In this document: positions 1 through 64,000 of the stretch, piece after piece
Layout of the letters: every line of letters starts with the position of its first letter
Numbering within the stretch: the stretch's first letter is position 1
Origin: Candidatus Terraquivivens tikiterensis
GTDB lineage: Archaea > Thermoproteota > Nitrososphaeria_A > Caldarchaeales > Wolframiiraptoraceae
NCBI GenBank assembly: GCA_003056285.1
Contig: NDWU01000003.1
Location: 5,522 to 69,521 of the forward strand
Direction of reading: 5' to 3'
Length of the DNA: 64,000 nucleotides
The notes under the pieces: model-generated
What the model saw: only the letters and a program-made list of their open reading frames with translations
Told to the model about the DNA's origin: nothing
The model's database searches: none
Made by a program: the position numbers and the translations under genes

Positions 1-714
1 TTACTCCTACATCCCAAAATAATTCACGAGAAACCAGTTTACACACCAATACCCACTTTAAACGAGGAAATGTGCGACCATTGCGGAAAATGTGCAAGTT
101 TTTGTCAGTACAACGCCATTTTCGTCGGCTACAAAAAAGTTCTAATTTTTCCAGAGCTTTGCCATGGATGCGGTGGATGCTTTCTCGTCTGCCCCAAAAA
201 GGCTATCGTCGAGGGGAAACATAGGATTGGAACATTAAAGCAAGGTTTCGTCGGAAATTTGGAGCTTGTTTATGGTGAGCTTGAAGTCGGCGAGCCCATG
301 GCTGTCCCATTGATCAGGGAGGTTAAAAGGCACATCGACAAGGGTAGAAACGTCATAATCGACGCACCACCCGGGGCTTCATGTCCGGTTATAGAGACCG
401 CAAAGGGAAGCGACTTCTGCATCCTTGTGAGCGAGCCCACACTGTTTGGTTTATACGATTTAAAAACAACAGTTCAAGTTTTAAGGGACATGAAAATTCC
501 ATTGGGTGTTGTCGTAAACAAGGCTGGTATAGGCGACAGGAAAGTTTACGAGTACTGTAAAGAGGAAGGCATACCAATCCTTCTTGAAATTCCTTTTCAG
601 AGAAAAATTGCTGAGCTTTATTCGAGGGGAATACCGTTCATCCAAGAGATGCAAGAGTGGAAGGAGGAATTCAGAAGGTTATTCGAAGACGTAAAAAGGC
701 TCGCAGGGAAATGA
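1..714 (+). CDS. MinD/CooC-superfamily P-loop ATPase with inserted 2x[4Fe-4S] ferredoxin domain (5' end outside window)
   Basis: Frame 1 is open from nt 1 (LLLHPKIIHEKPVYTPIPTLNEE precedes the Met at 70). Cluster motifs CDHCGKCASFCQYNAI and CHGCGGCFLVCPKKAI are followed by the IIDAPPG...VVNK ATPase half. The Walker A must lie upstream of the window. Confidence 0.8.
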   Translation, partial: LLLHPKIIHEKPVYTPIPTLNEEMCDHCGKCASFCQYNAIFVGYKKVLIFPELCHGCGGCFLVCPKKAIVEGKHRIGTLKQGFVGNLELVYGELEVGEPMAVPLIREVKRHIDKGRNVIIDAPPGASCPVIETAKGSDFCILVSEPTLFGLYDLKTTVQVLRDMKIPLGVVVNKAGIGDRKVYEYCKEEGIPILLEIPFQRKIAELYSRGIPFIQEMQEWKEEFRRLFEDVKRLAGK

Positions 715-1598
715 GGCAAATAGTTGTTTTGAGCGGTAAGGGTGGAACTGGTAAGACGACAGTATCGGCATCATTTGCCCTTCTAGCAAAGAAAGCCGTT
801 GTAGCCGACTGTGATGTGGACGTGCCGGACATGCATCTGCTTTCGCACCCAGAAATCGTAAAAAAGCAGGAATTTAGGGGCTCAAAGTTGGCGATAATCG
901 ATGGTTCAAAGTGCATAAAATGCGGTTTGTGTCAAAGGGAGTGCAGGTTTGAAGCTATAACGCAAAACTTTACCGTGGACCCGTTCTCGTGCGAGGGGTG
1001 TGGTGTTTGCACAGTTGTCTGCCCAGTTAATGCTATTACGTTAATGGAGCGCATTTCCGGATATGTCTACATTTCAAAGACGAAATATGGGTTTTTGGTT
1101 CATGCTAGGCTCAACCCAGGCGAGGCAAACTCTGGAAAACTTGTAACAATGGTTAGGCTAAATGCCAAATTGTTAGCTGAGGAAGAGAACATCGAGATCA
1201 TAATAATAGACGGTCCTCCTGGAATCGGTTGCCCTGTGATAGCTTCAGTTACAGGTGTTGATGCTGGTTTGGTAGTTACTGAACCTACGATGTCAGGCAT
1301 TCACGATTTGAAGAGGGTGCTAAGACTTTTGGCGCACTTTAATGTTAGGCCGTTTGTGTGCGTGAACATGTACGATTTAAACGTGAACAATGCAGAGAAG
1401 ATCTTGGATTTCTGCAAAGAAAATGGCATAAAAGTCGTTGGCAAAATACCTTTTGATGCAAAAGTTACGGAGGCCATGGTTGCTGAAAAAACGATAATAG
1501 AGTATTCTCCAGAAAGCGATGCTGCAAAAGAGATAGTGGCCATATGGAATCGGATTTGCGAAGAGCTAGGGTTGGGTGAGGCGTCTGCAAAGCATTAG
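711..1598 (+). CDS. MinD/CooC-superfamily P-loop ATPase with 2x[4Fe-4S] ferredoxin domain (paralog of upstream gene)
   Basis: ATG 711 overlaps the upstream stop (ATGA). Walker A LSGKGGTGKTT, ferredoxin motifs CIKCGLCQRECRF and CEGCGVCTVVCPVNAI, and IIIDGPPGIGCPV. Confidence 0.85.
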   Translation: MRQIVVLSGKGGTGKTTVSASFALLAKKAVVADCDVDVPDMHLLSHPEIVKKQEFRGSKLAIIDGSKCIKCGLCQRECRFEAITQNFTVDPFSCEGCGVCTVVCPVNAITLMERISGYVYISKTKYGFLVHARLNPGEANSGKLVTMVRLNAKLLAEEENIEIIIIDGPPGIGCPVIASVTGVDAGLVVTEPTMSGIHDLKRVLRLLAHFNVRPFVCVNMYDLNVNNAEKILDFCKENGIKVVGKIPFDAKVTEAMVAEKTIIEYSPESDAAKEIVAIWNRICEELGLGEASAKH

Positions 1599-2550
1599 GG
1601 AGCTTGTCTTTGGGCCTGTCCCCTCGAGACGTCTAGGAAGAAGTTTGGGGATAAACAACATACCACCAAAAACATGCTCATATTCATGCGTCTACTGTCA
1701 GTTGGGAAGGACAACGAACATGCTTGTTGACAGGCAAGCCTTTTATAACCCTCGAGACATCTTGATGGAGGTTAGAAGAAAAGTCGGTGAGGCTGCTCTA
1801 AGAAAGGAAAGGATAGATTATCTTGCTTTCGTGCCTGATGGGGAACCCACGTTGGATATCAACATAGGCGAAGAAATATCCCTTCTAAGGAAGATCGGCA
1901 TTCCGGTAGCCGTTATAACAAACTCTTCCCTTCTTTGGCAAGAGAGCGTTAGGGAGGGCTTGCTGGATGCCGATTTCGTTTCGTTGAAGGTGGATGCTGT
2001 CAGCCAAGACCTATGGAAGCACGTGAACAGACCTCATAAAAGTTTGAGCTTGGATATTGTTTTAGATGGCATAAAGGAATTTGCGAAGGAATTTAGAGGA
2101 ACCATCGTAAGCGAAACGATGCTAATCGACGGTTTAAAGTACGATGGATGGCTTGAGGAGGTCGCAGAGTTTTTGAAGGGGCTGAAAAGGCTGGACAAAG
2201 CTTACGTTTCTATACCAACGAGGCCACCAGCAGAGAAATGGGTTAAACCGGCTAAAGAGGAGGTCTTAAACTTCGCCTTTCAAATTTTCTCTGAAAAGCT
2301 GGGAAGCGACCGGGTGGAGTTCTTGATAAGCTATGAAGGGAACGCATTTGCCTTTACCGGAAATCTTGAAGAGGATTTGCTGGGCATAACGGCTGTGCAT
2401 CCTATGCGGAAAGAAGCATTGGAAGAATTCCTAAAGAAGGCAAACACAAATTGGCACATCGTTGAGAAACTTTTAGAAGAGAACAAGCTCATAGAGCTTG
2501 AGTATGAAGGAAATAAATATTACATGAGAAAGTTGCCGGGTAAGTATTGA
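1576..2550 (+). CDS. radical SAM domain protein (COG0731-like Fe-S oxidoreductase)
   Basis: N-terminal FGPVPSRRLGRSLGINN followed by the CSYSCVYCQLG CxxxCxxC motif. GTG start overlaps the end of the preceding ATPase gene by 23 nt; the start codon is uncertain. Confidence 0.75.
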   Translation: MRRLQSIRELVFGPVPSRRLGRSLGINNIPPKTCSYSCVYCQLGRTTNMLVDRQAFYNPRDILMEVRRKVGEAALRKERIDYLAFVPDGEPTLDINIGEEISLLRKIGIPVAVITNSSLLWQESVREGLLDADFVSLKVDAVSQDLWKHVNRPHKSLSLDIVLDGIKEFAKEFRGTIVSETMLIDGLKYDGWLEEVAEFLKGLKRLDKAYVSIPTRPPAEKWVKPAKEEVLNFAFQIFSEKLGSDRVEFLISYEGNAFAFTGNLEEDLLGITAVHPMRKEALEEFLKKANTNWHIVEKLLEENKLIELEYEGNKYYMRKLPGKY

Positions 2551-2768
2551 ACGGATCTATCAGGTTTTGGGATCGTAGGCGGAAACCTCACACCCTTAAA
2601 GGATGTGAGCAAACAGGAAGTGTGATTGCCATGAGCGGGTGGACGACGGTAACTGTGCAAAAAGAGGCGGAGGAATTGTTGAAAAGGTTCAGAATCGCTA
2701 AAAGAGAGTCTTATTAGACTGAGTCGGGATGAAGAAATTCAGCTAACATAAAAAAGCCCAAGCTCTAC

Positions 2769-2909
2769 CAAAAGCATAAAGAAAGGCTGCTTGAGACCTT
2801 AGGGCTGTCTGGGCAGACCCGATACGCCTGCTGAGAAGACACGCTTGTAGAGCCCGCAAGCTCCCTCGTTGAAGCAGGAAGACAGCCGGCTTCAGCCGCG
2901 GTAGCTCAC
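2769..2909 (+). mobile_element. IS200/IS605-derived MITE, copy I
   Basis: CTAC|CAAAAGCATAAAGAAAGGC left end and CCGGCTTCAGCCGCGGTAGCTCAC right-end hairpin align with copies C and H of the family. Confidence 0.45.
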
Positions 2910-2934
2910 GAGGTGAAGATCATTAAGGCCGGGC

Positions 2935-3858
2935 TCAGGCTGGCATGAAAACTGGATTGGAGTCCGTTACAGGCCTAGCAAGCTCGAACGCTCGGGCTAG
3001 GTATGGCGGTATGGCGAAGATTCTATGGTGAATTTCGGGCGAGTAAAAATCTAGACCACCGATCCCCCTTTCTTCCAAACGATGCCTGACCTCCTCAGGA
3101 GCGAGGCTCATGGGGTCAGCTGCCTTAGAGCCTAAGACGAAGCCCCACTCTGACATGTAAGACGGGACGAAGACATGGTAGGGTCTAGCTACCGGAAAAA
3201 CGCTCGCTACGGTCTTGTAAATAGCCGCGAAGCAATTCCTGCTGTAGTAGGTCGATGTGGCCTGCGTCACGAACAAACCGTCATCGCTAAGCTTCCTAGC
3301 CAACAGCCGGTAGAATTCCATCGTGTAAAGAAGGTAGGAAGGTCCCCCCTCTAATGGGTCCGTCACGTCGATTATCGTCACGTCGATGGAGCCGTCTGGA
3401 AGCCTCTCGACGTACTTCCTTCCGTCCTCGATGATTATCTTCACCCTTGGGTCTTCAAAGGAATCCATGTGAAACTCTGGAAGGTGTTTCTTGCATACTT
3501 GGACTACTTCCTCGTCCAGATCGACCATGACAGCACTCTCGACAGTTCTATGCTTTAGGACCTCCCTGAGCGTCGCGCCCTCACCGCCGCCTACGATTAG
3601 GACACGCGATGGTTTTGGGTGCGTAAGCATAGCTGGATGGACCAAAGCCTCGTGGTAGATTTTCTCATCCGCGCTGGAGGATTGTATCTTACCGTCGAGT
3701 ACCAAACATAGGCCAAAGTCGTAGGTCTCGACTATGTCGACCTCTTGGTATTTTGTCTTGCCGCTGTAGATGACGCGCTTAACCTTGTGGAGGACTGCAG
3801 AGTTTGGCGTCTGCCACTCCATTATAACCCTCCAGTTTACTTTGCTTCCTTCTGCCAA
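2935..3858 (-). CDS. speE: spermidine synthase (aminopropyltransferase)
   Basis: Typical N-terminal beta-domain, then VLIVGGGEGATLREVLKH SAM/dcSAM site and DLDEEVV. An alternative start MEWQ at 3822 would remove the 22-nt overlap with speH. Confidence 0.9.
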   Translation of the reverse strand: MAEGSKVNWRVIMEWQTPNSAVLHKVKRVIYSGKTKYQEVDIVETYDFGLCLVLDGKIQSSSADEKIYHEALVHPAMLTHPKPSRVLIVGGGEGATLREVLKHRTVESAVMVDLDEEVVQVCKKHLPEFHMDSFEDPRVKIIIEDGRKYVERLPDGSIDVTIIDVTDPLEGGPSYLLYTMEFYRLLARKLSDDGLFVTQATSTYYSRNCFAAIYKTVASVFPVARPYHVFVPSYMSEWGFVLGSKAADPMSLAPEEVRHRLEERGIGGLDFYSPEIHHRIFAIPPYLARAFELARPVTDSNPVFMPA

Positions 3859-4229
3859 AGGACCTCACCCTCTATGATCCCCCGCTTAAGCTCCTTCACG
3901 TACATACGGGTAGGCCTCATCTTCTTCCTAACTACTTCGTATGCCTTCCAAGGGTCCACTTGGCTTCCGCACGTGAACAGGTCTACTGCTGCATAGCCGT
4001 ACTCTGGCCATGTATGTATCGAAAAGTGAGACTCGGCGATGGCCAAGATACCCGTCACACCACCCCCTCCAGAAAACTTCTTGAAAAACTCTCCGAGAAC
4101 TTTAGCCCCCGAGGCTTGGGCCGCCTCGAGTAAGGTCGTCCTCAGAGCCTCCAAATCCCCGAGGATCGAGGCATCGCATCCGTACAGCTCCGCTATTAGA
4201 TGCCGTCCCAACTCCTTCACCTCAATCAC
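3837..4229 (-). CDS. speH: pyruvoyl-dependent S-adenosylmethionine decarboxylase proenzyme (class 1b; an arginine decarboxylase paralog cannot be excluded)
   Basis: GRHLIAELYGC, self-cleavage site AESHFSIHTWPEYGYAAVDLFTCG; sits directly upstream of speE. Confidence 0.85.
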   Translation of the reverse strand: MIEVKELGRHLIAELYGCDASILGDLEALRTTLLEAAQASGAKVLGEFFKKFSGGGGVTGILAIAESHFSIHTWPEYGYAAVDLFTCGSQVDPWKAYEVVRKKMRPTRMYVKELKRGIIEGEVLWQKEAK

Positions 4230-4661
4230 CTCTCAAAGCGAAGGAGTGGTCTGTCCCACCCCCTCTGCGAAGAGTTGTCCTTATTTTGAAGAGCAAAATC
4301 GGCTACTTTTAAACCCTTCGACGTTTTTACGTCTTTATTCAAAGAATTAATTAACATTATAGCGTAGCTAGCAAATCTCCTTATTCAACGTTTTGGCATC
4401 AAAATGCAATAAGGTTCTGTTTAGGTGTTGGTTGCTAAAGCTATCTTCTTGCTCGCCGATCGCTGTCCATGATAAGCGTGGCACCCATCCATATACTTTC
4501 TAGCACAGCACGACACCCATTCCTCATCCCATCATGCGACGATCGTGGCGGTTCTAAAGCCTCATACGTATCCGACCGGTATGGCACGGACTCCAAACTG
4601 CGATGGCTCTTGCCAGGTCCATTTTGGAGACGTCCATCGTTCGCCTTAAGTACTTTGGAAT

Positions 4662-5753
4662 TCACCTAGTAACCTCATAGCTTGAGACGAGCTCAAAAAG
4701 CTCCCTTGCTTTCTCGTTGCTCTCAAAATACCTCCTAATCGGCTCCAGTATCCTGTCTAGGGCATCCACGACCGCTCTTTTTAAGTCTAGCGGATGGATT
4801 CTGCCGAGCTCATAATCTTTCTTTAAGTGTTCGAAGTCCTCGTATAGCACGTCCCCTCCGTACTTTTGCGGCCTCTCTACGTAAACCCTACCCAGCTTTG
4901 GGAAGATTATGTACTTGCAGTATTCTATTATTGGGTTTGACTTTGTGTCTTTTGGCGGACAGTAAGCTTTCATCACTTTTTCCTCGAGCACTTCTCTAGT
5001 GTCGTGTACGTATATGCTTGTCTCCGGCACACTCTTGCTCATCTTGGAGCTTATCTGCATGTCTATCTCCGCATCATCGTCAAAACCCTTTGCCCCAGCG
5101 GGCCCTTTAAGGCCCATGAGCATGTGGTGGTGGACCGCTACTGGCTTAGATAGCCCGAGCTTCGGACCGATCTCCCTTGCAAGCATGTTCGCCCTTCTCT
5201 GGTCAAGGCCAAGCTGGCATATGTCAACCCCAAGATAGAATATGTCGGCGACCTGCATGGCCGGATAGAATAGCTGGGCAGCCTCCTGGAGCTCGCCCTC
5301 CTGCCTACCCATTATCGGGAGGCACCTGAGGAACCTCTTGAGCGTTGCCTCCTTCGCGACGCTTATGACCAACTTCCAGTAATCTCTATCGGCTGCAATG
5401 TCGCTGGCCCAAACGAGCTCCACTTTGTTGACGTCTATACCAGAGGCTTTCCAAACCTCGATTAAGTATTCGCCAACCTTCCTTATCTTCTCTAGGTCGC
5501 CGCCCATCTTCTTGTTTACCATCGCATGCCAGTCGGCGAGCAGCAGTTTGAATCTGCAACCGGCTTCCAGCATGTCCTTCAGCTTTATGGCCCTCAGTAT
5601 CGCGAAAGGTATGTGCGCAAGGCCGCTTGGCTCGAACCCATCATAGGCCACGGGCCTATCGTTCGTCTCCAAGAGTTGCCTCAGTTCCTGAAGCGTTATC
5701 ACCTCTTCTGTAGGCGACCTAGTAATAAGCTCCATCCTCGTCTCTACGTCCAA
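4662..5753 (-). CDS. tyrS: tyrosyl-tRNA synthetase (archaeal type)
   Basis: Collinear with M. jannaschii TyrRS: GFEPSGLAHI, LLADWHA, YPAMQVADIFYLGVD, KMSKS, AYCPP, HPLDLK. Confidence 0.9.
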   Translation of the reverse strand: MDVETRMELITRSPTEEVITLQELRQLLETNDRPVAYDGFEPSGLAHIPFAILRAIKLKDMLEAGCRFKLLLADWHAMVNKKMGGDLEKIRKVGEYLIEVWKASGIDVNKVELVWASDIAADRDYWKLVISVAKEATLKRFLRCLPIMGRQEGELQEAAQLFYPAMQVADIFYLGVDICQLGLDQRRANMLAREIGPKLGLSKPVAVHHHMLMGLKGPAGAKGFDDDAEIDMQISSKMSKSVPETSIYVHDTREVLEEKVMKAYCPPKDTKSNPIIEYCKYIIFPKLGRVYVERPQKYGGDVLYEDFEHLKKDYELGRIHPLDLKRAVVDALDRILEPIRRYFESNEKARELFELVSSYEVTR

Positions 5754-5821
5754 ATCAGCACCTTCCCTTTCGGTTTCATGCTCTACATGCTGCGTGTGTA
5801 TTTAAAAATGATGTGGTCGTT

Positions 5822-5900
5822 TTGCCCCACCACGAACACCACACCCCATAGAGCAGGGCTGCAACCCTTTCTCGGTGCGGCTTAAGGCATGGTGGGGCAA
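5822..5900 (-). ncRNA. candidate structured RNA (long hairpin with internal loops; H/ACA-like guide or pheT terminator)
   Basis: Perfect 11-bp GC-rich inverted repeat TTGCCCCACCA...TGGTGGGGCAA encloses 57 nt. On the minus-strand RNA an inner 7-bp helix CCGCACC/GGUGUGG (needs G-U pairs, fails on the plus strand) and an apical AGGG-UUGCAG-CCCU hairpin form. Confidence 0.3.
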
Positions 5901-5930
5901 TAGAAAAGTCGCCGACCCCGCTTAAAACCC

Positions 5931-7619
5931 TTACTGCACCCTCTTAAGCAAGCTGCGGACTGCTTGGAGCCCTATCTCGACTGCGCTTACGGGCATCTTT
6001 ATGTCAAAGGCTTCCAAGACCTCAGGGCTTACCTCGCCAATTATCCCTATACCGACACCGTCGAGCTTTATCTCTGCAACCCTTCCCTTGATGAAGCTGG
6101 CATGCTCGACCTCCCTTAGACTCCATCCCTTTAAGCCGAGGCTCCTCAGCAACTCCTCCAATACTGACTTAACCTCTGAGAAGGATGCGTCCGCATGGGA
6201 GCTCACGAGTGCCAACCTAGCCTCTCTCCTAACCCGCTCCCCAATGGATTCGTCGACCACCAAGACATCGCCTATTTCAAAAAGCCTGTGCGGGTAAGGG
6301 TTGTGCTTGTTCGTCGCCAGGTTGTATAGCAGACCTGGAAGGAGCCACGTTCTTAGTATGTCGTACTCCGTCGATACTGGGTTAAGAACCCTTACTGGGT
6401 TCTGAGGCTCAACCCTCATCCAAAGATAGTCCCTCGTGCTGTTGGAGAGCGTGAAGTTTATTACCTCCGTAAAGCCGAGCCCGAACATGATTTCCCTACA
6501 AACGTCCTCGAAATTTGTATCTGGGTGAAGTTTACCGAAGCCAGGAGTTTTAGGAACGACGGGCTGGAGGTTGTTGTACCCGAGGCCTATCGCTACCTCC
6601 TCCACAAGATCCACGGGGTGCATGACGTCAAGCCTGTACGGAGGGACCTCGGCGTAGATCACGTCACCCTTGACCTTCCTGACACCAACCCTTGACCTTT
6701 TTAACGCCCTGATAGCCTCCTTCACGGATATGTTAAGGCCGAGCAATTCGTTGGCATACTTTAGCTTGAGCTTCCAGACCCTCGCCCTTAGGTCTGGCGT
6801 AACCATCCTCATGTCATCATAAACTACCCTAACCTGTCTGATCCTTCCGCCGATATCCGCCAGCGCCGTCGTCAGTATGTTCAAAGCTCCGCTTACGGCT
6901 TCTAGGTCTGTACCGGTCACGTCTATGAAGAGCGTATCCGTCCCTTCCGTCAGCTCCGTCAGGGCTGAGTTTATTATGGGCGGGAGCGAGAGCACCTCGC
7001 CGCGCGAGTCCATGATGACCGGAAACAGCCCGGTTCCGGCCACTATATGGCCATACTTACGGCCGACCTCATGCTCCTCGACTATCTCCTGCGGCGTCAT
7101 CCTCCTGAAGCCCTTGAGGGGTACAAAGCTTACCCCGTCCCCCTTTACCGCCCTGTAGAATATCGGCGGCTTGATGACCTTGGCGTTGTGCAGGCCTATC
7201 GCTACCTTCTTCCTATTCCTTCCTACGACCCAGTGCAGGTCTTCCTGCATGGCTATCAGTTCCTCGATCTCTTCAGCGGACAGGTTAAGTCCCTCGACGT
7301 AAGCGGCGACGACCCAAGGCCTGACAGCCTTAACGCTCTCCTCAACCTTCACGTACGTCTTGGGAGGGAGTACTGTGAACTTCGGAATGCCTGTCTCCGT
7401 TCCAAGAATGCCCTTGATTGCCCTGGCAAGACCCGCCGGGCTGGAAAAATCCGGCCTGTTTGGGTTGTACTCAACCTTGACGTAGTCCACCCCGACCTCC
7501 TCGACGGCCACACCGATGTCCGTTAGGACGTCGACGAGCTCGTCTTTATCGAGCCTTTGGCTTAGAAGCTTGAAAAGCCTATCCAGCTTCAGGTTAAGTA
7601 TCGGCACTTCCTCACTCAC
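5931..7619 (-). CDS. pheT: phenylalanyl-tRNA synthetase beta subunit (archaeal)
   Basis: 562 aa with archaeal PheT layout (B3/4 and B5 domains plus a C-terminal class II-like core). pheS lies nearby. Confidence 0.9.
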   Translation of the reverse strand: MSEEVPILNLKLDRLFKLLSQRLDKDELVDVLTDIGVAVEEVGVDYVKVEYNPNRPDFSSPAGLARAIKGILGTETGIPKFTVLPPKTYVKVEESVKAVRPWVVAAYVEGLNLSAEEIEELIAMQEDLHWVVGRNRKKVAIGLHNAKVIKPPIFYRAVKGDGVSFVPLKGFRRMTPQEIVEEHEVGRKYGHIVAGTGLFPVIMDSRGEVLSLPPIINSALTELTEGTDTLFIDVTGTDLEAVSGALNILTTALADIGGRIRQVRVVYDDMRMVTPDLRARVWKLKLKYANELLGLNISVKEAIRALKRSRVGVRKVKGDVIYAEVPPYRLDVMHPVDLVEEVAIGLGYNNLQPVVPKTPGFGKLHPDTNFEDVCREIMFGLGFTEVINFTLSNSTRDYLWMRVEPQNPVRVLNPVSTEYDILRTWLLPGLLYNLATNKHNPYPHRLFEIGDVLVVDESIGERVRREARLALVSSHADASFSEVKSVLEELLRSLGLKGWSLREVEHASFIKGRVAEIKLDGVGIGIIGEVSPEVLEAFDIKMPVSAVEIGLQAVRSLLKRVQ

Positions 7620-7739
7620 CGGCTCGCACTAAATCCACGGGCCCTTCTGATCAGTTACCGGGCCTCTCCCTAAAAAATATTTAAAGCAAGCAAAAAAGTA
7701 CATATACCAAAACCGCCGTATTATGATTGAAAAAAGAAA

Positions 7740-8717
7740 ATGGATGAGGAATCTATAACGAATAAGCAAGAGGTCCGGTCGCTCCTTCAAAAGATGAGGG
7801 ATGGTGCTATCAAGGAGCTTTCGCCGACGGTAGACCCCAAGCAAGGATTGATCTACCCAGAGGCAGAGGCCGAGTTAAAGGAGAACGTACAGTCTACGCT
7901 TGATGCGATACATAGGGAGGGGCTATTCCTGAAAGAGCAGAAAGGGAACGTGACGGCCTGCAAAAAATGCGGCGGAACGTCTTTCATGATAATGTACCGT
8001 TGTCCGAATTGCAATTCCTTAAGCCTAAGGAAGGGGTTGGTCATACAGCACCTGACGTGCGGGTACACGGAGCTGGAGTCCGTGTTTGCCGAGAACAACT
8101 ACATATGTCCGAAATGTAAGAAGAGGCTCAGGGCCTTGGGTGTCGATTACGTAAAGCCCGGTATACAGTATGTCTGCAACGAATGCGGCAATATAACGCA
8201 AAGCCCTACGATCCTACTCCAATGCTGGATATGCGGAGAATTGCAGACGATAGAAGAGGCTAACTATGTAGAAATCAATAAATACAGGTTAGACCATACA
8301 AAACGTGACCTTTTAGCAAAGGTAACGTTCAACCTAGCACCCATCGTTCAGAGGGTATCGGCGCTCGGATGGGTTGCAAAGAAAGGTTACAAGTTAAGGG
8401 GTAAATCGGGCGTAGAGCACACGTTCACGCTGGCACTATGGCCATACGAGTACGGTTCGAAGGGCACGCCGGATGTCGTTGTGGAAATCCACCTAGGCGT
8501 CGTCGAGGAAGTACAGGTCCTCAGTCTTTACGCAAAAGCCATAGATACCGAGATAAGGAACGTGATACTCGCGGCCGTTCCGGCAGTAAGCGATAAGGCG
8601 AAGGCGTTAGCAAAATACTACAAGATAAACATAGTAGAGGCTGAGGATACGGAGGTTCTGATAGAAAAGCTTGCACTCGCAATAGAAGACATTATAAAAA
8701 AGCTACTCGTAAGTTAG
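7740..8717 (+). CDS. uncharacterised multi-zinc-ribbon protein with nuclease-fold-like C-terminal domain
   Basis: Cys pairs CKKCGG..CPNCNS, CGY..CPKCKK, CNECGN..CWICGE. The C-terminal half (GKSGVEHTFTLAL...DVVVEIH...VILAAVP) resembles small restriction-endonuclease-like domains. Possibly the TACK-specific metal-binding family, unverified. Confidence 0.6.
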   Translation: MDEESITNKQEVRSLLQKMRDGAIKELSPTVDPKQGLIYPEAEAELKENVQSTLDAIHREGLFLKEQKGNVTACKKCGGTSFMIMYRCPNCNSLSLRKGLVIQHLTCGYTELESVFAENNYICPKCKKRLRALGVDYVKPGIQYVCNECGNITQSPTILLQCWICGELQTIEEANYVEINKYRLDHTKRDLLAKVTFNLAPIVQRVSALGWVAKKGYKLRGKSGVEHTFTLALWPYEYGSKGTPDVVVEIHLGVVEEVQVLSLYAKAIDTEIRNVILAAVPAVSDKAKALAKYYKINIVEAEDTEVLIEKLALAIEDIIKKLLVS

Positions 8718-8767
8718 ATCACCATCGTAAGCTTGGCTTTATCAGCTCTAGCACATAAGCATAAAGC

Positions 8768-9976
8768 CTAACGAAACTGTAGAGCGGTCTGTAGAACGTT
8801 AAAACTAAAGGTAATAGGTAAGCGTTCTTTAAGTCCGACAACGTTTCGAGCACGGAAAAGGCGCTCAAAAGCGTGTGAAGCTCTACTGCGAAATAAAACA
8901 ACATAAGCAACAATCCAAAAAACCAGAAAGTTTTGCACATGCATAAAGTATGCGAACCAAGCCGGCCTGATGAATATTGCCAGCATATCCATCAAAACCA
9001 TATCGGGCGCACCAAGGATGCCGGGCGTTCCGAACGTTCTCCTGAAGAAGATGTTCCTATGCCTTATCAAGACCCTGATCTGGCTCCTGTGCCACCTCTC
9101 CCTTTGCCTGAACCATGAGGCCCAGCTTTCTGGAACGTCTGTGAATGCATAACAATCCGGTATGAAGACAACCCTACCCTTTATCTTGTGGACCTTCAGC
9201 GTAAGGTCGAAATCCTCGCCGAGGAATGGGTCGAAACCCCCGATACGCTCTAAGACGTTCTTTCTTACGACGGACATCGCACCCGGTATTATGAGTAATG
9301 TTCTGAAGAGCGCCTGTAGCCTCCTTCCTATGTCGAACGCTATCACGTACTCATACGACTGCAGCCTTGTTAGTAGGTTCTTGTTCTCGTTGATTACCCT
9401 CAGGTTCCCGCTCGCAGCCAGTATATTTGGGTTGGAGAAGTACGCAGCGATTTTATTGATGGCATCCCTGGAGATCATCGTGTCCGCATCGACAGTTACC
9501 ACGACCTCGCCTTTTGCGAAGCTTAGGCCATAGTTCAAAGCGTACGCCTTGATTCCGCCCTTAGGTCTTGATAGAAGCTTTACCCGTTCCTTAAACCTTG
9601 ATGCGGCAGCGTACGTACCATCCGTTGAACCGTCGTCTACGACTATAACCTCTTTGAACTTGTAGTCGTTTTCGAGTACGGACGCAATGCGTGCGGCTAT
9701 CGTCTTCTCCTCGTTGTGGGCCGGTATTATGATGCTGATTATAGGCGTGTAGGTAGGTCTTGGGGGCTTTCTTAGGAGCTCATGGACCGGTAAAATCACG
9801 GCCTTACCGATAGCCCTGCTGTAGTCCAAGAGAAAGGCCGGAAGGAACATCAGGACGAGGCCCCAGGCACCGATGTTAAAATAGCCGGCTAGGAAAAATA
9901 TGGCATAAAGCATCGTGGGTATTAGAGCGAGGTTTAATCCAAATGCAAGGAGGTTAAGCAGGCTAACCATGACCAT
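8768..9976 (-). CDS. membrane-bound family 2 glycosyltransferase (processive, cellulose/chitin/PNAG-synthase-like)
   Basis: N-terminal TM helices, IIIPAHNEE, VVDDGSTDGT, VDADT, and the RQRERWHRS (QxxRW) motif followed by C-terminal TM helices. Confidence 0.85.
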   Translation of the reverse strand: MVMVSLLNLLAFGLNLALIPTMLYAIFFLAGYFNIGAWGLVLMFLPAFLLDYSRAIGKAVILPVHELLRKPPRPTYTPIISIIIPAHNEEKTIAARIASVLENDYKFKEVIVVDDGSTDGTYAAASRFKERVKLLSRPKGGIKAYALNYGLSFAKGEVVVTVDADTMISRDAINKIAAYFSNPNILAASGNLRVINENKNLLTRLQSYEYVIAFDIGRRLQALFRTLLIIPGAMSVVRKNVLERIGGFDPFLGEDFDLTLKVHKIKGRVVFIPDCYAFTDVPESWASWFRQRERWHRSQIRVLIRHRNIFFRRTFGTPGILGAPDMVLMDMLAIFIRPAWFAYFMHVQNFLVFWIVAYVVLFRSRASHAFERLFRARNVVGLKERLPITFSFNVLQTALQFR

Positions 9977-10341
9977 TCGATTTACGATATAGCTTGTTTT
10001 AGTTTTTTATTTTTATGTTTTTGGTTCATGTATATAAAATGCTCCCAGAAAATTGGAGCTTCATCCCTTGGTGGATGGCAAAGCTTAGATATCCTTGAAC
10101 GCTGCCCGCCTGATGAGGCTTGATGTTCTATGAGGCCTAAAGGCCGAGTAAAATCCATTGGCTGTGGACAAAGGTTCCACGGTGAATATAGGAGTAGCGG
10201 TGCCCATGAACGGCAAACGGATTGTAGGCGTGAGGCCTACCTTGAAGGTCTTAACCTAGGCTTTATCCGTTGAATGATCGTAGCACAAAGCGAGAAATTC
10301 AGAACGTTTAAGTGTTTGTATATGGTAGTTTAGAGCGTTAA

Positions 10342-10573
10342 GCTTGCTGCGGGCTTCAACTGGAAAGAGAAATCCTCCGCATTTTTGAGTCGTATAGGGA
10401 GTTCGTAGATGAGCTTCTGAGCTATGCTCATAGCGATGGCATCGCTCCTTCGGAGGGTTAAATCCGAAAGTTACCAAGAATTAAGAGCGATGTATCCAGG
10501 TCTCCCATCACAATACGTCTACAAGGCCTACCGGATACAGGTCGGCTAACTTCCAGAAGTCGGAGAGGACGCG
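10342..10573 (+). pseudogene. TnpB (IS200/IS605 OrfB) N-terminal fragment, frameshifted and truncated
   Basis: Two frames read LEREILRIFESYREFVDELLSYAHSDG.. and ..SYQELRAMYPGLPSQYVYKAYR.., matching the N-terminal region of archaeal OrfB proteins. It is cut off where pheS ends. Confidence 0.4.
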
Positions 10574-12136
10574 TCACAGCCTTCCACTCTTCAGGTCCAC
10601 GTAAACTCTAGCCATGCCCCTTATCCAGTTAAGGTCGTTGGCGTATAGCGTTCTTATGTCATCAAGCCCGAAGAGCGCCATCGCCAACCTCTCTAGCCCA
10701 CCGCCCCATGCCAGCACAGGGTGCTTGACGCCCAGCGGAGCCGTAACCTCTGGCCTGAACATGCCCATGCCAAAGAGCTCGAGCCACTCGCGCTTCTCGG
10801 GCATGTAGACGATAACTTCCGCGGAGGGTTCTGTGTAGGGGAAGTAGGATGGCCTGAACGTTATCTCCTTAAGGCTTATTCTGCTACAGAACTCCTTTAT
10901 GAGGCCCATCAGCTCCCTGAAATTACACCTTTCATCCATTATTATCCCCTCTACCTGGTGGAACTCTGCTAGGTGCTTCCAGTCTACCTTTTCGTTCCTG
11001 TATATCCTGTCGACCGAGAATACCTTTACGGGCGGTTCGCGGTGGTATGCGAGGTGCCTTATCGTCGTGGCGGTCGTATGCGTCCTGAGTACCAGCTTGC
11101 TGGCTTCGTGTTCACTCCACTTGTACCTCCACCCTTTGGATCCGGTGTCGCCGCCAAACTCATGCGACCGCTTTACCGGCTCGATAAGCCCCTCTGGAAG
11201 CTTTCCGGTACTTGGATACGCCAAGTAAAAGGTATCGTGCATCTCTCTAGCCGGATGGTCCTGAGGCTGGAATAGGGCATCGAAGTTCCAGAACGCGAGC
11301 TCGACGAGCGGCCCCTTAATCTCCTCGAAGCCCAGCTCCACAAAAGCATCCTTTATCAGCCTGATTAGCGTTACGAGTGGATGCCGCTTTGCGGCAAAGA
11401 TCGGCTTTGTGGGCGCATGAACGTCGAAGGGGCTTAGCTCAAAATCGCGCCACCTACCTGTTATCAAAAGCTCGGGCGTCAGCTTAGTGATCGTGTGCTG
11501 CCCCACCTCCAGCTCTTCCAGCGGTATGCTGCGGGCTAACTCCGTCGGGACCATGATGTGCTTCCTGTCCTCGTACAACTCTACTACCTTTGGCCTGCCG
11601 GAAAGCTCAAGGCATGCTTCCAAAAGCCTCGGCGATAGGTCCTCAACCCTTAAGTCGCCCTTTCCAAGCTGCTCCAGCAGCTCCTCCTCGGCTGTAACGT
11701 CTGGTACGTCGGCTACGATTCTAACAACTTTGGAACCGTTGCCGCCTTCGACCGCTATCCAACCCTTCTTCTTCGCCCACATTATGGCTACAGCCAGCTC
11801 GCCTTTCAAGGACTGTTCCTTCTCAAGCTCATCCATGCTCGCAAGACCTCCCAACCTTCTCAGGACACAAACCAGCCTCCTTTCTGGAAGGCCGTTCTTC
11901 AGGTAATCCCTCCCGACAGCCCCTATCCTCGCTACCTTAACCGAAACCTCTTCTATCTCGACCAGGCCTTTCTCCTTAAGCCAGAGCGATGCCTTCGCCA
12001 CGGCGCCCTCGTCCCTCGATATCGCGCTCGCGACCTCGCCGTACTCCATAGGCCTACCGCTATCTATCAAAGCCCGAAGTATGAGCTTCTCGAGCCAATG
12101 GAGCCTCGGCCTGAGCATCCCTATCCTGTCCGTCAA
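10574..12136 (-). CDS. pheS: phenylalanyl-tRNA synthetase alpha subunit (archaeal)
   Basis: 520 aa. N-terminal winged-helix repeats plus class II core (FQPQDHPAREMHDTFY, LRTHTT, GFGMG-like GMGMFRPEV, AWGGGLERL). Confidence 0.9.
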   Translation of the reverse strand: MTDRIGMLRPRLHWLEKLILRALIDSGRPMEYGEVASAISRDEGAVAKASLWLKEKGLVEIEEVSVKVARIGAVGRDYLKNGLPERRLVCVLRRLGGLASMDELEKEQSLKGELAVAIMWAKKKGWIAVEGGNGSKVVRIVADVPDVTAEEELLEQLGKGDLRVEDLSPRLLEACLELSGRPKVVELYEDRKHIMVPTELARSIPLEELEVGQHTITKLTPELLITGRWRDFELSPFDVHAPTKPIFAAKRHPLVTLIRLIKDAFVELGFEEIKGPLVELAFWNFDALFQPQDHPAREMHDTFYLAYPSTGKLPEGLIEPVKRSHEFGGDTGSKGWRYKWSEHEASKLVLRTHTTATTIRHLAYHREPPVKVFSVDRIYRNEKVDWKHLAEFHQVEGIIMDERCNFRELMGLIKEFCSRISLKEITFRPSYFPYTEPSAEVIVYMPEKREWLELFGMGMFRPEVTAPLGVKHPVLAWGGGLERLAMALFGLDDIRTLYANDLNWIRGMARVYVDLKSGRL

Positions 12137-12211
12137 ACTACTATAAAAAAGGTATTTTGTTATACTTCAAACATAAGGAATATATGCAGCTATGGGCCTA
12201 AGATAATATCC

Positions 12212-12505
12212 ATGATAGATTACACTGTATTAATACTGAATATCATCCTGTTCGCCGTAGGCTTCCTCGTAGGCTTCGGCGTCGCTAAGGTTTTAAAGGG
12301 GATGATCCTAATAGTAGTTGCTATCCTCATACTGGGCATCGTCGGGATAACGATAGCGAGCTTTGTTTTGCCAACCTACGGGGAGCTATTTCGTGTTGCA
12401 ACGTCCTTTAAGGATGTTTTGAAGAGCTTTATCGGCATCCTAAAAACTTATCCCGTTTTGGCAGCTGGCCTTCTCACGGGTCTACTCGTAGGCATAGTTA
12501 AATGA
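12212..12505 (+). CDS. small integral membrane protein
   Basis: ATG at 12212 gives 97 aa with three hydrophobic helices (MIDYTVLILNIILFAVGFLVGFGVA...). The upstream part of the tracked ORF overlaps pheS and looks non-coding. Confidence 0.5.
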   Translation: MIDYTVLILNIILFAVGFLVGFGVAKVLKGMILIVVAILILGIVGITIASFVLPTYGELFRVATSFKDVLKSFIGILKTYPVLAAGLLTGLLVGIVK

Positions 12506-12529
12506 TGGAAGACGGCTTTAGGGTTTATA

Positions 12530-13108
12530 GTGCAGTACATCAGGAAAGACGGGTTGGGCATGGGTCCGGAAGAGGTGCCTCCAAAACTTGAGCTTCGCTT
12601 CGACGGTGAGAAGATTTACGCAGAGGTATCGGAGCGTTCTTTAGCGTTACTATCGAAGGGTTATGGCCAGCTAGACAAGGAGAGCGGAATAATCGTTTAC
12701 AATGCCGTTGAGGCCCTCTACCTGCTAGAGAACAAGATGGCGTCAGTCTTATCGGGGAGCTCAAACATGACGTTCAACGAGCTCCTCCGCGCCCTTGAGG
12801 GCAAAAGCGAGACGCTGTGGAGGGATTACGTAATCTACAGGGACCTAAGGAACAGGCGCTACACTGTCAAGGAGGGATTTAGCCGAGAACTTACGTTCAG
12901 GGTGTTCGAGAGGGGAGAGTTCCAAAAAGAGGCGGCTAAGTACCTGATAGCTCCCTTGAGCGAGGGTAAGAGCGTTAAGCTCAGCAAGATCAAGCATTTG
13001 CTGTCCATCTGCAGGAGCCTCAAGAAGGACATGGTCATTTCCGTCGTGGACAGGAGAAACGAGGTCGTTTACTATCTGGCCAGCCAGGTTGACCTGAAGA
13101 ATGTCTAA
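12530..13108 (+). CDS. endA: tRNA-splicing endonuclease subunit, probably the non-catalytic (structural) subunit
   Basis: EndA fold signature YRDLRNRRYTVKEGF..FRVFERG. The catalytic Tyr and His positions read F (FRVF) and A (EAAKYLI). The start may be the internal MGPEE. Confidence 0.7.
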   Translation: MQYIRKDGLGMGPEEVPPKLELRFDGEKIYAEVSERSLALLSKGYGQLDKESGIIVYNAVEALYLLENKMASVLSGSSNMTFNELLRALEGKSETLWRDYVIYRDLRNRRYTVKEGFSRELTFRVFERGEFQKEAAKYLIAPLSEGKSVKLSKIKHLLSICRSLKKDMVISVVDRRNEVVYYLASQVDLKNV

Positions 13109-13964
13109 AGAGACTAGAATCAAGAAAGCCGTGGCATACGTTAAGCTTACCAGGCCCCAAAACGGAATGATGATGTTCATAGCGGTACTGGTAGGCGTGC
13201 TTTTCTCCGAGAGCAGGTCCTTAACGGCATACCAAGCACCTCTGGCCTTTGTAACTGCGTTCTCCCTCAACGGAAGTTCCATGACGGTAAACGATTACTT
13301 CGACAGGCATGTTGACGCAATAAACTCGCCAAACAGACCGATACCATCCGGCGTTGTATCGCCGAGAGGCGCTATCGTTTTCGCCACAGCATTAGGGGCT
13401 GTTGGCCTGGCGGCCGCTGCGTTTACCTCGTACGTCTGCTTAGCGTTTGCCCTACTAGCATACGCTTCCGCCATGCTTTACAACTCGACCGTTAAGGTGA
13501 GCGGTTTGCCCGGGAACCTGCTGGTGAGTTTCAACGTAATAGCACCCTTTGTCTACGGCTCTCTTCTGAGCGACGGGACGGTAGGGGCAAGGGTACTTAT
13601 GTTCGCGCTGCTCGCTTTCTTGGCAAACACGGGAAGGGAGGTAATCAAGGGGATATCGGACGTCGAGGGCGACGCGCTCAGGGGCGTTAGGTCAGTAGCC
13701 AGGAGGATGGGCGAGAAGAAGGCGGCGATGCTCGGCGCGGCCCTTTATGCTTCAGCCGTCTGTCTGAGTCCCTTGCCTTATATCTTAGGTTACGTATCGT
13801 TCTGGTACTTGCCAGCCGTTCTTGTATGCGATGCTGGGTTCATATACTCATCGGCTTCTATAGTAAGGTCACCCAGTAAGGAGAACGCCATAAGGGTAAA
13901 GAACCACTCCCTACTGTGGATGCTCATAGCTCTGCTTTCGTTCATAGCCGGAGGCTTAGCATGA
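13101..13964 (+). CDS. UbiA-family prenyltransferase, digeranylgeranylglyceryl phosphate synthase-like
   Basis: NDYFDRHVDAINSPNRPIPSG and GREVIKGISDVEGD Asp-rich motifs; 8-9 TM helices. Confidence 0.8.
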   Translation: MSKETRIKKAVAYVKLTRPQNGMMMFIAVLVGVLFSESRSLTAYQAPLAFVTAFSLNGSSMTVNDYFDRHVDAINSPNRPIPSGVVSPRGAIVFATALGAVGLAAAAFTSYVCLAFALLAYASAMLYNSTVKVSGLPGNLLVSFNVIAPFVYGSLLSDGTVGARVLMFALLAFLANTGREVIKGISDVEGDALRGVRSVARRMGEKKAAMLGAALYASAVCLSPLPYILGYVSFWYLPAVLVCDAGFIYSSASIVRSPSKENAIRVKNHSLLWMLIALLSFIAGGLA

Positions 13965-14001
13965 AAACCCTTAATTTAACCCGTGAAATTCCGATAAGAG
14001 G

Positions 14002-14104
14002 GCGGGGGTTGCCAAGCCTGGTCAACGGCGCAGGGCTTAGGTTCCGTAGAGGATGGGATACCCTGTCCCGTAGGGGTTCGTGGGTTCAAATCCCACCCCC
14101 CGCA
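14002..14104 (+). tRNA. tRNA-Leu(TAG) with an 18-nt intron after position 37
   Basis: Acceptor GCGGGGG/CCCCCGC, D arm GCC-AAGCCTGGTCAAC-GGC, anticodon stem CAGGG/CCCTG with loop CTTAGG[TTCCGTAGAGGATGGGAT]A, long variable arm TCCCGTAGGGGTTC, T arm GTGGG-TTCAAAT-CCCAC, discriminator A. Intron about 14042-14059. Confidence 0.9.
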
Positions 14105-14129
14105 TTAATTTAATAGTAATTGATGTAGC

Positions 14130-14279
14130 ATGATTGAGCCCGATGAGGACTGGAGAAAGAAGGTGGAGACGAAGAAAAATAGGGTGTGGGAAGGTATAGT
14201 AAAACTTCTCTCAGAAGAGGAAGCAAATATCATCCTAGAAGGGTCTAAGAGGTTTAGAAGGGAGTTCAAAATCAGATAA
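14130..14279 (+). CDS. small ORF resembling the C-terminal half of archaeal antitoxin-like proteins
   Basis: 49 aa MIEPDEDWRKKVETKKNRVWEGIVKLLSEEEANIILEGSKRFRREFKIR. The W..G.LSEEEA...I pattern recalls small VapB-like antitoxins. No partner toxin ORF is present. Confidence 0.3.
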   Translation: MIEPDEDWRKKVETKKNRVWEGIVKLLSEEEANIILEGSKRFRREFKIR

Positions 14280-14925
14280 GTGTGCGTCGCAATTGTATAC
14301 GGATATTGTGGTGTGTATGGTTTGACTTTTAAGATGACTCTCTGCTGCGTAAAGCCTTTTTCTTACACCTTATTCCTTGTTAGATCGTGAGATCCTCCTT
14401 ATCATCAATGCCTCCTGAGGGTATGGACAAATTCGTTTGCAGCAGAAAGGTTCCGATTTATCCGAGATGAACAACCTGATTTTGGATATCCAGGCCGCAT
14501 ACAAGCGGACGACAGGCATCGTTAGGGACTTGTTCTATCGAAAGAGGACAAAAGTCGGGGTAGGAACCTAGCGATGTTTGCATACGCGCACAATAGCGTA
14601 CGGATTGTTTGGTTTTGCAGACCTAAATCTGCAGCATCGCTAGCCTCGTGGAGGGGCTTGGCTGATGATAGTACAACCGTACCTCCCTCATAACTTCACG
14701 AGAAAAGGATGACCAAAAAGCGTTCTCTAGCTGGCAAGCTTTCCGTAGAATAAGATACTCTATGGAGGGTCATCTACCAGATGCTATGGTCAGCCTGCCC
14801 GTCGAGTATCACGAATCAACTCGGACGTTGCTCATCATCCCATATCTTCTCGGATTGTAGAATTATATAAATCCACTTACCAACAAAATCAGCAAAAATA
14901 AAAAAAGTAAAGTTTTATGCTTTCT

Positions 14926-15411
14926 CTAAGGCTTCGTTATCGTCGTTTTTGTCAAAATCGTTATCCCCGTTACTTTAGCGTTTTCCAAGTCAACCTTCAC
15001 TATCGCCCTCGCCGAATCCTTGCTTAGCGTTAAGATGGCGCCAGTTGCCTTCATCGTGACGCTACCGTCCTCCCCTACCACGGCTTTCACTACTGGCCTT
15101 ACACCTGTGACGCTATACCCGTCGTTTAGTAGGCTCTGTACGTCTTTGTCGCTCTTAGCTATATCGAGGACCTTGTTCTTGAACGCCTCGCTGACCTCTA
15201 AGAGTCCAAAGCACCCCCGCCCATGCGCCATCCAACGCGGCCAACCGTTCGGCACGGTCTCAGCGTTTCCGTTACCCCATGGAGGAAGGACGTTCTGATT
15301 TCCTTTCCAGTTGCTAGATTGGGAGGCGCTAACCGCAGGGTATACCGCCATCATTGCGACCGCTAAGGCGACTATGCTCAGCGAAGCGATTAGCATCTTT
15401 TTTCTATCCAT
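14926..15411 (-). CDS. secreted or membrane-anchored hypothetical protein
   Basis: N-terminal signal/anchor MDRKKMLIASLSIVALAVAMMAVYPAVSA, then a beta-rich domain. No recognisable catalytic motif. Confidence 0.6.
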   Translation of the reverse strand: MDRKKMLIASLSIVALAVAMMAVYPAVSASQSSNWKGNQNVLPPWGNGNAETVPNGWPRWMAHGRGCFGLLEVSEAFKNKVLDIAKSDKDVQSLLNDGYSVTGVRPVVKAVVGEDGSVTMKATGAILTLSKDSARAIVKVDLENAKVTGITILTKTTITKP

Positions 15412-15556
15412 CTTTTTACCTCCGTTTTACATAACCAGCGTACCGTTTGGATTAAAGCGTTTTTCAAAATTGATCCCAACTCTTTTCCAAATTCAGAAAA
15501 GGAGACATCTTTATAATCGAGGAGGGGAAGCTTTAGCCAAAGATGGAGCCGCATAA

Positions 15557-15859
15557 ATGTCAGAAAGCACGCATCCTTTGAAGTACTTGCTCGGATGGTT
15601 AATCGCGGGGACGAGGGGCGGCCCGACGAGGGCGAAGATACTGATGGCGCTAAAAGAGGCGCCGCAGAACGCCAACCAGTTAGCGAACAGGCTCAAACTA
15701 GACTACAGGACTGTAAGGCATCACCTTGAGGTGCTTGAGAAGAACAACTTGGTGGTCTCCGCGGGAGAAGGTTACGGTACCACGTATTTCCTCTCTCAGA
15801 TCATGGAGGAGAATTACGCGTTGTTCGAGGAAATCGTGAAGAAAATTTGGAAAAAGTAG
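15557..15859 (+). CDS. ArsR-family winged-helix transcriptional regulator
   Basis: PTRAKILMALKEAPQNANQLANRLKLDYRTVRHHLEVLEKNNLV is a classic ArsR/SmtB HTH. Confidence 0.8.
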   Translation: MSESTHPLKYLLGWLIAGTRGGPTRAKILMALKEAPQNANQLANRLKLDYRTVRHHLEVLEKNNLVVSAGEGYGTTYFLSQIMEENYALFEEIVKKIWKK

Positions 15860-15888
15860 AAAAGGGGGCGATACAGACGAATAGCAAA

Positions 15889-16326
15889 ATGAGCCAAGGA
15901 CCGAAGGCCTGGCTGTTGTTTGCACTCCTGCCGATTCTCATAATAGTGGCGTTTTTGACGGCCATGTGGGCGGTATCTACTTTTTGGTACCTTCACATTG
16001 CATGGCGTCCTAGATACCCGTACGTCATCCCGGGAGACATAGAGTTTTTCTACGTAGCGAAAACCGTTGTTTCAACCATTAACATAGCCCTACTAGTCTG
16101 CCTGCTGACCGTGTACGTTGACATATACAGGAAAACCAGGTCGGAGTTCACCGTCGGGCTGATAATATTTTCAGTAATACTCTTCCTCTATGCCCTTACC
16201 TCCAACCCCGTTGTGATGTGGGCCTTCGGGTTCAGGCCGTTTGGGCTCGGGCCCTTCGCTTTACTTCCAGACCTGTTCACGTTTGCGGCGCTCGTCGTCC
16301 TACTGTACCTCAGCATCAGATATTGA
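15889..16326 (+). CDS. integral membrane protein (4 TM), co-transcribed with the ArsR regulator
   Basis: ATG 15889 is preceded by AAAAGGGGG. Product has four hydrophobic helices. The tracked TTG start at 15847 overlaps the ArsR gene. Confidence 0.6.
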   Translation: MSQGPKAWLLFALLPILIIVAFLTAMWAVSTFWYLHIAWRPRYPYVIPGDIEFFYVAKTVVSTINIALLVCLLTVYVDIYRKTRSEFTVGLIIFSVILFLYALTSNPVVMWAFGFRPFGLGPFALLPDLFTFAALVVLLYLSIRY

Positions 16327-16504
16327 GGAGGAACCTGAGTGGGCTTCAGGTACTTTCCCGAAGCCATTCCGCTAACGTTAAGCACGATAGGCTGCCCAAT
16401 TTTACACGTAAGCTATCCACGGCTTTAGGCCTGTGCTTCCTGCCTCTAAGATGAAGCCTGCACTCTATATAGGATTTTCGCACTTCTCCATCAACCCTAT
16501 TTAC

Positions 16505-16744
16505 CAAATTCGGCGAGAAGGCCCGCATCTTTTATTAGTGGGATGAATCGTCGATAAAAGCCTTGAGCGGGTCGCTCACATGTGGCCTGGACGTCCAAAG
16601 GCCCGAATAAGGCTCCGGGCCGAAAAGGGAGGGGCTCAGGCAGGCGGGCATGGGCTGATTTGGCACAGCCCAGAACTCGGTATGATAAGGGGCTAAGCCC
16701 TGAAGAACCGAGAATCCCACGGCTAAAGTCCGTGGGAGTGTCAA
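16505..16744 (+). mobile_element. IS200/IS605-derived MITE, copy A (240 nt)
   Basis: TTAC|CAAATTCGGCGAGAAGGCCCGC...ATCCCACGGCTAAAGTCCGTGGGAGTGTCAA|G. Termini, both hairpins and internal blocks are shared with copies B, C, D and G. Confidence 0.7.
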
Positions 16745-16846
16745 GAGGGACTGTATAAACCTTATTCGCTCCAATCCAATCCATAAAAGTTGCGGGATTA
16801 AGCGTTGTTGTTATGAAACTGTAAGCATTTTATCCGAAAAGAGTTT

Positions 16847-17041
16847 TTAGGTAGCATTGCGCTGCCATGGAGGCCCTCCGCCCCTTCCTTTTCTTCCTCC
16901 CGGCGGACCCTTGTCTAGCCTGTGAATCATCATGGCCGGTGCCCCGCATCTAGGACAATTAACAGGTTTCGGAGCTCCTTGAGGGATCTCGATCACGTAT
17001 CCGCAGTTGCTGCACTGGAAGCTCTTCGTCGGTAAGCCCAT
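16847..17041 (-). CDS. zinc-ribbon protein with Gly/Pro/Arg-rich tail
   Basis: CSNCGY...CPRCGA ribbon followed by GPPGGRKGRGGGPPWQRN. The ATG directly abuts the TAG of the upstream gene. Confidence 0.6.
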   Translation of the reverse strand: MGLPTKSFQCSNCGYVIEIPQGAPKPVNCPRCGAPAMMIHRLDKGPPGGRKGRGGGPPWQRNAT

Positions 17042-17299
17042 CTAAGGTCCCTGTCTTCCTTTCTCGAGCATGCTCCTCAGCTCCTTTATCCTAGCTTCAA
17101 CCTCTGCTATCTCCTCTTCTATGCTTGCCTTTTCATCCTCCAGCTCTCTCTTGTAGTCCTCGAGGGCTGCCAGCTCATCTTCTAGGGATTGCGGGATCGG
17201 TGGATAAGCGTAAGGAAATGGTGGCGGATACGCATACGGATATAGAGGTGGGTAACCCCACCAACGTTGATATCTTCTACCTCTTCTCGGCCAAGCCAT
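17042..17299 (-). CDS. DUF5320-like small protein: aromatic/Pro-rich N-terminus plus C-terminal coiled coil
   Basis: 85 aa MAWPRRGRRYQRWWGYPPLYPYAYPPPFPYAYPPIP followed by heptad-like EDELAALEDYKRELEDEKASIEEEIAEVEARIKELRSMLEK. GGTGAG sits 8 nt before the ATG, 7 nt after the upstream TGA. Confidence 0.6.
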   Translation of the reverse strand: MAWPRRGRRYQRWWGYPPLYPYAYPPPFPYAYPPIPQSLEDELAALEDYKRELEDEKASIEEEIAEVEARIKELRSMLEKGRQGP

Positions 17300-17306
17300 T
17301 TCTAAC

Positions 17307-17585
17307 TCACCAGTATCCGTATAGCGGATACCAGTACCACGGGTACCAGTAGCCAAAGCCGTATGCCATGTACGGCCATGCGTATCCGTATAGCGGATAT
17401 GCCCACCACCATCTTGGAAGCCATGGGAATCTAGCGCAAACCCAAGGATTGTATAGGTAGCTCCACAACCATCCGAACCCTCTGCCGAAGCCAAACAGCC
17501 ATCCAGGCCTCTGCCATGGTGGCAAATAGCTAAACGGGCCCCTTCCAGGCCAAGGACCTGCCATACCTCTCCAACCCCACGCCAT
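17307..17585 (-). CDS. Trp/Tyr/Gly/Pro-rich small basic protein (DUF5320 N-terminal-like, no coiled coil)
   Basis: 92 aa from MAWGWRG (GGTGA SD upstream): 17 W, 14 Y, 6 F, 14 G, 13 P, 6 R, and no D/E/K/H. The N-terminus parallels the downstream gene (MAWGWRG vs MAWPRRG). Confidence 0.55.
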   Translation of the reverse strand: MAWGWRGMAGPWPGRGPFSYLPPWQRPGWLFGFGRGFGWLWSYLYNPWVCARFPWLPRWWWAYPLYGYAWPYMAYGFGYWYPWYWYPLYGYW

Positions 17586-17672
17586 GCTTTCACCAATTAT
17601 GTGAATATTCACAAAAATATAAATCTTCCGTTAAATGTATAGTGGGCGTACAGTAGTGGAGGAATTCTGCTA
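17586..17672. promoter_or_regulatory. divergent promoter region between the aromatic-protein cassette and the DUF134-like gene
   Basis: 87-bp AT-rich spacer with TATA-like AAAATATAAAT and TTAAATGTATA boxes. GGAGG lies 10 nt before ATG 17673. Confidence 0.5.
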
Positions 17673-18017
17673 ATGTGGCGGCATAGGCATAGGTACGGCA
17701 TGAGGGGGAGGCTTCCGAAGCCTATCAGGTTAGGCTCTGTTCCACCAGTAAGCAGCTTCGTCCCCCATCCGCCGAGGGATGCAGAACCAATACTTCTAGA
17801 AATAGCGGAGCTTGAGGCTTTCCGGTTGGTGGACCTAGAAGGGTTGTTTCAGGACGAGGCCGGGCGAAGGATGGGGGTCTCTAGGGGAACCGTTTGGAGG
17901 CTTGTTCAAAGAGCAAGAAAGAAAGTCGCTCAAGCGCTTAGCGAGGGAAGGCCTATACAAATCGTCCTCTACGATGCTAAGGACGAGGGGCAACCGTTGT
18001 CGGGTAGTTATAGTTAG
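17673..18017 (+). CDS. DUF134/UPF0251-family putative DNA-binding protein (sigma-70 region-4-like HTH)
   Basis: Basic N-terminus (RHRHRYGMRGRLPKP), then LEIAELEAFRLVDLEGLFQDEAGRRMGVSRGTVWRLVQRARKKVAQAL, the layout I recognise for DUF134. Confidence 0.7.
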   Translation: MWRHRHRYGMRGRLPKPIRLGSVPPVSSFVPHPPRDAEPILLEIAELEAFRLVDLEGLFQDEAGRRMGVSRGTVWRLVQRARKKVAQALSEGRPIQIVLYDAKDEGQPLSGSYS

Positions 18018-18539
18018 CTTTTCATAATACCCTTTCCGCCTCGGAATTAAAGGCCTTATGGATGGCTTTTGCCGCCAACGGCAAAGGACGGTACATTCGG
18101 GCATCTTGCATACCCCTTCGCTTATTTGCCCTATATCGGGTACCCGTTTGCCCGAGCCCCTCCAAAAATTCGGCCTAAAAGCTGTTGTCAGCAGTTTCAA
18201 ATTTGACATCCGAAAGGTACCACGATAAATACCCAAAGGAAGCCAAGCCCTATAAAAAGCCTCTGGTGGATCAGGAGGGGATGAGGCTCGAGGGCTAAGC
18301 GTGAATATGTATCCAAGCTTAGCCCAGAATACTTGCTCAGACCTTTGGAAATCCAAAAGGATTCGTTCAATGGGCATTATTACAAAGTTAACTATTCGGA
18401 GACTGTTGGTAACCCATTTCTTATGGTTAGAGATGTTTGGCGGGTTTATGGAAAATTTTCGCGTATACCGATACTGTTCATCGAGGAGGGAAAAGGTATT
18501 TAAAAATATATTGCAGTCGACCGTTCTTTTCCGAGCGTT

Positions 18540-20177
18540 ATGGAGCGGCCTTGGTATAAATTTTATCCGGAGGGTGTGCCAAAATCCATCGCTTATCCAG
18601 AAATACCTCTCCATGGGTTGCTGGAGCGCTCGGCTTCGACCTATCCAGATAGGACCGCTGTCATCTCTGGCGAGAGCGGATACAAGTTAACTTACCGTGA
18701 GCTGGATAGCCTAGCTTCAAGCTTTGCGAACGCTCTGGAGGGAATGGGTGCCGTTAAGGGCGATAGGGTCGCCATCTTCTTGCCCAACATACCGCAGTTC
18801 TTGATAGCTTACTACGGTGCGCTAAAGGCTGGCTGCGTGGTGACTACCATAAGCCCGTTGGCACGGGAGAGCACGCTGCTTTTCCAGCTCAACGACTCGG
18901 AGGCCGAGACTTTAGTCGTTTACGAGCCCCTGCTTCCTATCTTCCTTAAGGTTGCATCCTCCACTGCCGTAAAAAGGACATTTGTGACGAGCGGCAGCGC
19001 TGAGAGGGCCCCTCGTCTGCCGCAGGGAAGCTTTTACGACTTCGATAGGATGCTCTCGAGGCATCCTCCAGAATCCCCAAAAGTAGAGATAGACCCGAAG
19101 AAGGAACTGGCTTGCCTTCAGTATACTGGAGGGACGACGGGGACGCCCAAGGGAGCCATGCTTACACACTTTAACATGGTTTCCGATGCCATCGCGTTCT
19201 CCGCTTGGATAAAGTGTAGGTTTGCGGAGGAGACCTTTCTGACAGTTTTGCCACTTTCCCACATATTCGGCATGACGACTTCTATGAACTCGCCGATATA
19301 TGCCGCGGGAACTATCGTCCTGCTTCAAAAGTTCGACGTGAAGACTGTCCTGGAAACCATTCAGAGACACGGCATAACTGTCTTCTGCGGCGTACCAACG
19401 ATGTACGCGCTAATAGTCGCCTCACCGGAGGCTCAGTCGTACAACCTAAGGTCGGTAAAGTGCTGCATATCAGGCGGCTCGCCCCTTCCACCTGAGGTTC
19501 AGAGAAGGTTCATCCAGCTTATGGGCGGCGTCCTCGTAGAGGGTTATGGCCTGACCGAGTGCTCGCCGGGGACGCATACAAACCCCGTCGACCCCAGCAT
19601 GAAGACTGTCAAGATAGGTTCGATCGGCCTGCCATGGCCGGACGTCGATGCTAAGATAGTCGACCTCGAGACCGGAAGCAAGACGTTACCTCCCGGAGAG
19701 GTGGGCGAGCTCGTTATAAAGGGGCCGCAGGTCATGCTGGGCTATTGGAAAAAACCAGAGGAGACGAAGAACGTTTTAAGGGATGGTTGGCTATACACGG
19801 GCGACGTGGCCAAGATGGACGAGGACGGGTACTTCTACATCATCGATAGGAAGAAGGACCTCATAAAGCATAAAGGCTACTCAGTCTACCCGAGGGAGGT
19901 GGAGGATGCGATATACGAGCATCCGGCCGTGAAGTTATGCGCGGTCGTCGGCAAGCCAGACCCTATCGCTGGCGAGGTGCCGAAGGCGTTCGTCGTCCTG
20001 AAGGATGGGGCCCAGCTTACGGCTGACGAGCTCATCAACTTCCTTAAGGACAGGTTGGAGCCGTATAAGTTGGTAAAGGAGGTCGAGTTCAGGAAAGAGT
20101 TGCCCTTAACGCCTGCGGGCAAGGTTCATAGAAGGCTGCTGAGGGAGGAGGAGCTAAGCAAATTCTCAAAACGTTAA
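18540..20177 (+). CDS. AMP-dependent acyl-CoA synthetase/ligase (fatty-acid-CoA ligase-like)
   Basis: LQYTGGTTGTPKGAMLTH AMP-binding motif, GYGLTE, TGDVAKMDEDGYFYIIDRKKDLIK. Confidence 0.9.
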   Translation: MERPWYKFYPEGVPKSIAYPEIPLHGLLERSASTYPDRTAVISGESGYKLTYRELDSLASSFANALEGMGAVKGDRVAIFLPNIPQFLIAYYGALKAGCVVTTISPLARESTLLFQLNDSEAETLVVYEPLLPIFLKVASSTAVKRTFVTSGSAERAPRLPQGSFYDFDRMLSRHPPESPKVEIDPKKELACLQYTGGTTGTPKGAMLTHFNMVSDAIAFSAWIKCRFAEETFLTVLPLSHIFGMTTSMNSPIYAAGTIVLLQKFDVKTVLETIQRHGITVFCGVPTMYALIVASPEAQSYNLRSVKCCISGGSPLPPEVQRRFIQLMGGVLVEGYGLTECSPGTHTNPVDPSMKTVKIGSIGLPWPDVDAKIVDLETGSKTLPPGEVGELVIKGPQVMLGYWKKPEETKNVLRDGWLYTGDVAKMDEDGYFYIIDRKKDLIKHKGYSVYPREVEDAIYEHPAVKLCAVVGKPDPIAGEVPKAFVVLKDGAQLTADELINFLKDRLEPYKLVKEVEFRKELPLTPAGKVHRRLLREEELSKFSKR

Positions 20178-20262
20178 CCATCCGACAACTGTGTAATAAC
20201 TGTACATACACAAAAACGACGATTACAAAAAATTAAAATAACTTTAAATCTAAAGCCCAAGT

Positions 20263-21501
20263 ATGGTAGATACGTACTCAACACCCTACGTTGATTTCCT
20301 CACGGTAGATGACTTGGACCTAGTTGGGAAGACGGTCTTCCTAAGGGCGGACATAAACTCGCCCATAGACCCGTATTCCGGCCGTCTGCTCAACAAGATA
20401 AGGATAAGGGAGGTAGCAGCGTCAATAAAAGAGTTATCCAGCTCGAAGGTCGTCGTGGGCTCTCACCAAGGCAGGGTCGGCAACTACGACTACGTATCCC
20501 TAAGAGAGCACGCAGAGGTTCTAAAAGAGTATGTCGGAAGGAATGTGAAGTTCATAGACGACGTTATCGGACCTGCGGCAAGGGATGCTATAAAAAACCT
20601 GAGGGTTGGAGAGGTTCTTGTTCTAGATAACTTAAGGTTCGTCGCCGAAGAAAATTTCGAGTTCAGCATAGAGGATGCTTCTAAAACCCACATGGTTAAG
20701 ACCCTGAAGGATTACTTCGACGTTTGCGTTCTAGAGGCTTTTCCGGCGGCGCATAGGGCCAACCCGTCGATAGTTGGTTTTGCCGAGGTTCTGCCAACTT
20801 GCGGCGGAAGGCTGCTCACGCAAGAGGTAAGATCGCTCATGTCCATCATGCAAAAACTAAGACCACCCATAACGTTGGTGTTGGGGGGTGCGAAGGTCTC
20901 CGACAGGATCGAATCTGTGGAAGCCCTGATAAGCAGTTACAAGGTTGATAAAATCCTGCCGTGCGGGCTGCTCGGCGTCATATTCTTGAAGGCCAGCAGG
21001 GATTTGAACGTGCCGACGGGCATTAAGGATGAGGAAAAGTACATCAAGAAGGCGGAGAAACTCCTTTCAGAATTTAGAAATACTTTCGTACTCCCTGAAG
21101 ATTTTGCCGTTGAGGTCGACGGAAAAAGAAGGGAGCTTATGCTATCTCAGCTTAACTCGGAGAAACCCGTGTTGGATATAGGCATGAGGACAATATCAAA
21201 GTTCGCAGAGATCATCAGAAACTCGGGAACGGTCATCGTGAGCGGGCCACCGGGTGCGTACGAGAAAAAGAACTTTGACGTCGGTACTAAAGCGTTGTTG
21301 ACGGAGCTTGCTAACTCTAGAGCCATATCGATCGCTAGCGGCGCCCATACGTTAACGGCGCTCGAGCTCTTCGGCTTGAGAGATAAGGTCACGCATGCAA
21401 CCTCCGCTGGCGGCGCCCTCATCAAATTTCTCTCCGGTATGAAATTGCCACTATTCGAGGCGCTGAAGAGGTCGGCAGAAAAATGGAGAAAGATCAAATA
21501 A
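20263..21501 (+). CDS. pgk: phosphoglycerate kinase (archaeal type)
   Basis: 412 aa. FLRADINSP, GSHQGR, LDNLRF, and the C-terminal GGALIKFL-type motif. Confidence 0.9.
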   Translation: MVDTYSTPYVDFLTVDDLDLVGKTVFLRADINSPIDPYSGRLLNKIRIREVAASIKELSSSKVVVGSHQGRVGNYDYVSLREHAEVLKEYVGRNVKFIDDVIGPAARDAIKNLRVGEVLVLDNLRFVAEENFEFSIEDASKTHMVKTLKDYFDVCVLEAFPAAHRANPSIVGFAEVLPTCGGRLLTQEVRSLMSIMQKLRPPITLVLGGAKVSDRIESVEALISSYKVDKILPCGLLGVIFLKASRDLNVPTGIKDEEKYIKKAEKLLSEFRNTFVLPEDFAVEVDGKRRELMLSQLNSEKPVLDIGMRTISKFAEIIRNSGTVIVSGPPGAYEKKNFDVGTKALLTELANSRAISIASGAHTLTALELFGLRDKVTHATSAGGALIKFLSGMKLPLFEALKRSAEKWRKIK

Positions 21502-22554
<1,053 letters not shown>

Positions 22555-22669
22555 GAGAAGGGGTAAAACATGCCGCTTTGTTCGTTCCTATTCCGTCGGA
22601 GGATACGGATCTTCCCCATTTGTTAAAGAGCCATTAGGGTTTTTATAAACGAGCTTAATCTCCTTCCGC

Positions 22670-23146
22670 GTGGTAAGGTTGGCAAAAGTCGATTATGAGG
22701 ACAGGTTGAAAGCGTTGGGCTACTCGTTACCAGAGCCGCCTAAACCCGTCGCCTCGTACGTTCCTAGCGTAAAAGTCGGTAAGCTACTTTTCGTTAGCGG
22801 GGTCCTGCCCATCGTAGGCGATAGGCTACTGTATGCCGGTAAGTTGGGTAAGGAGGTCACGCTAGAGCAGGGATACGAGGCGGCGAAGGTTGCTGCGCTG
22901 AACGCCCTTTCCGTTGTAAAGGCCTCGCTCGGCGGCCTCGGAAGGGTAAGGAGGGTCGTCAGGCTTGTTGGTTACGTGGCTTCCTCCGACGGCTTCAGGG
23001 ATCAAGCAAGGGTCATCAACGGCGCATCAGACCTGCTCCTACAGGTATTCGGCGAGAATGGGAAACATTCTAGGGTTACCGTAGGCGTCACGGAGCTACC
23101 TATGGGGGCTCCGGTAGAAATCGAGATGATCGTCCAAACGAAGTAG
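22670..23146 (+). CDS. RidA/YjgF/RutC-family protein
   Basis: LPEPPKPVASYVPSVKVGKLLFVSG...ARVTVGVTELPMGAPVEIEMIV is typical of YjgF-like trimers. GTG start. Confidence 0.75.
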   Translation: MVRLAKVDYEDRLKALGYSLPEPPKPVASYVPSVKVGKLLFVSGVLPIVGDRLLYAGKLGKEVTLEQGYEAAKVAALNALSVVKASLGGLGRVRRVVRLVGYVASSDGFRDQARVINGASDLLLQVFGENGKHSRVTVGVTELPMGAPVEIEMIVQTK

Positions 23147-23157
23147 GTTAAAACAAC

Positions 23158-23799
23158 ATGCCCAGGCAGAAGTTGATAATTTTTGACATAGACGGCACCT
23201 TGTACAGAAGCGATGAGTACGAGAAGGAGCTTCATAGGAAAATAGTGGAGCTGCTCGCCGAGAGGCTTGGCTGTAGCTCAGAAGAGGCTAAGGCTAAGCT
23301 TAGGATGCTAAGGAGGGAGGTTGCAAGCATAAGCTGGTGCCTAATAAAGCTTGGGATAAACCTGAGGGAGTTTTACGCTGAGCTGGCCAAGAGGGTAAAC
23401 CCATCGGATTACATAACGGAGGCAAAAGAGGTTAGGGACCTGCTGAGAAAGCTCAAGGAGTCAGGGTTCAAGCTAGCGGCGCACACGAACTCCGGCAAAG
23501 CGCTAGCCCTTAAGGTGCTCGGAGCCCTCGGAATAGAGCCATCGACCTTCGATATAATCGTCACGAGCGACGAAGCTGAGCCAAAACCTTCCCGCGATGG
23601 GTATTTGAAGATACTTAGGCTCGCCCGCATGACCGCCGGGGAGGCGGTATACGTCGGCGACCGGTACGAGGTAGACCTAAAGACTGCGAAAGAGCTTGGC
23701 ATAAAGACTATCATGGTGGGAAAGGGTGGGACGTCTAGGGATGTTGACTTCCAAGTTGAAAACATCCTTGAAGTCGAGGGGCTGATCCTGAGAGATTAA
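23158..23799 (+). CDS. HAD-superfamily hydrolase (subfamily IA)
   Basis: IFDIDGTL motif I, HTNSG motif II, YVGDRYEVDL motif IV. Confidence 0.8.
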   Translation: MPRQKLIIFDIDGTLYRSDEYEKELHRKIVELLAERLGCSSEEAKAKLRMLRREVASISWCLIKLGINLREFYAELAKRVNPSDYITEAKEVRDLLRKLKESGFKLAAHTNSGKALALKVLGALGIEPSTFDIIVTSDEAEPKPSRDGYLKILRLARMTAGEAVYVGDRYEVDLKTAKELGIKTIMVGKGGTSRDVDFQVENILEVEGLILRD

Positions 23800-23885
23800 A
23801 CATACAGCATACAGTAAGTTTACAAAAATTATAAAAGGAGGCGTTAAGATAATATACTTTTAGCAGAAAGCTGGGACGAAAACTC

Positions 23886-24482
23886 ATGAGAGCTGGTTCC
23901 GACGCCGCCCAAAGGCTCGTATCCGAGCTGGAAAAGCTAGGGGCGGTTGGTAGGCTTTTCGGGTCGCGCGGAGAAGTCGTCAAGTACCTCGCGAACCTTG
24001 TGATGGAAAGGAGGGCCAAACTTGTGCTCATCTCTGGCCTAGACCAGGAGTTCTCCTCTGAGCTCAGGAGGGGCATAGCCTCTGCGGGCGCATCCTGCTT
24101 TGAGCTCGACGACGTTGACCCGAAGGATCTCCGTAGGCTTCTCGAAAAAGCCGAGATAGGGGTAACGGGTGCTGACTTAGCCGTTGCAGAGACTGGCTCG
24201 CTCGTCCTAACAACCCGGAACGATGCAGAGAGGCTTCTTTCTTGCCTACCACCCGTACACGTTGCAATAATCGCTAAAGAAAACATAGTGGATAGCTTCT
24301 TGGAGCTTGCCGAATGGTTTAAGAAGATGCAAAGCCAGGGCACACGAACGGTATCAGTGATTACCGGCCCGAGTAGGACGGCGGACATAGAGCGTGAGAT
24401 CGTGTTAGGCGTCCATGGGCCTCACGAGCTACACGTAATAATCCTGGATGGGATGCCGGATGGGGAGAAATCTGGTAGCTGA
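23886..24482 (+). CDS. lutC: LutC/YkgG-family (LUD domain) protein
   Basis: LUD/DUF162 pattern GVTGADLAVAETGSLVL...HVAII. Directly precedes a LutB-like gene. Confidence 0.75.
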   Translation: MRAGSDAAQRLVSELEKLGAVGRLFGSRGEVVKYLANLVMERRAKLVLISGLDQEFSSELRRGIASAGASCFELDDVDPKDLRRLLEKAEIGVTGADLAVAETGSLVLTTRNDAERLLSCLPPVHVAIIAKENIVDSFLELAEWFKKMQSQGTRTVSVITGPSRTADIEREIVLGVHGPHELHVIILDGMPDGEKSGS

Positions 24483-26583
24483 AGTCTCCGAGGCGTTGAG
24501 AAACAGGAACCAGATCGAGAACCTAAGAAGATCCATGCTGCACATGAGAGATAAAAAAGACGCTGCTATGATCGATTACACTGAGAAAAAATTGGCTGAG
24601 CTAAGAGAGATCAGGTACTCTTCGATAAGCTCGATCGAGGAGAACGTCAGGGAACTTAAGGAAAAGCTTGAAGAAAATGGTTGCAATTTTTACTTTGCCA
24701 AAACCGCCAAGGATGCATGCGAGTACGTGGTTAGCCTGGCAAAGGCAAAGGGGGTTAAGAGGATCGTTAAAGCAAAATCCATGACAGCGGAGGAGATAGA
24801 GTTAAACAAATGGCTTACGGCCCATGGGTTCGAGGTAGTCGAGACGGACCTTGGCGAATGGTTGGTCCAGTTAGCCGGCCAGAGGCCTTCCCACTTGATA
24901 ACCCCGGCTATACACCTCTCCAGGCATGACATATCTAAGCTCATAGAGGAGAAGCTAATGGTTAAGCTACCTGCCGACCCTAAGGAGATCACGAGGTTTG
25001 CGCGGTCGTTCCTCAGAGACAAGTTTCTAAGGGCGGACATGGGTATAACTGGCGCAAACCTTCTGGTCGCGGAGACCGGTAGCTTGGTCATCGTAACGAA
25101 CGAAGGGAACGGTAGGTTGGTCACGGCGCTCCCAAGAATCCATGTGGCGATCGTCGGGGTCGAGAAGCTTGTCAAAAGCTGGAAGGATGCTGTGAGGGTA
25201 TTGGATGTTCTGCCGAAGAGCGCTACAGGCCAGAAGATGGCCACCTACGTCACAGTACTGAACGCAGGCTCTGAGACACCATCGCCAGATGGCGGTTTTA
25301 TAAAGCGTGAGCTCCACCTAGTTTTGTTAGATAACGGAAGGCTCGATGCCGCCCGAGACAGCATCATCTCGGATGCGCTGAACTGTATAAGGTGCTCGGC
25401 CTGCTTTAACGTCTGCCCAACCTATAGGGTTCTTGGCGGGCACGTCTTCGGCTACATATACAGCGGCCCAATAGGCATCCCTTGGACGTACATATCGCAT
25501 GGTCTTGAGAACGCGGCGGATTACGCACCCCTTTGTATATCGTGCGGCCTATGCCGCGAAACGTGCCCAATCGGCATAGACATACCGATGATGATCTCTG
25601 AGATAAAGCGAAGGTATGGCGAGCGTAAAGGTTATCCATGGGTAGACAGGAGGCTTGCAGGGTACGAGGGTCTCCTGAGGCTTGCATGCAGGACGTCGCC
25701 CTTGTCAAACTTCCTAAGCAGCACCAGCGTATCCAGATGGGTGTTAGAAAAGCTCATCGGTATAGACAGGAGGGTAAAACTCCCTAGGTTCTCTAGGAGG
25801 ACGTTGCGGGACCTGGCGGAGGGGTTGATCGTTTCGCACGGGGGGAGTGAGGGGAAGGTCGTGTACTTTGCGGACAGCATGGCCTACTACGTAGATACGG
25901 ACGTCGGATTGGCGACCATCGACGTGCTTCAGAGGAACGGCTTCGATGTCGTGATGCCGCCGCAGAAAGGGAGCGGAATGCCCTCGTTCCTTTATGGCCT
26001 GCTAGAGCACACGAAGAAGGTTGCGGAGTACAACGTAAGGCATGCTTACGAGTACGTCTCTAAGGGTTACGACTTAGTTTCTGCAGAGCCGACAGCTGCT
26101 TACTGCTTCAGGTTCATCTATCCTAGGCTGCTAGAGAGCAAAGAGGCTTATGACGTAGCCGAGAGGAGCTATGAGTTGTTCGGATACCTCTCGATGATGC
26201 TGGATAGGGGTGCACTCGACTTAAGATTTAGAAGATACAAGGATGTCAAGGCCGTCTACCACATTCCGTGCCACTCTAGACGTCTAAGCAAGGACAAACC
26301 CGTCCTGAAGTTTTTGGAAATGCTCGGTATAGAGACGGAGTTTATCGACTACGGTTGCTGCGGCATGGGCGGCACGTGGGGCATGAAAAGAGGGTACGAG
26401 GGTTACGAGGTAAGCAGGGTGATTGCCGAGCCGCTTACAAGCGCGATTTCCGAGTCAGATGCGGATTTTGTCGTTACAGAGTGTAGCCTATGTAAGATCC
26501 AGATAGAAAGATTCGCTGACAAAAAGGTCTTCCATCCGGTGTTGCTCCTAGACAAGGCCTACAAGGGTCTTCCCCTACCGTAG
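24448..26583 (+). CDS. LutB-like iron-sulfur protein (LUD domain + 2x[4Fe-4S]) fused to a LutA/HdrB/GlcF-like CCG-domain module
   Basis: GITGANLLVAETGSLVIVTNEGN (LUD), CIRCSACFNVCPTY and CISCGLCRETCPIGI, then CCG-type motifs HIPCHSRR and DYGCCGMGGTWGMK. The exact start is uncertain (35-nt overlap with lutC). Confidence 0.8.
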   Translation: MGCRMGRNLVAEVSEALRNRNQIENLRRSMLHMRDKKDAAMIDYTEKKLAELREIRYSSISSIEENVRELKEKLEENGCNFYFAKTAKDACEYVVSLAKAKGVKRIVKAKSMTAEEIELNKWLTAHGFEVVETDLGEWLVQLAGQRPSHLITPAIHLSRHDISKLIEEKLMVKLPADPKEITRFARSFLRDKFLRADMGITGANLLVAETGSLVIVTNEGNGRLVTALPRIHVAIVGVEKLVKSWKDAVRVLDVLPKSATGQKMATYVTVLNAGSETPSPDGGFIKRELHLVLLDNGRLDAARDSIISDALNCIRCSACFNVCPTYRVLGGHVFGYIYSGPIGIPWTYISHGLENAADYAPLCISCGLCRETCPIGIDIPMMISEIKRRYGERKGYPWVDRRLAGYEGLLRLACRTSPLSNFLSSTSVSRWVLEKLIGIDRRVKLPRFSRRTLRDLAEGLIVSHGGSEGKVVYFADSMAYYVDTDVGLATIDVLQRNGFDVVMPPQKGSGMPSFLYGLLEHTKKVAEYNVRHAYEYVSKGYDLVSAEPTAAYCFRFIYPRLLESKEAYDVAERSYELFGYLSMMLDRGALDLRFRRYKDVKAVYHIPCHSRRLSKDKPVLKFLEMLGIETEFIDYGCCGMGGTWGMKRGYEGYEVSRVIAEPLTSAISESDADFVVTECSLCKIQIERFADKKVFHPVLLLDKAYKGLPLP

Positions 26584-26619
26584 AAAAGGCAGAAATATCC
26601 TCGCAAACTTTCCCTTTCA

Positions 26620-26647
26620 TTTTTCCACACAAATTTGTGTGGAAAAA
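26620..26647. repeat. 28-nt perfect palindrome
   Basis: TTTTTCCACACAAA|TTTGTGTGGAAAAA, 37 nt downstream of the LutBA stop. Confidence 0.9.
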
Positions 26648-26955
26648 ATGCGGTACCGAAATATCCTTCAGCCCGATGGCTTTGGTGAAAGGCAAACGCT
26701 TTTTATCCGTAGAAACAGCTAACTCCCTTACCGTTATGGTCTATGCGCACCATCTCAGCATCCCTCGTGTTGCAGATGGTTGCAATATCCTTTTCGGGCA
26801 ACCCAAACGGGGTAACGATCGACAGGCAAAAGAATGCTTCAGGGAACACATTCCTTAGGATGCGGGACATGGGGTTCTCCCTAAAGCCCTTCATGAACCT
26901 CTAATGGTAGAGGTGAGGGGGAAGGGATAAAAATCTATGAATCCCACAACTGTTG

Positions 26956-27519
26956 ATGGTTAAGTTGAGGTACGGTAGCGGCGACGACGGTACTACTGAA
27001 CTCTTGGGAGGCGTTAGGGTTCCAAAGGACGACCCTAGAGTAGAGGCGCTGGGAGCGCTGGATGAGGTGAATTCCATCATAGGCCTTGCCAGGGCTGTGA
27101 CCGGATACCAAGATATAAAAGATGCGTTACTACGGATACAAAGGTCGCTGTACCTCGTGTGCGTCGAGATAGCATCTACTGGAACGCCGGCATACAAACG
27201 GACTGTCAACGAAGACATGTTGAGGGAGCTTGAAGGTTTTATCGAGCGCTACGAGCCCGAGGTGCGTGCAACCTCAGAGTTCATAATACCATACGGGGCA
27301 ATAAGCAGCACAATCCTACACGTAGCCAGGACCATCGCCCGTAAAGCCGAAAGAAGGGTTGTATCGTTGAAAGCACGATTCGATGTAAACGACGTCCTCC
27401 TTGCCTACCTAAACAGGCTTTCGACGTTCCTGTTCATCTTATCCAGGGTTGTGAATGCCAGGGGGTACGTTGAGGAGGAAGTGGTGAGAATGAAGGACGT
27501 ACTAGACCGGAAGCCTTAG
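26956..27519 (+). CDS. ATP:cob(I)alamin adenosyltransferase, PduO type
   Basis: GSGDDGTTELLGG...DPRVEALGALDEVNSIIGLAR and the C-terminal helical bundle typical of PduO/MMAB. Confidence 0.85.
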   Translation: MVKLRYGSGDDGTTELLGGVRVPKDDPRVEALGALDEVNSIIGLARAVTGYQDIKDALLRIQRSLYLVCVEIASTGTPAYKRTVNEDMLRELEGFIERYEPEVRATSEFIIPYGAISSTILHVARTIARKAERRVVSLKARFDVNDVLLAYLNRLSTFLFILSRVVNARGYVEEEVVRMKDVLDRKP

Positions 27520-28220
27520 CGTTGTCCGGGCTGCGCGTATTTGCTCGCCTCCTTTTCCAGCATATCGACTAGCAGCAACGCTACCATCCCAAGCTCGCGG
27601 GCTGGGAGGAACCTATCGGAATTCATGCTGAACGAAACGTTGGCGACCGCCGGAACGTAATCCTGTTTCTCGGCCGCCCAGAGCTGGCATAGGATTCGAA
27701 CCCTCGGGAGGACTGAGAAGGAGAAGCTCACGCCTCCTAGCTTCTCCTTTTTTCCACCCAGTACCTTGCACGCGTATTCGTACACCTCAACGGCGTTGCC
27801 GAATCTATTTGCCAACCGTCTCAAAACAAAGTCCTCAAACTCCTTCACGTAGGGTGCAGCACCAACGACGTCCCTGTAGTTCACCCAACCTGTTCCTAGC
27901 GGCGTTCCATCGCCTGTTATAAGGTATTTAACTATTATGTACTGAACGTTCTTGGGTGCGGGCTTATCCGTCAGCAGGTCCACGACGCATTCTTCTGAAA
28001 GCTCTACGGAGTATGTTCTGTTGAATACGGTTATTATGAACCTACCCTTGACGCCCTGTTCACGGGACGGTATGTATGCAACGGAGCACTTCTTGGCAAC
28101 ATCATCAAGGTTTCTTTGGGAAAGTTCTGCGAACGCCTTCTTAGTTTCGGCAACCATTAGCTCATCGGGCAGCCTGATCGTCTGGTACCTAGACATCCCA
28201 AGCCGCAATCCAAATTTCAC
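27516..28220 (-). CDS. hypothetical protein (DUF3786-like?)
   Basis: 234 aa, soluble, no catalytic motif recognised. The family assignment is from memory only. Converges on the PduO gene with a 4-nt overlap. Confidence 0.55.
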   Translation of the reverse strand: MKFGLRLGMSRYQTIRLPDELMVAETKKAFAELSQRNLDDVAKKCSVAYIPSREQGVKGRFIITVFNRTYSVELSEECVVDLLTDKPAPKNVQYIIVKYLITGDGTPLGTGWVNYRDVVGAAPYVKEFEDFVLRRLANRFGNAVEVYEYACKVLGGKKEKLGGVSFSFSVLPRVRILCQLWAAEKQDYVPAVANVSFSMNSDRFLPARELGMVALLLVDMLEKEASKYAQPGQR

Positions 28221-28323
28221 TCCTATTTCTATATGAATCTTGCCTCTTACCGTTCAGAGCGCTTGAGGAAAAGGTTTAAGGGATGAAATCCACGCTATAC
28301 TGTGGTGCTGACTGTTGGTGCGC

Positions 28324-29148
28324 ATGGTTCAACATAAGCAAACGACTTTTGAGATAATCAGCGTGGGAAACGAGTTGCTGATAGGAAAGGTCGTAAACAC
28401 GAACGCGAGCTGGTTGGCTAAGAGAATTACGGAGATGGGCGGGTTCGTAAGGAGGATAACGGACGTTAGGGACGATTTATCGGAGATATCTTCTGCCGTG
28501 AAGGAGGCCCTGAGAAGGGGTACCGAGTGGATAATAACTAGCGGCGGTCTTGGACCGACTTTCGATGATATGACGCTGAACGGTGTTGCCAAGGCTATAA
28601 AGAGGTCGTTGAAGTTAAACAGGCAAGCTTACCAGATGATATTGGAAAAGTACAAGGAGATGTTCGAGCGGGGCATCCTCAAAAGCCTAGAAATAACGCC
28701 AGAGCGGAGGAAGATGGCCGAGCTTCCTGCTGGAGCCGTTCCTCTACGCAACAGGGTGGGTACGGCGCCGGGCGTTCTTATAAAGTTTGGCCGTCAAAGG
28801 ATAGCGTGCTTACCGGGTGTCCCTGCTGAGCTGATGGATATTTTTGAGAACGAGCTTTCGCCGATCATACGAAAGTCGATAAAGCAGGTACGCGTAGTGG
28901 AGGCGACTGTGATCGCGAGGGGCGTGGTGGAGTCCGCGCTAGCCCCAGCAATAAAGGATGTTATGTCAAAATACCCTTCTGTCTACATAAAGTCCCACCC
29001 GAAGGGTAGAGAGTCCGGTGTATCCATAATCGAGCTCCACCTCACGGCAACAACTCCGTCGCAGGAGAAGGTCGAGGAAGAAGTAGGACGGGCCGTGCAG
29101 GAGTTAAAGGAAAAGATAGCAGCGTTAGGTGGAACGGCTGAGCAATGA
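28324..29148 (+). CDS. CinA-like / MoCF-biosynthesis (MoaB-Mog fold) domain protein
   Basis: FEIISVGNELLIGKVVNTNASWLAKR...ITSGGLGPTFDDMT...PGVPAEL, typical of the CinA N-terminal domain. Confidence 0.8.
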   Translation: MVQHKQTTFEIISVGNELLIGKVVNTNASWLAKRITEMGGFVRRITDVRDDLSEISSAVKEALRRGTEWIITSGGLGPTFDDMTLNGVAKAIKRSLKLNRQAYQMILEKYKEMFERGILKSLEITPERRKMAELPAGAVPLRNRVGTAPGVLIKFGRQRIACLPGVPAELMDIFENELSPIIRKSIKQVRVVEATVIARGVVESALAPAIKDVMSKYPSVYIKSHPKGRESGVSIIELHLTATTPSQEKVEEEVGRAVQELKEKIAALGGTAEQ

Positions 29149-30260
29149 GGCTGGACGTTCCTGAACCGTATGAAAGGCCTGAGGTGAGGTCGCTCCTAAC
29201 CCAACTTAGGATGGAGCTGGACGGCTTCCTAGAGGGTATGAAGTCTGCCGAGGACGAACCGCTCAGGCTACGCCGTGACGTCAGATCAGTACTGTTCCTG
29301 GGGGTTGGAGGCTCCGGTATAGTCGGAGACCTCGTGTCGGACATCACGGCAAAAAGGAGGGGTTTGCCGATTCTGTGCCATAGGGATTATTCCATCCCTC
29401 CTTATTCGAGGAAGGACTCGCTGGTGGTTGCGGTCAGCTACTCGGGGAATACAGCCGAGACGCTCTCGGCAATGGCTGAGGCCTATGAGGCAAACTTGCC
29501 AATTTTTGCCATAACTTCTGGCGGGTTGATGAAAAACGTCTGTAAAAAGCTGGGCATACCGATGGCGGAGGTTAAGGCCGGGCTATTACCCCGGATGGCC
29601 GTCCCCCACATGCTAGGCGCTGCCTTATCTGCTCTGGTGAACGCTGGGCTCGTAAATATAACACAGGAAGAGCTTAAGGGCGCGGTTGAGGAGGCAAAGC
29701 GGGTCCAAGAGTCTGTGGAGGTTTACGTACCTTCAGAGTCTAACGTGGCGAAGCGCACGGCAAACTCCATATACGACAAGGTAGTGTTCATCTACTCTCA
29801 TGGGTGCCTCTCTTCCGTTGGTTACCGTCTAAAATGTCAGCTGAACGAGAACTCTAAGATTTTAGCGGTGAGCCAATGCTTACCGGAAGCTTTGCACAAC
29901 GACATAGAGGGTTGGGATCCGGCCATGGTTAATTGCCTGTCGGTCGTCACGCTTAGGTGTAAAGGCGAGCACCCAGCTGTAGAGGAAGCGATGGATAGGA
30001 TGGAAAGCATGCTGGCGGGTCGTTTTGGCGTTAAGGTGTCAAAGATAGTGATCCAGGGGAGTGACGACATCGCTAACATCCTTTCAGCTATGGTTATATG
30101 CGACTACGTAAGCCTCTACGCAGCAATCCTGAGGGGTGTGGACCCAATAAGCGTCGAGAGAATAAGGTCGATGAGGGAGGGTATTAGGTGTAATGCAAGA
30201 TTGCTCCAGCAAGTGGTAGAAAAGTTTAAGGTCGAATTTAAGTCAACTGCCCACGGCTAA
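29145..30260 (+). CDS. bifunctional phosphoglucose/phosphomannose isomerase (SIS domains, crenarchaeal type)
   Basis: FLGVGGSGIVGDL, VVAVSYSGNTAETL, FAITSGG. ATGA overlap with the preceding gene. Confidence 0.8.
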   Translation: MRLDVPEPYERPEVRSLLTQLRMELDGFLEGMKSAEDEPLRLRRDVRSVLFLGVGGSGIVGDLVSDITAKRRGLPILCHRDYSIPPYSRKDSLVVAVSYSGNTAETLSAMAEAYEANLPIFAITSGGLMKNVCKKLGIPMAEVKAGLLPRMAVPHMLGAALSALVNAGLVNITQEELKGAVEEAKRVQESVEVYVPSESNVAKRTANSIYDKVVFIYSHGCLSSVGYRLKCQLNENSKILAVSQCLPEALHNDIEGWDPAMVNCLSVVTLRCKGEHPAVEEAMDRMESMLAGRFGVKVSKIVIQGSDDIANILSAMVICDYVSLYAAILRGVDPISVERIRSMREGIRCNARLLQQVVEKFKVEFKSTAHG

Positions 30261-30287
30261 AGCCCATGGGCTTGTAGGAGAATCAAG

Positions 30288-30806
30288 ATGATCGGCCCCA
30301 TACCGATTAAGAAAAGGCTAATGCTGGTAGCGGCCACGACGCTCGGGCTTATCTTGGTACTCCTTTTTGGATCCTTAACGACATTAAGCCCTGGGGAGAG
30401 CGAAGAAATAATCCGGCAGGTTAGCGAGCTCTTTCGAGATATAAACGCTTGGAAAATTTTCTTTAACAATTTTCAGATAGCTTTGCTGATGTTTATCCCT
30501 GCCCTTGGTATGTTATTCGGTGGGTACGCCATCTACTCGACTGGGCTAGTATTTGCGGCCTACTCTGTCCAATCGAACATACCATCGACGTACCTAGTCG
30601 GGGTTGCTGTGCTTTCACCATACGGTATACTAGAATTCTTGGGCTACGGGCTGGCCACGTCGGAGGGTGTTCTGATAATCTACTCGGCCATTAAGAGAAA
30701 GCTAAGGTCTGAGGTAAAAGCCCTCCCTTTCATAGTTTTAGCGGTAGCCGGGCTATTGATGGTGGCGGCCGCCCTGGAGATGCTGACGATAGAACTCTAT
30801 GCCTAA
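30288..30806 (+). CDS. SpoIIM/DUF95-family membrane protein
   Basis: FFNNFQIALLMFIPALGMLFGG...GILEFLGYGLATSEG pattern with 4-5 TM helices. Confidence 0.65.
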   Translation: MIGPIPIKKRLMLVAATTLGLILVLLFGSLTTLSPGESEEIIRQVSELFRDINAWKIFFNNFQIALLMFIPALGMLFGGYAIYSTGLVFAAYSVQSNIPSTYLVGVAVLSPYGILEFLGYGLATSEGVLIIYSAIKRKLRSEVKALPFIVLAVAGLLMVAAALEMLTIELYA

Positions 30807-30822
30807 ACGTCGTATTCAACGG

Positions 30823-30852
30823 TTTCATACGTTGACATGTCAACGTATGAAA
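30823..30852. repeat. 30-nt perfect palindrome
   Basis: TTTCATACGTTGACA|TGTCAACGTATGAAA, 17 nt after the SpoIIM-like stop. The centre TTGACA/TGTCAA equals the MITE right-end motif. Confidence 0.9.
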
Positions 30853-30991
30853 GGGCGGCCTAACAACTGTAGGGGCCTCGTGGCGGCCTTAAACCCTGGA
30901 CAGGGTCGGCCTCCCAGAGATTCCTGTGAAAGCCGATCGGTGTGGGAGCCCTAAGCATCGATAGCGACCCGCTACCTATTCTCCACCCAAT

Positions 30992-31711
30992 TCAGAACCC
31001 GAACAGTTTGTGTAGCATGAGGCCGAAAATGTCTCCGTAGAATATCGAGACAGCGAAGCCGCCGGTTATGAATACAAGCAACGGTATGCCTGGTGTAAGC
31101 CATGCCCTATCCCTGTCGACATGTAGCTCGACGTCTACGAATACGTTGAACGTAAGCCTACGCTTACCGTCCAAAACGCTTTCCATCGGCATCCAGAATT
31201 TTTTCCTCTTTGCATCATCGCAAAGCGTACCGAGGAAGCACGCCAAGGCCTTCCTCAGAGCAGGCTCGTGTTCAAGACCTTCGAATATCTTTTCACCCCT
31301 GAGTATTCGTAGAAGGTTGTAGACCAAGAGGGATATCGGCAAAGCTACGGATATCAGCAAGCCATTCATGAAGGAGTGGAGCGCAGTAAAGGGGTGGATG
31401 GCCCCGGCCGGCCTGTATACCGGCATCAGCACGGATATCACCGTCAAAGCCTTCGCATCCGCTCCACCGTAAAGTTTGGCATAGTACAGGCCAAATGCTA
31501 TACCCGTGCTCAGACCGATAGAAATTAAACCTAAAAAAGTATAATCGCGCAGTCCCGCCATCGTGAAGTCGTATGCCGTTATGACAGCACCGACGGAGCC
31601 GAAAACTGCCCATAATTTATCGCTAACCTCCCTGAACCTCAAATCGCTGTAGGATGCGTAACACATCATCGCAAGTACTAGGGCAATCCTAAGGGGCTCC
31701 AACGCTTGCAT
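30992..31711 (-). CDS. A24-family prepilin/preflagellin peptidase (PibD/FlaK-like)
   Basis: Polytopic membrane protein with the two catalytic Asp contexts YSDLRFREVSD and GGADAKAL. Confidence 0.8.
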   Translation of the reverse strand: MQALEPLRIALVLAMMCYASYSDLRFREVSDKLWAVFGSVGAVITAYDFTMAGLRDYTFLGLISIGLSTGIAFGLYYAKLYGGADAKALTVISVLMPVYRPAGAIHPFTALHSFMNGLLISVALPISLLVYNLLRILRGEKIFEGLEHEPALRKALACFLGTLCDDAKRKKFWMPMESVLDGKRRLTFNVFVDVELHVDRDRAWLTPGIPLLVFITGGFAVSIFYGDIFGLMLHKLFGF

Positions 31712-31806
31712 GATTCTACCTTATCACCACCGTCCAGAAAAACCACGCCTTTTTATGGTTTAGATGAACGGCAATTTTAAATTTATTTTCGGCTGGGAAC
31801 GTTTAC

Positions 31807-31932
31807 CAAACGAAGGGAAAGCGGAGCCCATGCTATGGCTGAGCCGTGAGCCCCATGAACCGGCAGACGTGTCTGAGGGGCGTAAAGCCTCAGCGAACGC
31901 TGGAAGCCACGGCCTTCGGCATGGGTAGCCAA
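31807..31932 (+). mobile_element. IS200/IS605-derived MITE, copy F
   Basis: TTAC|CAAACGAAGGGAAAGCGG...GCCACGGCCTTCGGCATGGGTAGCCAA. It abuts the gdh stop codon. Confidence 0.45.
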
Positions 31933-31933
31933 C

Positions 31934-33184
31934 TTAAGGCCAGCTACCTAAAGCCTCTACCGCTTCGGCAACCCTTTTTACCGCAACGATCATGGCTGCC
32001 TGCCTTGCGCTCACGCCATACTCTTCGGCTGACCTCATAACGTCCTCGAACGACCTCACCATCTTCCCCTCTAAGTTCGTCCTAACATCCTCGATGGACC
32101 ATTTGGTGCGCGTAAGGTTTTGGACCCACTCGAAGTAGCTGACGGTTACGCCACCGGCGTTAGCCAGTATGTCCGGTACGACGAGCGTCCCCTTCTCGAA
32201 CAAAACCCTGTCAGCCTCAGGCGTCGTCGGTCCGTTGGCCGCCTCTACCACGGCCAACGCCTTAATCCTGTCTGCGTTCCTTTCTGTTATCTGGTTCTCT
32301 AGGGCCGCTGGTATTAGGAAATCACACTCGAGCTCCAGAAGCTCATCGTTCGTTATGTTCTCAGCTTTTTCGTAGTTTATGACGGAGCCCGTCCTCCTCT
32401 TGTGCTCCAGCACCTTTTCGACCTCGAGCCCTTCCTTAGAGTATATGCCACCCTTTGAGTCGCTTACTGCTATAATCCTGCACCCCATCTGCTGAAGGAA
32501 CCATGCCGATGCGTATCCTGCGTTCCCGAACCCCTGCACCACAATCCTGGCGTCCTTTAGCGGCCTCTTCAAGCGTTTGCTGGCCTCCCTCGTTACTATG
32601 GCGACACCCATTCCCGTAGCCTCGTTTCTACCCTCGCTTCCGCCTAAGCTAATGGGCTTACCCGTCACGACGGCGGGCGTCGGCTCATTCTTAACTTTGC
32701 TGTACGTGTCCATCACCCAGGCCATGGTCTGGGCGTCCGTGTAGACATCGGGGGCGGGTATGTCCAGATAGGGGCCTATGATGCTAGATATCGCCATCGT
32801 ATACTTCCTCGTAAGCCTTTCGAGCTCGGCCTGGCTCATGCCCTTTGGGTCGCATGCTATCCCTCCCTTTGCGCCACCGAACGGTATGTCCATCACGGCA
32901 CACTTCCACGTCATCAGCATGGCCAGCGCCGTGACCTCCTCGAGGGTTATGTTCGGATGATACCTTATACCTCCCTTGTACGGCCCCCTTGCAGAGTTGT
33001 GCTGGACCCTGTATCCTGTGAAGACCTTAAGCTCACCGTTATCCATCCTACAGGGCAAGGAGACTATGACGGAGCGCTCGGGCCTCCTCAGGACTTCGGA
33101 TAAATCTTGGCTTATGCCTAGCGTCTGCGCCGCACTCTCAAACTGCCTCATCACGTACGAGAGGAAGAGCGTGTTTGACGTCAT
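31934..33184 (-). CDS. gdhA: glutamate dehydrogenase
   Basis: RGPYKGGIRYHP, TWKCAVMDIPFGGAKGGI, GFGNAGY Rossmann motif; 416 aa. Confidence 0.9.
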   Translation of the reverse strand: MTSNTLFLSYVMRQFESAAQTLGISQDLSEVLRRPERSVIVSLPCRMDNGELKVFTGYRVQHNSARGPYKGGIRYHPNITLEEVTALAMLMTWKCAVMDIPFGGAKGGIACDPKGMSQAELERLTRKYTMAISSIIGPYLDIPAPDVYTDAQTMAWVMDTYSKVKNEPTPAVVTGKPISLGGSEGRNEATGMGVAIVTREASKRLKRPLKDARIVVQGFGNAGYASAWFLQQMGCRIIAVSDSKGGIYSKEGLEVEKVLEHKRRTGSVINYEKAENITNDELLELECDFLIPAALENQITERNADRIKALAVVEAANGPTTPEADRVLFEKGTLVVPDILANAGGVTVSYFEWVQNLTRTKWSIEDVRTNLEGKMVRSFEDVMRSAEEYGVSARQAAMIVAVKRVAEAVEALGSWP

Positions 33185-33326
33185 CTTAGGGAAAAGAGGG
33201 GGAGGTTTTCGAAATAAATATTTTTCGCCAAAATTTTTTGCTAAATACTACGTTTTGCAAACCTATCGAGCATTATAGATGCTTCTCTAACTCGCGGTAA
33301 GACCCCATCCTTCGGGCGCGGGTAGC

Positions 33327-34577
33327 TCACAGACCCTCCATCCTCCACGCATACTCTTCTAGCTCTTCGCGGGCGTAAGCCTCCCTGGCCACGTCTATGG
33401 CACCATCCCTTAGGAGCATGGCCTTTTTTACCCTTCTCTTGGCTACCTCTTCGGCAACGCTCCTGGGCGAGCGGTTTGAATGGGCAGACTCGATCAGGAC
33501 CCTCTTCACGTTCGTCGTTATCTTGTACTTAATCAGCTCAAACGCCTGCACCTCGGTCCCGCCTATGTACTCGACGTAAGAACCTATTAGGCCGCCAGCG
33601 TTGACGAGGAAGTCGGGCATTACCCATATGCCGTTTTGCTGCAGTATACTTTCCGCTTCTTTCGTCGTCGGTATGTTCGCAGCCTCGACAACCATCTTCA
33701 CTTTCGATGAGATAAGGTTGTGGACTGTCTGCTCGTTTATCGTGTACGACGTTGCCGCTGGTATGAATATGTCCACTTCTTTTTCAAATATTTTCTCCCT
33801 AGGTTCCTTGTTAGGAATCTTTAAATCTTTAAGCATGGGTGCCTTCATTTTTGTCCTTAAGAGCCTTAACTCGTCCATTATCTTTGGCACGTCCAAACCA
33901 TTTGGATCGTACACGCAGGCCGAGGCGTCGCTTATAGCAACTACTTTGTACCCCATCTCGTCTAGAAACTTGGCTGTGAACGAACCCACGTTGCCGAATC
34001 CCTGTATAGCGATCTTGGCATCCTTTGCGTCTATGTTCAACAGGTTTAGCTTGTTCAGGATCTTAATGGATAGGTCGGTTGCGATGGCGACGCCGTAGCC
34101 CGTCGTACCCAGTTCGTGCGGTATGCCCCCTAGCTCCGTAGGCTTACCGGTGCAGGCCCTCATGTCGCCTATCTCGTGCGCGAAAACTGCCATATCCATC
34201 TCCGTCGTTCCCATGTCCGTGGCTCCTATGTACTGTAGCGGCACGTACGGTTTGATGGCCTTTGCGAACGCCCTGATCCATGCTACCCTGTCGACCTCTA
34301 GGGGGTCTCCCTTAATTCCCCCTTTTGCTCCGCCGAACGGTAGACCGGCCAGGGCGCACTTCCAAGTCATCGTCCTTGCGAGCAAAAAAATCTCCTGGGG
34401 CGTTACCGTCGGCTGAAACCTTATCCCGCCTTTTCCTGGACCCATGGCCGTGTTGTCGATAACCAAGACACCCTGCATCTTCGTATGCGGGTCATAGACC
34501 TGTATGACCTTTTCCGGTCCCCACTCATCAGCCAGGCTCCATACATCAACGTAGCTTCTAAAATTTAAGCCAGGCAT
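33327..34577 (-). CDS. Glu/Leu/Phe/Val dehydrogenase-family protein (divergent second GDH paralog)
   Basis: GPGKGGIRFQP, TWKCALAGLPFGGAKGGI, GFGNVGS; 416 aa. Clearly diverged from the neighbouring gdh. Confidence 0.85.
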   Translation of the reverse strand: MPGLNFRSYVDVWSLADEWGPEKVIQVYDPHTKMQGVLVIDNTAMGPGKGGIRFQPTVTPQEIFLLARTMTWKCALAGLPFGGAKGGIKGDPLEVDRVAWIRAFAKAIKPYVPLQYIGATDMGTTEMDMAVFAHEIGDMRACTGKPTELGGIPHELGTTGYGVAIATDLSIKILNKLNLLNIDAKDAKIAIQGFGNVGSFTAKFLDEMGYKVVAISDASACVYDPNGLDVPKIMDELRLLRTKMKAPMLKDLKIPNKEPREKIFEKEVDIFIPAATSYTINEQTVHNLISSKVKMVVEAANIPTTKEAESILQQNGIWVMPDFLVNAGGLIGSYVEYIGGTEVQAFELIKYKITTNVKRVLIESAHSNRSPRSVAEEVAKRRVKKAMLLRDGAIDVAREAYAREELEEYAWRMEGL

Positions 34578-35015
34578 CCTCTCACGACCTCCTACGATGC
34601 TCCGAGGCTAAGTTAAAACATCCTATCCGCTTAACCTCATGCTTCTTGCTTATTGCACACGTATCGAAAACACCTATCGGATTTTTTAAGGATGAAAAAT
34701 CTCTATACAAACCGTGAACCCTACCGCTATTTTCATCCACGTGCTTATCAATTTTTCCATCCAGCCGATGCTACCGCTTCAACGTAAGGTAGATTAAACC
34801 GTACATCTGATAGACAGCATGAAACGACGTATTTTCTCGTACATGTCGTTAAGACGTAACATACTCTATAAATATGTTAAAAATCCCAACGCCATTTTAT
34901 ATTTTTCACCGTTGCTTATCTACCGTAATATGGCCTCCTGTGACTTTGCATACGAGTATTTTTCGGCCATGTCGCAAAGAAATTTATACATGCGTGTATG
35001 AAATCTGGTTAAAAG

Positions 35016-36848
35016 ATGTCTGCATTTGCTAACGAAGTTAGGGGCAGGGATTTCGTGCCCACGTTTCCGCATAGATTGGTCCTGGAAAAGATTGACAGGG
35101 GTTATGCTAAGCTAGCTAAGATTGACCAGAGAATGTTGCCGCTTGCGCACGAGTCCGTGCCAGAGCCTACAATATACATCGACGGCAAGCCGGTCTCAGT
35201 GTTCAGCATAGGCTCGGATATGAAGCTGGGAGAGGATGCTCAAGCTGAGAAGTTTTCTGCCGTACGCTGGATGACGGAATTCGTATCGGGGCTTTATGGA
35301 CCGGTTAGGATGAGTAAGCTGGTGACCGATGAGCACGGCCTGAGATATTTGGCAAGCGACCTCAGGACGGTTTTGAAGAAGGTCGGCCTGGCTCACCCGA
35401 TAGCCCAACTGATGGCCGGGGCTGGTTTGACGATGTCCAAGACAGTAGGCGACGGTGCGGTGTACACAATCCTCCTAGGCGGTAAGATTTTGGAGAGGTG
35501 CTGGGAGCTTTTGCTGAAAGGCCTAAAGACGCCGATACTGCTGGAGGGGCTTTTGGATGCGCTTAGAGTAAGCCTGGAGATGACGGAAAAACTATCCATC
35601 GACGCGTCGTGTCAGCGTGAGAGCATGCTGAAGCTAATAATGGAAGCAACGGTGCTGAACAGGTTGCCCGAGCACGTTCGGCATAGGCTTGCAAGCATTA
35701 TACAGAGGGTGGTTGAGGTCGTAGGGATAGAAGGGCTGACGTCCGCCGACGTGGACAAAGCGATCGACGTTAAATCAGTTGAAAGGGGTACGCTCATCGA
35801 CTCGTTCGTTTTAGACGGCGTTGCCGTTTTTAAAGAGATGGCCCACCCAGGCATGCCAAAGAGGTTAGAGGCCACGAGGGTGGCCGTACTTAAAGATGAG
35901 CTGAGGGTACGCGAGAAGATTGGACGTCAGCTAAACTATTCCGTAGAGCTTGGCGATGACGTAGGTTTAAGAAATTTGCTGGACAGTAAAAACGAATACA
36001 TAGCTAACATGGTCAAAAAAATCGTTGGTCTAAAAGTTGGCTTTGTCGTCGTAGAGAAGGGAGCAGACCCTATCGCAATCGAGCAGCTGGCTAGCGCGGG
36101 AATAGCTGCTATATATGGACTTCCGCACCCGGAGGTTGAGCTGATAGCCAGAGCGGTCGGTGCGCTACCCGTAAGCGTAAAGCTGCTGGAAGAGCCAGAC
36201 CTTGGCTGGGCAGGAATCGTGGAGGAAGTAGACCTAGACGGAAAGAGGGCGGTATTCATTCACAAATGCAATAGGCCAAAAAGTGTTACCATCGTCCTTA
36301 AGGGCGTAACGAGCCTGCTACAGAGCGATGTGGAAAGGGTTATCAAGCATTCCCTCCCGATCTTCTCCCTCATCGGATCTGGCTGCAAGGTCGTCTACGG
36401 CGGCGGTGCCTTCGAGGTAGAGCTCTCGCTACGCCTTAGGGAGTATGCGGAAAGCATTCCGGACAGGAGGCAGCTCGTCGTTAAAGCCGTGGCAGATGCG
36501 TTCGAAGACGTGGTATCCACCCTTTCAACAAACTTAGGCCAAGATTCTATAGAGGTTCTGAGCATTCTGAGGTCAGAGCATGCCTCCGGAAAAGTTGATG
36601 CGTGCGTTAGCTCTCGAGGGGGCGTGGCGAGCGCTAAGGAGCTGGGCCTGTACGAGCTGACGGCCGTTAAGCAACAGGCCATCAAGACAGCATTCGAGCT
36701 TGCGTACACCGTCCTTAGGATAGATGGGATAATAACTGGGAGGAAGCTGTCAGAGCCCGAGTATTATTACGTGAAGAGGATTAGGGGAACTTCCCCGGAG
36801 AGGCTGAGGGAGCTCAAAAAAGAGTACGGCCTTGAGACCGTAGAATAA
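35016..36848 (+). CDS. divergent group II chaperonin (thermosome/CCT-family) paralog with degenerate nucleotide-binding motifs
   Basis: Collinear with the thermosome from GEDAQAEKF to RIDGIITG, and GGGAFEVE is conserved. LGPKGMDKM reads YGPVRMSKL, GDGTTT reads GDGAVY, and the ER...DA catalytic-Asp context reads ERVIKHS. About 55 extra N-terminal residues. Confidence 0.75.
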   Translation: MSAFANEVRGRDFVPTFPHRLVLEKIDRGYAKLAKIDQRMLPLAHESVPEPTIYIDGKPVSVFSIGSDMKLGEDAQAEKFSAVRWMTEFVSGLYGPVRMSKLVTDEHGLRYLASDLRTVLKKVGLAHPIAQLMAGAGLTMSKTVGDGAVYTILLGGKILERCWELLLKGLKTPILLEGLLDALRVSLEMTEKLSIDASCQRESMLKLIMEATVLNRLPEHVRHRLASIIQRVVEVVGIEGLTSADVDKAIDVKSVERGTLIDSFVLDGVAVFKEMAHPGMPKRLEATRVAVLKDELRVREKIGRQLNYSVELGDDVGLRNLLDSKNEYIANMVKKIVGLKVGFVVVEKGADPIAIEQLASAGIAAIYGLPHPEVELIARAVGALPVSVKLLEEPDLGWAGIVEEVDLDGKRAVFIHKCNRPKSVTIVLKGVTSLLQSDVERVIKHSLPIFSLIGSGCKVVYGGGAFEVELSLRLREYAESIPDRRQLVVKAVADAFEDVVSTLSTNLGQDSIEVLSILRSEHASGKVDACVSSRGGVASAKELGLYELTAVKQQAIKTAFELAYTVLRIDGIITGRKLSEPEYYYVKRIRGTSPERLRELKKEYGLETVE

Positions 36849-36871
36849 ATAATGATGGTGGTTTGAAAATT

Positions 36872-37933
36872 CTACACAGGAAGTGCGGCCTTCAGCTCCT
36901 CGAACTTTTTCACGTAATAATCGTTGTTGTCGGGCAGGTCCGGCGACAGGAAGTATCTGGTCATCTTCTGCTTATCATCGACTGAGCCAAGGTCCCTGAG
37001 GTTACCCCTCGGATGCGGCGTACCCTTCCTGGGCGGCTCGCCGGTCCAGAAGTGCTTAAAGTACACGTCGGGCAAGAATAGCGCGTTCTGTAGCCTTTCC
37101 GGTAGCGTTGCAAACTCAGGCTTATTGGGCCATATGACCTTCATTACCTCATCTATAGGCAGGTAGGTGCTCTTGCCCTCGTAGAACCATCCGTAGAACT
37201 CATCCCCCATGGCATTCTTATAGTCCTCCCAAGCCCATGCTGGTGTTGGGTATCCTTGCCTAGTGTACAGCATCTGCGTGAAAAGCTCTAGGTGCCAGTT
37301 GAGCAACCTTATTCCCTCCTCCGCAACCTCTGGCGAGGCCAACGATGAAACGTAGCCGGAGTTGTACCAGAAGAACGGCCCATGCTGCAACGCCGCATAG
37401 TACGCGGGCGTCCCGGCCTTTCTAGTATCGAAGCACACGGGTTGCCACGTGCTCGCTAGCCATACCTCCCTGGTTGAGAACAGCGTCACTATGTCTCCGT
37501 AGGAGAACCAGAACGTCTTTATGAAGCCCTGCTTAACGTAGGGCAGAAGGTAGTTAAAAACGGCATCGACTTCCTTCTCTGTCAGATTGGTTATAGCACC
37601 CGAGAACGTCATCTGCCCAGTAGCTTCCAAGTAGTTTGCGGTCTCGCTGAACACTGTGAAGCCCTCGTCCTGCATCCCGGTCCTTCCTTTCCATTCTGGG
37701 TTCCAAAGCTCCGAATAGGCCAGCGTCCTTTTCGTGCCCCCACGCTCCTCATACGGCAAGAACTCGGGCAGGTACGTTACGGAGTCGAAGTTCCACATAA
37801 CCGGGACCGCCACGAGTGTCTTTCCGACCTCCTTCCATAGTAGGTAGTTGAACCTCTCTGCCTGCGCAGGCTTGAAGTACTTCTCGACATGGTAGAACAT
37901 GTCCAGTACCTTGTCCTCTCTCCACCTAGGCAC
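36872..37933 (-). pseudogene. PotD/PotF-like ABC substrate-binding protein lacking its N-terminal part (orphan fragment)
   Basis: Matches the central and C-terminal lobes of polyamine-type SBPs (WNPEWKGRTGMQDE..., REVWLASTWQP..., FFWYNSGYV). There is no signal peptide, an in-frame TGA 9 codons upstream of the GTG, and no adjacent permease or ATPase. Confidence 0.5.
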
Positions 37934-38259
37934 CTTCTCGACCGGTATCGGCCTTCATCTTCCTATTGTGATGGGCTACTTGCGGAACAGGGTTGGATCA
38001 ACGTTTAAGCGGACCCGGCCGTTCCACGATGGGAATTGGGTCATCTTCCTTCAGGCCGTTCGACAATAGCTACTCCCTGCTTCAGCTGCTCGGTCCTTCA
38101 CGAACCCTGCCCGTAAGGTTACGGAGGGCTGTCTCCGTAAGCTTGACCTCGGGCCGTCATAGCCCTTAGCAGAAGGGAGGTTGAAATGCTCGTTTCCACC
38201 CTAACGCCAAAAGATACGGGTTTTCCCGCTCAGGACGAAACCATCCAGAGGCCCTAAGT

Positions 38260-41028
38260 TTACTCTGAGGTAGGTGTTGGGTAGTAGTACTCGCCAGCAG
38301 CTTTCTGCTGCCTATCCAACCTAGAGTCGGGTTTGTTTGCCCTTGGCCTGAATGTTTGATGGTCCCTCCTGAACGTAACACCCATTTCCTTTAGGAAGGT
38401 GTTAAAACCAGACCTAAGGTCCATTGGCTTGCTGCCATGTCCTCTGACGCTCGGCTCACCCGAGAAGACCATTAACCTATTCGATGCAAAGTCCAAAACC
38501 ATCAGGTCATGCTCCACGAGGAATGTATAGGCCTGCCTCTCGCGCGTTATCCTCTTTAACAGCTTCGCAACCATGTACCTTTCCTCAACATCCAAGTAGG
38601 CACTGGGCTCATCTATCAAGTAGATCTCGGCATCCTTTGACAGAGCCTCGGCTATCGCAACCTTCTGAAGCTCGCCGCCGCTCAAATCCTTAACGTTCCT
38701 CTCGAGCAGCTTGTGCAGACCTAAAGGCCTAATAAGCTCTGACTGGTAAAGGTCGGTCTCGAATTTGCTTCCGGCCGCTTGTCTCAGAACAGCCTCGACC
38801 TTCTCGTCCCTTATCTCCGGGTACTGGGGCTTGTAGCTTATCACCCTGTAGGGCAATTGGAACTCTGCGTCAGCCCTCTCAACGCCCGCCAATATCTTTA
38901 TGAACGTCGTCTTGCCTATGCCGTTCGGACCCACTATGCCTATCACCTCGCCCGGATATATGCACCCACTATCGACCTCAAGCCTGAAGGCATCGTATGT
39001 TTTTGTAATGCTGGGCCAGTAAAGCGCCGAGTGGCTTTCCTCGTATGCCTCTGTAGGAGGCTTCAGCTGGAACGAAATCCTCTCGTTTCTAAACCTTACG
39101 TTCTCATCGGGTATGTAGCCCTCTATGAGTATGTTTATGCCTTCTCTGACACCGTAGGGTCCTGCGACTATGCCGTACACTCCAGGCTCGCCATAAAACA
39201 CGAAGACCTTATCTGACATGTAATCAAGGACTGCGAGGTCGTGGTCGGATACAAGGACCATGTTTCCACTTAACGCCGCCTCCCTGATCGCCGACGCAAC
39301 CTTAAACCTTTGTTTAATGTCGAGAAAGCTTGTCGGCTCATCCAAGATGAAAGCGTTGGCATCCTTCGCAAGGCACGCAGCTATCGCGAAGCGCTGGAGC
39401 TCGCCACCGCTTAGAACGGAAACGTCTCTGTCCAAGAGATTACGGAGCTCAAGCACGTCTATTAATTTGTTGACACGATCCCCAGAACCAACCTTGGAGA
39501 GGATCGTGCCGACTTTGCCTTTTACCACTTTTGGTATCATATCGATGTATTGTGGCTTGTACGAGACTTTCACGCTACCGTTTGCAAGCTTTGTCATATA
39601 GTCCTGTATGAGCGAGCCCCTGAATACCCTCGCAACGTCGTACAAAGACCTCTCCCCATCAAGCCTACCCAAGTTCGGGACGATATGGCCTGACAGTATC
39701 TGGATGGCAGTGGTCTTGCCGATTCCGTTCTTTCCTACGATTCCGATAACTTTACCCTCCTCCAGGTACGGAAGTCTGTAGAGCCTGAAAGAGTTTATGC
39801 CGTATTGGTGCGTCAGGTCCTTGCCCAGCTCCTCGCTGAGGTTAACTATCGTGATTGCTTGAAATGGACACTTTTTGACACAGTTATGTACGACAAGCCC
39901 TGCTGCGTTATAGCTCTCATCTTCCTCGACTTCCAAGTTCATCACTGGGTAGTCCTTCACGTACTCGATGCTTACCGAGTCTATGGGGTGTAGCTGGTAA
40001 CCTTGCCACGACGTAATTTTTTTGTCTTCTACGAGCGAGGCAACGTAAGCGTTTTTGCCACCTTCTAGCGTTGTCTTGCTTAGGCATAGGGGCTGACCAA
40101 CCTTGGCTGCCATCAGTTTTAGGACGTATGCATCGTTCCTGGAGATGCGCAATGTTACGCCATTCCTTCCGGCGCATGCTAACCCTAATACGATCCCTTT
40201 CAAGAAGTCCAATGGTGCTGAGAGAAAGCTAAGAGGTATGCGCTTTGAGCCCTCTGATTCCCCGAACGGGTTAGCTGAGGATTCTGGGTTAACGGCTGAT
40301 AGCCCGGATCCACCGTTCTTGGTTTTTATGCCGAGGTGTCTTTCCAGCATCTCCTTAACCTTCTCCGCTGGGCTTTCTCTGGTGGATCCAAATACGACCT
40401 TCACACAGTCCGTACAGCCATTTGCGAGGGAGTAACCGAACGATAAACCGAGCTCAAAAGTTAGCTGAGGCCGCAACGACCGTGCAAGCCCATCGGGCCC
40501 AGTATTCCCATTTAGCATGAACGCTCCTAAGCCGCCGTCGGCCTGGATTACTGGGATGCAAAGATAATCCTCCTCCGTCAACTCCGGTGGGGTTTTCCAC
40601 GCGAACGTGAAGCCACGCCCGTCCCGGCGTTTAGATGCTGTAAGCAGAGGGTGCTCCTCCGTCAGCGCTATGGTGTCTGGTACGCCGTATACGCGTATCC
40701 TGTAAAGGGGACCGGTGTAGGCCCTAACGCTTTTCGAAAGTACGGAGCTAAACCTCCCTTTATGCGTGAGAACTCTCTCGCCTACGCTAATTTCCCTAAT
40801 GGGCTTCAAGCCGATCTCTGTTATGACCGGTGTATCTGGGTCGAGGCATATGCCGCACCCGATGCATAGCACCTCGTTGATCACCGGAAAGCCCTTCTCA
40901 CCGGGCTTTATGGCCTCTATCCTGTTCCTCACGGGCGGGCAGAATGCTATGCAGGGCTGGCCGCACTTTGTAGGCTGGCAGAAGTCGTAATCTATAACCG
41001 CTACCCTGTGCAACCTGCTCACCTGCAA
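38260..41028 (-). CDS. ABCE1 / RNase L inhibitor (ribosome-recycling ABC ATPase), intein-containing precursor
   Basis: N-terminal Fe-S domain (CQPTKCGQPCIAFCP, CIGCGIC...VKKCPF), two ABC cassettes (GKNGIGKTT, LSGGELQR, GPNGIGKTT, LSGGELQK). 922 aa, or 600 aa without the insert. Confidence 0.9.
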   Translation of the reverse strand: MQVSRLHRVAVIDYDFCQPTKCGQPCIAFCPPVRNRIEAIKPGEKGFPVINEVLCIGCGICLDPDTPVITEIGLKPIREISVGERVLTHKGRFSSVLSKSVRAYTGPLYRIRVYGVPDTIALTEEHPLLTASKRRDGRGFTFAWKTPPELTEEDYLCIPVIQADGGLGAFMLNGNTGPDGLARSLRPQLTFELGLSFGYSLANGCTDCVKVVFGSTRESPAEKVKEMLERHLGIKTKNGGSGLSAVNPESSANPFGESEGSKRIPLSFLSAPLDFLKGIVLGLACAGRNGVTLRISRNDAYVLKLMAAKVGQPLCLSKTTLEGGKNAYVASLVEDKKITSWQGYQLHPIDSVSIEYVKDYPVMNLEVEEDESYNAAGLVVHNCVKKCPFQAITIVNLSEELGKDLTHQYGINSFRLYRLPYLEEGKVIGIVGKNGIGKTTAIQILSGHIVPNLGRLDGERSLYDVARVFRGSLIQDYMTKLANGSVKVSYKPQYIDMIPKVVKGKVGTILSKVGSGDRVNKLIDVLELRNLLDRDVSVLSGGELQRFAIAACLAKDANAFILDEPTSFLDIKQRFKVASAIREAALSGNMVLVSDHDLAVLDYMSDKVFVFYGEPGVYGIVAGPYGVREGINILIEGYIPDENVRFRNERISFQLKPPTEAYEESHSALYWPSITKTYDAFRLEVDSGCIYPGEVIGIVGPNGIGKTTFIKILAGVERADAEFQLPYRVISYKPQYPEIRDEKVEAVLRQAAGSKFETDLYQSELIRPLGLHKLLERNVKDLSGGELQKVAIAEALSKDAEIYLIDEPSAYLDVEERYMVAKLLKRITRERQAYTFLVEHDLMVLDFASNRLMVFSGEPSVRGHGSKPMDLRSGFNTFLKEMGVTFRRDHQTFRPRANKPDSRLDRQQKAAGEYYYPTPTSE
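39883..40848 (-). mobile_element. intein (322 aa) with degenerate LAGLIDADG homing-endonuclease domain, inserted in the ABCE1 Fe-S motif
   Basis: Begins CLDPDTPVIT (block A), TEEHPLL (block B TxxH), LAGLIDADG-like LGLSFGYSLANG and FLKGIVLGLACAGRNG, and ends MNLEVEEDESYNAAGLVVHN followed by +1 Cys. The exteins join to CIGCGICVKKCPF. Confidence 0.85.
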
Positions 41029-41060
41029 CTAAGCGTTCAAGCACTGGTTATGGTTTTTAT

Positions 41061-41259
41061 CAAACTTAGCGAAAAACTACGTCCTTTAGTTGTGGGGTGG
41101 ATCTCTAGGGAATTAAATACGCGCCACGTAATAAAAGTTTCGAGCGTGCTGCTCGGATGCCCAAAGGCCAGAATAAGGCTCCGGACAGGATGGGCGAGGC
41201 TCTGGCAGGTCGATACGGGAAAGCGGCCCACGCCTTAGCGGGATGCAGGGGATTGTGAA
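41061..41259 (+). mobile_element. IS200/IS605-derived MITE, copy D
   Basis: TTAT|CAAACTTAGCGAAAAAC left end, internal CCAAAGGCCAGAATAAGGCTCCGG block shared with copy A, and a degenerate right end CCCACGCCTTAGCGGG...TTGTGAA. Confidence 0.45.
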
Positions 41260-41367
41260 AAGGTGAGCCTCGAACAGGCAGACTTCCTTGAGGCGAGAGG
41301 TGACGGCCCTATAGCTGATAGCCCATTATATTTGCAGAGAGGGTAAAGAAGGTGTAACGAGCAAGAT

Positions 41368-42864
41368 TTAGCTTCGCTCGCTTCTTGATTTCAGGAACTC
41401 TACGAGTAGCCTAACCCCTACGCCCGTGGCGCCCTTCGGTATATAGCTCTTCTCGGGCGAAGATTCTTGAGTCCATGCCGTTCCTGCTATGTCTATGTGA
41501 GCCCAAGGTATGCCATCGCCCACAAAGTTCATCAGGAAGGCAGCAGCAGTTATAGCGCCGGCCGGCCTGCCGCCGACGTTCTTCATGTCTGCCACCTCGC
41601 TCTTTATCTGCTCGAAGTACTCCTTCCAGAGCGGAAGCCTCCAAAGCCTCTCGCCGACTTTCTCCCCTGCCTTTATAAGCGCTTCCGCCAACCCGTCGTT
41701 GTTGCTAAAGAGGCCGCTCGCATGCGTTCCGAGGGCTATGACGCAGGCACCAGTTAAGGTCGCCAGGTCTATTATCGCTTTTGGCTTCATTTCGGATGCG
41801 TATGCAAGGGCATCGGCTAGTATGAGCCTTCCCTCCGCATCCGTGCTTATTATCTCAGCAGTCTTACCGTTCCTGAACCTGACTATGTCTCCGGGCTTGA
41901 GCGCCCTGCCGCTTGGCAGGTTCTCGACAGCGGGCACGATGCCCACCAGCTTTATAGGAAGCTTAAGCTCGGCCACAGCTTTCATTAGCCCTATGACCGC
42001 GGCTGCGCCGGATTTATCGTACTTCATCTCTTCCATCTTCTCAGAGGGCTTTATGGAGATGCCGCCGCTGTCGAATACGACGCCCTTCCCTACGACGGCA
42101 TAAGTCTCGCCCCCTCCGTCGTACTCCATGATTATCAACACCGGTGGGTTGGAGCTGCCCTTTCCGACGCTAATTATACCTCCCATGCCCATCCTTTCGA
42201 GCTCCTCCGCCTCTATGACCCTAGTAGAGAAGCCGCTGATCCTGCCGACCTCTGCTGCGACCTCCGCCATCTTCTTTGGTGGCAGGTCGCCGCTTGGCAT
42301 GTTGGCTATATCCCTCGCAAGTTTCACGGCCTCAGAGACCACGGCGGCTTCCCGCGCCGCCGCATCGCACATGGCCTTCACGTCAGAGCCTACCAGCAGT
42401 TGGATAAGCTCTGGCTGCTTGCCGTCCTCGACCTTTGACTTGTACCTATCGAACCTGTAAGAGGCTAAGCTTAAGGCCTCGACGACGCTTGAGGTTATCT
42501 CGGGAACGCTATAGGGAGGTAGGCTGGGTATGGGTATTACCATGTTCCTCATACCCATTTCCTTGGCTCTAATGATGGCGTAACCGTGAGCCTGTCTAAC
42601 AGCCTCGAGGCTGAAATCCTGCTTGTTCCCGAGGCCTAGCAGCATGAAGCAGCCGGCCACGCTTACCGAGCTCGGGTACGTAGGGAGCACTTGGCCGAGC
42701 TTGGCCCTGAAGCCGCCCCTTTCGATCGACGGTGCTATCTCTTTTTTTATGCTCTCGGGTAGAGTAATCGCAATCTCTGGAGCCTCCGTCCCCTCAAAGA
42801 GCTGTATAACGACAGAATCCGCCTTCACGTCCTCTAATCTCGCCGAAATTACTTCAATTTTCAT
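41368..42864 (-). CDS. pepA: leucyl aminopeptidase (M17 family)
   Basis: VGKGVVFDSGG, NTDAEGRL-type STDAEGRLILADAL, HIDIAG. Confidence 0.9.
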   Translation of the reverse strand: MKIEVISARLEDVKADSVVIQLFEGTEAPEIAITLPESIKKEIAPSIERGGFRAKLGQVLPTYPSSVSVAGCFMLLGLGNKQDFSLEAVRQAHGYAIIRAKEMGMRNMVIPIPSLPPYSVPEITSSVVEALSLASYRFDRYKSKVEDGKQPELIQLLVGSDVKAMCDAAAREAAVVSEAVKLARDIANMPSGDLPPKKMAEVAAEVGRISGFSTRVIEAEELERMGMGGIISVGKGSSNPPVLIIMEYDGGGETYAVVGKGVVFDSGGISIKPSEKMEEMKYDKSGAAAVIGLMKAVAELKLPIKLVGIVPAVENLPSGRALKPGDIVRFRNGKTAEIISTDAEGRLILADALAYASEMKPKAIIDLATLTGACVIALGTHASGLFSNNDGLAEALIKAGEKVGERLWRLPLWKEYFEQIKSEVADMKNVGGRPAGAITAAAFLMNFVGDGIPWAHIDIAGTAWTQESSPEKSYIPKGATGVGVRLLVEFLKSRSERS

Positions 42865-43326
42865 ATCGTTTAACCTATCGCCAGTCGATTAATAACTTTT
42901 AACAGAATCGATAGACCCTAAAAGAAACTCGAGGCCAAGATAGTAAGGGTAAGCAAGGAGGCAAAAACATCAGGCTCCAATACGTTACCGCATACCGTAC
43001 ACGCCGTAGGAAACAATAACATAAACAGGCACAGGGTCTTGAGCGGATTGTCGTAAAAGCACGGACAGAACGGATGATGCTGTTAAGCTTGGGATGCGGG
43101 GACTTTCCCATACGTATGACCCCAAGCTCGAAAGGGCCTGGGAGGACGTACGGCGGGTTCGACCCGAAAGGCGATGCCGGCCTCCCATGGGCCAAGAGGA
43201 GGTCAAGGCCTACGTAGAGGTCAGAACCCGTCAAACCTCTCACCAACCTAGGTTCTAAAACGGCTGATTATTAACCGAAAAGCAGCCATTCGACAAGCTC
43301 AGAGGAAAAGCTAAAGCGACCGCTAT

Positions 43327-43563
43327 CTATTCCCAGACTATAAGCGTGGTCGTTGACCTTATTCTTTGAATGTGCCGTATCTTGGATATTATTGCCCTAA
43401 GCTTTTCGTGGTTCTCGGCCTCTATCCTAACAACTATGTCATAAACCCCGTATACCCTGTACGTTTCCTTTACGTTCTCGATCCGTTTTAGCTCGGCTAG
43501 CGTCTCCTCTTCATGTCCAGGCTCGACCGTCAGTAACGCGTAGGCTACCTGCATACCATGCAT
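43327..43563 (-). CDS. stand-alone Lrp/AsnC-type ligand-binding (RAM) domain protein
   Basis: 78 aa, AYALLTVEPGHEEETLAELKRIENVKETYRVYGVYDIVVRIE, a typical RAM fold with no HTH. Confidence 0.7.
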   Translation of the reverse strand: MHGMQVAYALLTVEPGHEEETLAELKRIENVKETYRVYGVYDIVVRIEAENHEKLRAIISKIRHIQRIRSTTTLIVWE

Positions 43564-43656
43564 ACCACTAAGTATTCGGTATAAAAATCTTGCTTAGCAT
43601 AGCCTTGGCCTCCCGTTATAATACGGGGAGCTTTCCGCATTAAATCCACCGACATC

Positions 43657-44214
43657 ATGCTTAGGGTAACGGTTATGGCTGACCGTTTTTACCGAGGCTG
43701 TAGCATGAGCAGGCTGATGGCAGGCATAATCGTAGGCATGGCAATACTCACTGGTGCGTCCGTTGCCCTTTTTACAGCATCCAGCCCCTCTTGGCCCGAG
43801 CCGGAGGGTGTCCAATCGCTGACGCTCTCCGTTTTGCTCCAAGCGTATACGGCGCTCTTAGTACCCCTATTCGACGGCTTTACAAGCGGCGAGGGGTTGC
43901 TGATCTTTGCAGTATGGGCGGCTGCGTCAGCTTTCGCAGGATTAACAGCTGGCAAGCTCTCCACATCCATAAAGTTAGCGCTCATAATGCCCTCCATCGT
44001 CATCCTGTCGTGGTTTGGCTTATTGGCCATCGTCTTCGCAGAGGTCTACGGCCCTCAGTCTTGGCTGGTTGAGATAAACTTCTTCTTAGAGAACGTCGCC
44101 ATGTACCGTCCGCTTAACCTTTTGGTACCCTACCTCCTTGTCCTAGCCTTTTCAGGAACGTTCGGCTTCCTGTCGTCGGCGTTTCTGGCCCGTAAGGAGA
44201 CGGTAGTTACTTGA
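43657..44214 (+). CDS. integral membrane protein (hypothetical)
   Basis: Five predicted TM helices. The real start may be the internal MSRLMAG at 43705. Confidence 0.5.
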   Translation: MLRVTVMADRFYRGCSMSRLMAGIIVGMAILTGASVALFTASSPSWPEPEGVQSLTLSVLLQAYTALLVPLFDGFTSGEGLLIFAVWAAASAFAGLTAGKLSTSIKLALIMPSIVILSWFGLLAIVFAEVYGPQSWLVEINFFLENVAMYRPLNLLVPYLLVLAFSGTFGFLSSAFLARKETVVT

Positions 44215-44226
44215 ATTTGGCGCTGG

Positions 44227-44335
44227 CTGGCACCCGCGGCTGAAGGCCCACGACATTCCCGGTCCTTCAACCCTCATGCCGGCCGCCCGAGCCCTTCCCA
44301 GAGCCCCATCGGGCTTTAGGGCTTCTCACGAGTTC
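44227..44335 (-). mobile_element. IS200/IS605-derived MITE, copy H
   Basis: Reverse strand reads TTAC|GAACTCGTGAGAAGCCC...GGGCCTTCAGCCGCGGGTGCCAG. The internal CATGCCGGCCGCCCGAGCCCTTCCC block matches copy A. Confidence 0.4.
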
Positions 44336-44377
44336 GTAAAAAATATGGGTAGGTGTAAGGGTTAACGCTCTGATGTT

Positions 44378-44482
44378 TTATGCCCCGCTGGTACCCTCAG
44401 CCGGCGCCTCAGGCGCCTCCTTGGCCTTGGCCTTTTTAGTTTTCTTCTTTGCTTTTGATTTCTTCGCCTTCTTCTTCGGCAT
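44378..44482 (-). CDS. 34-aa lysine-rich mini-protein (unannotated small ORF)
   Basis: MPKKKAKKSKAKKKTKKAKAKEAPEAPAEGTSGA. TTTTTATAA box and a 10-bp inverted repeat lie just upstream. Below the 60-aa ORF track cutoff. Confidence 0.35.
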   Translation of the reverse strand: MPKKKAKKSKAKKKTKKAKAKEAPEAPAEGTSGA

Positions 44483-44490
44483 GCTTATTC

Positions 44491-44514
44491 ACAATACTTT
44501 GTATAAAGTATTGT
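44491..44514. promoter_or_regulatory. inverted repeat between the TATA-like box and the start of the Lys-rich mini-ORF
   Basis: ACAATACTTT-GTAT-AAAGTATTGT, 9 nt upstream of the ATG at 44482. Confidence 0.35.
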
Positions 44515-44627
44515 TATAAAAATTTTTCGAATTTTGTAACAACTTAGCGACTGGGTAGCCGGAACGTAAAGGTACATGTTAAAGTAATCTTTTTATAACG
44601 ATCTAGGAGCTGGATGCTTGAAGTCAG

Positions 44628-44957
44628 TTGTCGCAGGTTGACATTTCAGAGTTCAGGAGGCTTGACCTAAGGGTGGGCTTGGTCGAGCACGCAGAGAGGG
44701 TACCGGGTACCGATAAGCTCATAAAACTGCTCGTTAATTTCGGCCAATTTAAGAAAAAGTCGATAACGGCTCTTGGCCATCTATACGGCCCAGAGCATTT
44801 CATCGGCAAGAAGTTTGTATTCTTGGTGAACTTAAAGCCGAGGGTTGTAAAGGGCGAGGCGTCCGAGTGCATGATACTGGCAGCGACGGAGTCTGAGGAG
44901 GTCATAGCGCCCATAGTCCCTGAGAAAGACGTAAAGGCAGGCTCTCAGGTACTATAA
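44628..44957 (+). CDS. tRNA-binding domain protein (CsaA/Trbp111-like OB fold)
   Basis: FRRLDLRVGLVEHAERVPGTDKLIKLLVNFG...FVFLVNLKPRVVKGEASECMILAA. TTG start inferred. Confidence 0.8.
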   Translation: MSQVDISEFRRLDLRVGLVEHAERVPGTDKLIKLLVNFGQFKKKSITALGHLYGPEHFIGKKFVFLVNLKPRVVKGEASECMILAATESEEVIAPIVPEKDVKAGSQVL

Positions 44958-44996
44958 TGGGTGCCGTAGACCCTAAGCCATGCTTTAAACGTCAGG

Positions 44997-46304
44997 ATGG
45001 TGCCCGAATTGGCCAGAAGGTTGCACATAGCCGAGGCTTTTTGCATGCCGGAGAACGAGGAAGTCGAGTTGTTCGGATGGGTCAGGAACAAGCGGGTGCA
45101 TGGAAAGCTGGTTTTTCTGGAGCTCAGGGACTCCACGGGGACCATCCAGGTCACCGTAAAGCACGGGCTGGTCGATGAGGGTGGGTTTGCGGAGGCCTTA
45201 GACGTCACAAGAGAATCCTCCGTCGTCGTCACAGGTCTTACCAAGAAGGACCCAAGGGCACCGGGTGGGACGGAAATCCAATGCAGCTCGTTTAAGGTCA
45301 TAGGCAAGTCGATAGCCGAGTTTCCCATAAGGCCCGGTTCCAGCACCAGGTTCTTGCTGGACAATAGGCACCTGCACATCAGGAGTCCAAAGGTTACTGC
45401 TATAATGAAGATACGCTCTTTGCTGACGGGCATACTTCACGAGTGGTTCAGGAAGAACGGGTTTACCGAGGTCCACTGCCCTACGTTCATTACGGCGGCC
45501 GTCGAGGGCGGCGCCACGCTTTTTAAGGTGGATTACTTCGGCAAGGAAGTTTACCTAACCCAGAGCGTTCAATTCTACCAGGAGGCGGCAATATTCGGTC
45601 TGGAGAAGGTCTACACGATCCAGCCTAGCTTCAGGGCTGAGCTCAGCAGAACCAGGAGGCACCTGACGGAGTTTTGGCATGTCGAGGCGGAAATGGCCAA
45701 TGCCACGCTCGAGGACGTGATGGCAGTCGTCGAAAGGCTCGTCGGCGACGTGGTTAAGGCGTTGGCCGAGTCGGCTGGACCGTACCTGAAGGTTTTGGGG
45801 AAGAGCTTGGACCCCTCGTTGGCGGAGCCCCCTTATCCCAGGTTAAGGTATGCCGATGCGCTGGAGATCCTTAGGAGAAAGGGGTTCGACGTAAAATGGG
45901 GGCAGGACTTCGGGGCTGATGAGGAAAGGGAGCTATCCAAGGAATTCGATAAACCCTTCTTCGTAACCCATTACCCAAGAGAGGCCAAAGCATTCTACCA
46001 TATGCCAGACCCCTCAGACCCTAGGGTTACGCTGAGCGCCGACCTTCTGGCTCCCGGGGGCTACGGCGAGATAGTCGGCGGAGGCCAAAGGATCCATGAC
46101 TACGACCTCCTTGTCCAGAGAATCAAGGAGGCCGGCCTAAACCCCTCTGATTACGAGTGGTACTTGGATTTGAGGAGGTACGGATCGGTACCACACAGCG
46201 GTTTTGGGCTTGGCTTAGAAAGGATGCTCTGGTGGCTGCTCGGCATGAACCACATCAGGAGCGTGACGCTCTTTCCTAGAACGCCAACAAGGGTTTATCC
46301 ATGA
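44997..46304 (+). CDS. asnS: asparaginyl-tRNA synthetase
   Basis: Near-collinear with Pyrococcus AsnRS: GGATLFKVDYFGKEVYLTQSVQFYQEAAIFGLEKVY, SRTRRHLTEFWHVEAEMA, YEWYLDLRRYGSVPHSGFGLGLERM, FPRTPTRVYP. Confidence 0.9.
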   Translation: MVPELARRLHIAEAFCMPENEEVELFGWVRNKRVHGKLVFLELRDSTGTIQVTVKHGLVDEGGFAEALDVTRESSVVVTGLTKKDPRAPGGTEIQCSSFKVIGKSIAEFPIRPGSSTRFLLDNRHLHIRSPKVTAIMKIRSLLTGILHEWFRKNGFTEVHCPTFITAAVEGGATLFKVDYFGKEVYLTQSVQFYQEAAIFGLEKVYTIQPSFRAELSRTRRHLTEFWHVEAEMANATLEDVMAVVERLVGDVVKALAESAGPYLKVLGKSLDPSLAEPPYPRLRYADALEILRRKGFDVKWGQDFGADEERELSKEFDKPFFVTHYPREAKAFYHMPDPSDPRVTLSADLLAPGGYGEIVGGGQRIHDYDLLVQRIKEAGLNPSDYEWYLDLRRYGSVPHSGFGLGLERMLWWLLGMNHIRSVTLFPRTPTRVYP

Positions 46305-46861
46305 GCGACGTGTACCAGCCCGCAGAAGATACCTTCCTTCTGATAGACGCCGTAATGGATTTGCCAAATTTTGAGAGGGCAATAGAGGTAGGTTCTGGCA
46401 GCGGCGTGGTTTCCGTTGCGCTGGCGTGCAAGGCTGAGTACCTTATATCCACGGACATAGACCTGAAATCGTGCTATGCCACGTTGGAGCGTCTTCGCGA
46501 GCACGGTCGAAGGACGGGTACAGACGTGGTTTGCTGCGACCTCCTATCAGCCTTCAGGGAAACGCCCATTTTCGAGCTGATCGTTTTTAACCCTCCCTAT
46601 CTTCCAAGCGAGCAGGTACAGGACGTATCCGTATTCGGTGGTGAGCACGGCATTGAAACCTCTGTCGAGTTTTTGCGCCAAGCCTCATGCAGGTTGTCCC
46701 GGTCCGGTAGAATTCTGCTGGTAGCCTCGAGCCTTTCCGACGTAGATAGGCTACGTCAGACAGCATCAAAGCTAGGGCTCCAATACAAAACCCTTAGATA
46801 CGTCAGACTTTTCTTTGAAGAGTTACAGGTTATCGAGTTCAGAAACGAGACATATAAATAA
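46301..46861 (+). CDS. Mtq2/PrmC-like N5-glutamine methyltransferase (release-factor methyltransferase family)
   Basis: VYQPAEDTFLL, EVGSGSGVVS SAM motif, VFNPPYLPS (NPPY). ATGA overlap with asnS. Confidence 0.8.
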   Translation: MSDVYQPAEDTFLLIDAVMDLPNFERAIEVGSGSGVVSVALACKAEYLISTDIDLKSCYATLERLREHGRRTGTDVVCCDLLSAFRETPIFELIVFNPPYLPSEQVQDVSVFGGEHGIETSVEFLRQASCRLSRSGRILLVASSLSDVDRLRQTASKLGLQYKTLRYVRLFFEELQVIEFRNETYK

Positions 46862-46899
46862 GGGAAATACGTGACGAAAAGGTAATTACTGTCAGGTTT

Positions 46900-47031
46900 T
46901 TAAAATTCCTCCTCTTCCTCCTCCTCAAACTCCTCTTCTTCGAACTCTTCCTCTTCTTCCTCGAACTCCTCCTCAAACTCTTCCTCGAATTCCTCCTCTT
47001 CCTCTACGGATAATATGCCTGGATATACCAT
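46900..47031 (-). CDS. 43-aa poly-Glu/Phe mini-protein (unannotated small ORF)
   Basis: MVYPGILSV followed by 34 residues made only of Glu (28) and Phe (6). ATG is preceded by the TTAAAAATAA box and GGTGCGGTGG. Confidence 0.35.
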   Translation of the reverse strand: MVYPGILSVEEEEEFEEEFEEEFEEEEEEFEEEEFEEEEEEEF

Positions 47032-47209
47032 ATTTACCACCGCACCGAAAATTACGGCTTCATCTTATTTTTAAGGTTTGCGGATGTCCTTGAGGCATAA
47101 AAGATCGCACGAATTCACCCCTTATTGAGTTACCTTAACGACTGTATGTGTGGAAACACTGCTGGCAAGCTCCGTAGCCGAGGCAGGAGGCCCTAAAGCC
47201 ATGGGCAGC

Positions 47210-47524
47210 TCATGGTACTATGTGGAAGACCAAGCCGGCGACGAAGCTTATGACCATCATAACCAGCACAAGAAGCGATAGGATCGCGAACTTGAATTCC
47301 CTGTTGAGGAAGAATACCCCTAGGGCCACGGCAACTCTTAGGTAGGGCGTGAGTATTAACACAGCTGTACCAATCAGCGATAATGCGTAAACCAATTCCA
47401 TCCTCGTCGGCATAGCGGCATGGAGCGCCAGGGCTGAGGCAAAGAGTGCGCCGCTTAGTATAACGCCGGAAACCAGCACAATGTATATTGGCTTATTTAT
47501 ATCCAAACTACTCACCTCATACAA
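47210..47524 (-). CDS. DUF1634-like small membrane protein (TauE partner)
   Basis: 104 aa, three TM helices. Overlaps the end of the TauE gene by 8 nt, the usual pairing. Confidence 0.6.
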   Translation of the reverse strand: MYEVSSLDINKPIYIVLVSGVILSGALFASALALHAAMPTRMELVYALSLIGTAVLILTPYLRVAVALGVFFLNREFKFAILSLLVLVMMVISFVAGLVFHIVP

Positions 47525-48407
47525 ACGGAAGCCTCACGCCCAGCACTAGGAGCAAGCCTTTGCCGAGCATGCTGTAGCCTATGTAGCACATAAGAAGGGA
47601 GAAGAGGATCTTAAGCCACTTAACCTTGATCTTATTCATCAAAGCGGTACCCGCCGTCGCGCCTAGCATTGTGCCAAGTGCTACCGGAGCTATATAGTCT
47701 AGGTTCAGAAGGCCAGCGACGAAATACAATATTGCGCTCGTTGCGGCTGTTACCCCTATCATAAACTTGCTTGTAGCAACAGCAGCCTTAAGCGGCACGT
47801 TCATGAACAGGTTCATTATAGAGACCTTAAATACCCCTCCTCCTATGCCAAGCAGACCTGACCCTAACCCTGCGAAGAACGAGGTTACCCAGCCTACCGC
47901 AGAGTTCTTTACAAGGTAATCCACCCTATGGTTAATGGATTCGTCAAAGTAGTCTCCTCTTAAGCTAAAGTATCTCGAGATTCTGTCTTGTGCTATGTTC
48001 GCGAAGTCGTTGCTCTCAATTTTCCTGACTTCTTTCTTAACCGATAGTATCTGGGAGGCTGCGAGGTAGAGGGCTAACAAAGCGAATACGATATATAAAT
48101 ATTGGCCCGAAACTATCAGGACCAGCAAAGCCCCTATAAACGCGCCTATAGTTGTGGAAGTCTCTAGAAAGATGGCTAGGCGGATGTTGGTGATCCTTTG
48201 CTCAACGTATGAGGAGCCCCCTGAGATGCTTGTGGCCACGACCGTAACTATGCTTATCGCTATGGCCTCCTTTATAGGAACACCAAACACTAGCGTTAAA
48301 AACGGGACGATGATTATGCCTCCTCCTATCCCCATTAGAGCACCCATAAAACCCGCAATAAATGCCAAACCAAGGAAGACCAGTTGGGATGCGACGTCGA
48401 GCATCAT
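47517..48407 (-). CDS. TauE/SafE-family sulfite/anion exporter (DUF81)
   Basis: Internal duplication of 4-TM units with GIGGGIIIVP and GIGGGVFKV motifs. Confidence 0.8.
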   Translation of the reverse strand: MMLDVASQLVFLGLAFIAGFMGALMGIGGGIIIVPFLTLVFGVPIKEAIAISIVTVVATSISGGSSYVEQRITNIRLAIFLETSTTIGAFIGALLVLIVSGQYLYIVFALLALYLAASQILSVKKEVRKIESNDFANIAQDRISRYFSLRGDYFDESINHRVDYLVKNSAVGWVTSFFAGLGSGLLGIGGGVFKVSIMNLFMNVPLKAAVATSKFMIGVTAATSAILYFVAGLLNLDYIAPVALGTMLGATAGTALMNKIKVKWLKILFSLLMCYIGYSMLGKGLLLVLGVRLPFV

Positions 48408-48548
48408 CGAGTGCTAGGATACGTCCCGTATATAAGCGATTATCTCCTTTTGGGTAAGAGGTTTGTGACTTCCTCCGTGCGCTCGCTCCGGAGCTAGCGA
48501 CTCATGTAAGGGACGTACTCCGTGAGTACGCTTTTAAGATACACACCA

Positions 48549-49656
48549 TTAAACCCTAAAGCCCACGTCTTTCACGAGCACTTTAACCCTTGAGGCCCTG
48601 ATGTTTGCAAAAACCGTATCCCCGGGCTTAACGTCGAACTCCTCAAGATAATCCGATGGGATCTCGGCTTTTAGGTTGACGTCTCCCACCACGATGTCAG
48701 CCTTAACCGTCGAGCCTTCCGTATAAACGCATCCCACAGTCCCTTTTAAAACGTTGCACAAACAACCCTTCCATTTGGGCTTAGCAACCTCTCCCGTAGG
48801 CGAGAGGACGACGTCCCGAGGTCTTACAATTACGACGACATCTTCAACGTTTTCTGGAAGATCCTTATCTTTTTCGACGTTCAAAACAACGCCCCCGACG
48901 TCGACAGAAACGTATCCTGCGTTTTTTGAAACGACCTTTCCGTTAAAGACGTTATACCCCAAAAATTCGGCGACGAATTTGGAGCACGGATTCTCGAACA
49001 CTTCTGCAGTAAAACCTATCTGCTCGATCCTTCCATCGTTCATTATGGCTATTTTATCACCAACAACGCTCGCCTCTAGCAGGTCATGGGTTGTGTACAG
49101 AACTGGAATATTGAATTCGTCGAAAACATCCCTTAGTATCCGGCTGATACCTTTCCTGAAGGTCTCTCTTGTGGGAGGGTCCAAGGCTGCGCATGGCTCG
49201 TCTAGCAGCAGAACGTCGGGCTTGGCCGCTAAGGCTCTGGCTATAGCCGTCCTTTGCTTTTGGCCGGAGCTCAACGACTCAACCTTTCTTTCCATCAAGC
49301 CGTCGATTTGGAGTAGGCTTACGATCTTCTGAAGCTCGCTCAAACCCATTTCCTTTGATTTCGAGAATGCAATCCAGATGTTCTTCCGGACAGTCATGTT
49401 TGGAAACAATGCATAATCAGCCGGTACGTATCCGACCCTTCTTTTTTCTGGGGGGAAGCGACGTAACATCGACCCCATCGATCAATATCTTGCCTGAATC
49501 TATTCTCTGAAGGCCGGCTATGCACTCGAGCAGCGTTGTCTTACCACACCCGTTTGGACCCACGATGGTAAGTATAGAGCCGTGCTTGACCTCAAAACTT
49601 ATGTCCGTAAGAGAGAATGAGCCGCGTCGCGCATACATGTTCAAGACGGTAATCAT
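48549..49656 (-). pseudogene. molybdate/sulfate-type ABC transporter ATPase with C-terminal TOBE domain, frameshifted
   Basis: Walker A GPNGCGKTT in one frame (49417-49656). The rest (PEKRRVGYVPADYALFP, LSSGQKQR, LLLDEP, TOBE) is in another frame. The shift maps to the CCCCCCAGAAAAAAG run near 49440-49455. Confidence 0.7.
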
Positions 49657-49958
49657 ATCGTGAGCCCCCTATACAGGAGCTTTCTAACGATTATTTGCGT
49701 CATGCAGGCCATCGATAGAAGGATGCACGATAGGGCAGCTACGTTCCCTAAGTCTGCTGAGGCAAGGCTTAGATAAAGGGCGATGGGTAGCGTTTCGGTC
49801 TTAAATCTTGTAGCACCCGCCAGCATAACAGTCGCTCCAAACTCTCCGATCGCTCTTGCCCACGATACCAGTGCCGCCCCAAGTATGCCGCGCTTAGCAG
49901 CTGGCAGCGTAACGTAAAAGAAAGACTCTAGCTCCGAGTACCCGAATGTTCGCGCCAC
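49653..49958 (-). pseudogene. ModB/CysT-like ABC permease, C-terminal third only
   Basis: ARTFGYSELESFFYVTLPAAKRG...ARAIGEFGATVMLAG is the EAA-loop region. About 150 N-terminal residues are missing, and the frame runs straight on from the truncated SBP gene. Confidence 0.65.
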
Positions 49959-50698
49959 CTTGGCAGCTAGCTCTTTATCTTTAGCAAAGCTCGTTACAGT
50001 CCCAGCTATATAGCCTATCTTTGGAATCCTGTACGGCTCGATCCATACGATATCAGACTTATCAGGGTTCCAGTAATAGAAGACGTGCCATCCAATTACA
50101 GCGTCAACGGCGCCAGTATATATTAACTGAGCCGTCGCCTCGCAGCTAGCTGCGTAGACGGCTATATTTTTACTGACGGCTTCCCAAAGTCCATTTTTTC
50201 CAGAAGCTCCTTAGCGTAGGCTCCTATGCAAACGGATTTAGGGTCAGCTATTCCTACACGAATTCCTGGTTTTGCGAGGTCCTCGATGGATGTTATGTTT
50301 AACGGATTGCCTTTTTGAACGATGATCGCCAGAACCAGATAAGCAATGATCCTTGGAGGCGATGATGTAAAGTTAACAATGCCTTTCTCATTCGCTAGGA
50401 TAAGGTATTCTGCAGTGCCCGGGATGTAGACATCACCGATCCTGGTTATCTCCATAGCTGATAACAGACTCCCCGAGCCGCCCAAGTTAATCGTAACCTT
50501 AACGCCGTATCTCGATTCGAAAACGCTCGCAGCCTCTCTGTAGACAGGGGCTGCTGCCGCGCCAGCAAAAACGACAATTTCCCTTGCAGGATTCTTGTAT
50601 AATTGGTAGAAAGCCACCGTACCAACGACACCCAACGCGAGAACGGTTAAGGGAAATACGATAAGCATTTTACTCTTGTACGACATACTTATCACCAT
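49959..50698 (-). pseudogene. ModA-like periplasmic-type molybdate/tungstate binding protein, frameshifted and 3'-truncated
   Basis: Signal anchor plus VFAGAAAAPVYRE..VTINLGGSGSLL. The frame breaks in the T6/A6 run at 50194-50199 and continues as NGLWEAVSKNIAVYAAS..GAVDAVIGWHVFYYWNP. Confidence 0.65.
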
Positions 50699-50704
50699 GT
50701 GCGC

Positions 50705-50736
50705 AAATTGATGTTACAATCTTGTAACATCGATTT
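50705..50736. promoter_or_regulatory. near-perfect 15-bp inverted repeat (operator-like) upstream of the ModA-like gene
   Basis: AAATTGATGTTACAA-TC-TTGTAACATCGATTT, 7-38 nt upstream of ATG 50698, between a TTTAAAT box and the start codon. Confidence 0.45.
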
Positions 50737-50900
50737 AAAGTTTTCGGATAACCGTTCTAGTAGCTCTTCGGTAGATAGTAGATAAATTTAATGGGCAAGA
50801 CAACCCACGTATCTGATGATATTTAGGCTAAGCTTATGCACCTGAAGGTCGATTTCAAGAGTAAGACGTTGGATGAAACATTGAGAAGGATTCTGGAAGG

Positions 50901-51749
50901 ATGGGAACGGTTAAGGCAACAAAAGCAGTAAATATTCCCTACCAGCCTAGCGAAATGGTTAACTTATTGTTTAGATGTCGGTGTTAAAAGAGGCATTGCT
51001 GGAAGATTTAAGCTTACGAAACTTGTCTATAATGGACTTCAAAAATACGGCTAGCATTCATGCATGCCTTCTCTGCCGTAGAGATAACCACGGCCATTCT
51101 CAAGCGTTCAGAATTGTTGAAGACTTTCTAGTTTTCCCAGTTAAGCCCAGACAGTTCATCCGCATACAGCTTCATAAGAGAGCTTTAGAAGTTCTTAGAA
51201 ATGTTAAGCTTGGCTCAATAACGATTACGCCCAATACCATCCACACAGCCTATTCACGTATGGTTGGGGTTAATGAGCTTAAAGGATGGGTTGCCATAGA
51301 TTTGACACTCCCACGCCTAAAGGGTGTGGGCCTTCTCGCCGAATTTGGTAAAATCCAAGAGGTTTCAGTTAGAGGCAAAGAGCTTAAGCGCAGGCTTAGC
51401 AGCTGGTTGTTTGGAAAACTTCTTCGCATGGTAAACTACAAGTGCTTTTTCTTCTGCGTCAAAGTTAAGCCTGTCAGCCCAAAAGGTTCAAGCTCAACAT
51501 GCCCAACATGTGGTCAAAACTTGAAGAATACCCGGGTGGGCAGGTCAATTGTGAAAAGGAAAAAGGGACACGGTAGCCTGTTTAAACCTTATTAAAAGCG
51601 CAGATGCGGGTTTCGGCTCAACCCGAAAGCCCCTTGTATGTAGCCATGAACCCGGCCCTAACGACTTATCACAAGATGGGGAGAGGTGGGTGAGCAAAAG
51701 ATGGGAAGGTAACTCTTTATCTCCCGAAGAGTTGCCAGAACCCGGATAA
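50901..51749 (+). pseudogene. TnpB (IS200/IS605 OrfB) pseudogene: frameshifts, large internal deletion, nested MITE
   Basis: MGTVKATKAVNIPYQPSEMVNLL.. start, ITITPNTIHTAY..GWVAIDL (RuvC-I Asp), then a jump to LSSWLFGKLLRMVNYKC..VSPKGSSSTCPTCGQ, with the tail DTVACLNLIKSADAGFGSTRKP in another frame. Confidence 0.65.
51302..51347 (-). mobile_element. IS200/IS605-derived MITE, minimal 46-nt copy B nested in the TnpB pseudogene
   Basis: Reverse strand TTAC|CAAATTCGGCGAGAAGGCCCACACCCTTTAGGCGTGGGAGTGTCAA|A: left end joined to right end through one hybrid hairpin. Confidence 0.65.
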
Positions 51750-51837
51750 CCTTACGTGGGCTACCAAGCTGTAAGGCCATGGGCTTTCTGCCTCGACGAA
51801 GAGCTTGTCGGCACATAGGCCAGCGGATACCTCGCAT

Positions 51838-51999
51838 CTACGGGCGCATATGGTCTTCCTGAACTGCTCCAAAGTTTCCAGTTGCCTCGCCAGGCGTGCT
51901 CACAGTTAAATTGCCTTCTGGAATAATAAATTTCGGCAGCAGCGCCAGCACAGCACCTAAAGTTATGGCCAAGAACATAAACGCCACAACATTTGTCAT
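51838..51999 (-). CDS. 53-aa small membrane/secreted protein (unannotated small ORF)
   Basis: MTNVVAFMFLAITLGAVLALLPKFIIPEGNLTVSTPGEATGNFGAVQEDHMRP: one hydrophobic helix, then a polar tail. Confidence 0.3.
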   Translation of the reverse strand: MTNVVAFMFLAITLGAVLALLPKFIIPEGNLTVSTPGEATGNFGAVQEDHMRP

Positions 52000-52412
52000 A
52001 AGCCTCTCATGATAGTGATAGTATTGGTTCCATTTTAAATATAATTCTATCAGTTAGAACGGTCGAAGTCTACATAACTTTTTGCGAGAAAGCCCCTGAA
52101 CCTCGGTTAGGGTATGGATCGACGTTCTTGAACCAAGAAAAGGCAAGGAAGAGCTTCTAAGGTGTGATACGAAAACTTCCAGCGATATCCGCATGCGATA
52201 AAAGCTCTCCACTTTTATTCTGCAACCAAGCAAGGGTTTTCGTATTCTCGCCAGCAACGTCGTTAAAACGTCCCTAATCCTTACGTAATTGGCTTTTATT
52301 CTAATAAAGAAAGCGCCGCTAAATCTTTAACGTAAGGTTTAATTTTTGCTTCTGATAGTTACTATACTGGTTTCAGAAAATAAAATAACGCTTATTTTAG
52401 GGGTGAGGTATC

Positions 52413-54251
52413 ATGCCCGAGAAGATAATAGGCATAGACCTGGGGACTAGCAACTCAGCAGCGGCCGTAGTCATTGGCGGAAGACCAGTGATCATACCGA
52501 GCTCGGAGGGCGTGACGCTCTACGGCAAGGCCTTCCCGTCGTACGTGGCCATTACGAAGGACGGGCAACTCTTGGTCGGTGAGCCCGCTAGGCGCCAGGC
52601 CGTTATGAACCCAGAAGGGACAGTTACCGCCTTCAAACGAAAGATGGGTACCGACTACAAGTATGTCCTTCACGGCAAGGAATTCACGCCGCAGCAGCTT
52701 TCGGCGTTCTTACTCCAGAAGATCAAGAGGGATGCAGAAGCGTTCTTGGGGGAACCTGTGAAGAAAGCCGTCATAACGGTCCCGGCATACTTCAACGATA
52801 ACCAGCGACAGGCTACGAAGGATGCTGGCACGATAGCAGGTCTTGAGGTTGTGAGGATAATAAACGAGCCAACCGCTGCAAGCCTTGCGTACGGCCTCGA
52901 CAAGCAGGATAAGGAGATGAGGATAATGGTCTTCGACCTGGGCGGCGGAACGCTCGACGTGACGATACTCGAGTTCGGCGGCGGCGTGTTCGAAGTAAAG
53001 GCGACTTCCGGCGATACGCAGCTAGGAGGAACAGACATGGATAGGGTGTTGGTGGATTACATAGTCAACAAGTTCAAGCAAGACACAGGCATAGACCTTA
53101 CGAGGGACCAGATGGCGATGAACAGGGTGAGGGAGGCTGCGGAGAAAGCCAAGATAGAGCTCTCGACGGTTTACGAGACGGAGATAAACCTTCCCTTCAT
53201 AGCCCAGGACTCCTCGGGACCTAAGCACCTAACCATGACGCTAACGAGGGCAAAGCTGGAGGAGCTCGTCAGGCCTATAGTCGAGAGGTGCGCAGGCCCG
53301 ATGCGGCAAGCGCTCGCTGACGCTAAGCTCAGGCCGGAAGACATAGACAAGATCATACTGGTCGGCGGTCCGACTAGGATGCCGATCGTTAGGGAGTTTG
53401 TCAAGAACTTCATGGGGAAGGAACCGGAGCGTGGCATAGACCCGATGGAGTGTGTTGCCATGGGCGCGGCGATACAGGGCGCAATAATAGCTGGCGAGAT
53501 AAAGGACGTGGTCCTGCTGGATGTGACGCCGCTCTCGTTGGGTATCGAGACCCTGGGTGGCATATTCACGAAGATCATAGAGAGGAACACGACGATACCG
53601 GTAAGGAGAAGCCAAATATTCACGACGGCCGCCGACTTCCAGACGAGCGTCGAGATACACGTCCTCCAGGGCGAGAGGCCGATGGCTGCAGACAACATAT
53701 CGCTTGGTAGGTTCACGCTCTCAGGTATACCGCCAGCCCCAAGGGGCGTACCGAGGATCGAGGTAACTTTCGATATAGACGTGAACGGAATACTCACGGT
53801 CACGGCCAAGGACTTGGGCACGGGCAAGGACGTCAGCGTAAAGATAACGGCTCCCCACAGGCTCTCCAAAGAGGAGATAGAGAGGATGATAAAGGAGGCG
53901 GAAATGTATGCCGAGCAGGACAGGAAGAAGAAGGAGGAGGCCGAGCTGAGGAATGAGGCCGAGTCGCTCATATACACTATCGAGAAAGCTCTCAAAGATT
54001 TTGGAGATAAGGTACCGGGCGACGTCAAGTCAAGAATAGAGGAATCGCTGAAGAACCTGAAGGATGCTTTAGCTGGCAAGGACGTTCAGGAGATAAAGAA
54101 GAGGATGGAGGAGCTGAAGAAGGTAGCCCAGGAGATGGGGACTGTGATATACCAGCAAGCACAGACTTTTGCGCAGCAAAGCCCTAGCGGCTCTGGCTCG
54201 AAGACCGTTGATGCGGATTACAAGGTAGTTGACGAGAACAAGAAGGGTTGA
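52413..54251 (+). CDS. dnaK: molecular chaperone DnaK (Hsp70)
   Basis: [27 protein letters not shown] and a C-terminal lid; 612 aa. Confidence 0.95.
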
Positions 54252-54269
54252 AGGTTGCTGCCATAAGCT

Positions 54270-54798
54270 TTGACATCCTGCGGCTCAGGCCGGTAGGTTT
54301 TTGTCTCTAAGGCTTTCACCGCCTGGCCGTTCGTGGCAATTCTACGCTTCCCATCCAGTCCAACCTTACAAGAAAGGCTCCGGTCTACGTAGACCTTGGT
54401 CATCGCAGGCCTTATACCCTATGGTTTATAGGAGGCCGGCACCGCCTCCGGCCCTTTCTGTCCAAAACGCCACATTCCTTTCTAGCCAAGGACCATCCGT
54501 ATGGGGAAAGTCATCACATACTATTTGTCCGCGCTTCTTACGACAGAATTAAGGCCTCATGTCTATTCTGAAAATGCTGAATACGGTGCGCCACACCCGT
54601 TATCCCTGTCCTATACGGTACTTAGGATTGTTTTAATTTCCAGAACATCCGCCCAGTCTTGGCCGGAGGTTTATTCGGCCTTTGGCAACATAAGCCACGC
54701 TCGAGCGGTCCGTCCAGAAAATTTAAAAGCTAGGTTCGTGTTTTTGCTTACGGCGATCTATCCTCACCTAAAGGACCTGGACCTTCTCGCCGATTAGG
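54270..54798 (-). mobile_element. IS200/IS605-derived MITE, long copy C (about 529 nt) in the dnaK-dnaJ spacer
   Basis: Plus strand starts TTGACATCCTGCGGCTCAGGCCGG and ends GGACCTTCTCGCCGATTAGG. Internal GGCCGGAGGTTTATTCGGCCTTTGG matches copies A and D. Confidence 0.6.
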
Positions 54799-54833
54799 TT
54801 GATATATATCAGTTGCTTACATTCTTAGACAGA

Positions 54834-55943
54834 ATGTCAAACGTAGGAAAGAAAGACTACTATGAGATACTGGGCGTTCCAAGGAACGCGACGAAGGAGG
54901 AAATAAAGAGGGCATATAGAAGGCTAGCGCTACAATACCATCCCGATAGGAACAAGTCGCCCGACGCTGAAGAGAAGTTCAAAGAGATAAGCGAAGCGTA
55001 TGCTGTCCTATCGGACGACGAGAAGCGAAGGATATACGACATGTACGGACACGAAGGCCTAAGCGGCGCTTACACGCACGAGGACATATTCAGGACGAGC
55101 ACTTTCGACTTCGACGAGATATTCAGGGACCTTGGTTTTGACCTTGACTCTATATTCGAGAGGTTCTTCGGGGTCAGGAGGGGTCCACCGAAAGGAAGGG
55201 ACGTTATCATGAATTTAGAAATCACGCTAGAGGAGGCCTTCAACGGTGCGGAGAAGCTCGTGAGCGTACCGGTATCAGAGGTTTGTAGCGCTTGCGGCGG
55301 ATCAGGGGCCGCGCCCGGCGGCCTCAAGGTCTGCAGGGCATGCGGCGGTACTGGCCAGAAAGTCGACAGGAGGCAGACACCGTTTGGCTTCTTCACCTCG
55401 GTTACAACGTGCCCGGCATGCGGAGGTTCTGGAAAGTTTATCGAGAAGAAATGTCCGACGTGCAAGGGCTCTGGCTACGTTAGTACCGTAAAGAACATAT
55501 CCGTAAGGGTGCCGAGGGGAGCTGACGACGATCTGGTTCTAAGGGTTCCGGGGATGGGCGAGAGGTACTCAGGAGGTCAGCCCGGAGACCTGCTGCTCGT
55601 CGTGAAGCTTAAGCCCCATAAGGTCTTCACGCGGAAAGGCGATGACCTTTACATGGACCTTCCCGTATCCGTATCCGAGCTGGTCCTGGGCACAAAAGTT
55701 ACGGTACCTACGCTTGACGGTAAGGTAGATGTAAGCATACCGGGCGGAACACCACCGGGACATATCATCACGATAAAGGGGAGGGGGATGCCCAGCATGA
55801 AGGGCGGTAGGGGGGACCTAAGGATAAGGCTCAAGGTGGTCATGCCGAAAAAACTTTCTCATGAGCATAAGAGACTGTACGAGCAGCTGTATTCGTTGGA
55901 GAGGTACCTCGTAGAGGAAGAGAGGAGGGCGCTCAGGGATTAA
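54834..55943 (+). CDS. dnaJ: molecular chaperone DnaJ (Hsp40, type I)
   Basis: KDYYEILGV...HPD J domain and four CxxCxGxG zinc-finger repeats ([32 protein letters not shown]). Confidence 0.95.
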
Positions 55944-56353
55944 GCTATATCCGAGATGTACATGAGGGGATAATTTCCTAGGGTTTTTATGCTCTTCATG
56001 CACGCTATAACCCTTGCCCTACCGTATCTGACATAGATCTCTACCTCCATCATACTTGGGCTCAGTATCCCATAATCGAATTGGTGATGCTTTCGGCCGC
56101 TTAAGCCTTTTGGCCTTATCCTTACCCTTGCGCCTTTCTTGTACGGCTGGAGCTTTACCGCATCCTCGATCACTTTTTCGAGCCTTCTGAGGCTTTGGAG
56201 ATTACCCGTTATCGGTATGCCCATGAACTGATGGGCTACTGCGCCGAGGGCTATGCCTGCCTCGAATGCTGCCCTCTCCCTATCTGTCAGGTCTTTTGCG
56301 AAAAACCTCTCAGCTATCCGTTCTATCCTGCCAGCCTCGCATGTTCTTTGCAT
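55940..56353 (-). CDS. mptD: archaeal dihydroneopterin aldolase family protein (MptD-like)
   Basis: [26 protein letters not shown]...YPLMYISDI resembles the archaeal DHNA/MptD family as I recall it. Confidence 0.6.
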
Positions 56354-56359
56354 ACAGGC

Positions 56360-57454
56360 TCACACCTTCCCTAGATACTTCTCTTTTACTTTTCCAATGT
56401 ATATGTAATCTAAAACCGTTCCATAGGAGCGACGTATCCCCATGTGTTCTACGAGCTCGCTCATCCTACCGCCAGCTAAGCCATCGGCTATGAGCGCAGC
56501 TCCCTGTGCCGCCTCCTTCACGCTTTTCGCAAAACCCTGCACCCTGTCTACGGGTGCTATAGCCGAAAGCCTTCTCTCGAGCTCTTCGTATATGCCCTGG
56601 ACCCTGCTAAGCCTTCCCGATAGCATTATGGCTTGCGGGCTTCTTACAACAGCCCTCAGGGACCAGACGCATTTCTCGATGCCCTCCATGAAAGCCTCCC
56701 ATGCGAGCGCTGCCCTTCTGTCCCTTTTTGCCCTATCAGGAAAATCCTCCGGCATCATAGAGTCGTCGCCGACGAAAGACCTTACGCCCCCGCTAAACAG
56801 GTCTGCTTTGCTTATGCTACCGGCCAAGTACGCAACCTCCCCATCCCATGCACCGGATGTCAAGAAGCCAGGACCGGCCTTCGTGCCGCCTATCCCATCA
56901 ACTACCCTTCCAGACTCTATCGCCATTATGGCGTTGTAACCGAAGCCGACCTCAACGAGTATAAACGTACACTCTTCGTATGGTACCTTGTATCTAGATG
57001 CGTAATCGTGTATGGCGAGGGCTGCGCAGCAGAGTTTATCGGCGGTTCCCATATCGACTGCGTTAAGCTTCCTATGCTCCGGAACCGTTGGAAGGTGTAT
57101 GACGCCCGGCAAGAAGTAAATCTTTGCTGCATAACTTTTTAGGCGCCTCACGGCCTCAGCTAGCCCTACGAGGACAGGTATCTTTACGTCTTCCTTCCTG
57201 ACGAGGACCATGAGGGAGATGTGCTCCTCCGTTATATCTTCCAGGCTAACGAGCGGCAGGCCATAGCCCGATGGGCCTGCAACCAAATCGAGGGGCTCGG
57301 CCTCTCTAAGCACGTCGAGCAGCGTATCAGGCCTGTTGGCTATCACCTCAGATGGTATTGACTTCTCGTAGAAAACTTTGAGGTCTTCTAGGCCGCAGAC
57401 GTCAAAGCTTTTCGTCCCAGGGTCTACGCCAACAACCCTTACCAGACATATCAC
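56360..57454 (-). CDS. DUF1464-family ASKHA-fold protein (predicted kinase/ATPase)
   Basis: VVGVDPGTKSFDVCG phosphate-1-like start, 364 aa, sugar-kinase/Hsp70/actin-like pattern. Confidence 0.6.
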   Translation of the reverse strand: MICLVRVVGVDPGTKSFDVCGLEDLKVFYEKSIPSEVIANRPDTLLDVLREAEPLDLVAGPSGYGLPLVSLEDITEEHISLMVLVRKEDVKIPVLVGLAEAVRRLKSYAAKIYFLPGVIHLPTVPEHRKLNAVDMGTADKLCCAALAIHDYASRYKVPYEECTFILVEVGFGYNAIMAIESGRVVDGIGGTKAGPGFLTSGAWDGEVAYLAGSISKADLFSGGVRSFVGDDSMMPEDFPDRAKRDRRAALAWEAFMEGIEKCVWSLRAVVRSPQAIMLSGRLSRVQGIYEELERRLSAIAPVDRVQGFAKSVKEAAQGAALIADGLAGGRMSELVEHMGIRRSYGTVLDYIYIGKVKEKYLGKV

Positions 57455-58173
57455 CCCATCAGGGCATCCCTAAGCTGGATTAGGTCTTTAAACCTATAGT
57501 CGTACTCGAATCGGACGCTTTCGCCGAGCCCCTTCCTATCGATCCATGCAACGCATAGGCCAAGAGACTTTGCGGGCATTATGTCGTAGTCAGGACTGAA
57601 GGATACGTGTAGTACCCTGTCTTTCTCTAGGCCGAGCTTATTTATTACATACTCGAATACCTTCTTCGATGGTTTGTAGGCACGCACATCCTCGGCAGTT
57701 ACAACGTAATCAAAATCTACGCCCATCAACCTTATAGATTCAGCTATGATGTCGTTGTCTGTGTTGGACACGATCCCGAGCTTATACCTCTTCTTCAAGC
57801 TTTTCAACGCAGGCTCAACTTCTGGAAAAGGCCTCCATGACCTGATCGAGGATACGAATTCTTCGCCGTCGATCTCGGAGTAATCCATGCCAAAGCCCTC
57901 CATTACCCGTCTCAGGCTGGCCTTCAGGACCTCCCTGTAAGGCCTGTACGGTCCCTGGACCTGCCTAAGGTCTTCTTCAAGCCATCTGTATAAAAAATCC
58001 TCTACCTTGACGTTCTTTCTCTTTCTCGAAATGATTCTGCTGAAGAACTCTCTTGCACCGCTTTCCCAGTCTATAAGCGTGCCGTAACAATCGAACGTTA
58101 TGGTCTCGAACATGTGCATGTACGGTTGGAATGGCCTTAAGTTTAAATGTTTATCGCTAAGAGGTTCTCTCAA
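57451..58173 (-). CDS. HAD-superfamily hydrolase, haloacid dehalogenase type II-like
   Basis: ITFDCYGTLIDWE motif I, VSNTD motif II. The start is more likely MHMFET at 58119. Confidence 0.8.
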   Translation of the reverse strand: MREPLSDKHLNLRPFQPYMHMFETITFDCYGTLIDWESGAREFFSRIISRKRKNVKVEDFLYRWLEEDLRQVQGPYRPYREVLKASLRRVMEGFGMDYSEIDGEEFVSSIRSWRPFPEVEPALKSLKKRYKLGIVSNTDNDIIAESIRLMGVDFDYVVTAEDVRAYKPSKKVFEYVINKLGLEKDRVLHVSFSPDYDIMPAKSLGLCVAWIDRKGLGESVRFEYDYRFKDLIQLRDALMG

Positions 58174-58323
58174 ATTCGTTCTGCTTAGCTCCTAATTTTT
58201 GTCCCGCGCTTACCCACGTACCTTCTAGCGGAGTTGGTGAGAGGTTGAGCCGTAAGACTCTTTTGGATATTTTGAGGCGAAGAGAGTAGCCACCGAGTTT
58301 CCCACGCATGCCTGAAAAGGTCC

Positions 58324-58442
58324 TTGACACTCCACGGCCGAAGCCATGGGATTCTCGTACACAGCCCCTCAGCGCTCTGAAGCACATCTGCGGCAGCGTT
58401 CATCCCATCACTAAAGGGCGTGGGGCTTTCTCGCAGAATTTG
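58324..58442 (-). mobile_element. IS200/IS605-derived MITE, copy G (119 nt)
   Basis: Reverse strand TCAC|CAAATTCTGCGAGAAAGCCCCACGCCCTTTAGTGATGGGATGAAC...GAGAATCCCATGGCTTCGGCCGTGGAGTGTCAA|G. It retains a TnpB C-terminus-like reading DGMNAAADVLQ. Confidence 0.7.
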
Positions 58443-58627
58443 GTGAAGCCACTCTGGTCCGATACGGCCAAGCCTGACGGTCCAGCACCAGCGAGCAAGA
58501 ATAGAACGGGCACGGTACCTCTTCACAAAGAAGTTCAAAGAACTCGATAGGGAAGGTTTATTTTGATGCACCTATAAAGTGTGGACAAAAGACGAGTTGA
58601 GCAGTATTGCCAAAGCTATTGAAGCCG

Positions 58628-59995
58628 ATGGCTTACATCGGAATAGTCCTGCTCGCAGGAGCCCTTTCTTCGACGTTTGGGATGTCAAGGTCTCAATCTA
58701 TATCGTTAATTGTCTTCTCTGGCATAATCGCGGGTGTGCTGTTTTATTGGAGGATGAGGATGGCTTTTGCATTGGCAGGGCTAAGCGTGCTTTTGGCTAC
58801 TGGCGTGATAGACCTGCCACACTTCCTCGAGTTCGCCAGCTTAGATATAATCGTCTTTCTAATCGGGATGATGGTCGTCATAGGGTTCCTTGAAGAGAGA
58901 CGATTCTTTGAGGTGCTGCTTGAGCGTATCATGGGTTTTGCCAAAGGGAGCGCGATAAGGGCAACATCTTTACTCATGCTCATGGCGGCATTCGCCGCGG
59001 CCCTCGTCGATGAGGTAACGTCTATCTTATTCATAATGACAACGGCAATCCATCTAGTAGCGCAGCTTAATCTTTCGATAGTTCCTCTGATGATGATGTT
59101 GGTTTTTGCAACGAACATAGGTAGTAGCGCAACGGTAGTCGGGAACCCCGTCGGCGTTATGATAGCGATGAAGGCGAAGCTTACATTCGCCGACTTCATA
59201 AGGTGGGCAACACCCATCGCGTTAGTGGGTCTGGGCCTTTGCATACTTTTGTCCTTTGCCTACTTCAAAGGCTACATAAAGAGCATGAACGACGCAATGG
59301 TTAATACACGACAGCAAGCGGCCGACGTTCAGAATAGCGCCAAGGCAAAGTTTGACATAATTTCCGCCCTCCTATTCGTAGGAACTTTATTGGGCTTGAT
59401 CATGCATAGCCAGATAGAGAGGTATCTTAACTTAGAAAAGAACACAATGCTCATAGGCGTTGCGGTAATATCGGCAGCGGTTGCGCTTTTACTCACGGGA
59501 GATAAGGCGAGGGAGCTTGTTGAGAGACGAGTAGACTGGTGGACGCTGATATTTTTCCTCGTATTCTTTTCATCCGTCGGTACGCTTAAGTATACTGGCG
59601 TTACGACACAGATATCTAAAGCTTTATTACAACTTACGGGCGGGGATCAGCTGATAACGTTCCTCCTGTTCAGCTCGGTTGTTGGCATTCTATCGCCTTT
59701 AATGGACAACGTCCTGGCTGTGGCTACCTTTATCCCGATAGCCTCCGACATCGGTAGCGCCGGCATTAACGTTTTTCCGATTTGGTGGGGAATGCTGTTC
59801 GGCGCTACTTTTATGGGAAACCTGACGATGATCGGGAGCACCGCCAACATAGTGGCGGTGGGCATGGTCGAGAGGCAGAGGCTCGGCCACGTTACCATGC
59901 GCGAATGGATAGTACCCGGCGCTATCGTATCGTTCGCGACGTTCTCTGCAGCCCTCCTGTTGCTATACATCCAGCTATCCCTTATGCCCGGCTAA
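58628..59995 (+). CDS. ArsB/NhaD-superfamily anion permease (citrate-transporter-like)
   Basis: About 455 aa, 11-12 TM helices, two homologous halves separated by a hydrophilic loop. ATG at 58628. Confidence 0.75.
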   Translation: MAYIGIVLLAGALSSTFGMSRSQSISLIVFSGIIAGVLFYWRMRMAFALAGLSVLLATGVIDLPHFLEFASLDIIVFLIGMMVVIGFLEERRFFEVLLERIMGFAKGSAIRATSLLMLMAAFAAALVDEVTSILFIMTTAIHLVAQLNLSIVPLMMMLVFATNIGSSATVVGNPVGVMIAMKAKLTFADFIRWATPIALVGLGLCILLSFAYFKGYIKSMNDAMVNTRQQAADVQNSAKAKFDIISALLFVGTLLGLIMHSQIERYLNLEKNTMLIGVAVISAAVALLLTGDKARELVERRVDWWTLIFFLVFFSSVGTLKYTGVTTQISKALLQLTGGDQLITFLLFSSVVGILSPLMDNVLAVATFIPIASDIGSAGINVFPIWWGMLFGATFMGNLTMIGSTANIVAVGMVERQRLGHVTMREWIVPGAIVSFATFSAALLLLYIQLSLMPG

Positions 59996-60228
59996 TCTGG
60001 CCTCGGCTTAGATACTACGAATAGCTTCTCACCATCTGTATCAACCCATACCTCATGGCCTAGCCTTAGCAGCAGCTTGAACACGCTGGCCCACGGAAAC
60101 GTTATATGGTTGGTGACCTCTATTCGGTAGCCACCATACTCCTCTGCTACTTCGCCACAATCTCCTACGATGTCCTTCAAGGCCGCTAGCGGGTCGATGC
60201 ATCTTCTATTATTCTTTCTATCGCCCAA
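59992..60228 (-). CDS. hypothetical small protein
   Basis: 78-aa ORF with balanced composition. No motif recognised. Confidence 0.3.
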   Translation of the reverse strand: MGDRKNNRRCIDPLAALKDIVGDCGEVAEEYGGYRIEVTNHITFPWASVFKLLLRLGHEVWVDTDGEKLFVVSKPRPD

Positions 60229-60230
60229 CG

Positions 60231-60647
60231 TTAACCTCTACCCAAGATGGCATAGTCATTGCTTTTTAATTTTACGAGTATATAAAGTCGATTTCTGGAT
60301 GAAAAACAAAAATTTTCCCGAATATTTAGGCGTGAGCCGCCCACGTCTATAAGCCCGTTGGCTTCCTGCTTAAGCGACGGGGTTTGGGTATTTTCTACCA
60401 GTAGGATCCGTCTCGGCAGGCGGATGAAGGTTACTCCAATCCTAGAGCTCGAGCCTGCTCGGAATACTCTCGTTTCCGTACTTGGCCAAGAAGTAGTCGT
60501 AGGCATGCCTATCTCCAGAGTTTTTCTGACGCTCTTGTTTTGGTAGAGCTTGTAGTTCAGCTTGAGTTTCTCGACAAGCATTGTCCTAAGGGCCTTGAGC
60601 CTCCTTAGCTTCCTTCCGGGCCTGAGCGCTCGTGCGCCCTTCTGCAT
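60231..60647 (-). pseudogene. possible TnpB central-region remnant (frameshifted)
   Basis: GRKLRRLKALRTMLVEKLKLNYKLYQNKSVRK, then in other frames RHAYDYFLAKYGNE and ILLVEN, reminiscent of the Arg-rich linker, HK..S..IV and I.vEdL segments of archaeal OrfB. Confidence 0.3.
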
Positions 60648-60751
60648 ATAAAAGAAAGGGTGCGGGATTTTTTGCTCAGAATGTTAATTTAGCAGCAACC
60701 TCCATCTGTTCGAATAAGCTAAGCATTCTTAAGCTTAGGCCCTGAGCGGTC

Positions 60752-61525
60752 GTGACCGGTTTGGTTAGAAGGAGCGTCGCGGTAGTCATACCGACGTACA
60801 ATGAGGCGGAAAACATAGGCAGGGTCCTGGAGTCGACCTTTGAAACCTTCTCGAGTAGCAAAATAGACGGATGGGTAATCGTGGTCGACGATAACAGCCC
60901 AGACGGTACGGCGGATATAGCCGGATCCCTCAAGGAGAGGCACGACAAAATCATAGTCATAAAAAGACCCAAAAAGCTAGGGCTTGGCTCCGCCTATAGG
61001 GATGGGATCACGTTGGCTCTGGAAAAGCTTAACGTTGAGTATGTGGCGGAGATGGATGCGGATGGATCGCATCCACCCGAGAGGTTACCTTTCATGCTTG
61101 ACTTTCTGATAAAAAGCGGTGCAGACTGCGTCGTAGCATCGAGGTACGTGGAAGGCGGAGGTTGGGGATGGGAGTCTTCCATTAGGACTTTAGTAAGCAG
61201 GGGTGCCAACCTGCTGGCTAGGCTGGCGACGGGTATTAAGTTAAAGGACATGACGTCCGGCTATAGGTTGTACAGGGCTGATGCACTAAATCGTATAAAG
61301 CTTGATCGCTTGGACCCTGGCTACGTTTTTCAAGTCCAGATAATTTACGAGTTGGTAAAGAAAGGATTTAGGGTCGTAGAATACCCGTTCGTCTTCATGC
61401 CAAGGCTTGGAGGAAAGTCCAAGCTTGGCAAGGCTGAGTTCTGGAGGTTTTTCAAGTGGTGCATTAAAACCCTCATGGTTAGGTTATTCAGGACAGATAT
61501 GGGGATCAACGTTATAACGAAGTAG
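60752..61525 (+). CDS. dolichyl/polyprenyl-phosphate mannosyltransferase-like GT2 (Dpm1 family)
   Basis: VVIPTYNEAENI, VVDDNSPDGT, EMDADGSHPP; 257 aa, GTG start. Confidence 0.85.
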   Translation: MTGLVRRSVAVVIPTYNEAENIGRVLESTFETFSSSKIDGWVIVVDDNSPDGTADIAGSLKERHDKIIVIKRPKKLGLGSAYRDGITLALEKLNVEYVAEMDADGSHPPERLPFMLDFLIKSGADCVVASRYVEGGGWGWESSIRTLVSRGANLLARLATGIKLKDMTSGYRLYRADALNRIKLDRLDPGYVFQVQIIYELVKKGFRVVEYPFVFMPRLGGKSKLGKAEFWRFFKWCIKTLMVRLFRTDMGINVITK

Positions 61526-61551
61526 GTAGGACACCAAATGGTTGACACGGT

Positions 61552-62520
61552 TTGTCGAAGAGGCTTAAAGATATTGGCGAGAAAAGCATAGTTGAACGGA
61601 TACTATCTAGGATAACCTTGACTCCACGGCATATACTTCCGAAGGGTGATGATGCCATAGCGTTTGAGTTTTCTGGAAAGCTCGTCGTCTCCACGGACAT
61701 GTTGGTAGAATCGACTGACGTTCCGCCAAGCATGGATATGGAGAGCGTTGGCTGGAAGGCTCTTACAATGGTAGTGAGCGACCTTGCAGCTAAGGGCGCG
61801 ACGCCCATCGCATACCTAATTTCGCTCGGCCTACCAAGAGACATGCGCCTCGAGGATTTTGATGCGTTATGGAATGGTTTAGAAAGCGCTGCGCGTCATT
61901 ATGGCGGTACAATAGCCGGTGGCGATACCAACGAGGCCAAAGAGATAATCGTATCCTGCACGGGCGTGGGCTCGGCCGAAAGGGTTGTGCCAAGGGGCGG
62001 CGCGCGCGTCGGAGACATCTTGGCGACGACCGGTCTCTTTGGCCGCTCGGCAGCCGGCCTATACGCTCTGCTGAAAGGTGCTGAAGGCTTGGATGAATCG
62101 TTGAGGCGTGCGGTTTTGAGGCCGATGGCTAGGCTTAGAGAGGGGAGGGTTTTGGCGAAGTATGCGACCTCGTGCATAGATTCTAGCGATGGGCTGGCCG
62201 CATCCCTTTACGAACTGGCCAAGCAGAGCGGCGTTGGTTTTGAGGTGACCGCACCCCCTGTCGACGGTATGGCCAGAAAGCTTGCCGAGGAGTGCGGGTT
62301 AGACATATTCAAGCTGGTATTCTATGGCGGCGAAGAGTATGAGCTGGTGTTTACCGTCGGCCGTGAAGACCTAGAAGCTGTAAAGAATGCGCTAAACCAT
62401 GTTGACGGGGAGTTGATAGAGATCGGCAGGGTGGTTCATACGTCGGAGGGCATAACCACCATCTGGGAAGGAAAACGCATACCGATAGAGTATAAGGGTT
62501 GGGACCACTTTAGGATGTGA
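61552..62520 (+). CDS. thiL: thiamine-monophosphate kinase
   Basis: GDDAIAF...VVSTDMLVESTD, AKGATPIAYLISL, GGDTN, YGGEEYELVFTV. TTG start (in-frame TGA just upstream). Confidence 0.85.
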   Translation: MSKRLKDIGEKSIVERILSRITLTPRHILPKGDDAIAFEFSGKLVVSTDMLVESTDVPPSMDMESVGWKALTMVVSDLAAKGATPIAYLISLGLPRDMRLEDFDALWNGLESAARHYGGTIAGGDTNEAKEIIVSCTGVGSAERVVPRGGARVGDILATTGLFGRSAAGLYALLKGAEGLDESLRRAVLRPMARLREGRVLAKYATSCIDSSDGLAASLYELAKQSGVGFEVTAPPVDGMARKLAEECGLDIFKLVFYGGEEYELVFTVGREDLEAVKNALNHVDGELIEIGRVVHTSEGITTIWEGKRIPIEYKGWDHFRM

Positions 62521-63049
62521 GCTTCTTCAGCAACAATATGCCCGCGACGGTCTTAGCGTCCTCTATCTCACCACCTACGATCATATCTATGGCGTCGTCA
62601 ATTTTTAGAATTACGACCTTTATTTTTTCGTCAGGCTCGAGCTTCTGACCTACCGTCTTGAGGTCAGAGGCAACGTAAAGATGAACAATCTCCGTGCTGT
62701 AGCCTGGTGCCAAATAGAGCGTCGTTACCTTTTCCATCCTACCCGCGACAAAACCTGTCTCTTCCTCAAGCTCCCTGTATGCGCACATTTCGGGGTCCTC
62801 TCCGGCCTCTATCGTTCCAGCGGGCAACTCTAAAAGAACCTTTCCAACCGCATGCCTGTACTGCCTAACCAAGACGATCGTCTCCTTATCCAGCAGCGGT
62901 ATTATGACCACGGCGCCTGGGTGCTCGACTATCTCCCTGACGGTAGATTTGCCCCACGATGTCAACACCTTATCAACCCTTACATTAAACAGCCTACCCT
63001 TGTACACGAATTTGCTCTCTACGACCTTCTCGTGGGCTTCGTCGCTCAT
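62510..63049 (-). CDS. NUDIX hydrolase (ADP-ribose pyrophosphatase-like)
   Basis: Nudix box GTIEAGEDPEMCAYRELEEETGF. Confidence 0.85.
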   Translation of the reverse strand: MSDEAHEKVVESKFVYKGRLFNVRVDKVLTSWGKSTVREIVEHPGAVVIIPLLDKETIVLVRQYRHAVGKVLLELPAGTIEAGEDPEMCAYRELEEETGFVAGRMEKVTTLYLAPGYSTEIVHLYVASDLKTVGQKLEPDEKIKVVILKIDDAIDMIVGGEIEDAKTVAGILLLKKLTS

Positions 63050-63438
63050 GCGCCCTCACGAAGCTTCGTGAGCTTCACGAGCATCCCGCTCTTTACTTTC
63101 TTGAGAACTTCGATACCCTCGACGACCTTGCCTACGGGATTGCATGGACTGTACGCCCGTGGCTCACCCGACTCGCTTACGGGCGTAGGGCCAAAGAATA
63201 TCGCTATGGCCCTTCCCGGCGGCCAGTAGGCCAACTCCCCAACTTCCATTACGGTCTTCGTATTCTCTTCGCCGACGGATACTGGTATCTCAAAGTACAC
63301 CTCATCCCCCCACCTCATCGCCGTGGATTCCAAGGGCAAACTCTTTAGGATAGCGGCGACGGTTTTTGGATTCAGCGACTCGACAAGCTCAGCCTTAACG
63401 CTACCGAGCCCTTTGAACTCGAGTAAGACAGGAACCAT
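63046..63438 (-). CDS. cyclophilin-like fold protein (uncharacterised family)
   Basis: 130 aa. NPKTVAAILKSLPLESTAMRWGDEVYF...GELAYWPPGRAIAIFFG is typical of the small cyclophilin-like family. Confidence 0.65.
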   Translation of the reverse strand: MVPVLLEFKGLGSVKAELVESLNPKTVAAILKSLPLESTAMRWGDEVYFEIPVSVGEENTKTVMEVGELAYWPPGRAIAIFFGPTPVSESGEPRAYSPCNPVGKVVEGIEVLKKVKSGMLVKLTKLREGA

Positions 63439-63729
63439 GGGGCCCGCTTATAAAACCAAAAGGACAATATATACATCTTTATTCTGGATCCGGTCTACGT
63501 CGCCATGCGCCACGTACCGTCCTCCAACACATTAGCTCGACCCATCCTCTGCTCCCGAACGTTTCCAGCCGAGGCTTCCTACGATGAAAAACCCTTCCCA
63601 TCATGAGCCGCAGGCTGGAGCGCTCTCATAAAAAGCCAACTATCCGGCGACGGTACTCGTTTAAGCTTATATAACATCATCCCAGGTCCGGATAAGTTTA
63701 TAATTGAGGTATTTAAAGCACCAGAATTG

Positions 63730-63840
63730 GGGCCCGTAGCTCAGCCAGGTAGGGGATTCCGCCTAGAGCGGTGGGCTCTTAGGTTTGCTTAAAACGGAGT
63801 AACCCATAGGCCGTGGGTTCGAATCCCACCGGGCCCGCCA
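63730..63840 (+). tRNA. tRNA-Lys(CTT) with two introns (D-loop and canonical 37/38) and encoded CCA
   Basis: Acceptor GGGCCCG/CGGGCCC, D arm GCTC-AGCCAGGTAG[GGGATTCCGCCTAG]AGC, anticodon stem GTGGG/CCCAT with loop CTCTTA[GGTTTGCTTAAAACGGAGTA]A, T arm GTGGG-TTCGAAT-CCCAC, then G and CCA. Introns at about 63753-63766 and 63782-63801. Confidence 0.85.
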
Positions 63841-63900
63841 ACCATCCTTCCTAAAGCGAAGTAACGTTAAAAAGGAATAAAGAGGCGGGAGTCGGGCGGC

Positions 63901-64000
63901 TTGAGCGAGTTCAGGCTAATACCAAAGACTATGTCAACGCAGCACCCCGATAACGCCTCCATACCTCCCTGGTGTGATTCAGAGGTGATAGAAGGCGAGA
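63901..64000 (+). CDS. archaeal-type phosphoenolpyruvate carboxylase (5' fragment, continues beyond the window)
   Basis: [33 protein letters not shown] matches the conserved IP+.MSTQHPDN...SEVIEGE N-terminus of atPEPC. TTG start inferred. Confidence 0.6.

Follow-up and report, generated by a model that had tools for sequence, protein, structure and literature searches.

A conserved TATA-adjacent palindrome as candidate operator of a DUF134-type regulator in an archaeal DUF134-DUF5320 divergent gene pair

DUF134 (PF02001; UPF0251, COG1342) and DUF5320 (PF17253) are long-standing 'conserved hypothetical' families that occur widely among archaea and bacteria with an anaerobic life. DUF134 proteins carry a basic N-terminal arm and a sigma-70-region-4-like helix-turn-helix (HTH), and the literature and databases searched hold no function, DNA target or structure for them; literature searches with DUF134, DUF5320, UPF0251 and the COG and Pfam numbers likewise returned nothing functional. 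DUF5320 proteins are small and Gly/Arg-rich, possess a C-terminal coiled coil and are usually encoded next to DUF134 and NifX-like genes, and a further catalogued family, PF27353, consists of zinc ribbons with two CxxC knuckles. NifX/NafY-like proteins (PF02579) and MinD/Mrp/NUBPL P-loop ATPases are known from Fe-S and metallocluster trafficking, and no substrate is known for the NifX-like/MinD-Fer4 clusters of archaea. As regards transcriptional control, the archaeal repressors MDR1, LrpA and Phr occupy the DNA that separates the TATA box from the start site, blocking the recruitment of RNA polymerase, and the LuxR/GerE-type regulator TraR, whose HTH is related to sigma-70 region 4, binds as a dimer to the palindromic tra box ATGTGCAGATCTGCACAT.

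The locus described here lies in a 64-kb stretch of archaeal DNA (hereafter, the window) and is a Bathyarchaeia-type form of the DUF134-DUF5320 divergent gene pair, which is widespread. Specifically, gene D (17673..18017, plus strand) encodes a 114-aa DUF134/UPF0251 regulator with a sigma-70-region-4-like HTH, and the minus strand carries gene A (17307..17585; 92 aa, rich in Trp, Tyr, Gly, Pro and Arg), gene B (17042..17299; 85 aa, its N-terminus degenerate and rich in Pro and Tyr, followed by a coiled coil of the DUF5320 type) and gene C (16847..17041; 64 aa, a zinc ribbon of the CxxC...CxxC form whose conserved tail is MIHRLDKGPPGGRKGRGGGPPWQR). A sequence-only reading of this DNA had described the three minus-strand genes as tightly packed, and coordinates and junctions are all as it claimed: the TGA of A is followed after 7 nt by the ATG of B, and the TAG of B (17044-17042) directly abuts the ATG of C (17041). 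The GGTGA elements that it placed before A and B were both found, the first at 17590..17594 (minus strand), 4 nt upstream of the ATG of A and at the same place as GAGGTGA in relatives, and the second overlapping the stop codon of A, 7 nt ahead of the ATG of B. Also borne out were the AT-rich spacer of 87 bp (17586-17672) that separates the cassette from D, in which a GGAGG Shine-Dalgarno-like element 5' of D can be read (17658..17662, plus strand), and the basic N-terminus of the D product.

All four genes show a dN of ~0.15-0.25 with saturated dS, a dN/dS of 0.09-0.15 (D 0.09, A 0.15, B 0.10, C 0.13) and a 2.4-4-fold excess of third-position changes, which means that they are conserved as proteins and not merely as DNA; the DNA-only conservation that the sequence-only reading had named as evidence against the module was not what we found. 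The products of A, B and C are real small proteins that evolve slowly under purifying selection. The opposite view, in which a non-coding or repeat-like region yields the three small ORFs as artefacts of its composition, could appeal to their low-complexity sequence, to the JGI annotation, in which C was not called, and to a 184-aa ORF in the frame of B that traverses A. We find this view hardly credible, as A, B and C fall in the same dN/dS range as D (0.10-0.15 and 0.09, respectively) with synonymous sites saturated, their order and spacing are kept across phyla and their protein-level homologues number in the hundreds, while the 184-aa ORF, rejected as a real feature, is accounted for by codon content, as 11.7% of shuffles leave that frame open. 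The possibility that A and B are one gene split by a sequencing error was also rejected, since the split is seen in ~25 loci and the two genes of the window do not share a frame and have a GGTGA each. As for D, the JGI caller places its start at Met10, giving 105 aa; the orthologues keep the N-terminus MWRxRxRxGxRGRxPKP, which supports the start at 17673. Rfam searches detected no RNA family in or beside the cassette, either over the whole window at gathering thresholds or at the level of E-values over 16300-18600, PADLOC returned no defence match for the cassette but just weak coiled-coil and zinc-ribbon noise, and a bacterial promoter and terminator scan was uninformative, the host being an archaeon.

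The recognition of D as a DUF134 protein was confirmed by profile search, with 76.4 bits against a cut-off of 27 over positions 6-89 of the 98 of PF02001. D also scores above the cut-offs of Sigma70_r4_2 (PF08281, 36.0 bits) and PF04545 (28.0 bits), and below that of the NCBIfam equivalog PRK04217 (93.1 bits, cut-off 115); D is a member of the DUF134 family and not the PRK04217 equivalog. A search of PDB sequences with D gave nothing past weak matches to region 4 of sigma factors (best E = 0.05), and the Pfam search of D depicts a bare HTH protein of ~100 aa that has no ligand-binding domain.

A and B are not two unrelated oddities but the two halves of one known architecture: A is the motif-bearing N-terminal half and B the coiled-coil half of an archaeal DUF5320-like protein. 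A contains motif 1 (GPWPGRGPFSYLPPWQRPGW), motif 2 (CARFPWLPRWWW) and an aromatic tail, lacks a coiled coil and has no Pfam match, its N-terminus being unrecognised by the DUF5320 model; many of its 268 homologues are longer and bear PF17253. B itself stays below the PF17253 threshold (21.7 bits, E = 4.6e-4, cut-off 27) and aligns to profile positions 42-98, the coiled-coil part only, yet the model does recognise close homologues that share its coiled coil (for example P0124, 67.7 bits), including proteins with the canonical MPRGDxTGP...GYCAG N-terminus, so that the suspected kinship of B to DUF5320 holds. The coiled coil of B was found behind canonical DUF5320 N-termini as well as behind A-type ones; these occupy the same position ahead of it, and a homology of the two types is at most putative, hhalign giving it a probability of only 25%. 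The locus differs from the canonical family in having the architecture split over two genes. The AF2 models agree with the earlier expectation of disordered or assembly-prone proteins, as A is predicted to be essentially disordered (mean pLDDT 49.8) and B to form one long helix over residues 39-82 (block-mean pLDDT 90-96 over 41-80), with a regular a/d heptad pattern of L/I/V; a PDB sequence search with the A family gave coiled-coil noise only.

C is a Cys4 zinc ribbon, in which C10-x2-C13 and C29-x2-C32 are conserved in the alignment as two CxxC knuckles like those of PF27353. Its own Pfam matches are generic zinc-ribbon ones, all sub-threshold, and the local Pfam copy gave no PF27353 match for it; a precomputed match to PF27353.1 exists for 10 of 11 C homologues. 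The tail MIHRLDKGPPGGRKGRGGGPPWQR is nearly invariant among homologues, and its GPPGGR...GGPPWQR resembles motif 1 of A, a likeness that is short and low in complexity.

The D | A-B-C order with separate A, B and C recurs in ~10 other genomes, and two more have A and B fused. C directly follows B or the fused A+B in 12 loci, from 11 Bathyarchaeia-type MAGs (including one labelled Nitrososphaeria and one labelled 'bacterium'), and directly follows MinD ATPases in three Hadarchaeota loci. Of 80 related loci, 65 have D no more than 4 kb from the A-type gene, and in 56 the A-type gene is followed on its own strand, within 1.5 kb, by a NifX-like gene, in line with the neighbourhood usual for DUF5320. 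MinD/NUBPL-type ATPase genes are nearby in 40 of the 80, in several (Hadarchaeota) within the same operon; therefore, the co-occurrence with MinD-like Fe-S ATPases that the sequence-only reading had named is real in relatives. In most relatives the A-type gene shares its operon with genes for NifX/NafY-like proteins and MinD/Mrp/NUBPL ATPases, a radical SAM gene occurs near the cassette in 9/80 loci, and DtxR-FeoA, FeoB, NifU, EncFtn-like and ABC-3 genes are found in subsets of loci only. The canonical loci L082, L083 and L085 have the order DUF134 <-> DUF5320 -> Nitro_FeMo-Co.

The window cassette differs from this pattern, as no NifX-like gene adjoins it, although nearly all relatives have one after C; tblastn detected no remnant of a NifX-like gene in the 520 bp that follow C or elsewhere in the window. 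The proposal of a self-contained cassette without an enzyme nevertheless needs correction. Neither NifX-like nor MinD-type genes lie inside the cassette of the window, but the same genome has them in a second locus (see below), and in relatives the operon usually runs on into NifX-like genes and MinD/NUBPL genes are near in half of the loci. Similarly, the families are already catalogued (PF02001, PF17253 and, for the C homologues, PF27353), so that the term 'undescribed system' holds for function and not for existence: the module is a variant of a catalogued, uncharacterised system and is not categorically new.

What the locus adds is found in its promoter. The D/A spacer contains a perfect 14-bp palindrome, TGTGAATATTCACA (17600..17613), which abuts a TATA-like element (17614..17625; minus strand GATTTATATTTT) similar to the TTTATATATTT that stands immediately before the operator in relatives. 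This TATA-like element is probably common to both divergent genes and would then be used in both directions. The palindrome, here termed O1, is the one exact match to the conserved TGTG-N6-CACA in the window, and its PWM score of 27.5 bits compares with 9.4 for the next best site in the 64 kb. In 64 of 67 related loci the TGTG-N6-CACA motif is located between positions -16 and -45 relative to the start codon of the A-type gene, and 91 of the 92 exact copies in 521 kb fall inside the A-type promoter region, which corresponds to 11.9 per kb in promoters versus 0.023 per kb elsewhere (~500-fold enrichment); exact sites score between 19.3 and 30.7 bits. A TATA-like hexamer occurs within 16 nt upstream of the operator in 54/66 promoters, against a background of 1.9%. 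Relatives show a TATA+O1+TAATTG+O2 layout, in which O1 starts 2 to ~6 nt past the TATA box and O2, a second operator copy, follows 24-29 bp further on, over the predicted start site. Position and sequence of the palindrome are kept in Bathyarchaeia, Hadarchaeota, Korarchaeia, Thermococci, Asgard and Thermoprotei relatives, and the same palindrome precedes canonical DUF5320 genes, the promoter layout of the canonical loci L082 and L085 being equal. In addition, operator-like sites stand ahead of co-directional D genes and of one EncFtn-like gene, and operator-bearing loci that have no D within 4 kb also exist (for instance, L003).

In conclusion, as judged from co-localisation, TGTGAATATTCACA is most likely the DUF134 operator, read by D. 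The self-regulation suggested by the sequence-only reading is thereby backed by a conserved TATA-adjacent palindrome as candidate operator, and no TGTG-N6-CACA operator for DUF134 was found in the literature searched. The arrangement recalls MDR1, LrpA and Phr, in that the palindrome lies past the TATA box and its second copy spans the predicted start site. The HTH families of those repressors are different ones, and binding and repression by D would be a parallel case. The likeness to TraR provides a further lead, since the HTH class is related and the half-sites TGTGCA / TGCACA are strikingly similar, whereas the tra box is TGTG-N8-CACA and not TGTG-N6-CACA, D has no autoinducer or receiver domain, and the present system is archaeal. 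What is gained is a precise candidate operator, conserved over several archaeal phyla, together with a promoter layout predictive of repression and a putative small regulon of DUF5320-like, zinc-ribbon, NifX-like, MinD-Fer4 and radical SAM genes and, sometimes, a ferritin-like gene. The regulation is now testable; the biochemical function is inferred.

The left end of the window carries part of a putative second locus of the same system (1-2550), ~14-19 kb from the A-B-C cassette in the same genome. It comprises a MinD-type ATPase gene that contains a ferredoxin insert and of which the 3' part is in the window (1..714, plus strand; phmmer matches to MinD genes of related loci, 6e-27 to 4e-28), a second ATPase gene, of the MinD/NUBPL type and with a 2x[4Fe-4S] insert (711..1598, plus strand; Pfam ParA/NUBPL, CbiA and Fer4, with a 295-aa product on record) and a radical SAM gene (1576..2550, plus strand; PF04055), the last of a NifX-NifX-MinD-MinD-radical SAM operon. 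L086 is 100% identical to window positions 1-6598, and the full 278-aa MinD gene is visible there. The promoter of this operon, ~1.1 kb left of the window, reads TTTATATAATTT and then TGTGCATTGTTACA, a TATA plus operator-like arrangement similar to that of the cassette; TGTGCATTGTTACA has one mismatch and 16.6 bits, below the range of the exact sites, and a site of equal score was found inside a ribonucleotide reductase gene. The radical SAM gene matches that of L004, which lies ~0.8 kb from the L004 cassette, with E = 3e-161.

A radical SAM gene in this place, together with those near the cassette in the few loci counted above and with the small size and aromatic richness of the proteins, might suggest that A, and perhaps C, are precursors of ribosomal, radical-SAM-modified Trp/Tyr-rich peptides. 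We regard this as very improbable. The cassette shows neither a leader/core organisation nor a protease or exporter; in A it is the N-terminus that is conserved, and many relatives have it fused to a coiled coil; most loci have no radical SAM gene; and the HTH regulator, the NifX-like proteins and the ATPases give the system a cytoplasmic character.

The explanation that we prefer for the whole, and to which we give an even chance, is a D-repressed complex of A, B and C that works with NifX-like and MinD proteins in iron or Fe-S supply. A dimer of D would bind TGTG-N6-CACA, whose half-site centres lie about one helical turn apart, and, with the operator past the TATA box and ahead of the point where transcription of A is predicted to start, would block the recruitment of RNA polymerase and repress A-B-C. 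As the operator is also just upstream of the shared TATA on the D side, D is probably an autorepressor through the same site. A, B and C would be co-produced by translational coupling, with B oligomerising via its coiled coil as a hub on which A and C may dock through common Gly/Pro/Arg/Trp motifs. Such a complex, working with NifX-like cofactor-binding proteins and MinD/NUBPL-type Fe-S ATPases, would handle or report on the supply of iron or Fe-S cofactors, and the small proteins may feed back on D. The iron link is suggested through guilt by association in a minority of loci. If it is true, uncultured archaea such as Bathyarchaeia and Hadarchaeota would have in this module a regulatory and accessory layer dedicated to a cofactor-handling system that is itself uncharacterised.

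The same neighbourhood data could be read with the emphasis on D. In this alternative, A, B and C serve DUF134 mainly as its co-regulators or sensor subunits, B dimerising the complex and the Cys4 site of C or the motifs of A sensing the metal or redox state, while the NifX and MinD genes are regulated targets only. In its favour, D is a bare HTH; D-A adjacency is the most conserved link of the system, A-B-C keeps D where the system is split, as in the genome of the window, and C weakly matches rubredoxin-like models. Compatible with it, as with the preferred explanation, are also two Rosetta-stone fusions, one joining DUF134 to the A motif and a coiled coil (L050) and one joining it to a zinc ribbon (L054), but each was seen only once, in one MAG. 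Moreover, the NifX-like genes follow the A-type gene closely and on the same strand in 56/80 loci, the Hadarchaeota C stands after the ATPases and not beside D, and the NifX-like proteins of related loci have RG-rich tails similar to those of the small proteins, which suggests a direct partnership. We therefore hold the co-regulator alternative as possible, though on the doubtful side.

The RG-rich tails, present on several proteins of these loci, bear on a further alternative as well, namely that A, B and C are RGG/aromatic low-complexity nucleic-acid binders or condensate formers with a general role in RNA/DNA chaperoning or compartment formation, their Fe-S neighbours being coincidental. 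The Gly/Arg/aromatic composition, the predicted disorder and B as a coiled-coil oligomeriser fit this idea, and a motif scan flagged Methanosarcina DUF134 and DUF5320 proteins with a G-quadruplex-binding-like RG motif (PMC7565180). It appears nonetheless unlikely, given the tight and specific linkage with DUF134, NifX-like and MinD genes and a regulator that is seemingly dedicated, with one strong site in 64 kb. A related speculation, which combines both themes and which we consider rather improbable too, if slightly less so, is that DUF5320-type proteins are multivalent scaffolds, coiled-coil oligomers whose Arg/Gly/aromatic stickers would recruit C and NifX-like proteins, by way of corresponding motifs and RG-rich tails on these, into a membrane-less hub where anaerobic archaea would mature Fe-S clusters or metalloclusters, the abundance of which would be set by a hub-sensing DUF134 repressor acting at the TGTG-N6-CACA operator.

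The motifs of the A family also speak against generic stickiness. P-P-W-Q-R-P and F-P-W-L-P-R-W-W-W are nearly invariant, which argues for specific recognition, and PPWQRP, FPWLPRWWW and GPPGGRRG..GGPPW are candidate interaction motifs. Among 4219 ORFs, PPWQR is confined to those of the A and C types.

The cassette was read from sequence as gene A (17585-17307, 92 aa), gene B (17299-17042, 85 aa) and gene C (17041-16847, 64 aa) on the minus strand, and it is separated from gene D (17673-18017, 114 aa), divergently oriented on the plus strand, by an AT-rich spacer of 87 bp (17586-17672). Seven nucleotides lie between the TGA of A and the ATG of B, C begins with its ATG directly after the TAG of B, and GGTGA is present upstream of both A and B. 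The sequence-only reading had proposed this same arrangement, and re-reading left it unchanged. The nearest relatives of these genes are found in Bathyarchaeia MAGs.

In a comparison of ten cassette-bearing genomes, synonymous sites show saturation and dN is 0.15-0.25 for all four genes, with dN/dS values of 0.15 (A), 0.10 (B), 0.13 (C) and 0.09 (D); third codon positions show 2.4-4 times more changes than first and second positions. The low dN at saturated synonymous sites, together with the excess of third-position changes, indicates that A, B and C are real genes, and ratios of 0.09-0.15 do not agree with ORFs lacking conservation at the protein level, a possibility raised with the original reading. 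An ORF of 184 aa on the minus strand (17042-17596), in which the B frame is open across the whole of A, was rejected as a gene; since 11.7% of codon shuffles of A leave this frame open, we attribute it to composition.

Pfam profile searches place D clearly in the DUF134 family, as previously recognised by eye: it scores 76.4 bits against PF02001 (cut-off 27) and its helix-turn-helix is sigma-70-region-4-like. The proposed link to DUF5320 held in part. Specifically, B is a sub-threshold relative (21.7 bits, cut-off 27) whose match is limited to the coiled-coil part, and A, which has no match in Pfam or NCBIfam, goes undetected by the DUF5320 model. Homologues number 268 for A, mainly archaeal and many of them longer with PF17253, and 17 for B. 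The B coiled coil, PQSPEDELAALEDYKKELEEEKASIEQEI.DVEARIKELK, is found behind three types of N-terminus, namely canonical DUF5320 (MPRGDRTGP..GYCAG; protein P0124, of this type, scores 67.7 bits against PF17253), A-type and truncated B-type. As it occurs also behind A-type and canonical N-termini, A and B are complementary halves of one architecture. A retains an aromatic tail and two conserved Gly/Pro/Arg/Trp stretches, motif 1 (GPWPGRGPFSYLPPWQRPGW) and motif 2 (CARFPWLPRWWW); B retains the coiled coil and an N-terminal remnant, RRYQRWWGYPP (cf. PRWWWAYP). As judged crudely by composition, about 25 related loci have an A-type protein that ends in a coiled coil of its own, including A+B-type fusions in L005, L019, L022, L030 and L063. 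The split A/B form is present in about 25 further loci. Profile-profile comparison of the A-type and canonical DUF5320 N-termini gave a probability of 25%. A profile search among 1.84 billion representatives retrieved just 162 clusters at E <= 1e-3, so the A-type family is small; many of these members have motif 2 and lack motif 1.

The AF2 model of A, built from 120 sequences, has a mean pLDDT of 49.8, with just the two motifs at about 60-65, which fits a disordered protein with conserved linear motifs. For B, the coiled coil suggested earlier was predicted as a single helix (residues 39-82, block-mean pLDDT 90-96 over 41-80) following a disordered N-terminus.

C gave sub-threshold matches to generic zinc-ribbon and rubredoxin-like models of Pfam and NCBIfam, and it probably belongs to a zinc-ribbon family, its homologues carrying PF27353. 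Its two CxxC knuckles are conserved, and its tail, MIHRLDKGPPGGRRGRGGGPPWQR, is more conserved still. Among 4219 ORFs of related loci, PPWQR is confined to A-type and C-type proteins; in other C orthologues the tail after PPW varies (WRR, WAQ). There are 12 loci in which C comes after B or after an A+B fusion; they stem from 11 Bathyarchaeia-type MAGs, of which one is labelled Nitrososphaeria and one 'bacterium'. The gene is uncalled in the JGI annotation of the source metagenome, and its homologues in JGI records (P0138-P0147) are labelled 'ribosomal protein S27AE', 'RpoP' or 'DUF1610', probably through generic zinc-ribbon similarity.

A neighbourhood scan with one genome per GTDB species yielded 80 loci, the majority from Bathyarchaeia and the remainder from Hadarchaeota, Nitrososphaeria, Korarchaeia, Thermococci, Methanocellales, Thermoplasmata, Hodarchaeaceae and several Thermoprotei. 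D lies at most 4 kb away in 65 of them, being adjacent and divergent in 47 of these 65. In 56 loci, NifX-like genes (PF02579) are found no more than 1.5 kb downstream of A; in almost all A-B-C cassettes they come immediately after C. MinD/NUBPL-type ATPases are present in 40 loci, which bears out the previously suggested association with MinD-like ATPases. Three Hadarchaeota loci show the operon D-MBL-A-B-NifX-like-NifX-like(x2)-MinD-MinD-C. DtxR-FeoA (10 loci), EncFtn-like ferritin (8), FeoB (6) and NifU (5) also occur, and fewer loci have ABC-3 metal permeases, flavodoxin or a radical SAM gene; this neighbourhood is the sole basis on which we infer an iron link of the system. Several NifX-like proteins of PF02579 type carry GRGMG-rich tails or inter-domain linkers (ORFs in L014, L021, L026, L032, L041, L043, L059, L067, L068 and L073), which call to mind the Gly/Arg-rich segments of DUF5320 proteins. 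Two single-ORF fusions, each seen once, join DUF134 to an A-type motif and a DUF5320-like coiled coil (L050 3656-4258, Thermoplasmata MAG) and to a C-terminal CxxC..CxxC zinc ribbon with an RG tail (L054 2112-2561, Methanocellales MAG).

Taken together, these comparisons confirm the module noticed in the sequence-only reading and support its interpretation in part. The module is real and conserved; it is not of a new kind, but represents the catalogued DUF134-DUF5320(-NifX-like-MinD) system in an archaeal variant that is split and rich in Trp. In the literature searched we found no function for DUF134 or DUF5320, and no joint mention of the two besides a motif scan that flags both as RG-motif proteins (PMC7565180). 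PDB sequence searches returned no solved structure for either family. Above all, the analysis yields a precise candidate for the operator and the regulon, and so opens these families to experiment.

This candidate operator, O1, is a perfect palindrome, TGTGAATATTCACA (17600-17613), with the ribosome-binding site of A on one side and an AT-rich, TATA-like element (17614-17625; minus-strand reading GATTTATATTTT) on the other. When one mismatch is tolerated, 64 of 67 related loci have TGTG-N6-CACA at a distance of 16-45 nt before the start codon of the A-type gene. Exact copies amount to 92 in 521 kb of related loci: 80 within 100 bp before A, 11 in the same intergenic region of loci without a refined A start, and one elsewhere (11.9 per kb in the region before A vs 0.023 per kb). 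The consensus promoter reads TTTATATATTTc - O1 - TAATTGaaaa - O2 (TGTGCATAAGCACA) - aaata..GAGGTGA..ATG, where O2 is a second operator copy; two operators are present in 36 promoters, a single one in 25 and three in 5, with a spacing of mainly 24 or 29 bp. A TATA-like hexamer stands at most 16 nt upstream of the operator in 54 of 66 promoters vs 1.9% of background 16-mers. Canonical DUF5320 loci have the gene order and the TATA+O1+O2 promoter of A-type loci, and the operator remains with A in those loci, of Hadarchaeota and others, in which D and A point the same way. The window promoter is the single-operator version (TATA + O1 + TAATTG + GGTGA); O1 is the sole exact match in the window and scores 27.5 bits with a PWM built from the relatives' sites, the runner-up in 64 kb scoring 9.4. 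We therefore regard the palindrome as a conserved cis-element and candidate operator. Weaker operator-like sites precede D genes co-directional with an A-type gene, and a strong one (21.8 bits), beside a TATA-like box, precedes one EncFtn-like ferritin gene; these sites (L025 1078, L012 673, L026 2806, L065 3575, L069 3442) hint at autoregulation and a small iron-related regulon.

Unlike nearly all its relatives, the window cassette has no NifX-like gene after C. The gap of about 520 bp (16327-16846) contains no NifX-like relic by tblastn, no Rfam match and no convincing ORF, and tblastn found no NifX-like gene in the whole 64-kb window. Matches in relatives are limited to the last ~40 bases of the query, at the 3' end of gene C (window ~16858-16900). 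At the left end (positions 1-2550, plus strand), two MinD-Fer4 genes, the first of them present with its 3' end, are followed by a radical SAM gene. Locus L086, 100% identical to window 1-6598, reaches 4.3 kb further left and has two NifX-like genes ahead of the MinD-Fer4 genes, the operon part left of the window being L086 3199-4290. Window 1-2550 and the L086 NifX-like genes thus indicate that the system in this genome is split over two loci. The radical SAM gene ends about 14 kb from C, and the second operon lies ~14-19 kb from the cassette. The promoter of this operon, outside the window, contains TTTATATAATTT (TATA box) followed by TGTGCATTGTTACA (L086 3171-3195), an operator-like site with one mismatch and 16.6 bits. 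The operon of two NifX-like, two MinD-Fer4 and one radical SAM gene is probably a second part of the cassette's system, and the earlier description of an enzyme-free module no longer applies once this locus is counted.

The analysis shows which genes are present, that the small ORFs are under selection, that the motifs are conserved, and where the palindrome lies and how specific it is. As to mechanism, a D dimer would bind the palindrome, whose half-site centres are ~10 bp apart. On the A side, O1 is placed between the TATA box and the point where transcription is expected to start, the classical location from which archaeal repressors block polymerase recruitment, and D bound there would do the same. 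On the D side, O1 abuts the same quasi-symmetric TATA element where a BRE would be expected, and D autorepression is therefore predicted. The half-site TGTGCA resembles the tra box of TraR, whose helix-turn-helix is related to sigma region 4; the spacing differs, and we take this as a lead, no more. D has no sensor domain. The DUF134 fusions in L050 and L054 suggest that the small proteins contact D; contacts of the small proteins with the NifX-like/MinD machinery as well are suggested by operon partnership and by the RG-rich tails that they share. The main rival has A, B and C as purely co-regulators; because of the suggested contacts with both D and NifX-like/MinD, the model we favour is that A, B and C would form a coiled-coil-centred adaptor complex of a DUF134-controlled Fe-S or metal-cofactor handling system.

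Beside the cassette, an ArsR-family helix-turn-helix gene (15557-15859, plus strand) overlaps by 13 nt a DUF8036 gene (15847-16326, plus strand) with a hydrophobic product of 159 aa (145 aa per the JGI call), a separate pair of small regulator and apparent membrane protein. The window is archaeal, with intron-bearing tRNA genes: those at 14002-14104 and 63730-63837 (103 and 108 nt), matched by Rfam and missed by ARAGORN in bacterial mode, presumably carry introns, which are typical of archaea. In the same genome, ~3.2 kb left of the window, a ribonucleotide reductase gene contains an exact palindrome, TGTGCTTAAGCACA (L086 1058-1071), which may be due to chance, about 0.2 being expected in 10.9 kb.

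What the first reader, a model, noticed from the sequence alone, without database searches (positions are those of the whole stretch)
17307..17585. 92-aa protein that is 40% Trp/Tyr/Phe with no acidic residue, and a paralogous N-terminus in the next gene
Seen: counting from MAWGWRG the product has 17 Trp (18%), 14 Tyr, 6 Phe, 14 Gly, 13 Pro and 6 Arg, with no Asp, Glu, Lys, His, Thr or Ile. It ends in repeats such as YGYAWPYMAYGFGYWYPWYWYPLYGYW. The downstream gene starts with the related MAWPRRGRRYQRWWGYPPLYPYAYPP, so the two look like a tandem duplication, or a split, of one aromatic-rich gene. Trp is normally the rarest residue, so a chance ORF with this composition in a 50% GC genome is unlikely. 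The alternative frame over the same DNA (the 184-aa tracked ORF) has no such bias upstream of 17299. Inference: sticker-rich sequences like this are typical of self-associating, membrane-interface or cofactor/aromatic-ligand binding proteins.
Basis: seen in the sequence. Interest (0 to 1): 0.7.

Follow-up and report, generated by a model that had tools for sequence, protein, structure and literature searches.

The report
Tryptophan-rich half of split DUF5320 pair
This small archaeal gene really encodes a conserved protein that is 40% aromatic (18% tryptophan); it is one half of a duplicated, split member of the uncharacterised DUF5320 family, sits behind a conserved operator-bearing promoter next to metal-cofactor genes, and its biochemical job is still unknown.

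Summary
Window 17307-17585 (-) encodes a 92-aa protein with 17 Trp, 14 Tyr and 6 Phe and no D/E/K/H/T/I, which chance does not give (P about 1e-16).

It is a real gene. There are 268 database homologues and 318 genome relatives, mostly Bathyarchaeia and Hadarchaeota. The core has dN/dS of 0.01-0.11, and an SD-like GGTGA precedes the ATG.

Two near-invariant motifs are followed by a tail that keeps its W/Y/P/G composition but not its sequence. AlphaFold predicts disorder.

The protein is the coiled-coil-less paralogue of DUF5320 (PF17253). The next gene, 17042-17299, is the complementary paralogue: a short W/R and PPxY-rich arm plus a 46-residue helix. In 32 of 34 evaluable genomes an aromatic-tail gene is followed by such a coiled-coil gene. 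None of 43 fused genes has one. The two forms differ by one block bounded by a shared RWW(A/G)YP repeat.

The usual operon is g1, g2, a Zn-ribbon gene and a NifX-like gene. It lies beside a divergent DUF134 regulator, behind a TATA box plus TGTG-N6-CACA palindrome (67 of 77 loci). The window lacks the NifX-like gene.

Function is unknown. My best guess is a disordered adaptor in the NifX-like/MinD Fe-S system. This is a new variant of a known family.

The parts
17307..17585 (-). g1: 92-aa Trp/Tyr/Gly/Pro/Arg-rich protein. It is the coiled-coil-less, aromatic-tailed paralogue of DUF5320 (stop codon 17307-17309).
   Evidence: Translation and composition. 268 homologues. Core dN/dS 0.01-0.11. AlphaFold pLDDT 48, disordered.
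17499..17558 (-). Motif 1, residues 10-29: GPWPGRGPFSYLPPWQRPGW. It is the near-invariant hallmark of the archaeal branch of the family.
   Evidence: Invariant columns P13 G14 G16 F18 P22 P23 W24 R26 P27 in a 39-sequence alignment spanning several phyla. The genome scan used the pattern GPF[SR][YDH]LPPW and found 318 relatives.
17394..17438 (-). Motif 2, residues 50-64: CARFPWLPRWWWAYP. It holds the protein's only Cys.
   Evidence: C.R[FVLY]PW is present in 102 of 120 homologues, and 43 of 50 aromatic-tail members have exactly one Cys. R52 P54 W55 L56 P57 R58 W60 W61 P64 are at least 90% conserved.
17310..17393 (-). Aromatic low-complexity tail, residues 65-92 (LYGYAWPYMAYGFGYWYPWYWYPLYGYW). 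Its composition is conserved but its sequence is not.
   Evidence: Tail pN 0.25-0.54 against core pN 0.02-0.17. The tails of the aromatic-tail class almost entirely lack D/E/K. 46 of 50 such proteins end in W or Y.
17313..17330 (.). Copy 1 of an exact 18-nt direct repeat (GTATCCGTATAGCGGATA on the + strand). It encodes YPLYGY.
   Evidence: the repeat finder family D2, 100% identity, spacing 69 nt.
17382..17399 (.). Copy 2 of the 18-nt direct repeat. It shows the tail grew by internal duplication.
17042..17299 (-). g2: 85-aa paralogue. It has a W/R-rich N-terminus, a Tyr/Pro arm with PPxY-like motifs, and an acidic coiled-coil helix (DUF5320 C-half).
   Evidence: PF17253 at 21.7 bits, E=4.6e-4, below the 27-bit cut-off. 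hhalign 97.8% to the helix of fused relatives. Orthologue alignment A2. Net charge +5 for the N-half and -8 for the C-half.
17054..17191 (-). g2 helix, residues 37-82.
   Evidence: AlphaFold single-sequence model: helix 37-82 with pLDDT 91-95.
16847..17041 (-). g3: 64-aa CxxC...CxxC zinc-ribbon protein with a KGPPGGRKGRGGGPPWQR tail. Its ATG directly abuts the g2 stop codon. It was not called in the public gene calls of this contig.
   Evidence: ORF list. Zn_ribbon_8 and rubredoxin-like hits below threshold. 22 foreign loci carry an orthologue at E 1e-6 to 1e-37, usually right after g2. The counterpart in L087 is listed as PF27353 MJ0401.
17590..17594 (-). SD-like GGTGA, 4 nt upstream of the g1 ATG.
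   Evidence: Sequence. (A/G)GAGGTGA is conserved at this position in orthologous loci.
17307..17311 (-). SD-like GGTGA for g2. It overlaps the g1 stop codon, with a 7-nt spacer to the g2 ATG.
   Evidence: Sequence read directly.
17600..17613 (.). Perfect 14-bp palindrome TGTGAATATTCACA between the TATA box and the g1 start. Putative operator.
   Evidence: It is the only TGTG-N6-CACA in the 64 kb. The same palindrome lies within 150 nt upstream of the g1-family gene in 67 of 77 loci, against 9 hits in 626 kb elsewhere. Consensus.
17614..17624 (-). TATA-like box (ATTTATATTTT on the - strand), shared by the divergent g1 and DUF134 promoters.
   Evidence: Sequence. TTTATATATTT starts 12 nt before the palindrome in 28 related loci.
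17673..18017 (+). Divergent DUF134 (UPF0251) HTH protein. It has a sigma-70 region-4-like domain and an Arg-rich N-terminal arm. Putative regulator of the operon. A public gene call starts it at 17700.
   Evidence: PF02001 at 76.4 bits. NCBIfam PRK04217 at 93 bits. Adjacent to the g1-family gene in 64 of 80 foreign loci. It has no conserved Cys cluster.

Best explanation
SHOWN: 17307-17585 (-) is a genuine protein-coding gene (g1) under strong purifying selection.
- It belongs to the archaeal branch of the uncharacterised DUF5320 family.
- It keeps the family's G/R/aromatic N-terminal motifs (GPWPGRGPFSYLPPWQRPGW and CARFPWLPRWWWAYP).
- It has lost the C-terminal coiled coil and carries a Trp/Tyr/Pro/Gly low-complexity tail instead.
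- The next gene (g2) is its tandem paralogue. g2 keeps only a remnant of motif 2 (RWWGYPP), a Tyr/Pro arm and the coiled coil.
- g1 plus g2 replace the single fused gene of other genomes. The two arrangements are mutually exclusive and differ by one block bounded by the duplicated RWW(A/G)YP segment.
- g1, g2 and a Zn-ribbon gene (g3) are tightly spaced (7 nt and 0 nt).

INFERRED, about 0.8: g1 and g2 act together as a heteromeric equivalent of one DUF5320 protein, with the g2 helix providing oligomerisation.

INFERRED, about 0.6: the genes form one operon whose promoter is repressed at the TGTG-N6-CACA palindrome, which lies between the TATA box and the start. The likely repressor is the divergently encoded DUF134 HTH protein.

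INFERRED, about 0.3: the pair is an intrinsically disordered, cationic adaptor or scaffold of the NifX-like / MinD-ParA(+ferredoxin) / NifU metallocluster-handling gene set that surrounds it in relatives.
- The invariant motifs and the single Cys would dock a conserved partner.
- The Arg-rich N-terminal peptide shared by g1 and g2 would contact the P-loop ATPases, as the charged N-termini of ParA-partner proteins such as McdB are proposed to do.
- The aromatic tail would supply multivalent pi-pi and cation-pi contacts for self-association.
For: Coding and conservation:
- 268 homologues and 318 genome relatives.
- Core pS 0.47-0.87 against pN 0.02-0.17; omega is 0.01-0.11 where computable.
- SD-like GGTGA precedes both ATGs.

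Family link:
- Fused relatives with the same motifs score 30-46 bits on PF17253.
- An aromatic-tail protein in L060 carries the canonical DUF5320 N-terminus (58.8 bits) followed by motif 1.
- The g2 helix matches the helix of fused relatives at hhalign 97.8%.

Split pair:
- 32 of 34 evaluable aromatic-tail genes have a separate coiled-coil gene just downstream, 1 has it upstream and 1 has none. None of 43 fused genes has one.
- The DNA alignment of split and fused loci shows one block indel bounded by TGGTGGGCWTATCC.
- The 5' 33-45 nt of g1 and g2 are identical in L011, L031 and L033.

Structure:
- g1 has pLDDT 48 with no secondary structure to speak of.
- g2 has a helix at 37-82 with pLDDT above 90.
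- Charges are complementary: g1 +6, g2 helix half -8, g3 +7.

Regulation:
- The palindrome is unique in the window.
- It is present upstream of the g1-family gene in 67 of 77 loci, against 9 hits per 626 kb elsewhere.
- It sits at a fixed 12-nt offset from the TATA box, and a second copy lies 24 nt downstream in 19 loci.
- DUF134 is adjacent in 64 of 80 loci.

Context:
- A NifX-like gene lies within 5 kb in 71 of 80 loci, mostly directly downstream on the same strand.
- MinD+Fer4 ATPases occur in 43 of 80 loci, Mrp/ParA in 27 of 80 and a radical SAM gene in 13 of 80.
- The window itself has MinD+Fer4 and radical SAM genes at 1-2550.

McdB analogy, from the literature only: PMC8359340.
Against: - No experiment or publication addresses DUF5320 or DUF134 function. 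COG1433 NifX-like proteins are themselves uncharacterised.
- In this window the operon lacks the NifX-like gene, and the MinD-type ATPases are 15 kb away. So g1-g3 persist without an adjacent partner gene.
- MinD/ParA association (43 of 80) is weaker than association with DUF134 or NifX-like genes.
- No physical interaction was tested. Only single chains could be modelled.
- That DUF134 binds the palindrome rests only on co-location.
- Extreme aromatic content is unlike McdB, which has low hydrophobicity.
Confidence: 0.5

Rival explanations
1. g1/g2 (and g3) are co-regulators of the DUF134 transcription factor rather than pathway components. They would bind DUF134, which has no sensor domain, and modulate its DNA binding. 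The single conserved Cys or the aromatic surface would act as the sensor. This would give an autoregulatory loop like sigma/anti-sigma pairs.
For: - DUF134 is only about 110 aa, an Arg-rich arm plus a sigma-70 region-4-like HTH, and has no conserved Cys cluster.
- It is the most constant neighbour of the family after the NifX-like gene (64 of 80 loci).
- The operator sits exactly at the promoter of the g1-family gene and was found almost nowhere else in about 626 kb of flanks.
- In this window the module DUF134 + g1-g3 persists without an adjacent NifX-like gene.
- DUF134, g1 and g2 all start with similar W/R-rich peptides.
Against: - Nothing beyond adjacency links the proteins.
- The usual operon continues into a NifX-like gene, which suggests structural rather than regulatory products.
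- No precedent is known to me for an aromatic disordered anti-repressor.
Confidence: 0.15
2. g1 is a nucleic-acid-binding protein. Arg/Gly plus stacking aromatics, as in RGG/RG and aromatic-rich RNA-binding regions, would act with the RG-tailed Zn-ribbon protein g3 on RNA or DNA.
For: - g1 has net charge +6 and no acidic residue; g3 has net charge +7 and a GRKGRGGG tail.
- Zn ribbons and RG tails are common in nucleic-acid binders (my own knowledge).
- g1 is predicted disordered.
Against: - Motif conservation is far stricter than is usual for RG-type binders.
- The neighbourhood is metal-cofactor genes, not RNA metabolism.
- The fused relatives are acidic overall in their helix half.
Confidence: 0.1
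3. g1 is a membrane-interface or membrane-active peptide, like the Trp/Pro/Arg-rich antimicrobial peptides indolicidin and tritrpticin, whose sequences resemble RFPWLPRWWW.
For: Composition: Trp, Tyr and Arg favour membrane interfaces (my own knowledge). The protein is cationic and has no acidic residue.
Against: - There is no signal peptide, transmembrane segment, exporter or immunity gene nearby.
- The core is near-invariant across phyla, the opposite of arms-race evolution.
- It is obligatorily paired with a cytoplasmic-type coiled-coil paralogue.
- There are no defence-family hits and no viral relatives.
Confidence: 0.05
4. g1 is a precursor peptide (RiPP-like) whose aromatic residues are cross-linked by the radical SAM enzyme of the neighbouring cluster, as in cyclophane-forming (triceptide) or darobactin-type systems.
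For: - Repeated aromatic-x-x units lie in a variable C-terminal region behind a conserved N-terminal region.
- A radical SAM gene belongs to the wider cluster (window 1576-2550; L083).
Against: - The radical SAM homologue lies within 5 kb in only 13 of 80 loci and has no SPASM/twitch hit.
- There is no protease or exporter.
- The fused relatives replace the tail by a coiled coil, which a RiPP core would not tolerate.
Confidence: 0.03
5. This is not a functional gene. It would be a chance ORF, the shadow of the overlapping 184-aa frame, or a pseudogene fragment left by a frameshift in a fused DUF5320 gene.
For: - There is no Pfam or NCBIfam hit for g1.
- The 184-aa ORF overlaps it.
Against: - The composition is impossible by chance.
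- Core omega is 0.01-0.11.
- The two-gene arrangement, with its own SD and ATG, is conserved in 32 of 34 evaluable genomes spanning Bathyarchaeia and Hadarchaeota.
- The overlapping frame is closed within 0-27 nt upstream of g2 in most orthologues.
- The spacing between g1 and g2 is in frame in only about a third of loci, so no readthrough or frameshift product is conserved.
Confidence: 0.01

Closest known systems
Pfam PF17253, DUF5320 (family of unknown function, bacteria and archaea; G/R-rich N-terminus plus C-terminal coiled coil)
   Same: - g1 shares motifs 1 and 2 with archaeal proteins that pass the Pfam threshold.
- An aromatic-tail relative (L060) carries the canonical DUF5320 N-terminus at 58.8 bits.
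- g2 carries the family's helix.
- The neighbourhood is the same: DUF134, NifX-like and MinD+Fer4 genes.
   Different: - g1 has no coiled coil and no canonical N-terminal module, so the Pfam model does not see it.
- It carries a 28-residue Trp/Tyr/Pro/Gly tail instead.
- The family's two halves are encoded by two tandem genes.
- Family membership says nothing about function, which is unknown.
McdB, the partner protein of the ParA-type ATPase McdA in carboxysome positioning (PMC8359340)
   Same: These are resemblances in how it may work, not homology.
- Both are small, compositionally biased and predicted disordered, with a charged N-terminus.
- Both have an aromatic residue at the C-terminus. 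Trp is invariant in McdB; 30 of 50 aromatic-tail DUF5320 members end in W and 16 of 50 in Y.
- Both exist with and without a coiled coil, and two paralogues occur in some genomes.
- Both are associated with ParA/MinD-family ATPase genes.
   Different: - There is no sequence similarity.
- McdB has low hydrophobicity and is not aromatic-rich.
- No microcompartment genes are present here.
- The ATPases here carry ferredoxin inserts and sit with NifX-like and NifU genes.
- In this window they are 15 kb away.
Aromatic/Arg 'sticker' low-complexity domains of phase-separating proteins (FUS-like [G/S]Y[G/S] and RGG regions; LARKS segments)
   Same: The tail is Gly/Tyr/aromatic-rich with Arg. Its composition is conserved and its sequence is not. 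The protein is predicted disordered.
   Different: Aromatic density is far higher, with roughly every second tail residue aromatic. Trp rather than Tyr/Phe dominates. Polar spacers (Ser, Gln, Asn) are almost absent. The setting is prokaryotic. Two strictly conserved linear motifs precede the tail.
Trp/Pro/Arg-rich antimicrobial peptides (indolicidin ILPWKWPWWPWRR, tritrpticin VRRFPWWWPFLRR; sequences quoted from memory)
   Same: The local sequence RFPWLPRWWW has the same flavour, and the protein is cationic.
   Different: Those are secreted 13-residue eukaryotic host-defence peptides. Here the setting is a cytoplasmic-type operon with no export signal, and the sequence is strictly conserved across phyla.

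Membership tests
Pfam DUF5320 (PF17253) | Score at or above the Pfam gathering threshold (27 bits) | tested here: not met
   g1 has no hit at E<=1. g2 scores 21.7 bits, E=4.6e-4. Fused relatives with the same motifs score 29-46 bits. An aromatic-tail relative scores 58.8 bits through its N-terminus.
Pfam DUF5320 (PF17253) | Demonstrable homology to accepted members | tested here: met
   phmmer-type hits at E 1e-13 to 1e-20 to proteins pre-annotated PF17253. Motifs 1 and 2 are shared in alignment A1. The g2 helix matches fused members at hhalign 97.8%.
Pfam DUF5320 (PF17253) | C-terminal coiled-coil helix | tested here: not met
   g1 has no helix, pLDDT 48 and no acidic residue. The feature is supplied by g2, which has a helix at 37-82 with pLDDT above 90.
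Pfam DUF5320 (PF17253) | Usual gene neighbourhood (DUF134, NifX-like PF02579, MinD/ParA+Fer4). This comes from my own survey, not from the Pfam definition. | tested here: met
   DUF134 is divergent and adjacent in the window and in 64 of 80 loci. NifX-like genes occur in 71 of 80 loci and MinD+Fer4 in 43 of 80. In the window, MinD+Fer4 lies at 1-1598, and there is no NifX-like gene.
McdB-like ParA-partner proteins | Encoded next to, and interacting with, a cognate ParA/MinD-type ATPase | tested here: inconclusive
   MinD+Fer4 or Mrp/ParA genes lie within 5 kb in 43 and 27 of 80 loci, but 15 kb away in the window. Interaction cannot be tested with these tools.
McdB-like ParA-partner proteins | Charged N-terminus, intrinsic disorder and an invariant C-terminal aromatic residue | tested here: met
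   The N-terminus is MAWGWRG(R)G. pLDDT is 48. 46 of 50 aromatic-tail members end in W or Y. The features are taken from PMC8359340.
McdB-like ParA-partner proteins | Low hydrophobicity, and association with a cargo such as a microcompartment | tested here: not met
   40% of residues are aromatic. No microcompartment shell genes appear among the annotated neighbours.
WW domain (PF00397) binding PPxY ligands | Profile similarity and a three-stranded sheet fold | tested here: not met
   hhalign of A1 against a 12-sequence WW alignment written from memory gives probability 0.2%. There is no Pfam hit. The AlphaFold model has no strands.
RiPP precursor with radical SAM maturase | Precursor gene adjacent to its maturase (usually SPASM/twitch radical SAM) and to protease or export genes | tested here: not met
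   The radical SAM homologue lies within 5 kb in 13 of 80 loci. It hits only PF04055. No protease or exporter is among the neighbours.

The most novel reading that the evidence does not exclude
The aromatic-tail/coiled-coil DUF5320 pair is a prokaryotic, Trp-driven self-assembling scaffold, either a condensate or an ordered aromatic zipper.

It would be switched on by a dedicated repressor (DUF134). It would concentrate NifX-like cofactor carriers and MinD/Mrp-type Fe-S ATPases to build or traffic a complex metallocluster in strictly anaerobic archaea. That would be a compartment-like organiser for metallocofactor assembly, built from a protein with about 18% tryptophan.
Probability: 0.12. Interest if true: 0.85.

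Novelty: new variant of a known kind. Interest (0 to 1): 0.6.

Why it matters
Composition. Proteins of about 100 residues with 14-20% Trp and no acidic residue, kept under strong purifying selection across several archaeal phyla, are far outside normal protein composition. Trp is the costliest and rarest residue. This makes them a natural test case for how aromatic and Arg 'stickers' work in a prokaryote.

System. The finding gives a handle on a widespread but wholly uncharacterised gene set of anaerobes: DUF134, DUF5320, an MJ0401-type Zn ribbon, NifX-like COG1433 proteins and MinD+ferredoxin ATPases. It now has a defined promoter and operator, a candidate regulator and a predicted heteromer, all directly testable.

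Annotation. Current annotation misses the aromatic-tail subfamily, because Pfam and NCBIfam give no hit. The Zn-ribbon gene was not called in this contig.

Tried and rejected
- WW-domain idea. g1 has LPPW...YLYNP...W..P, and the g2 arm carries near-invariant PPxY. Rejected: hhalign 0.2%, no strands in the model, no Pfam hit.
- Programmed readthrough or frameshift joining g1 and g2. Rejected: the spacer is a multiple of 3 in only about a third of loci, and its length varies from 2 to 33 nt or more.
- The 184-aa overlapping ORF and the 101-aa GTG start. Rejected.
- Structure-based search. Not run, because the g1 model (pLDDT 48) would give meaningless matches. Sequence and profile searches of the PDB found nothing.
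- Defence-system and viral origin. No PADLOC hit beyond coiled-coil and Zn-ribbon noise, and no relative in viral contigs.
- Literature. Searches for DUF5320, DUF134, UPF0251, COG1342, COG1433 and PF02579 gave nothing on function.
- A degraded NifX-like gene downstream of g3 in the window. tblastn found none, and Rfam found nothing at E<=1.
- My crude coiled-coil detector misclassified a few loci (L017, L026, L044, L047). redid the count with tblastn evidence.
Full report
**1.

Window 17307-17585 on the minus strand translates to a 92-residue protein. It has 17 Trp, 14 Tyr, 6 Phe, 14 Gly, 13 Pro and 6 Arg, and no Asp, Glu, Lys, His, Thr or Ile.

The background is the set of long ORFs in the same window, where Trp is 1.05%. 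Against it, the probabilities are 1.6e-16 for the Trp count, 1.2e-16 for the aromatic count and 2.7e-15 for the six missing residue types. No other ORF of at least 60 aa in the window exceeds 6.8% Trp.

The repetitive C-terminus is partly a true DNA duplication. An exact 18-nt repeat (17313-17330 and 17382-17399) encodes YPLYGY twice.

The gene downstream starts 7 nt after the stop and begins MAWPRRGRRYQRWWGYPP.

**2. It is a real, conserved gene**

A search of 5.8 billion proteins returned 268 homologues. The best are 70-92% identical and come from Bathyarchaeia, Jordarchaeum, Nezhaarchaeales, Hydrothermarchaeota and Terraquivivens MAGs. A scan of one genome per species found 318 relatives. 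They are mostly Bathyarchaeia and Hadarchaeota, with some Nitrososphaeria, Nezhaarchaeota, Methanodesulfokora, Thermoplasmata, Methanocellales, Thermococci and Hodarchaeaceae.

Nei-Gojobori comparison with 14 orthologues was done separately for core and tail.
- Residues 1-64: pS 0.47-0.87 and pN 0.02-0.17, so omega is 0.01-0.11 where computable.
- Tail: pN 0.25-0.54.

So the core is under very strong purifying selection in this frame. The tail keeps its composition but not its sequence.

The overlapping 184-aa ORF is not conserved. In most orthologues the g2 frame is closed 0-27 nt upstream of the g2 start.

The start is the ATG at 17585. Most close orthologues begin MAWGW or MGWRG, and a GGTGA/GGAGGTGA Shine-Dalgarno-like element precedes it. 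The public gene calls on the same contig agree for g1 and g2.

**3. Anatomy of the protein**

Alignment of 39 family members and regular-expression counts define three parts.
- Motif 1 is GPWPGRGPFSYLPPWQRPGW. P13, G14, G16, F18, P22, P23, W24, R26 and P27 are invariant.
- Motif 2 is C-A-R-F-P-W-L-P-R-W-W-W-A-Y-P. C.R[FVLY]PW is present in 102 of 120 homologues, and 43 of 50 aromatic-tail members have exactly one Cys.
- The tail is variable and made of W/Y/P/G. It ends in W in 30 of 50 members and in Y in 16 of 50.

The aromatic-tail class averages 13.8% W, 14.3% Y, 18.3% G, 15.5% P and 8.6% R.

AlphaFold2 with this alignment gives mean pLDDT 48 and almost no secondary structure. Confidence rises slightly over the two motifs. 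I read g1 as intrinsically disordered on its own, with two linear motifs that probably fold on a partner.

No solved structure is related by sequence.

**4. Relation to DUF5320, and to the next gene**

About half of the homologues replace the aromatic tail by an acidic coiled coil. These are annotated PF17253, DUF5320, and I confirmed 29-46 bits for several.

g1 itself has no Pfam or NCBIfam hit. One aromatic-tail relative (L060) carries the canonical DUF5320 N-terminus, MPWGDRTGPWGLGPMTGRAAGYCAGY, at 58.8 bits, followed by motif 1 and a WAYPWY-repeat tail. That ties the class to the family.

g2 (17042-17299) scores 21.7 bits on PF17253, just under threshold. Residues 37-82 form one confident helix. 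A profile of 20 g2 orthologues matches the helix of fused relatives at 97.8% probability.

Within the window, direct g1-g2 similarity is weak. BLASTP gives E=18. The best uncorrected match is RWWWAYPLYGY... against RWWGYPPLYPY..., 52% over 25 residues.

**5. The pair is a duplicated, split version of one gene**

I classified the 80 foreign loci.
- 35 carry an aromatic-tail gene. Of the 34 with enough downstream sequence, 32 have a separate coiled-coil gene immediately downstream, one has it upstream and one has none.
- 43 carry a fused gene, and none of them has an extra coiled-coil gene.

A DNA alignment of closely related split loci (L003, L004) and fused loci (L007, L038) shows that they differ by a single block. 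The block comprises the aromatic tail, the stop codon, the spacer and the g2 N-terminus. Its junction falls in the sequence TGGTGGGCWTATCC (RWW[A/G]YP), which occurs once in g1 (end of motif 2) and once in g2. A partial tandem duplication, or unequal recombination between the two copies, therefore interconverts the two forms.

In three Hadarchaeota/Hadesarchaea genomes the first 33-45 nt of g1 and g2 are 100% identical, although the sequence differs between genomes. This points to ongoing gene conversion, or to strong selection for the same N-terminal peptide or 5' mRNA.

The spacer is in frame in only about a third of loci, so no readthrough fusion is conserved.

By Rosetta-stone logic, g1 and g2 most likely act together. 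Their charges are complementary: g1 +6, g2 helix half -8.

**6. Operon and regulation**

The g3 ATG (17041) abuts the g2 stop. g3 is a 64-aa CxxC...CxxC zinc ribbon with a KGPPGGRKGRGGGPPWQR tail. It is conserved in 22 foreign loci, and its counterpart in L087 is listed as PF27353 (MJ0401).

In relatives a NifX-like gene (PF02579) usually follows on the same strand. It is present within 5 kb in 71 of 80 loci. In this window it is absent.

DUF134, a sigma-70 region-4-like HTH protein of about 110 aa, is adjacent in 64 of 80 loci and is usually divergent.

The intergenic region is strikingly conserved across phyla.
- The pattern is TTTATATATTT, one base, then TGTGCAnnnTCACA.
- In 29 loci there is a second palindrome, mostly 24 nt downstream.
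- A strict TGTG-N6-CACA lies within 150 nt upstream of the g1-family gene in 67 of 77 loci.
- Only 9 other occurrences were found in 626 kb of flanking DNA.

The window has one copy, TGTGAATATTCACA at 17600-17613. It is the only one in 64 kb, against 0.33 expected.

The position between the TATA box and the predicted start site is that of a classical archaeal repressor site. DUF134 is the obvious candidate, but that rests on co-location only. DUF134 orthologues have no conserved Cys cluster or ligand domain.

**7. Wider context**

Pfam-annotated neighbourhoods of three relatives contain the following:
- several NifX-like genes;
- two CbiA/ParA ATPases with ferredoxin inserts;
- an Mrp/ParA-type ATPase;
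- NifU_N and a radical SAM gene;
- on the DUF134 side, FmdE, an FecCD/Peripla_BP_2 ABC transporter and NikR_C.

Across 80 loci, MinD+Fer4 is present in 43, Mrp/ParA in 27 and the radical SAM gene in 13. The window carries the MinD+Fer4 pair and the radical SAM gene at 1-2550.

None of these components has an established function outside nitrogenase biology. The COG1433 NifX-like proteins are structural-genomics targets of unknown function. I found no paper on DUF5320 or DUF134 function.

**8. Mechanism: what is shown and what is inferred**

Shown: coding status, family relationship, the split-pair relationship, operon spacing, the conserved promoter and palindrome, and the neighbourhood.

Inferred:
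- g1/g2 form a heteromer (about 0.8).
- The promoter is repressed at the palindrome, probably by DUF134 (about 0.6).
- The pair is a disordered, cationic adaptor or scaffold for the NifX-like/MinD-type metallocluster machinery (about 0.3).

In the adaptor model the motifs and the single Cys make the specific contact. The shared Arg-rich N-terminal peptide contacts the P-loop ATPases. The aromatic tail provides multivalent self-association.

The nearest functional analogy I found is McdB, the disordered partner of a ParA-type ATPase. It has a charged N-terminus and an invariant C-terminal Trp, it occurs with and without a coiled coil, two paralogues occur in some genomes, and it phase-separates in vitro (PMC8359340). 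This is an analogy only. There is no homology, and McdB is not aromatic-rich.

The rivals are given with their tests in the rival section. They are an anti-repressor of DUF134 (0.15), a nucleic-acid binder (0.10), a membrane-active peptide (0.05), a RiPP precursor (0.03) and a non-gene (0.01).

**9. Novelty and score**

The family is a known DUF, so this is not a new kind of system. The following appear to be undescribed and are missed by Pfam and NCBIfam:
- the aromatic-tail, coiled-coil-less subfamily;
- its obligate pairing with a coiled-coil paralogue;
- the recombination that interconverts split and fused forms;
- the phylum-spanning operator.

I rate this a new variant of a known kind, with interest 0.6. 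The composition under such strong constraint is surprising, and the system is now experimentally approachable. No function is established, and no long-standing question is resolved.

Noticed in passing
window 17600-17624; related loci L003-L082, within 150 nt upstream of the g1-family gene: The promoter architecture is conserved across archaeal phyla. It is TTTATATATTT, one base, then the palindrome TGTGCAnnnTCACA, often with a second palindrome (TGTGCATAAGCACA) 24 nt downstream. The palindrome is present in 67 of 77 loci, against 9 hits in 626 kb elsewhere. The window has only the TATA-proximal copy. It resembles the CRP-type half-sites TGTGA/TCACA but with 4-nt rather than 6-nt spacing.
   Followed up: yes
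window 16847-17041 (-): A 64-aa zinc-ribbon gene (g3) with an RG/GPPW tail abuts g2. It was not called in the public gene calls of this contig but is conserved in 22 related loci. Its counterpart in L087 is PF27353 (MJ0401). Motif 1 of g1 is fused to a double zinc ribbon in one database protein (P0159).
   Followed up: partly
window 16330-16846: About 500 nt downstream of g3, where relatives have a NifX-like gene, holds no convincing ORF and no Rfam match. The minus strand folds better than shuffles (z=-2.9; plus strand z=-1.7). A 45-nt element at 16500-16543 recurs at 51309-51352 and 58399-58447. The 51-kb copy lies inside a TnpB/Cas12f TNB-domain fragment (50975-51595). This may be an IS605-family remnant that displaced the NifX-like gene.
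   Followed up: partly
L011 134-166 and 424-456; L031 4941-4982 and 5282-5323; L033 19-63 and 375-419: In three Hadarchaeota/Hadesarchaea genomes the first 33-45 nt of the aromatic-tail gene and of its coiled-coil paralogue are 100% identical, although the sequence differs between genomes. This suggests gene conversion, or selection for an identical N-terminal peptide or 5' mRNA segment.
   Followed up: partly
window 1-2550 (+): Two MinD/ParA-type ATPases with ferredoxin inserts and a radical SAM gene (no SPASM hit) lie here. They are 68-70% identical to the genes next to the DUF5320 operon in L083. In this genome the cluster is 15 kb away from the operon, and its NifU/NifX/Mrp part would lie beyond the window's start.
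   Followed up: partly
window 4662-5753 (-), 5931-7619 (-), 10574-12136 (-): A class I Trp/Tyr-type tRNA synthetase gene and both PheRS subunit genes lie within 5-13 kb of the gene for this W/Y/F-rich protein. This is probably coincidence.
   Followed up: no
window 14002-14104 (+) and 63730-63837 (+): Rfam finds two tRNA genes of 103-108 nt, presumably with introns. ARAGORN in bacterial mode misses them. This supports an archaeal origin.
   Followed up: no
L069 from ~5235, L072 from ~3485, L075 from ~5340 (gene immediately downstream of the aromatic-tail gene): In some Nitrososphaerota and Thermococci loci the downstream partner begins MGYRWRNMYYLTGLPGWMRFGYSPGW, followed by two coiled coils. 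The L075 partner scores 35.3 bits on PF17253 through its coiled coil. The motif LPGW.R.G resembles g1's LPPWQRPGW.
   Followed up: partly
window 17673-17720; L003-L018 DUF134 orthologues: DUF134, g1 and g2 all begin with similar W/R-rich peptides (MWRHRHRYGMRGR, MAWGWRG, MAWPRRGRRY). g3 and at least one NifX-like protein (L083 12709-13116) end in RG/W-rich tails (GRGGGPPWQR, GRGRGWRQ). No explanation.
   Followed up: no

Follow-up and report, generated by a model that had tools for sequence, protein, structure and literature searches.

The window, that is the whole 64-kb stretch of hot-spring archaeal DNA analysed here, was the sequence examined for the host locus. On its minus strand, to which all coordinates below refer, it carries an open reading frame of 922 aa plus stop at 38260..41028 (about 102 kDa; P0007). 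NCBIfam PRK13409 assigned this frame to ABCE1/RLI at equivalog level, with 802.8 bits against a cut-off of 469, so that the host named previously from the letters and reading frames alone (hereafter the sequence-only reading) was the right one. The Pfam domains found were PF04068 (Fer4_RLI) and two copies of PF00005. An alternative gene call for the same sequence starts at a TTG at 41013 and gives 917 aa. An A/T-rich, TATA-like element, TTTGATAAAAACC, lies at 41050..41063, about 25-35 nt upstream of two candidate TTG starts, and is a possible archaeal promoter. In the tRNA searches ARAGORN returned none and Rfam returned two, both intron-containing.

All archaea and eukaryotes have ABCE1 and depend on it; its FeS domain drives the splitting of ribosomes. 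Its two [4Fe-4S] clusters and the cysteines that bind them are required for function (PMC8153317; PMC3442406). In the window gene, the N-extein (40849..41028; residues 1-60) contains the first FeS motif, CX4CX4CX3CP, at 40936-40980 and ends with CIGCGI (40849-40866), the first two Cys of the second FeS motif; the latter of these, Cys58 (40855-40857), is Cys-3 relative to the insert. The C-extein (38260..39882; residues 383-922 plus stop) opens with CVKKCPF (39862-39882) and holds the two ABC nucleotide-binding domains. Its first residue, C383 or Cys+1 (39880-39882), provides the third Cys in CxxCxxCxxxCP. Between the two exteins stand 322 in-frame residues, 61-382, at window positions 39883..40848. 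With the first base of residue 61 (Cys) at 40848 and the last base of residue 382 (Asn) at 39883, the insert has exactly the coordinates proposed in the sequence-only reading.

Removal of residues 61-382 leaves a protein of 600 aa with CIGCGI/CVKKCPF (the slash marks the junction), eight Cys in the arrangement CX4CX4CX3CP...CX2CX2CX3CP and two ABC nucleotide-binding domains. When this spliced product was aligned with P. abyssi ABCE1 (3bk7), there was no gap over the junction (CTGCGICVHKCPF; E 5e-192), and the same held against Sulfolobus, yeast (Rli1) and human ABCE1, the structures including 6tmf. The cluster-ligand triad split by the insert is identical from Sulfolobus to human. The alignment with intein-less orthologs thus upheld both the excision that had been predicted and the identity of the +1 nucleophile as a cluster-ligand Cys, namely the third of a ferredoxin-type CxxCxxCxxxCP motif. 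Small open reading frames of 86-110 aa on both strands of the inserted region were judged spurious; the ABCE1 frame was kept in all same-site alleles examined.

The two ends of the insert form the splicing domain of an intein. The N-terminal splicing region (40525..40848; intein residues 1-108) begins with the codon of Cys1, Cys61 of the precursor, at 40846-40848, and includes block B, ALTEEHPLL, at 40642-40668, whose TEEH corresponds to intein residues 63-66 and provides Thr63 and His66. The C-terminal region (39883..40023; intein residues 276-322) contains block F, PVMNLEVEEDESY, at 39898-39948 and the end of block G, VVHN, with His321 and Asn322 (Asn codon at 39883-39885). With Cys1, TxxH, His-Asn and Cys+1 the class-1 set is complete. 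Cys1 was invariant in 13 of the 13 family members whose sequence includes the N-terminus, and Cys+1 was found in every allele. In the alignment of 14 family members T63, H66, H321 and N322 did not vary, nor did V302, N304, E306, V307, D310 and Y313. Blocks A, B and G, noticed earlier in the window sequence, are thereby confirmed as family-wide features. The usual Asp of block F is absent, since an Asn stands before LEV (VMN304LEVEEDESY). This Asn304 is invariant throughout the family, including alleles with intact endonucleases, and it does not disqualify the element, because the position varies among known inteins.

Profile and structure searches support this assignment when the family, rather than the single sequence, is used. 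A single-sequence PDB search with the insert gave only a phosphatase match (E 0.47), which was dismissed as spurious; no intein appeared there, and the family profile was needed. Likewise, the single sequence stayed below the curated cut-offs of PF14890 (23.1 bits versus 35.8) and TIGR01445 (22.5 versus 24.5). The family profile, in contrast, matched PhoVMA (7qst; E 8e-16) and PI-PkoII (E 5e-15) in the PDB and, more weakly, gp41-1, MJ0781 KlbA and PI-SceI. AlphaFold on the insert as a single sequence reached a pLDDT of 33; the usable AF2 model came from the 14-sequence alignment, with 77 overall and more than 90 in both splicing segments. Foldseek with this model returned the TliVMA, PhoVMA and PI-SceI inteins (E 4e-15 to 1e-9, TM 0.67), and its best matches were all inteins, plus the Hedgehog Hint domain 1at0. 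The insert is therefore predicted to have a HINT fold. By both profile and fold, its match to inteins goes well past what chance would produce.

The middle of the insert (40024..40524; intein residues 109-275) is a degenerate LAGLIDADG homing-endonuclease domain, whose counterparts in the family-profile alignment are the PhoVMA and PI-PkoII endonuclease domains. Its motif-1 remnant, FGYSLANG (40408-40452), has Asn in place of Glu, and its motif-2 remnant, LGLACAGRNG (40159-40203), has no Asp; intact relatives read YYLAEG and WRGDG at the aligned positions and have a domain longer by about 50 aa. The pLDDT of the window domain was 39-78. The motif-1 acid is replaced in 9 of 9 alleles of the window clade (YYLARG, YYIAKG, YSLANG, LLSNG, LLLNG). 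A Pfam search gave no PF14528 match in the window protein and a match in P0001, a relative with intact motifs. The loss of both acids reported in the sequence-only reading was thus borne out by the intact alleles, and on this comparison the LAGLIDADG endonuclease of the window intein is inactive, so that the element would no longer home. Since dN/dS in the region (0.26, a rough value given saturated dS) is well below 1, a residual structural or DNA-binding role may persist.

Alleles with an insert at the same site were sought and found, and the window allele is not unique: carriers comprise at least nine protein clusters, five GTDB species genomes and nine metagenome contigs. A word-indexed protein search with the insert gave six matches and missed close alleles, which were recovered with the spliced extein as query. 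All ABCE1 proteins with at least 74% extein identity to the window protein have the intein, and all those at 69% or below (591-602 aa) are without it. One allele is a mini-intein of 180 aa (P0009; metagenome locus L084) that retains all splicing blocks, as do the alleles of 279-282 aa. These sequences indicate that the splicing domain is maintained and the endonuclease dispensable in the window clade. Between the window and L005, synonymous divergence was 1.04 for the intein and 1.00 for the extein; the corresponding dN/dS values, 0.22 and 0.045, and the co-inheritance argument are rough, since dS is saturated (at least 1). The G+C content was 0.526 in the intein and 0.515 in the extein. The split of intein presence between 74% and 69% extein identity points to one old invasion, followed by vertical inheritance and endonuclease decay.

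Residues 61-382 are, with little doubt, a genuine class-1 intein between the second and third Cys of the ABCE1 CxxCxxCxxxCP motif, with a dead endonuclease, vertically inherited and predicted to be self-splicing. By the standard class-1 mechanism the 102-kDa precursor would splice itself. An N-S acyl shift at Cys1, aided by Thr63 and His66, would give a thioester that is attacked by Cys+1; cyclisation of Asn322, with the help of His321, and a final S-N shift would then join the exteins. Splicing would release a 35-kDa intein and yield ABCE1 of 67 kDa in which the CIGCGICVKKCPF motif is intact. Cys+1 and the Cys-Pro after it belong to the cluster ligands, so formation of a mature FeS domain most likely has to await splicing. 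Comparison of the alleles indicates that the intein entered the ancestor of the Ca. Terraquivivens group (Wolframiiraptoraceae), a thermophilic lineage of Aigarchaeota/Caldarchaeales, and has since been passed on vertically with the ABCE1 gene while its endonuclease domain decays. Its persistence would follow from the fact that only an exact deletion would leave the essential ABCE1 functional.

The same observations bear on other explanations of the locus. The constraint on the endonuclease-like region and the scores of the single sequence below the curated intein cut-offs would suit a lineage-specific, non-splicing domain of 322 aa kept in the mature ABCE1, for which the sequence-only reading had envisaged a lack of Cys1, His-Asn and Cys+1 conservation. 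The splicing residues are, however, strictly conserved at only 37-67% overall identity, P0009 and L084 are without the middle domain yet keep the splicing blocks, the insert splits a ligand triad conserved without change between Sulfolobus and human, and both fold and profile match inteins; we consider such a domain very improbable. An intein that is still mobile, with an active endonuclease and recent horizontal acquisition, would be in line with the same-site Thermoplasmata alleles with intact LAGLIDADG motifs (P0001, L002, L003, L085-L089), but neither catalytic acid remains in the window allele, and no member of its clade has the motif-1 acid. Moreover, presence cleanly tracks host phylogeny, intein and host gene are equally diverged at synonymous sites and there is no compositional anomaly, which leaves very little room for this explanation. 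As for an assembly chimera or pseudogene, no point was found in its favour, and the uninterrupted 2.8-kb frame, the same architecture in independent MAGs and in metagenome contigs of up to 576 kb, and the strong purifying selection on the exteins (dN/dS 0.045, rough as above) make its probability negligible.

Beyond the window clade, the best matches to the class-1 intein of the window are ABCE1 inteins of Thermoplasmata, an archaeal phylum other than that of the window host (P0001, L002, L003, L009, L085-L089; 30% identity, 132-156 bits). They share its insertion point (CI[SA]CGI/C...HN/C[VI][KR]KCPF) and, unlike the window allele, comprise 372-373 aa with intact LAGLIDADG motifs (YYLAEG, WRGDG), for which reason they are possibly still mobile. 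Inteins of the same family occur in NuoI of Nitrososphaerales, where the host is a respiratory complex I subunit instead of ABCE1, and in SufB of DPANN archaea and CPR bacteria (L007, L011, L016, L036). A NuoI protein may contain two inteins, separated by 6 residues, at site a (DYGR/C...VHN/CVFCGL) and site b (CVFCGL/C...TSN/CVDACPF). At site b the intein interrupts a ferredoxin-type CxxCxxCxxxCP motif between its second and its third Cys, which is the position equivalent to that in ABCE1, and the Cys at +1 serves as a cluster ligand; site-b inteins differ in a Ser-Asn rather than His-Asn end and in a canonical block F, VMDVTVEDDHTF. In a neighbour-joining tree of the splicing domains the deep branching was unresolved and the two ABCE1 intein groups were not joined. 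We therefore do not propose a single clade for them and relied on reciprocal BLAST ranks, by which the NuoI site-b and Thermoplasmata ABCE1 inteins were each other's best matches across hosts (198-244 bits). The target-site DNA of ABCE1 and NuoI site b is identical in up to 30 of 42 positions. Since the common peptide motif would account for roughly this level, the similarity was not by itself taken as evidence of transfer. The related NuoI inteins suggest movement between non-orthologous genes via the shared motif.

The position of the intein raises the question of whether splicing is regulated. The precursor reads C55-I-G-C58-G-I-C1 (C61) and so contains a Cys-3/Cys1 pair as the redox-trap definition in PMC3922620 asks; as read from the sequence, Cys1 also completes a CxxCxxC triad (C55, C58, Cys1). 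In the Pyrococcus abyssi MoaA intein a Cys-3/Cys1 disulfide acts as a native trap (Callahan et al. 2011, as presented in PMC3922620 and PMC10663303), and this shared arrangement makes redox- or metal-gated splicing of ABCE1 plausible. Under oxidising conditions a Cys58(-3)-Cys1 disulfide could form as in MoaA; in a metal form, Cys55, Cys58 and Cys1, with Cys+1 or Cys30, could ligate Zn, Fe or a cluster, which would keep the nucleophile from reacting. Active ABCE1, and hence ribosome recycling, would then be available only in reducing or Fe-S-replete cells. Such a conditional intein would extend the class-1 reading and not exclude it. For it speak the exact spacing of the engineered and native MoaA traps (PMC3922620, PMC10663303), the triad in the precursor, the Cys1/Cys+1 disulfides that block splicing of the Pab PolII intein (PMC3922620), the inhibition of several inteins by zinc via active-site residues (PMC10663303) and the oxidant sensitivity of cluster supply to ABCE1 (PMC3442406). 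A further supporting point is that the closest named relative belongs to the Wolframiiraptoraceae. This family is described as anaerobic thermophiles. Against it, the host motif itself fixes the positions of the cysteines, which would be present whether used for regulation or not; the problem of removing an intein exactly from an essential gene suffices to explain its persistence; and the cytoplasm of an anaerobe may seldom be oxidising enough. On balance we regard actual gating as rather unlikely.

A wider proposal, to which we likewise assign a small chance only, joins both lines: ABCE1 maturation would be a redox/Fe-S checkpoint, in which a precursor disulfide or Zn or a cluster at C55-C58-Cys1 delays splicing, and one intein lineage would specifically target the ferredoxin CxxCxxC/CxxxCP motif of proteins that are not related to one another, namely ABCE1 and NuoI (sites a and b). 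If true, Fe-S ligand triads would be a recurrent and previously unrecognised class of intein niche.

Among the papers searched in full text, none was found to describe an ABCE1 intein, which agrees with the statement in the sequence-only reading that ABCE1 does not belong to the classical intein hosts; nothing relevant was found on NuoI inteins. The element is of an ordinary kind, at an apparently undescribed insertion site. With a cluster-ligand Cys as splice nucleophile, self-processing would be an obligatory step ahead of cofactor insertion, and the Cys-3/Cys1 pair offers a natural system in which to ask whether splicing can gate the maturation of a translation factor by redox or metal status. 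At one site the alleles span stages of the homing cycle, from the intact endonuclease (Thermoplasmata) through the decayed one of the window and partly deleted forms to the 180-aa mini-intein. The latter and its thermophilic relatives are compact Cys1/Cys+1 splicing domains that could have practical use.

Among known systems, the archaeal VMA inteins (PhoVMA 7qst, TliVMA 7qsu/7qss) and PI-SceI share with the window intein a HINT domain with an inserted LAGLIDADG domain. The VMA inteins were its best profile (E 8e-16) and best structural (E 4e-15, TM 0.67) matches; window and VMA inteins alike are class-1 (Cys1, His-Asn, Cys+1) and interrupt an essential ATPase within a motif of high conservation. 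The VMA hosts, however, are V/A-ATPase subunit A, whereas the window intein occupies another host and another site at about 16% identity, and its endonuclease lacks both catalytic acids and about 50 residues. The mycobacterial SufB intein likewise sits in a protein of Fe-S metabolism, and its stress-sensitive splicing was reportedly demonstrated by experiment by Topilina et al. in 2015. SufB is a component of the cluster-assembly scaffold, and its intein, unlike that of the window, splits no cluster-ligand triad. MoaA is a radical-SAM Fe-S enzyme. As far as the accounts of its intein in PMC3922620 and PMC10663303 go, it comes from an archaeal thermophile, has an oxygen-sensitive host and shows the Cys-3/Cys1 spacing of C58 and C61 in the ABCE1 precursor. 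Disulfide control is experimental for MoaA and only predicted for ABCE1, and the hosts and sites differ. In ABCE1, unlike MoaA, the cysteines around the intein (Cys-3, Cys-6 and Cys+1) all serve as ligands within a single ferredoxin-type motif.

The ABCE1/RLI precursor ORF (38260..41028, minus strand; 922 aa) belongs to the RLI/ABCE1 equivalog PRK13409 (802.8 bits against the NCBIfam cut-off of 469), whose match is split into two segments, with residues 383-917 forming the larger one. Pfam placed Fer4_RLI at residues 8-35 together with two ABC_tran domains. The codons of residues 61 and 382 lie at 40846-40848 and 39883-39885, and the insert thus occupies exactly the coordinates that the sequence-only reading had claimed (39883..40848, minus strand). 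Removal of residues 61-382 left a 600-aa protein that aligned over the full length with P. abyssi ABCE1 (3bk7; E 5e-192) without a gap at the junction, where CIGCGI/CVKKCPF of the window faces CTGCGICVHKCPF. The junction was likewise gap-free against Sulfolobus ABCE1 (6tmf, CIGCGICVKKCPY) and human ABCE1 (CIGCGICIKKCPF), and yeast Rli1 matched the product across the same region. Excision therefore restores a standard 600-aa ABCE1 with an intact motif, as first read, when judged against intein-less orthologues. Translation could start at either of two TTG codons in frame, 41013 or 41028 (minus strand), which lie 15 nt from each other; the public gene call uses 41013 (917 aa). A TATA-like TTTGATAAAAACC at 41050-41063 (minus strand), about 25-35 nt upstream of both, suggests by its position a leaderless or short-leader ABCE1 mRNA.

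Searched alone, the 322-aa insert matched PF14890 (E 6.8e-5) and TIGR01445 (E 1.7e-4) under their curated cut-offs, and a PDB search with this single sequence found no intein. The same query retrieved P0001, an ABCE1 fragment from Thermoplasmata whose 372-aa insert sits at precisely this position, together with a NuoI-like protein and several mini-inteins from other hosts. In an alignment of 14 sequences, Cys1, Thr63 and His66 (block B), the block F core N-x-E-V-x-x-D-x-x-Y and His321-Asn322 were invariant, and Cys+1 directly follows the intein in every allele; blocks A (Cys1), B and G and the Cys+1 recognized initially are thus present and conserved. A profile of this alignment matched solved inteins, with PhoVMA (7qst) at 8e-16 and PI-PkoII at 5e-15, followed by TliVMA, gp41-1, the MJ0781 KlbA intein and PI-SceI. 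The AlphaFold model, computed with the alignment, had an overall pLDDT of 77, with values above 90 in residues 1-105 and 280-322. Foldseek ranked endonuclease-containing VMA inteins and PI-SceI highest for this model (E 4e-15 to 1e-9, TM 0.67), then mini-inteins and then the Hedgehog Hint domain. Based on its relatives, invariant residues, profile matches and predicted fold, we therefore assign the insert to the class-1 inteins, with a LAGLIDADG-type domain embedded in it. Block F, at 39898-39948 (VMNLEVEEDESY), carries Asn in place of the Asp found in many inteins and lacks a His at the 'HNF' position, a variant that is invariant throughout the family in many host genes.

Cys+1 (C383) occupies the third Cys position in the second FeS motif of ABCE1 and by numbering, using the offsets of the ABCE1 alignments, corresponds to yeast and human C61, with individual ligands assigned as reported by Barthelme 2007 and Karcher 2008. 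Since the clusters and most ligand cysteines of ABCE1 are required for function (PMC8153317, PMC3442406), the native FeS domain should form only after splicing. Whereas the junctions, catalytic residues, fold, missing endonuclease acids and phylogenetic pattern are shown by the comparisons made here, the splicing chemistry is inferred from what is established for class-1 inteins (reviewed in PMC10663303). Cys1 would first undergo an N-S acyl shift, Cys+1 would then carry out the trans-thioesterification, and cyclisation of Asn322 and an S-N shift would complete the conversion of the 102-kDa precursor into a 67-kDa ABCE1 and a 35-kDa intein.

The endonuclease motifs of intact relatives, (V/I)GYYLAEG and W(R/G)GDG, read FGYSLANG and LACAGRNG in the window intein, neither with an acidic residue. 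Compared with these relatives, the domain lacks about 50 residues, and it forms the low-confidence part of the AlphaFold model. Motif and length differences support the suspicion that the homing endonuclease is dead. Within the clade of the window, the motif-1 acid was lost in all nine alleles (R, K or N instead). The domain is shortened in P0015 and P0016 (279-282 aa) and cleanly deleted in P0009 and, independently, in metagenome locus L084 (601-1140), leaving a 180-aa mini-intein with all splicing blocks intact.

A distribution search with the spliced extein as query recovered the same-site alleles that the sequence-only reading had proposed to look for. Every listed ABCE1 with 74-100% extein identity contained the intein: P0007 (917 aa, the window's own product as called), P0008 (907 aa), P0010 to P0013 (911-921 aa), P0015 and P0016 (877 and 874 aa) and P0009 (774 aa). 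It is present, too, in the partial P0014 (624 aa), which starts inside the intein. Among the matches listed, those at 69% identity or less had 591-602 aa and no insert, including Ca. Caldarchaeum subterraneum (62%). A second same-site group, with inteins of 372-373 aa and intact LAGLIDADG motifs, was found in Thermoplasmata (L002, L003, L009/P0001, L085-L089). The closest named genome, Ca. Terraquivivens ruidianensis (L005; Ca. Wolframiiraptoraceae, Nitrososphaerota in NCBI taxonomy), shares 91% extein and 65% intein identity with the window. Between the two, dS was about equal for intein (1.04) and extein (1.00), and dN/dS, a rough estimate given saturated dS, was 0.045 for the exteins, 0.13-0.19 for the splicing segments and 0.26 for the endonuclease segment. 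Intein and extein do not differ in G+C. The simplest reading for the clade is a single ancient invasion, followed by loss of endonuclease activity and vertical inheritance, with splicing competence kept by selection because the host gene is essential.

The region looks chromosomal and not part of a mobile element, with an M17 aminopeptidase, a thermosome subunit, two glutamate dehydrogenases, AspRS, DnaK and PheRS-beta as housekeeping neighbours. The adjacent glutamate/leucine-type dehydrogenase paralogues (31934-33184 and 33327-34577, minus strand; both 416 aa) differ strongly in Pfam score (280 vs 181 bits). A 711-aa fusion of LUD, 4Fe-4S dicluster and CCG cysteine-rich domains (24448-26583, plus strand) resembles LutB/GlcF-type iron-sulfur oxidoreductases and has a ferredoxin motif without an intein. 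Two Rfam tRNA genes on the plus strand (14002-14104, 103 nt, 42 bits; 63730-63837, 108 nt, 52 bits) were both missed by ARAGORN; as 103-108 nt were matched to a 71-position model, they presumably contain introns, which is typical of archaea and fits the Thermoproteati host.

Members of the same intein family also interrupt NuoI of Nitrososphaerales, at two sites separated by just six residues: site a (DYGR/C...VHN/CVFCGL) and site b (CVFCGL/C...TSN/CVDACPF), the latter at the position of the ferredoxin CxxCxxCxxxCP motif that the intein takes in ABCE1. Across host genes, NuoI-b inteins and those of Thermoplasmata ABCE1 find each other as best matches (198-244 bits), which suggests, from sequence comparison, a jump between non-orthologous genes via the shared motif. 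This falls short of proof, since the margins are modest, the deep branching of the family is unresolved in the NJ tree, and the 30/42 identity of the target-site DNA is roughly what the shared peptide imposes. NuoI, a complex I subunit with 2x[4Fe-4S], carries up to two inteins inside one such motif (L004 1177-4287; also L006, L008, L010, L015, L025, L032). Most of these loci combine a mini-intein of 172-182 aa at site a with a site-b intein that retains its LAGLIDADG motifs. Except in L015, site-b inteins end in Ser-Asn, not His-Asn. Other hosts of the family include SufB, class II RNR, DnaE and DNA methyltransferases. The SufB inteins (…YIEG/C…HN/CTAP; L007, L011, L016, L036, L058) come from DPANN archaea (Nanoarchaeia, Micrarchaeota) and a CPR bacterium (Curtissbacteria), so that the family extends over both domains and includes several hosts related to Fe-S.

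Full-text literature searches yielded no account of an intein in ABCE1 (also under the names Rli1 and RNase L inhibitor) or in NuoI, and the main text of the Novikova et al. 2016 intein survey mentions none of these. In public records the sequences bear no annotation beyond RLI or 'LAGLIDADG family homing endonuclease, partial'. The intein is standard in kind; its host and site are new. Further interest lies in the splice junction at a cluster-ligand cysteine, in the allele series through successive stages of endonuclease decay at one site and in the parallel with NuoI.

The precursor flank reads C55-I-G-C58-G-I-C1, in which Cys58 (Cys-3) corresponds by numbering to Rli1 C58, the one ligand found dispensable in yeast, as C58A (PMC3442406). 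Cys1/Cys+1 disulfides and zinc are known inhibitors of inteins, and a Cys-3/Cys1 pair underlies both a redox trap made by engineering and the disulfide by which the MoaA intein of P. abyssi is natively controlled (PMC3922620, PMC10663303). Given this arrangement and these modes of inhibition, redox or metal sensitivity of splicing in vitro can reasonably be predicted. That splicing is regulated in this way in the cell is speculative, since the host motif itself demands these cysteines. The Cys-3/Cys1 pair of the ABCE1 precursor is exactly that through which the MoaA intein is controlled.
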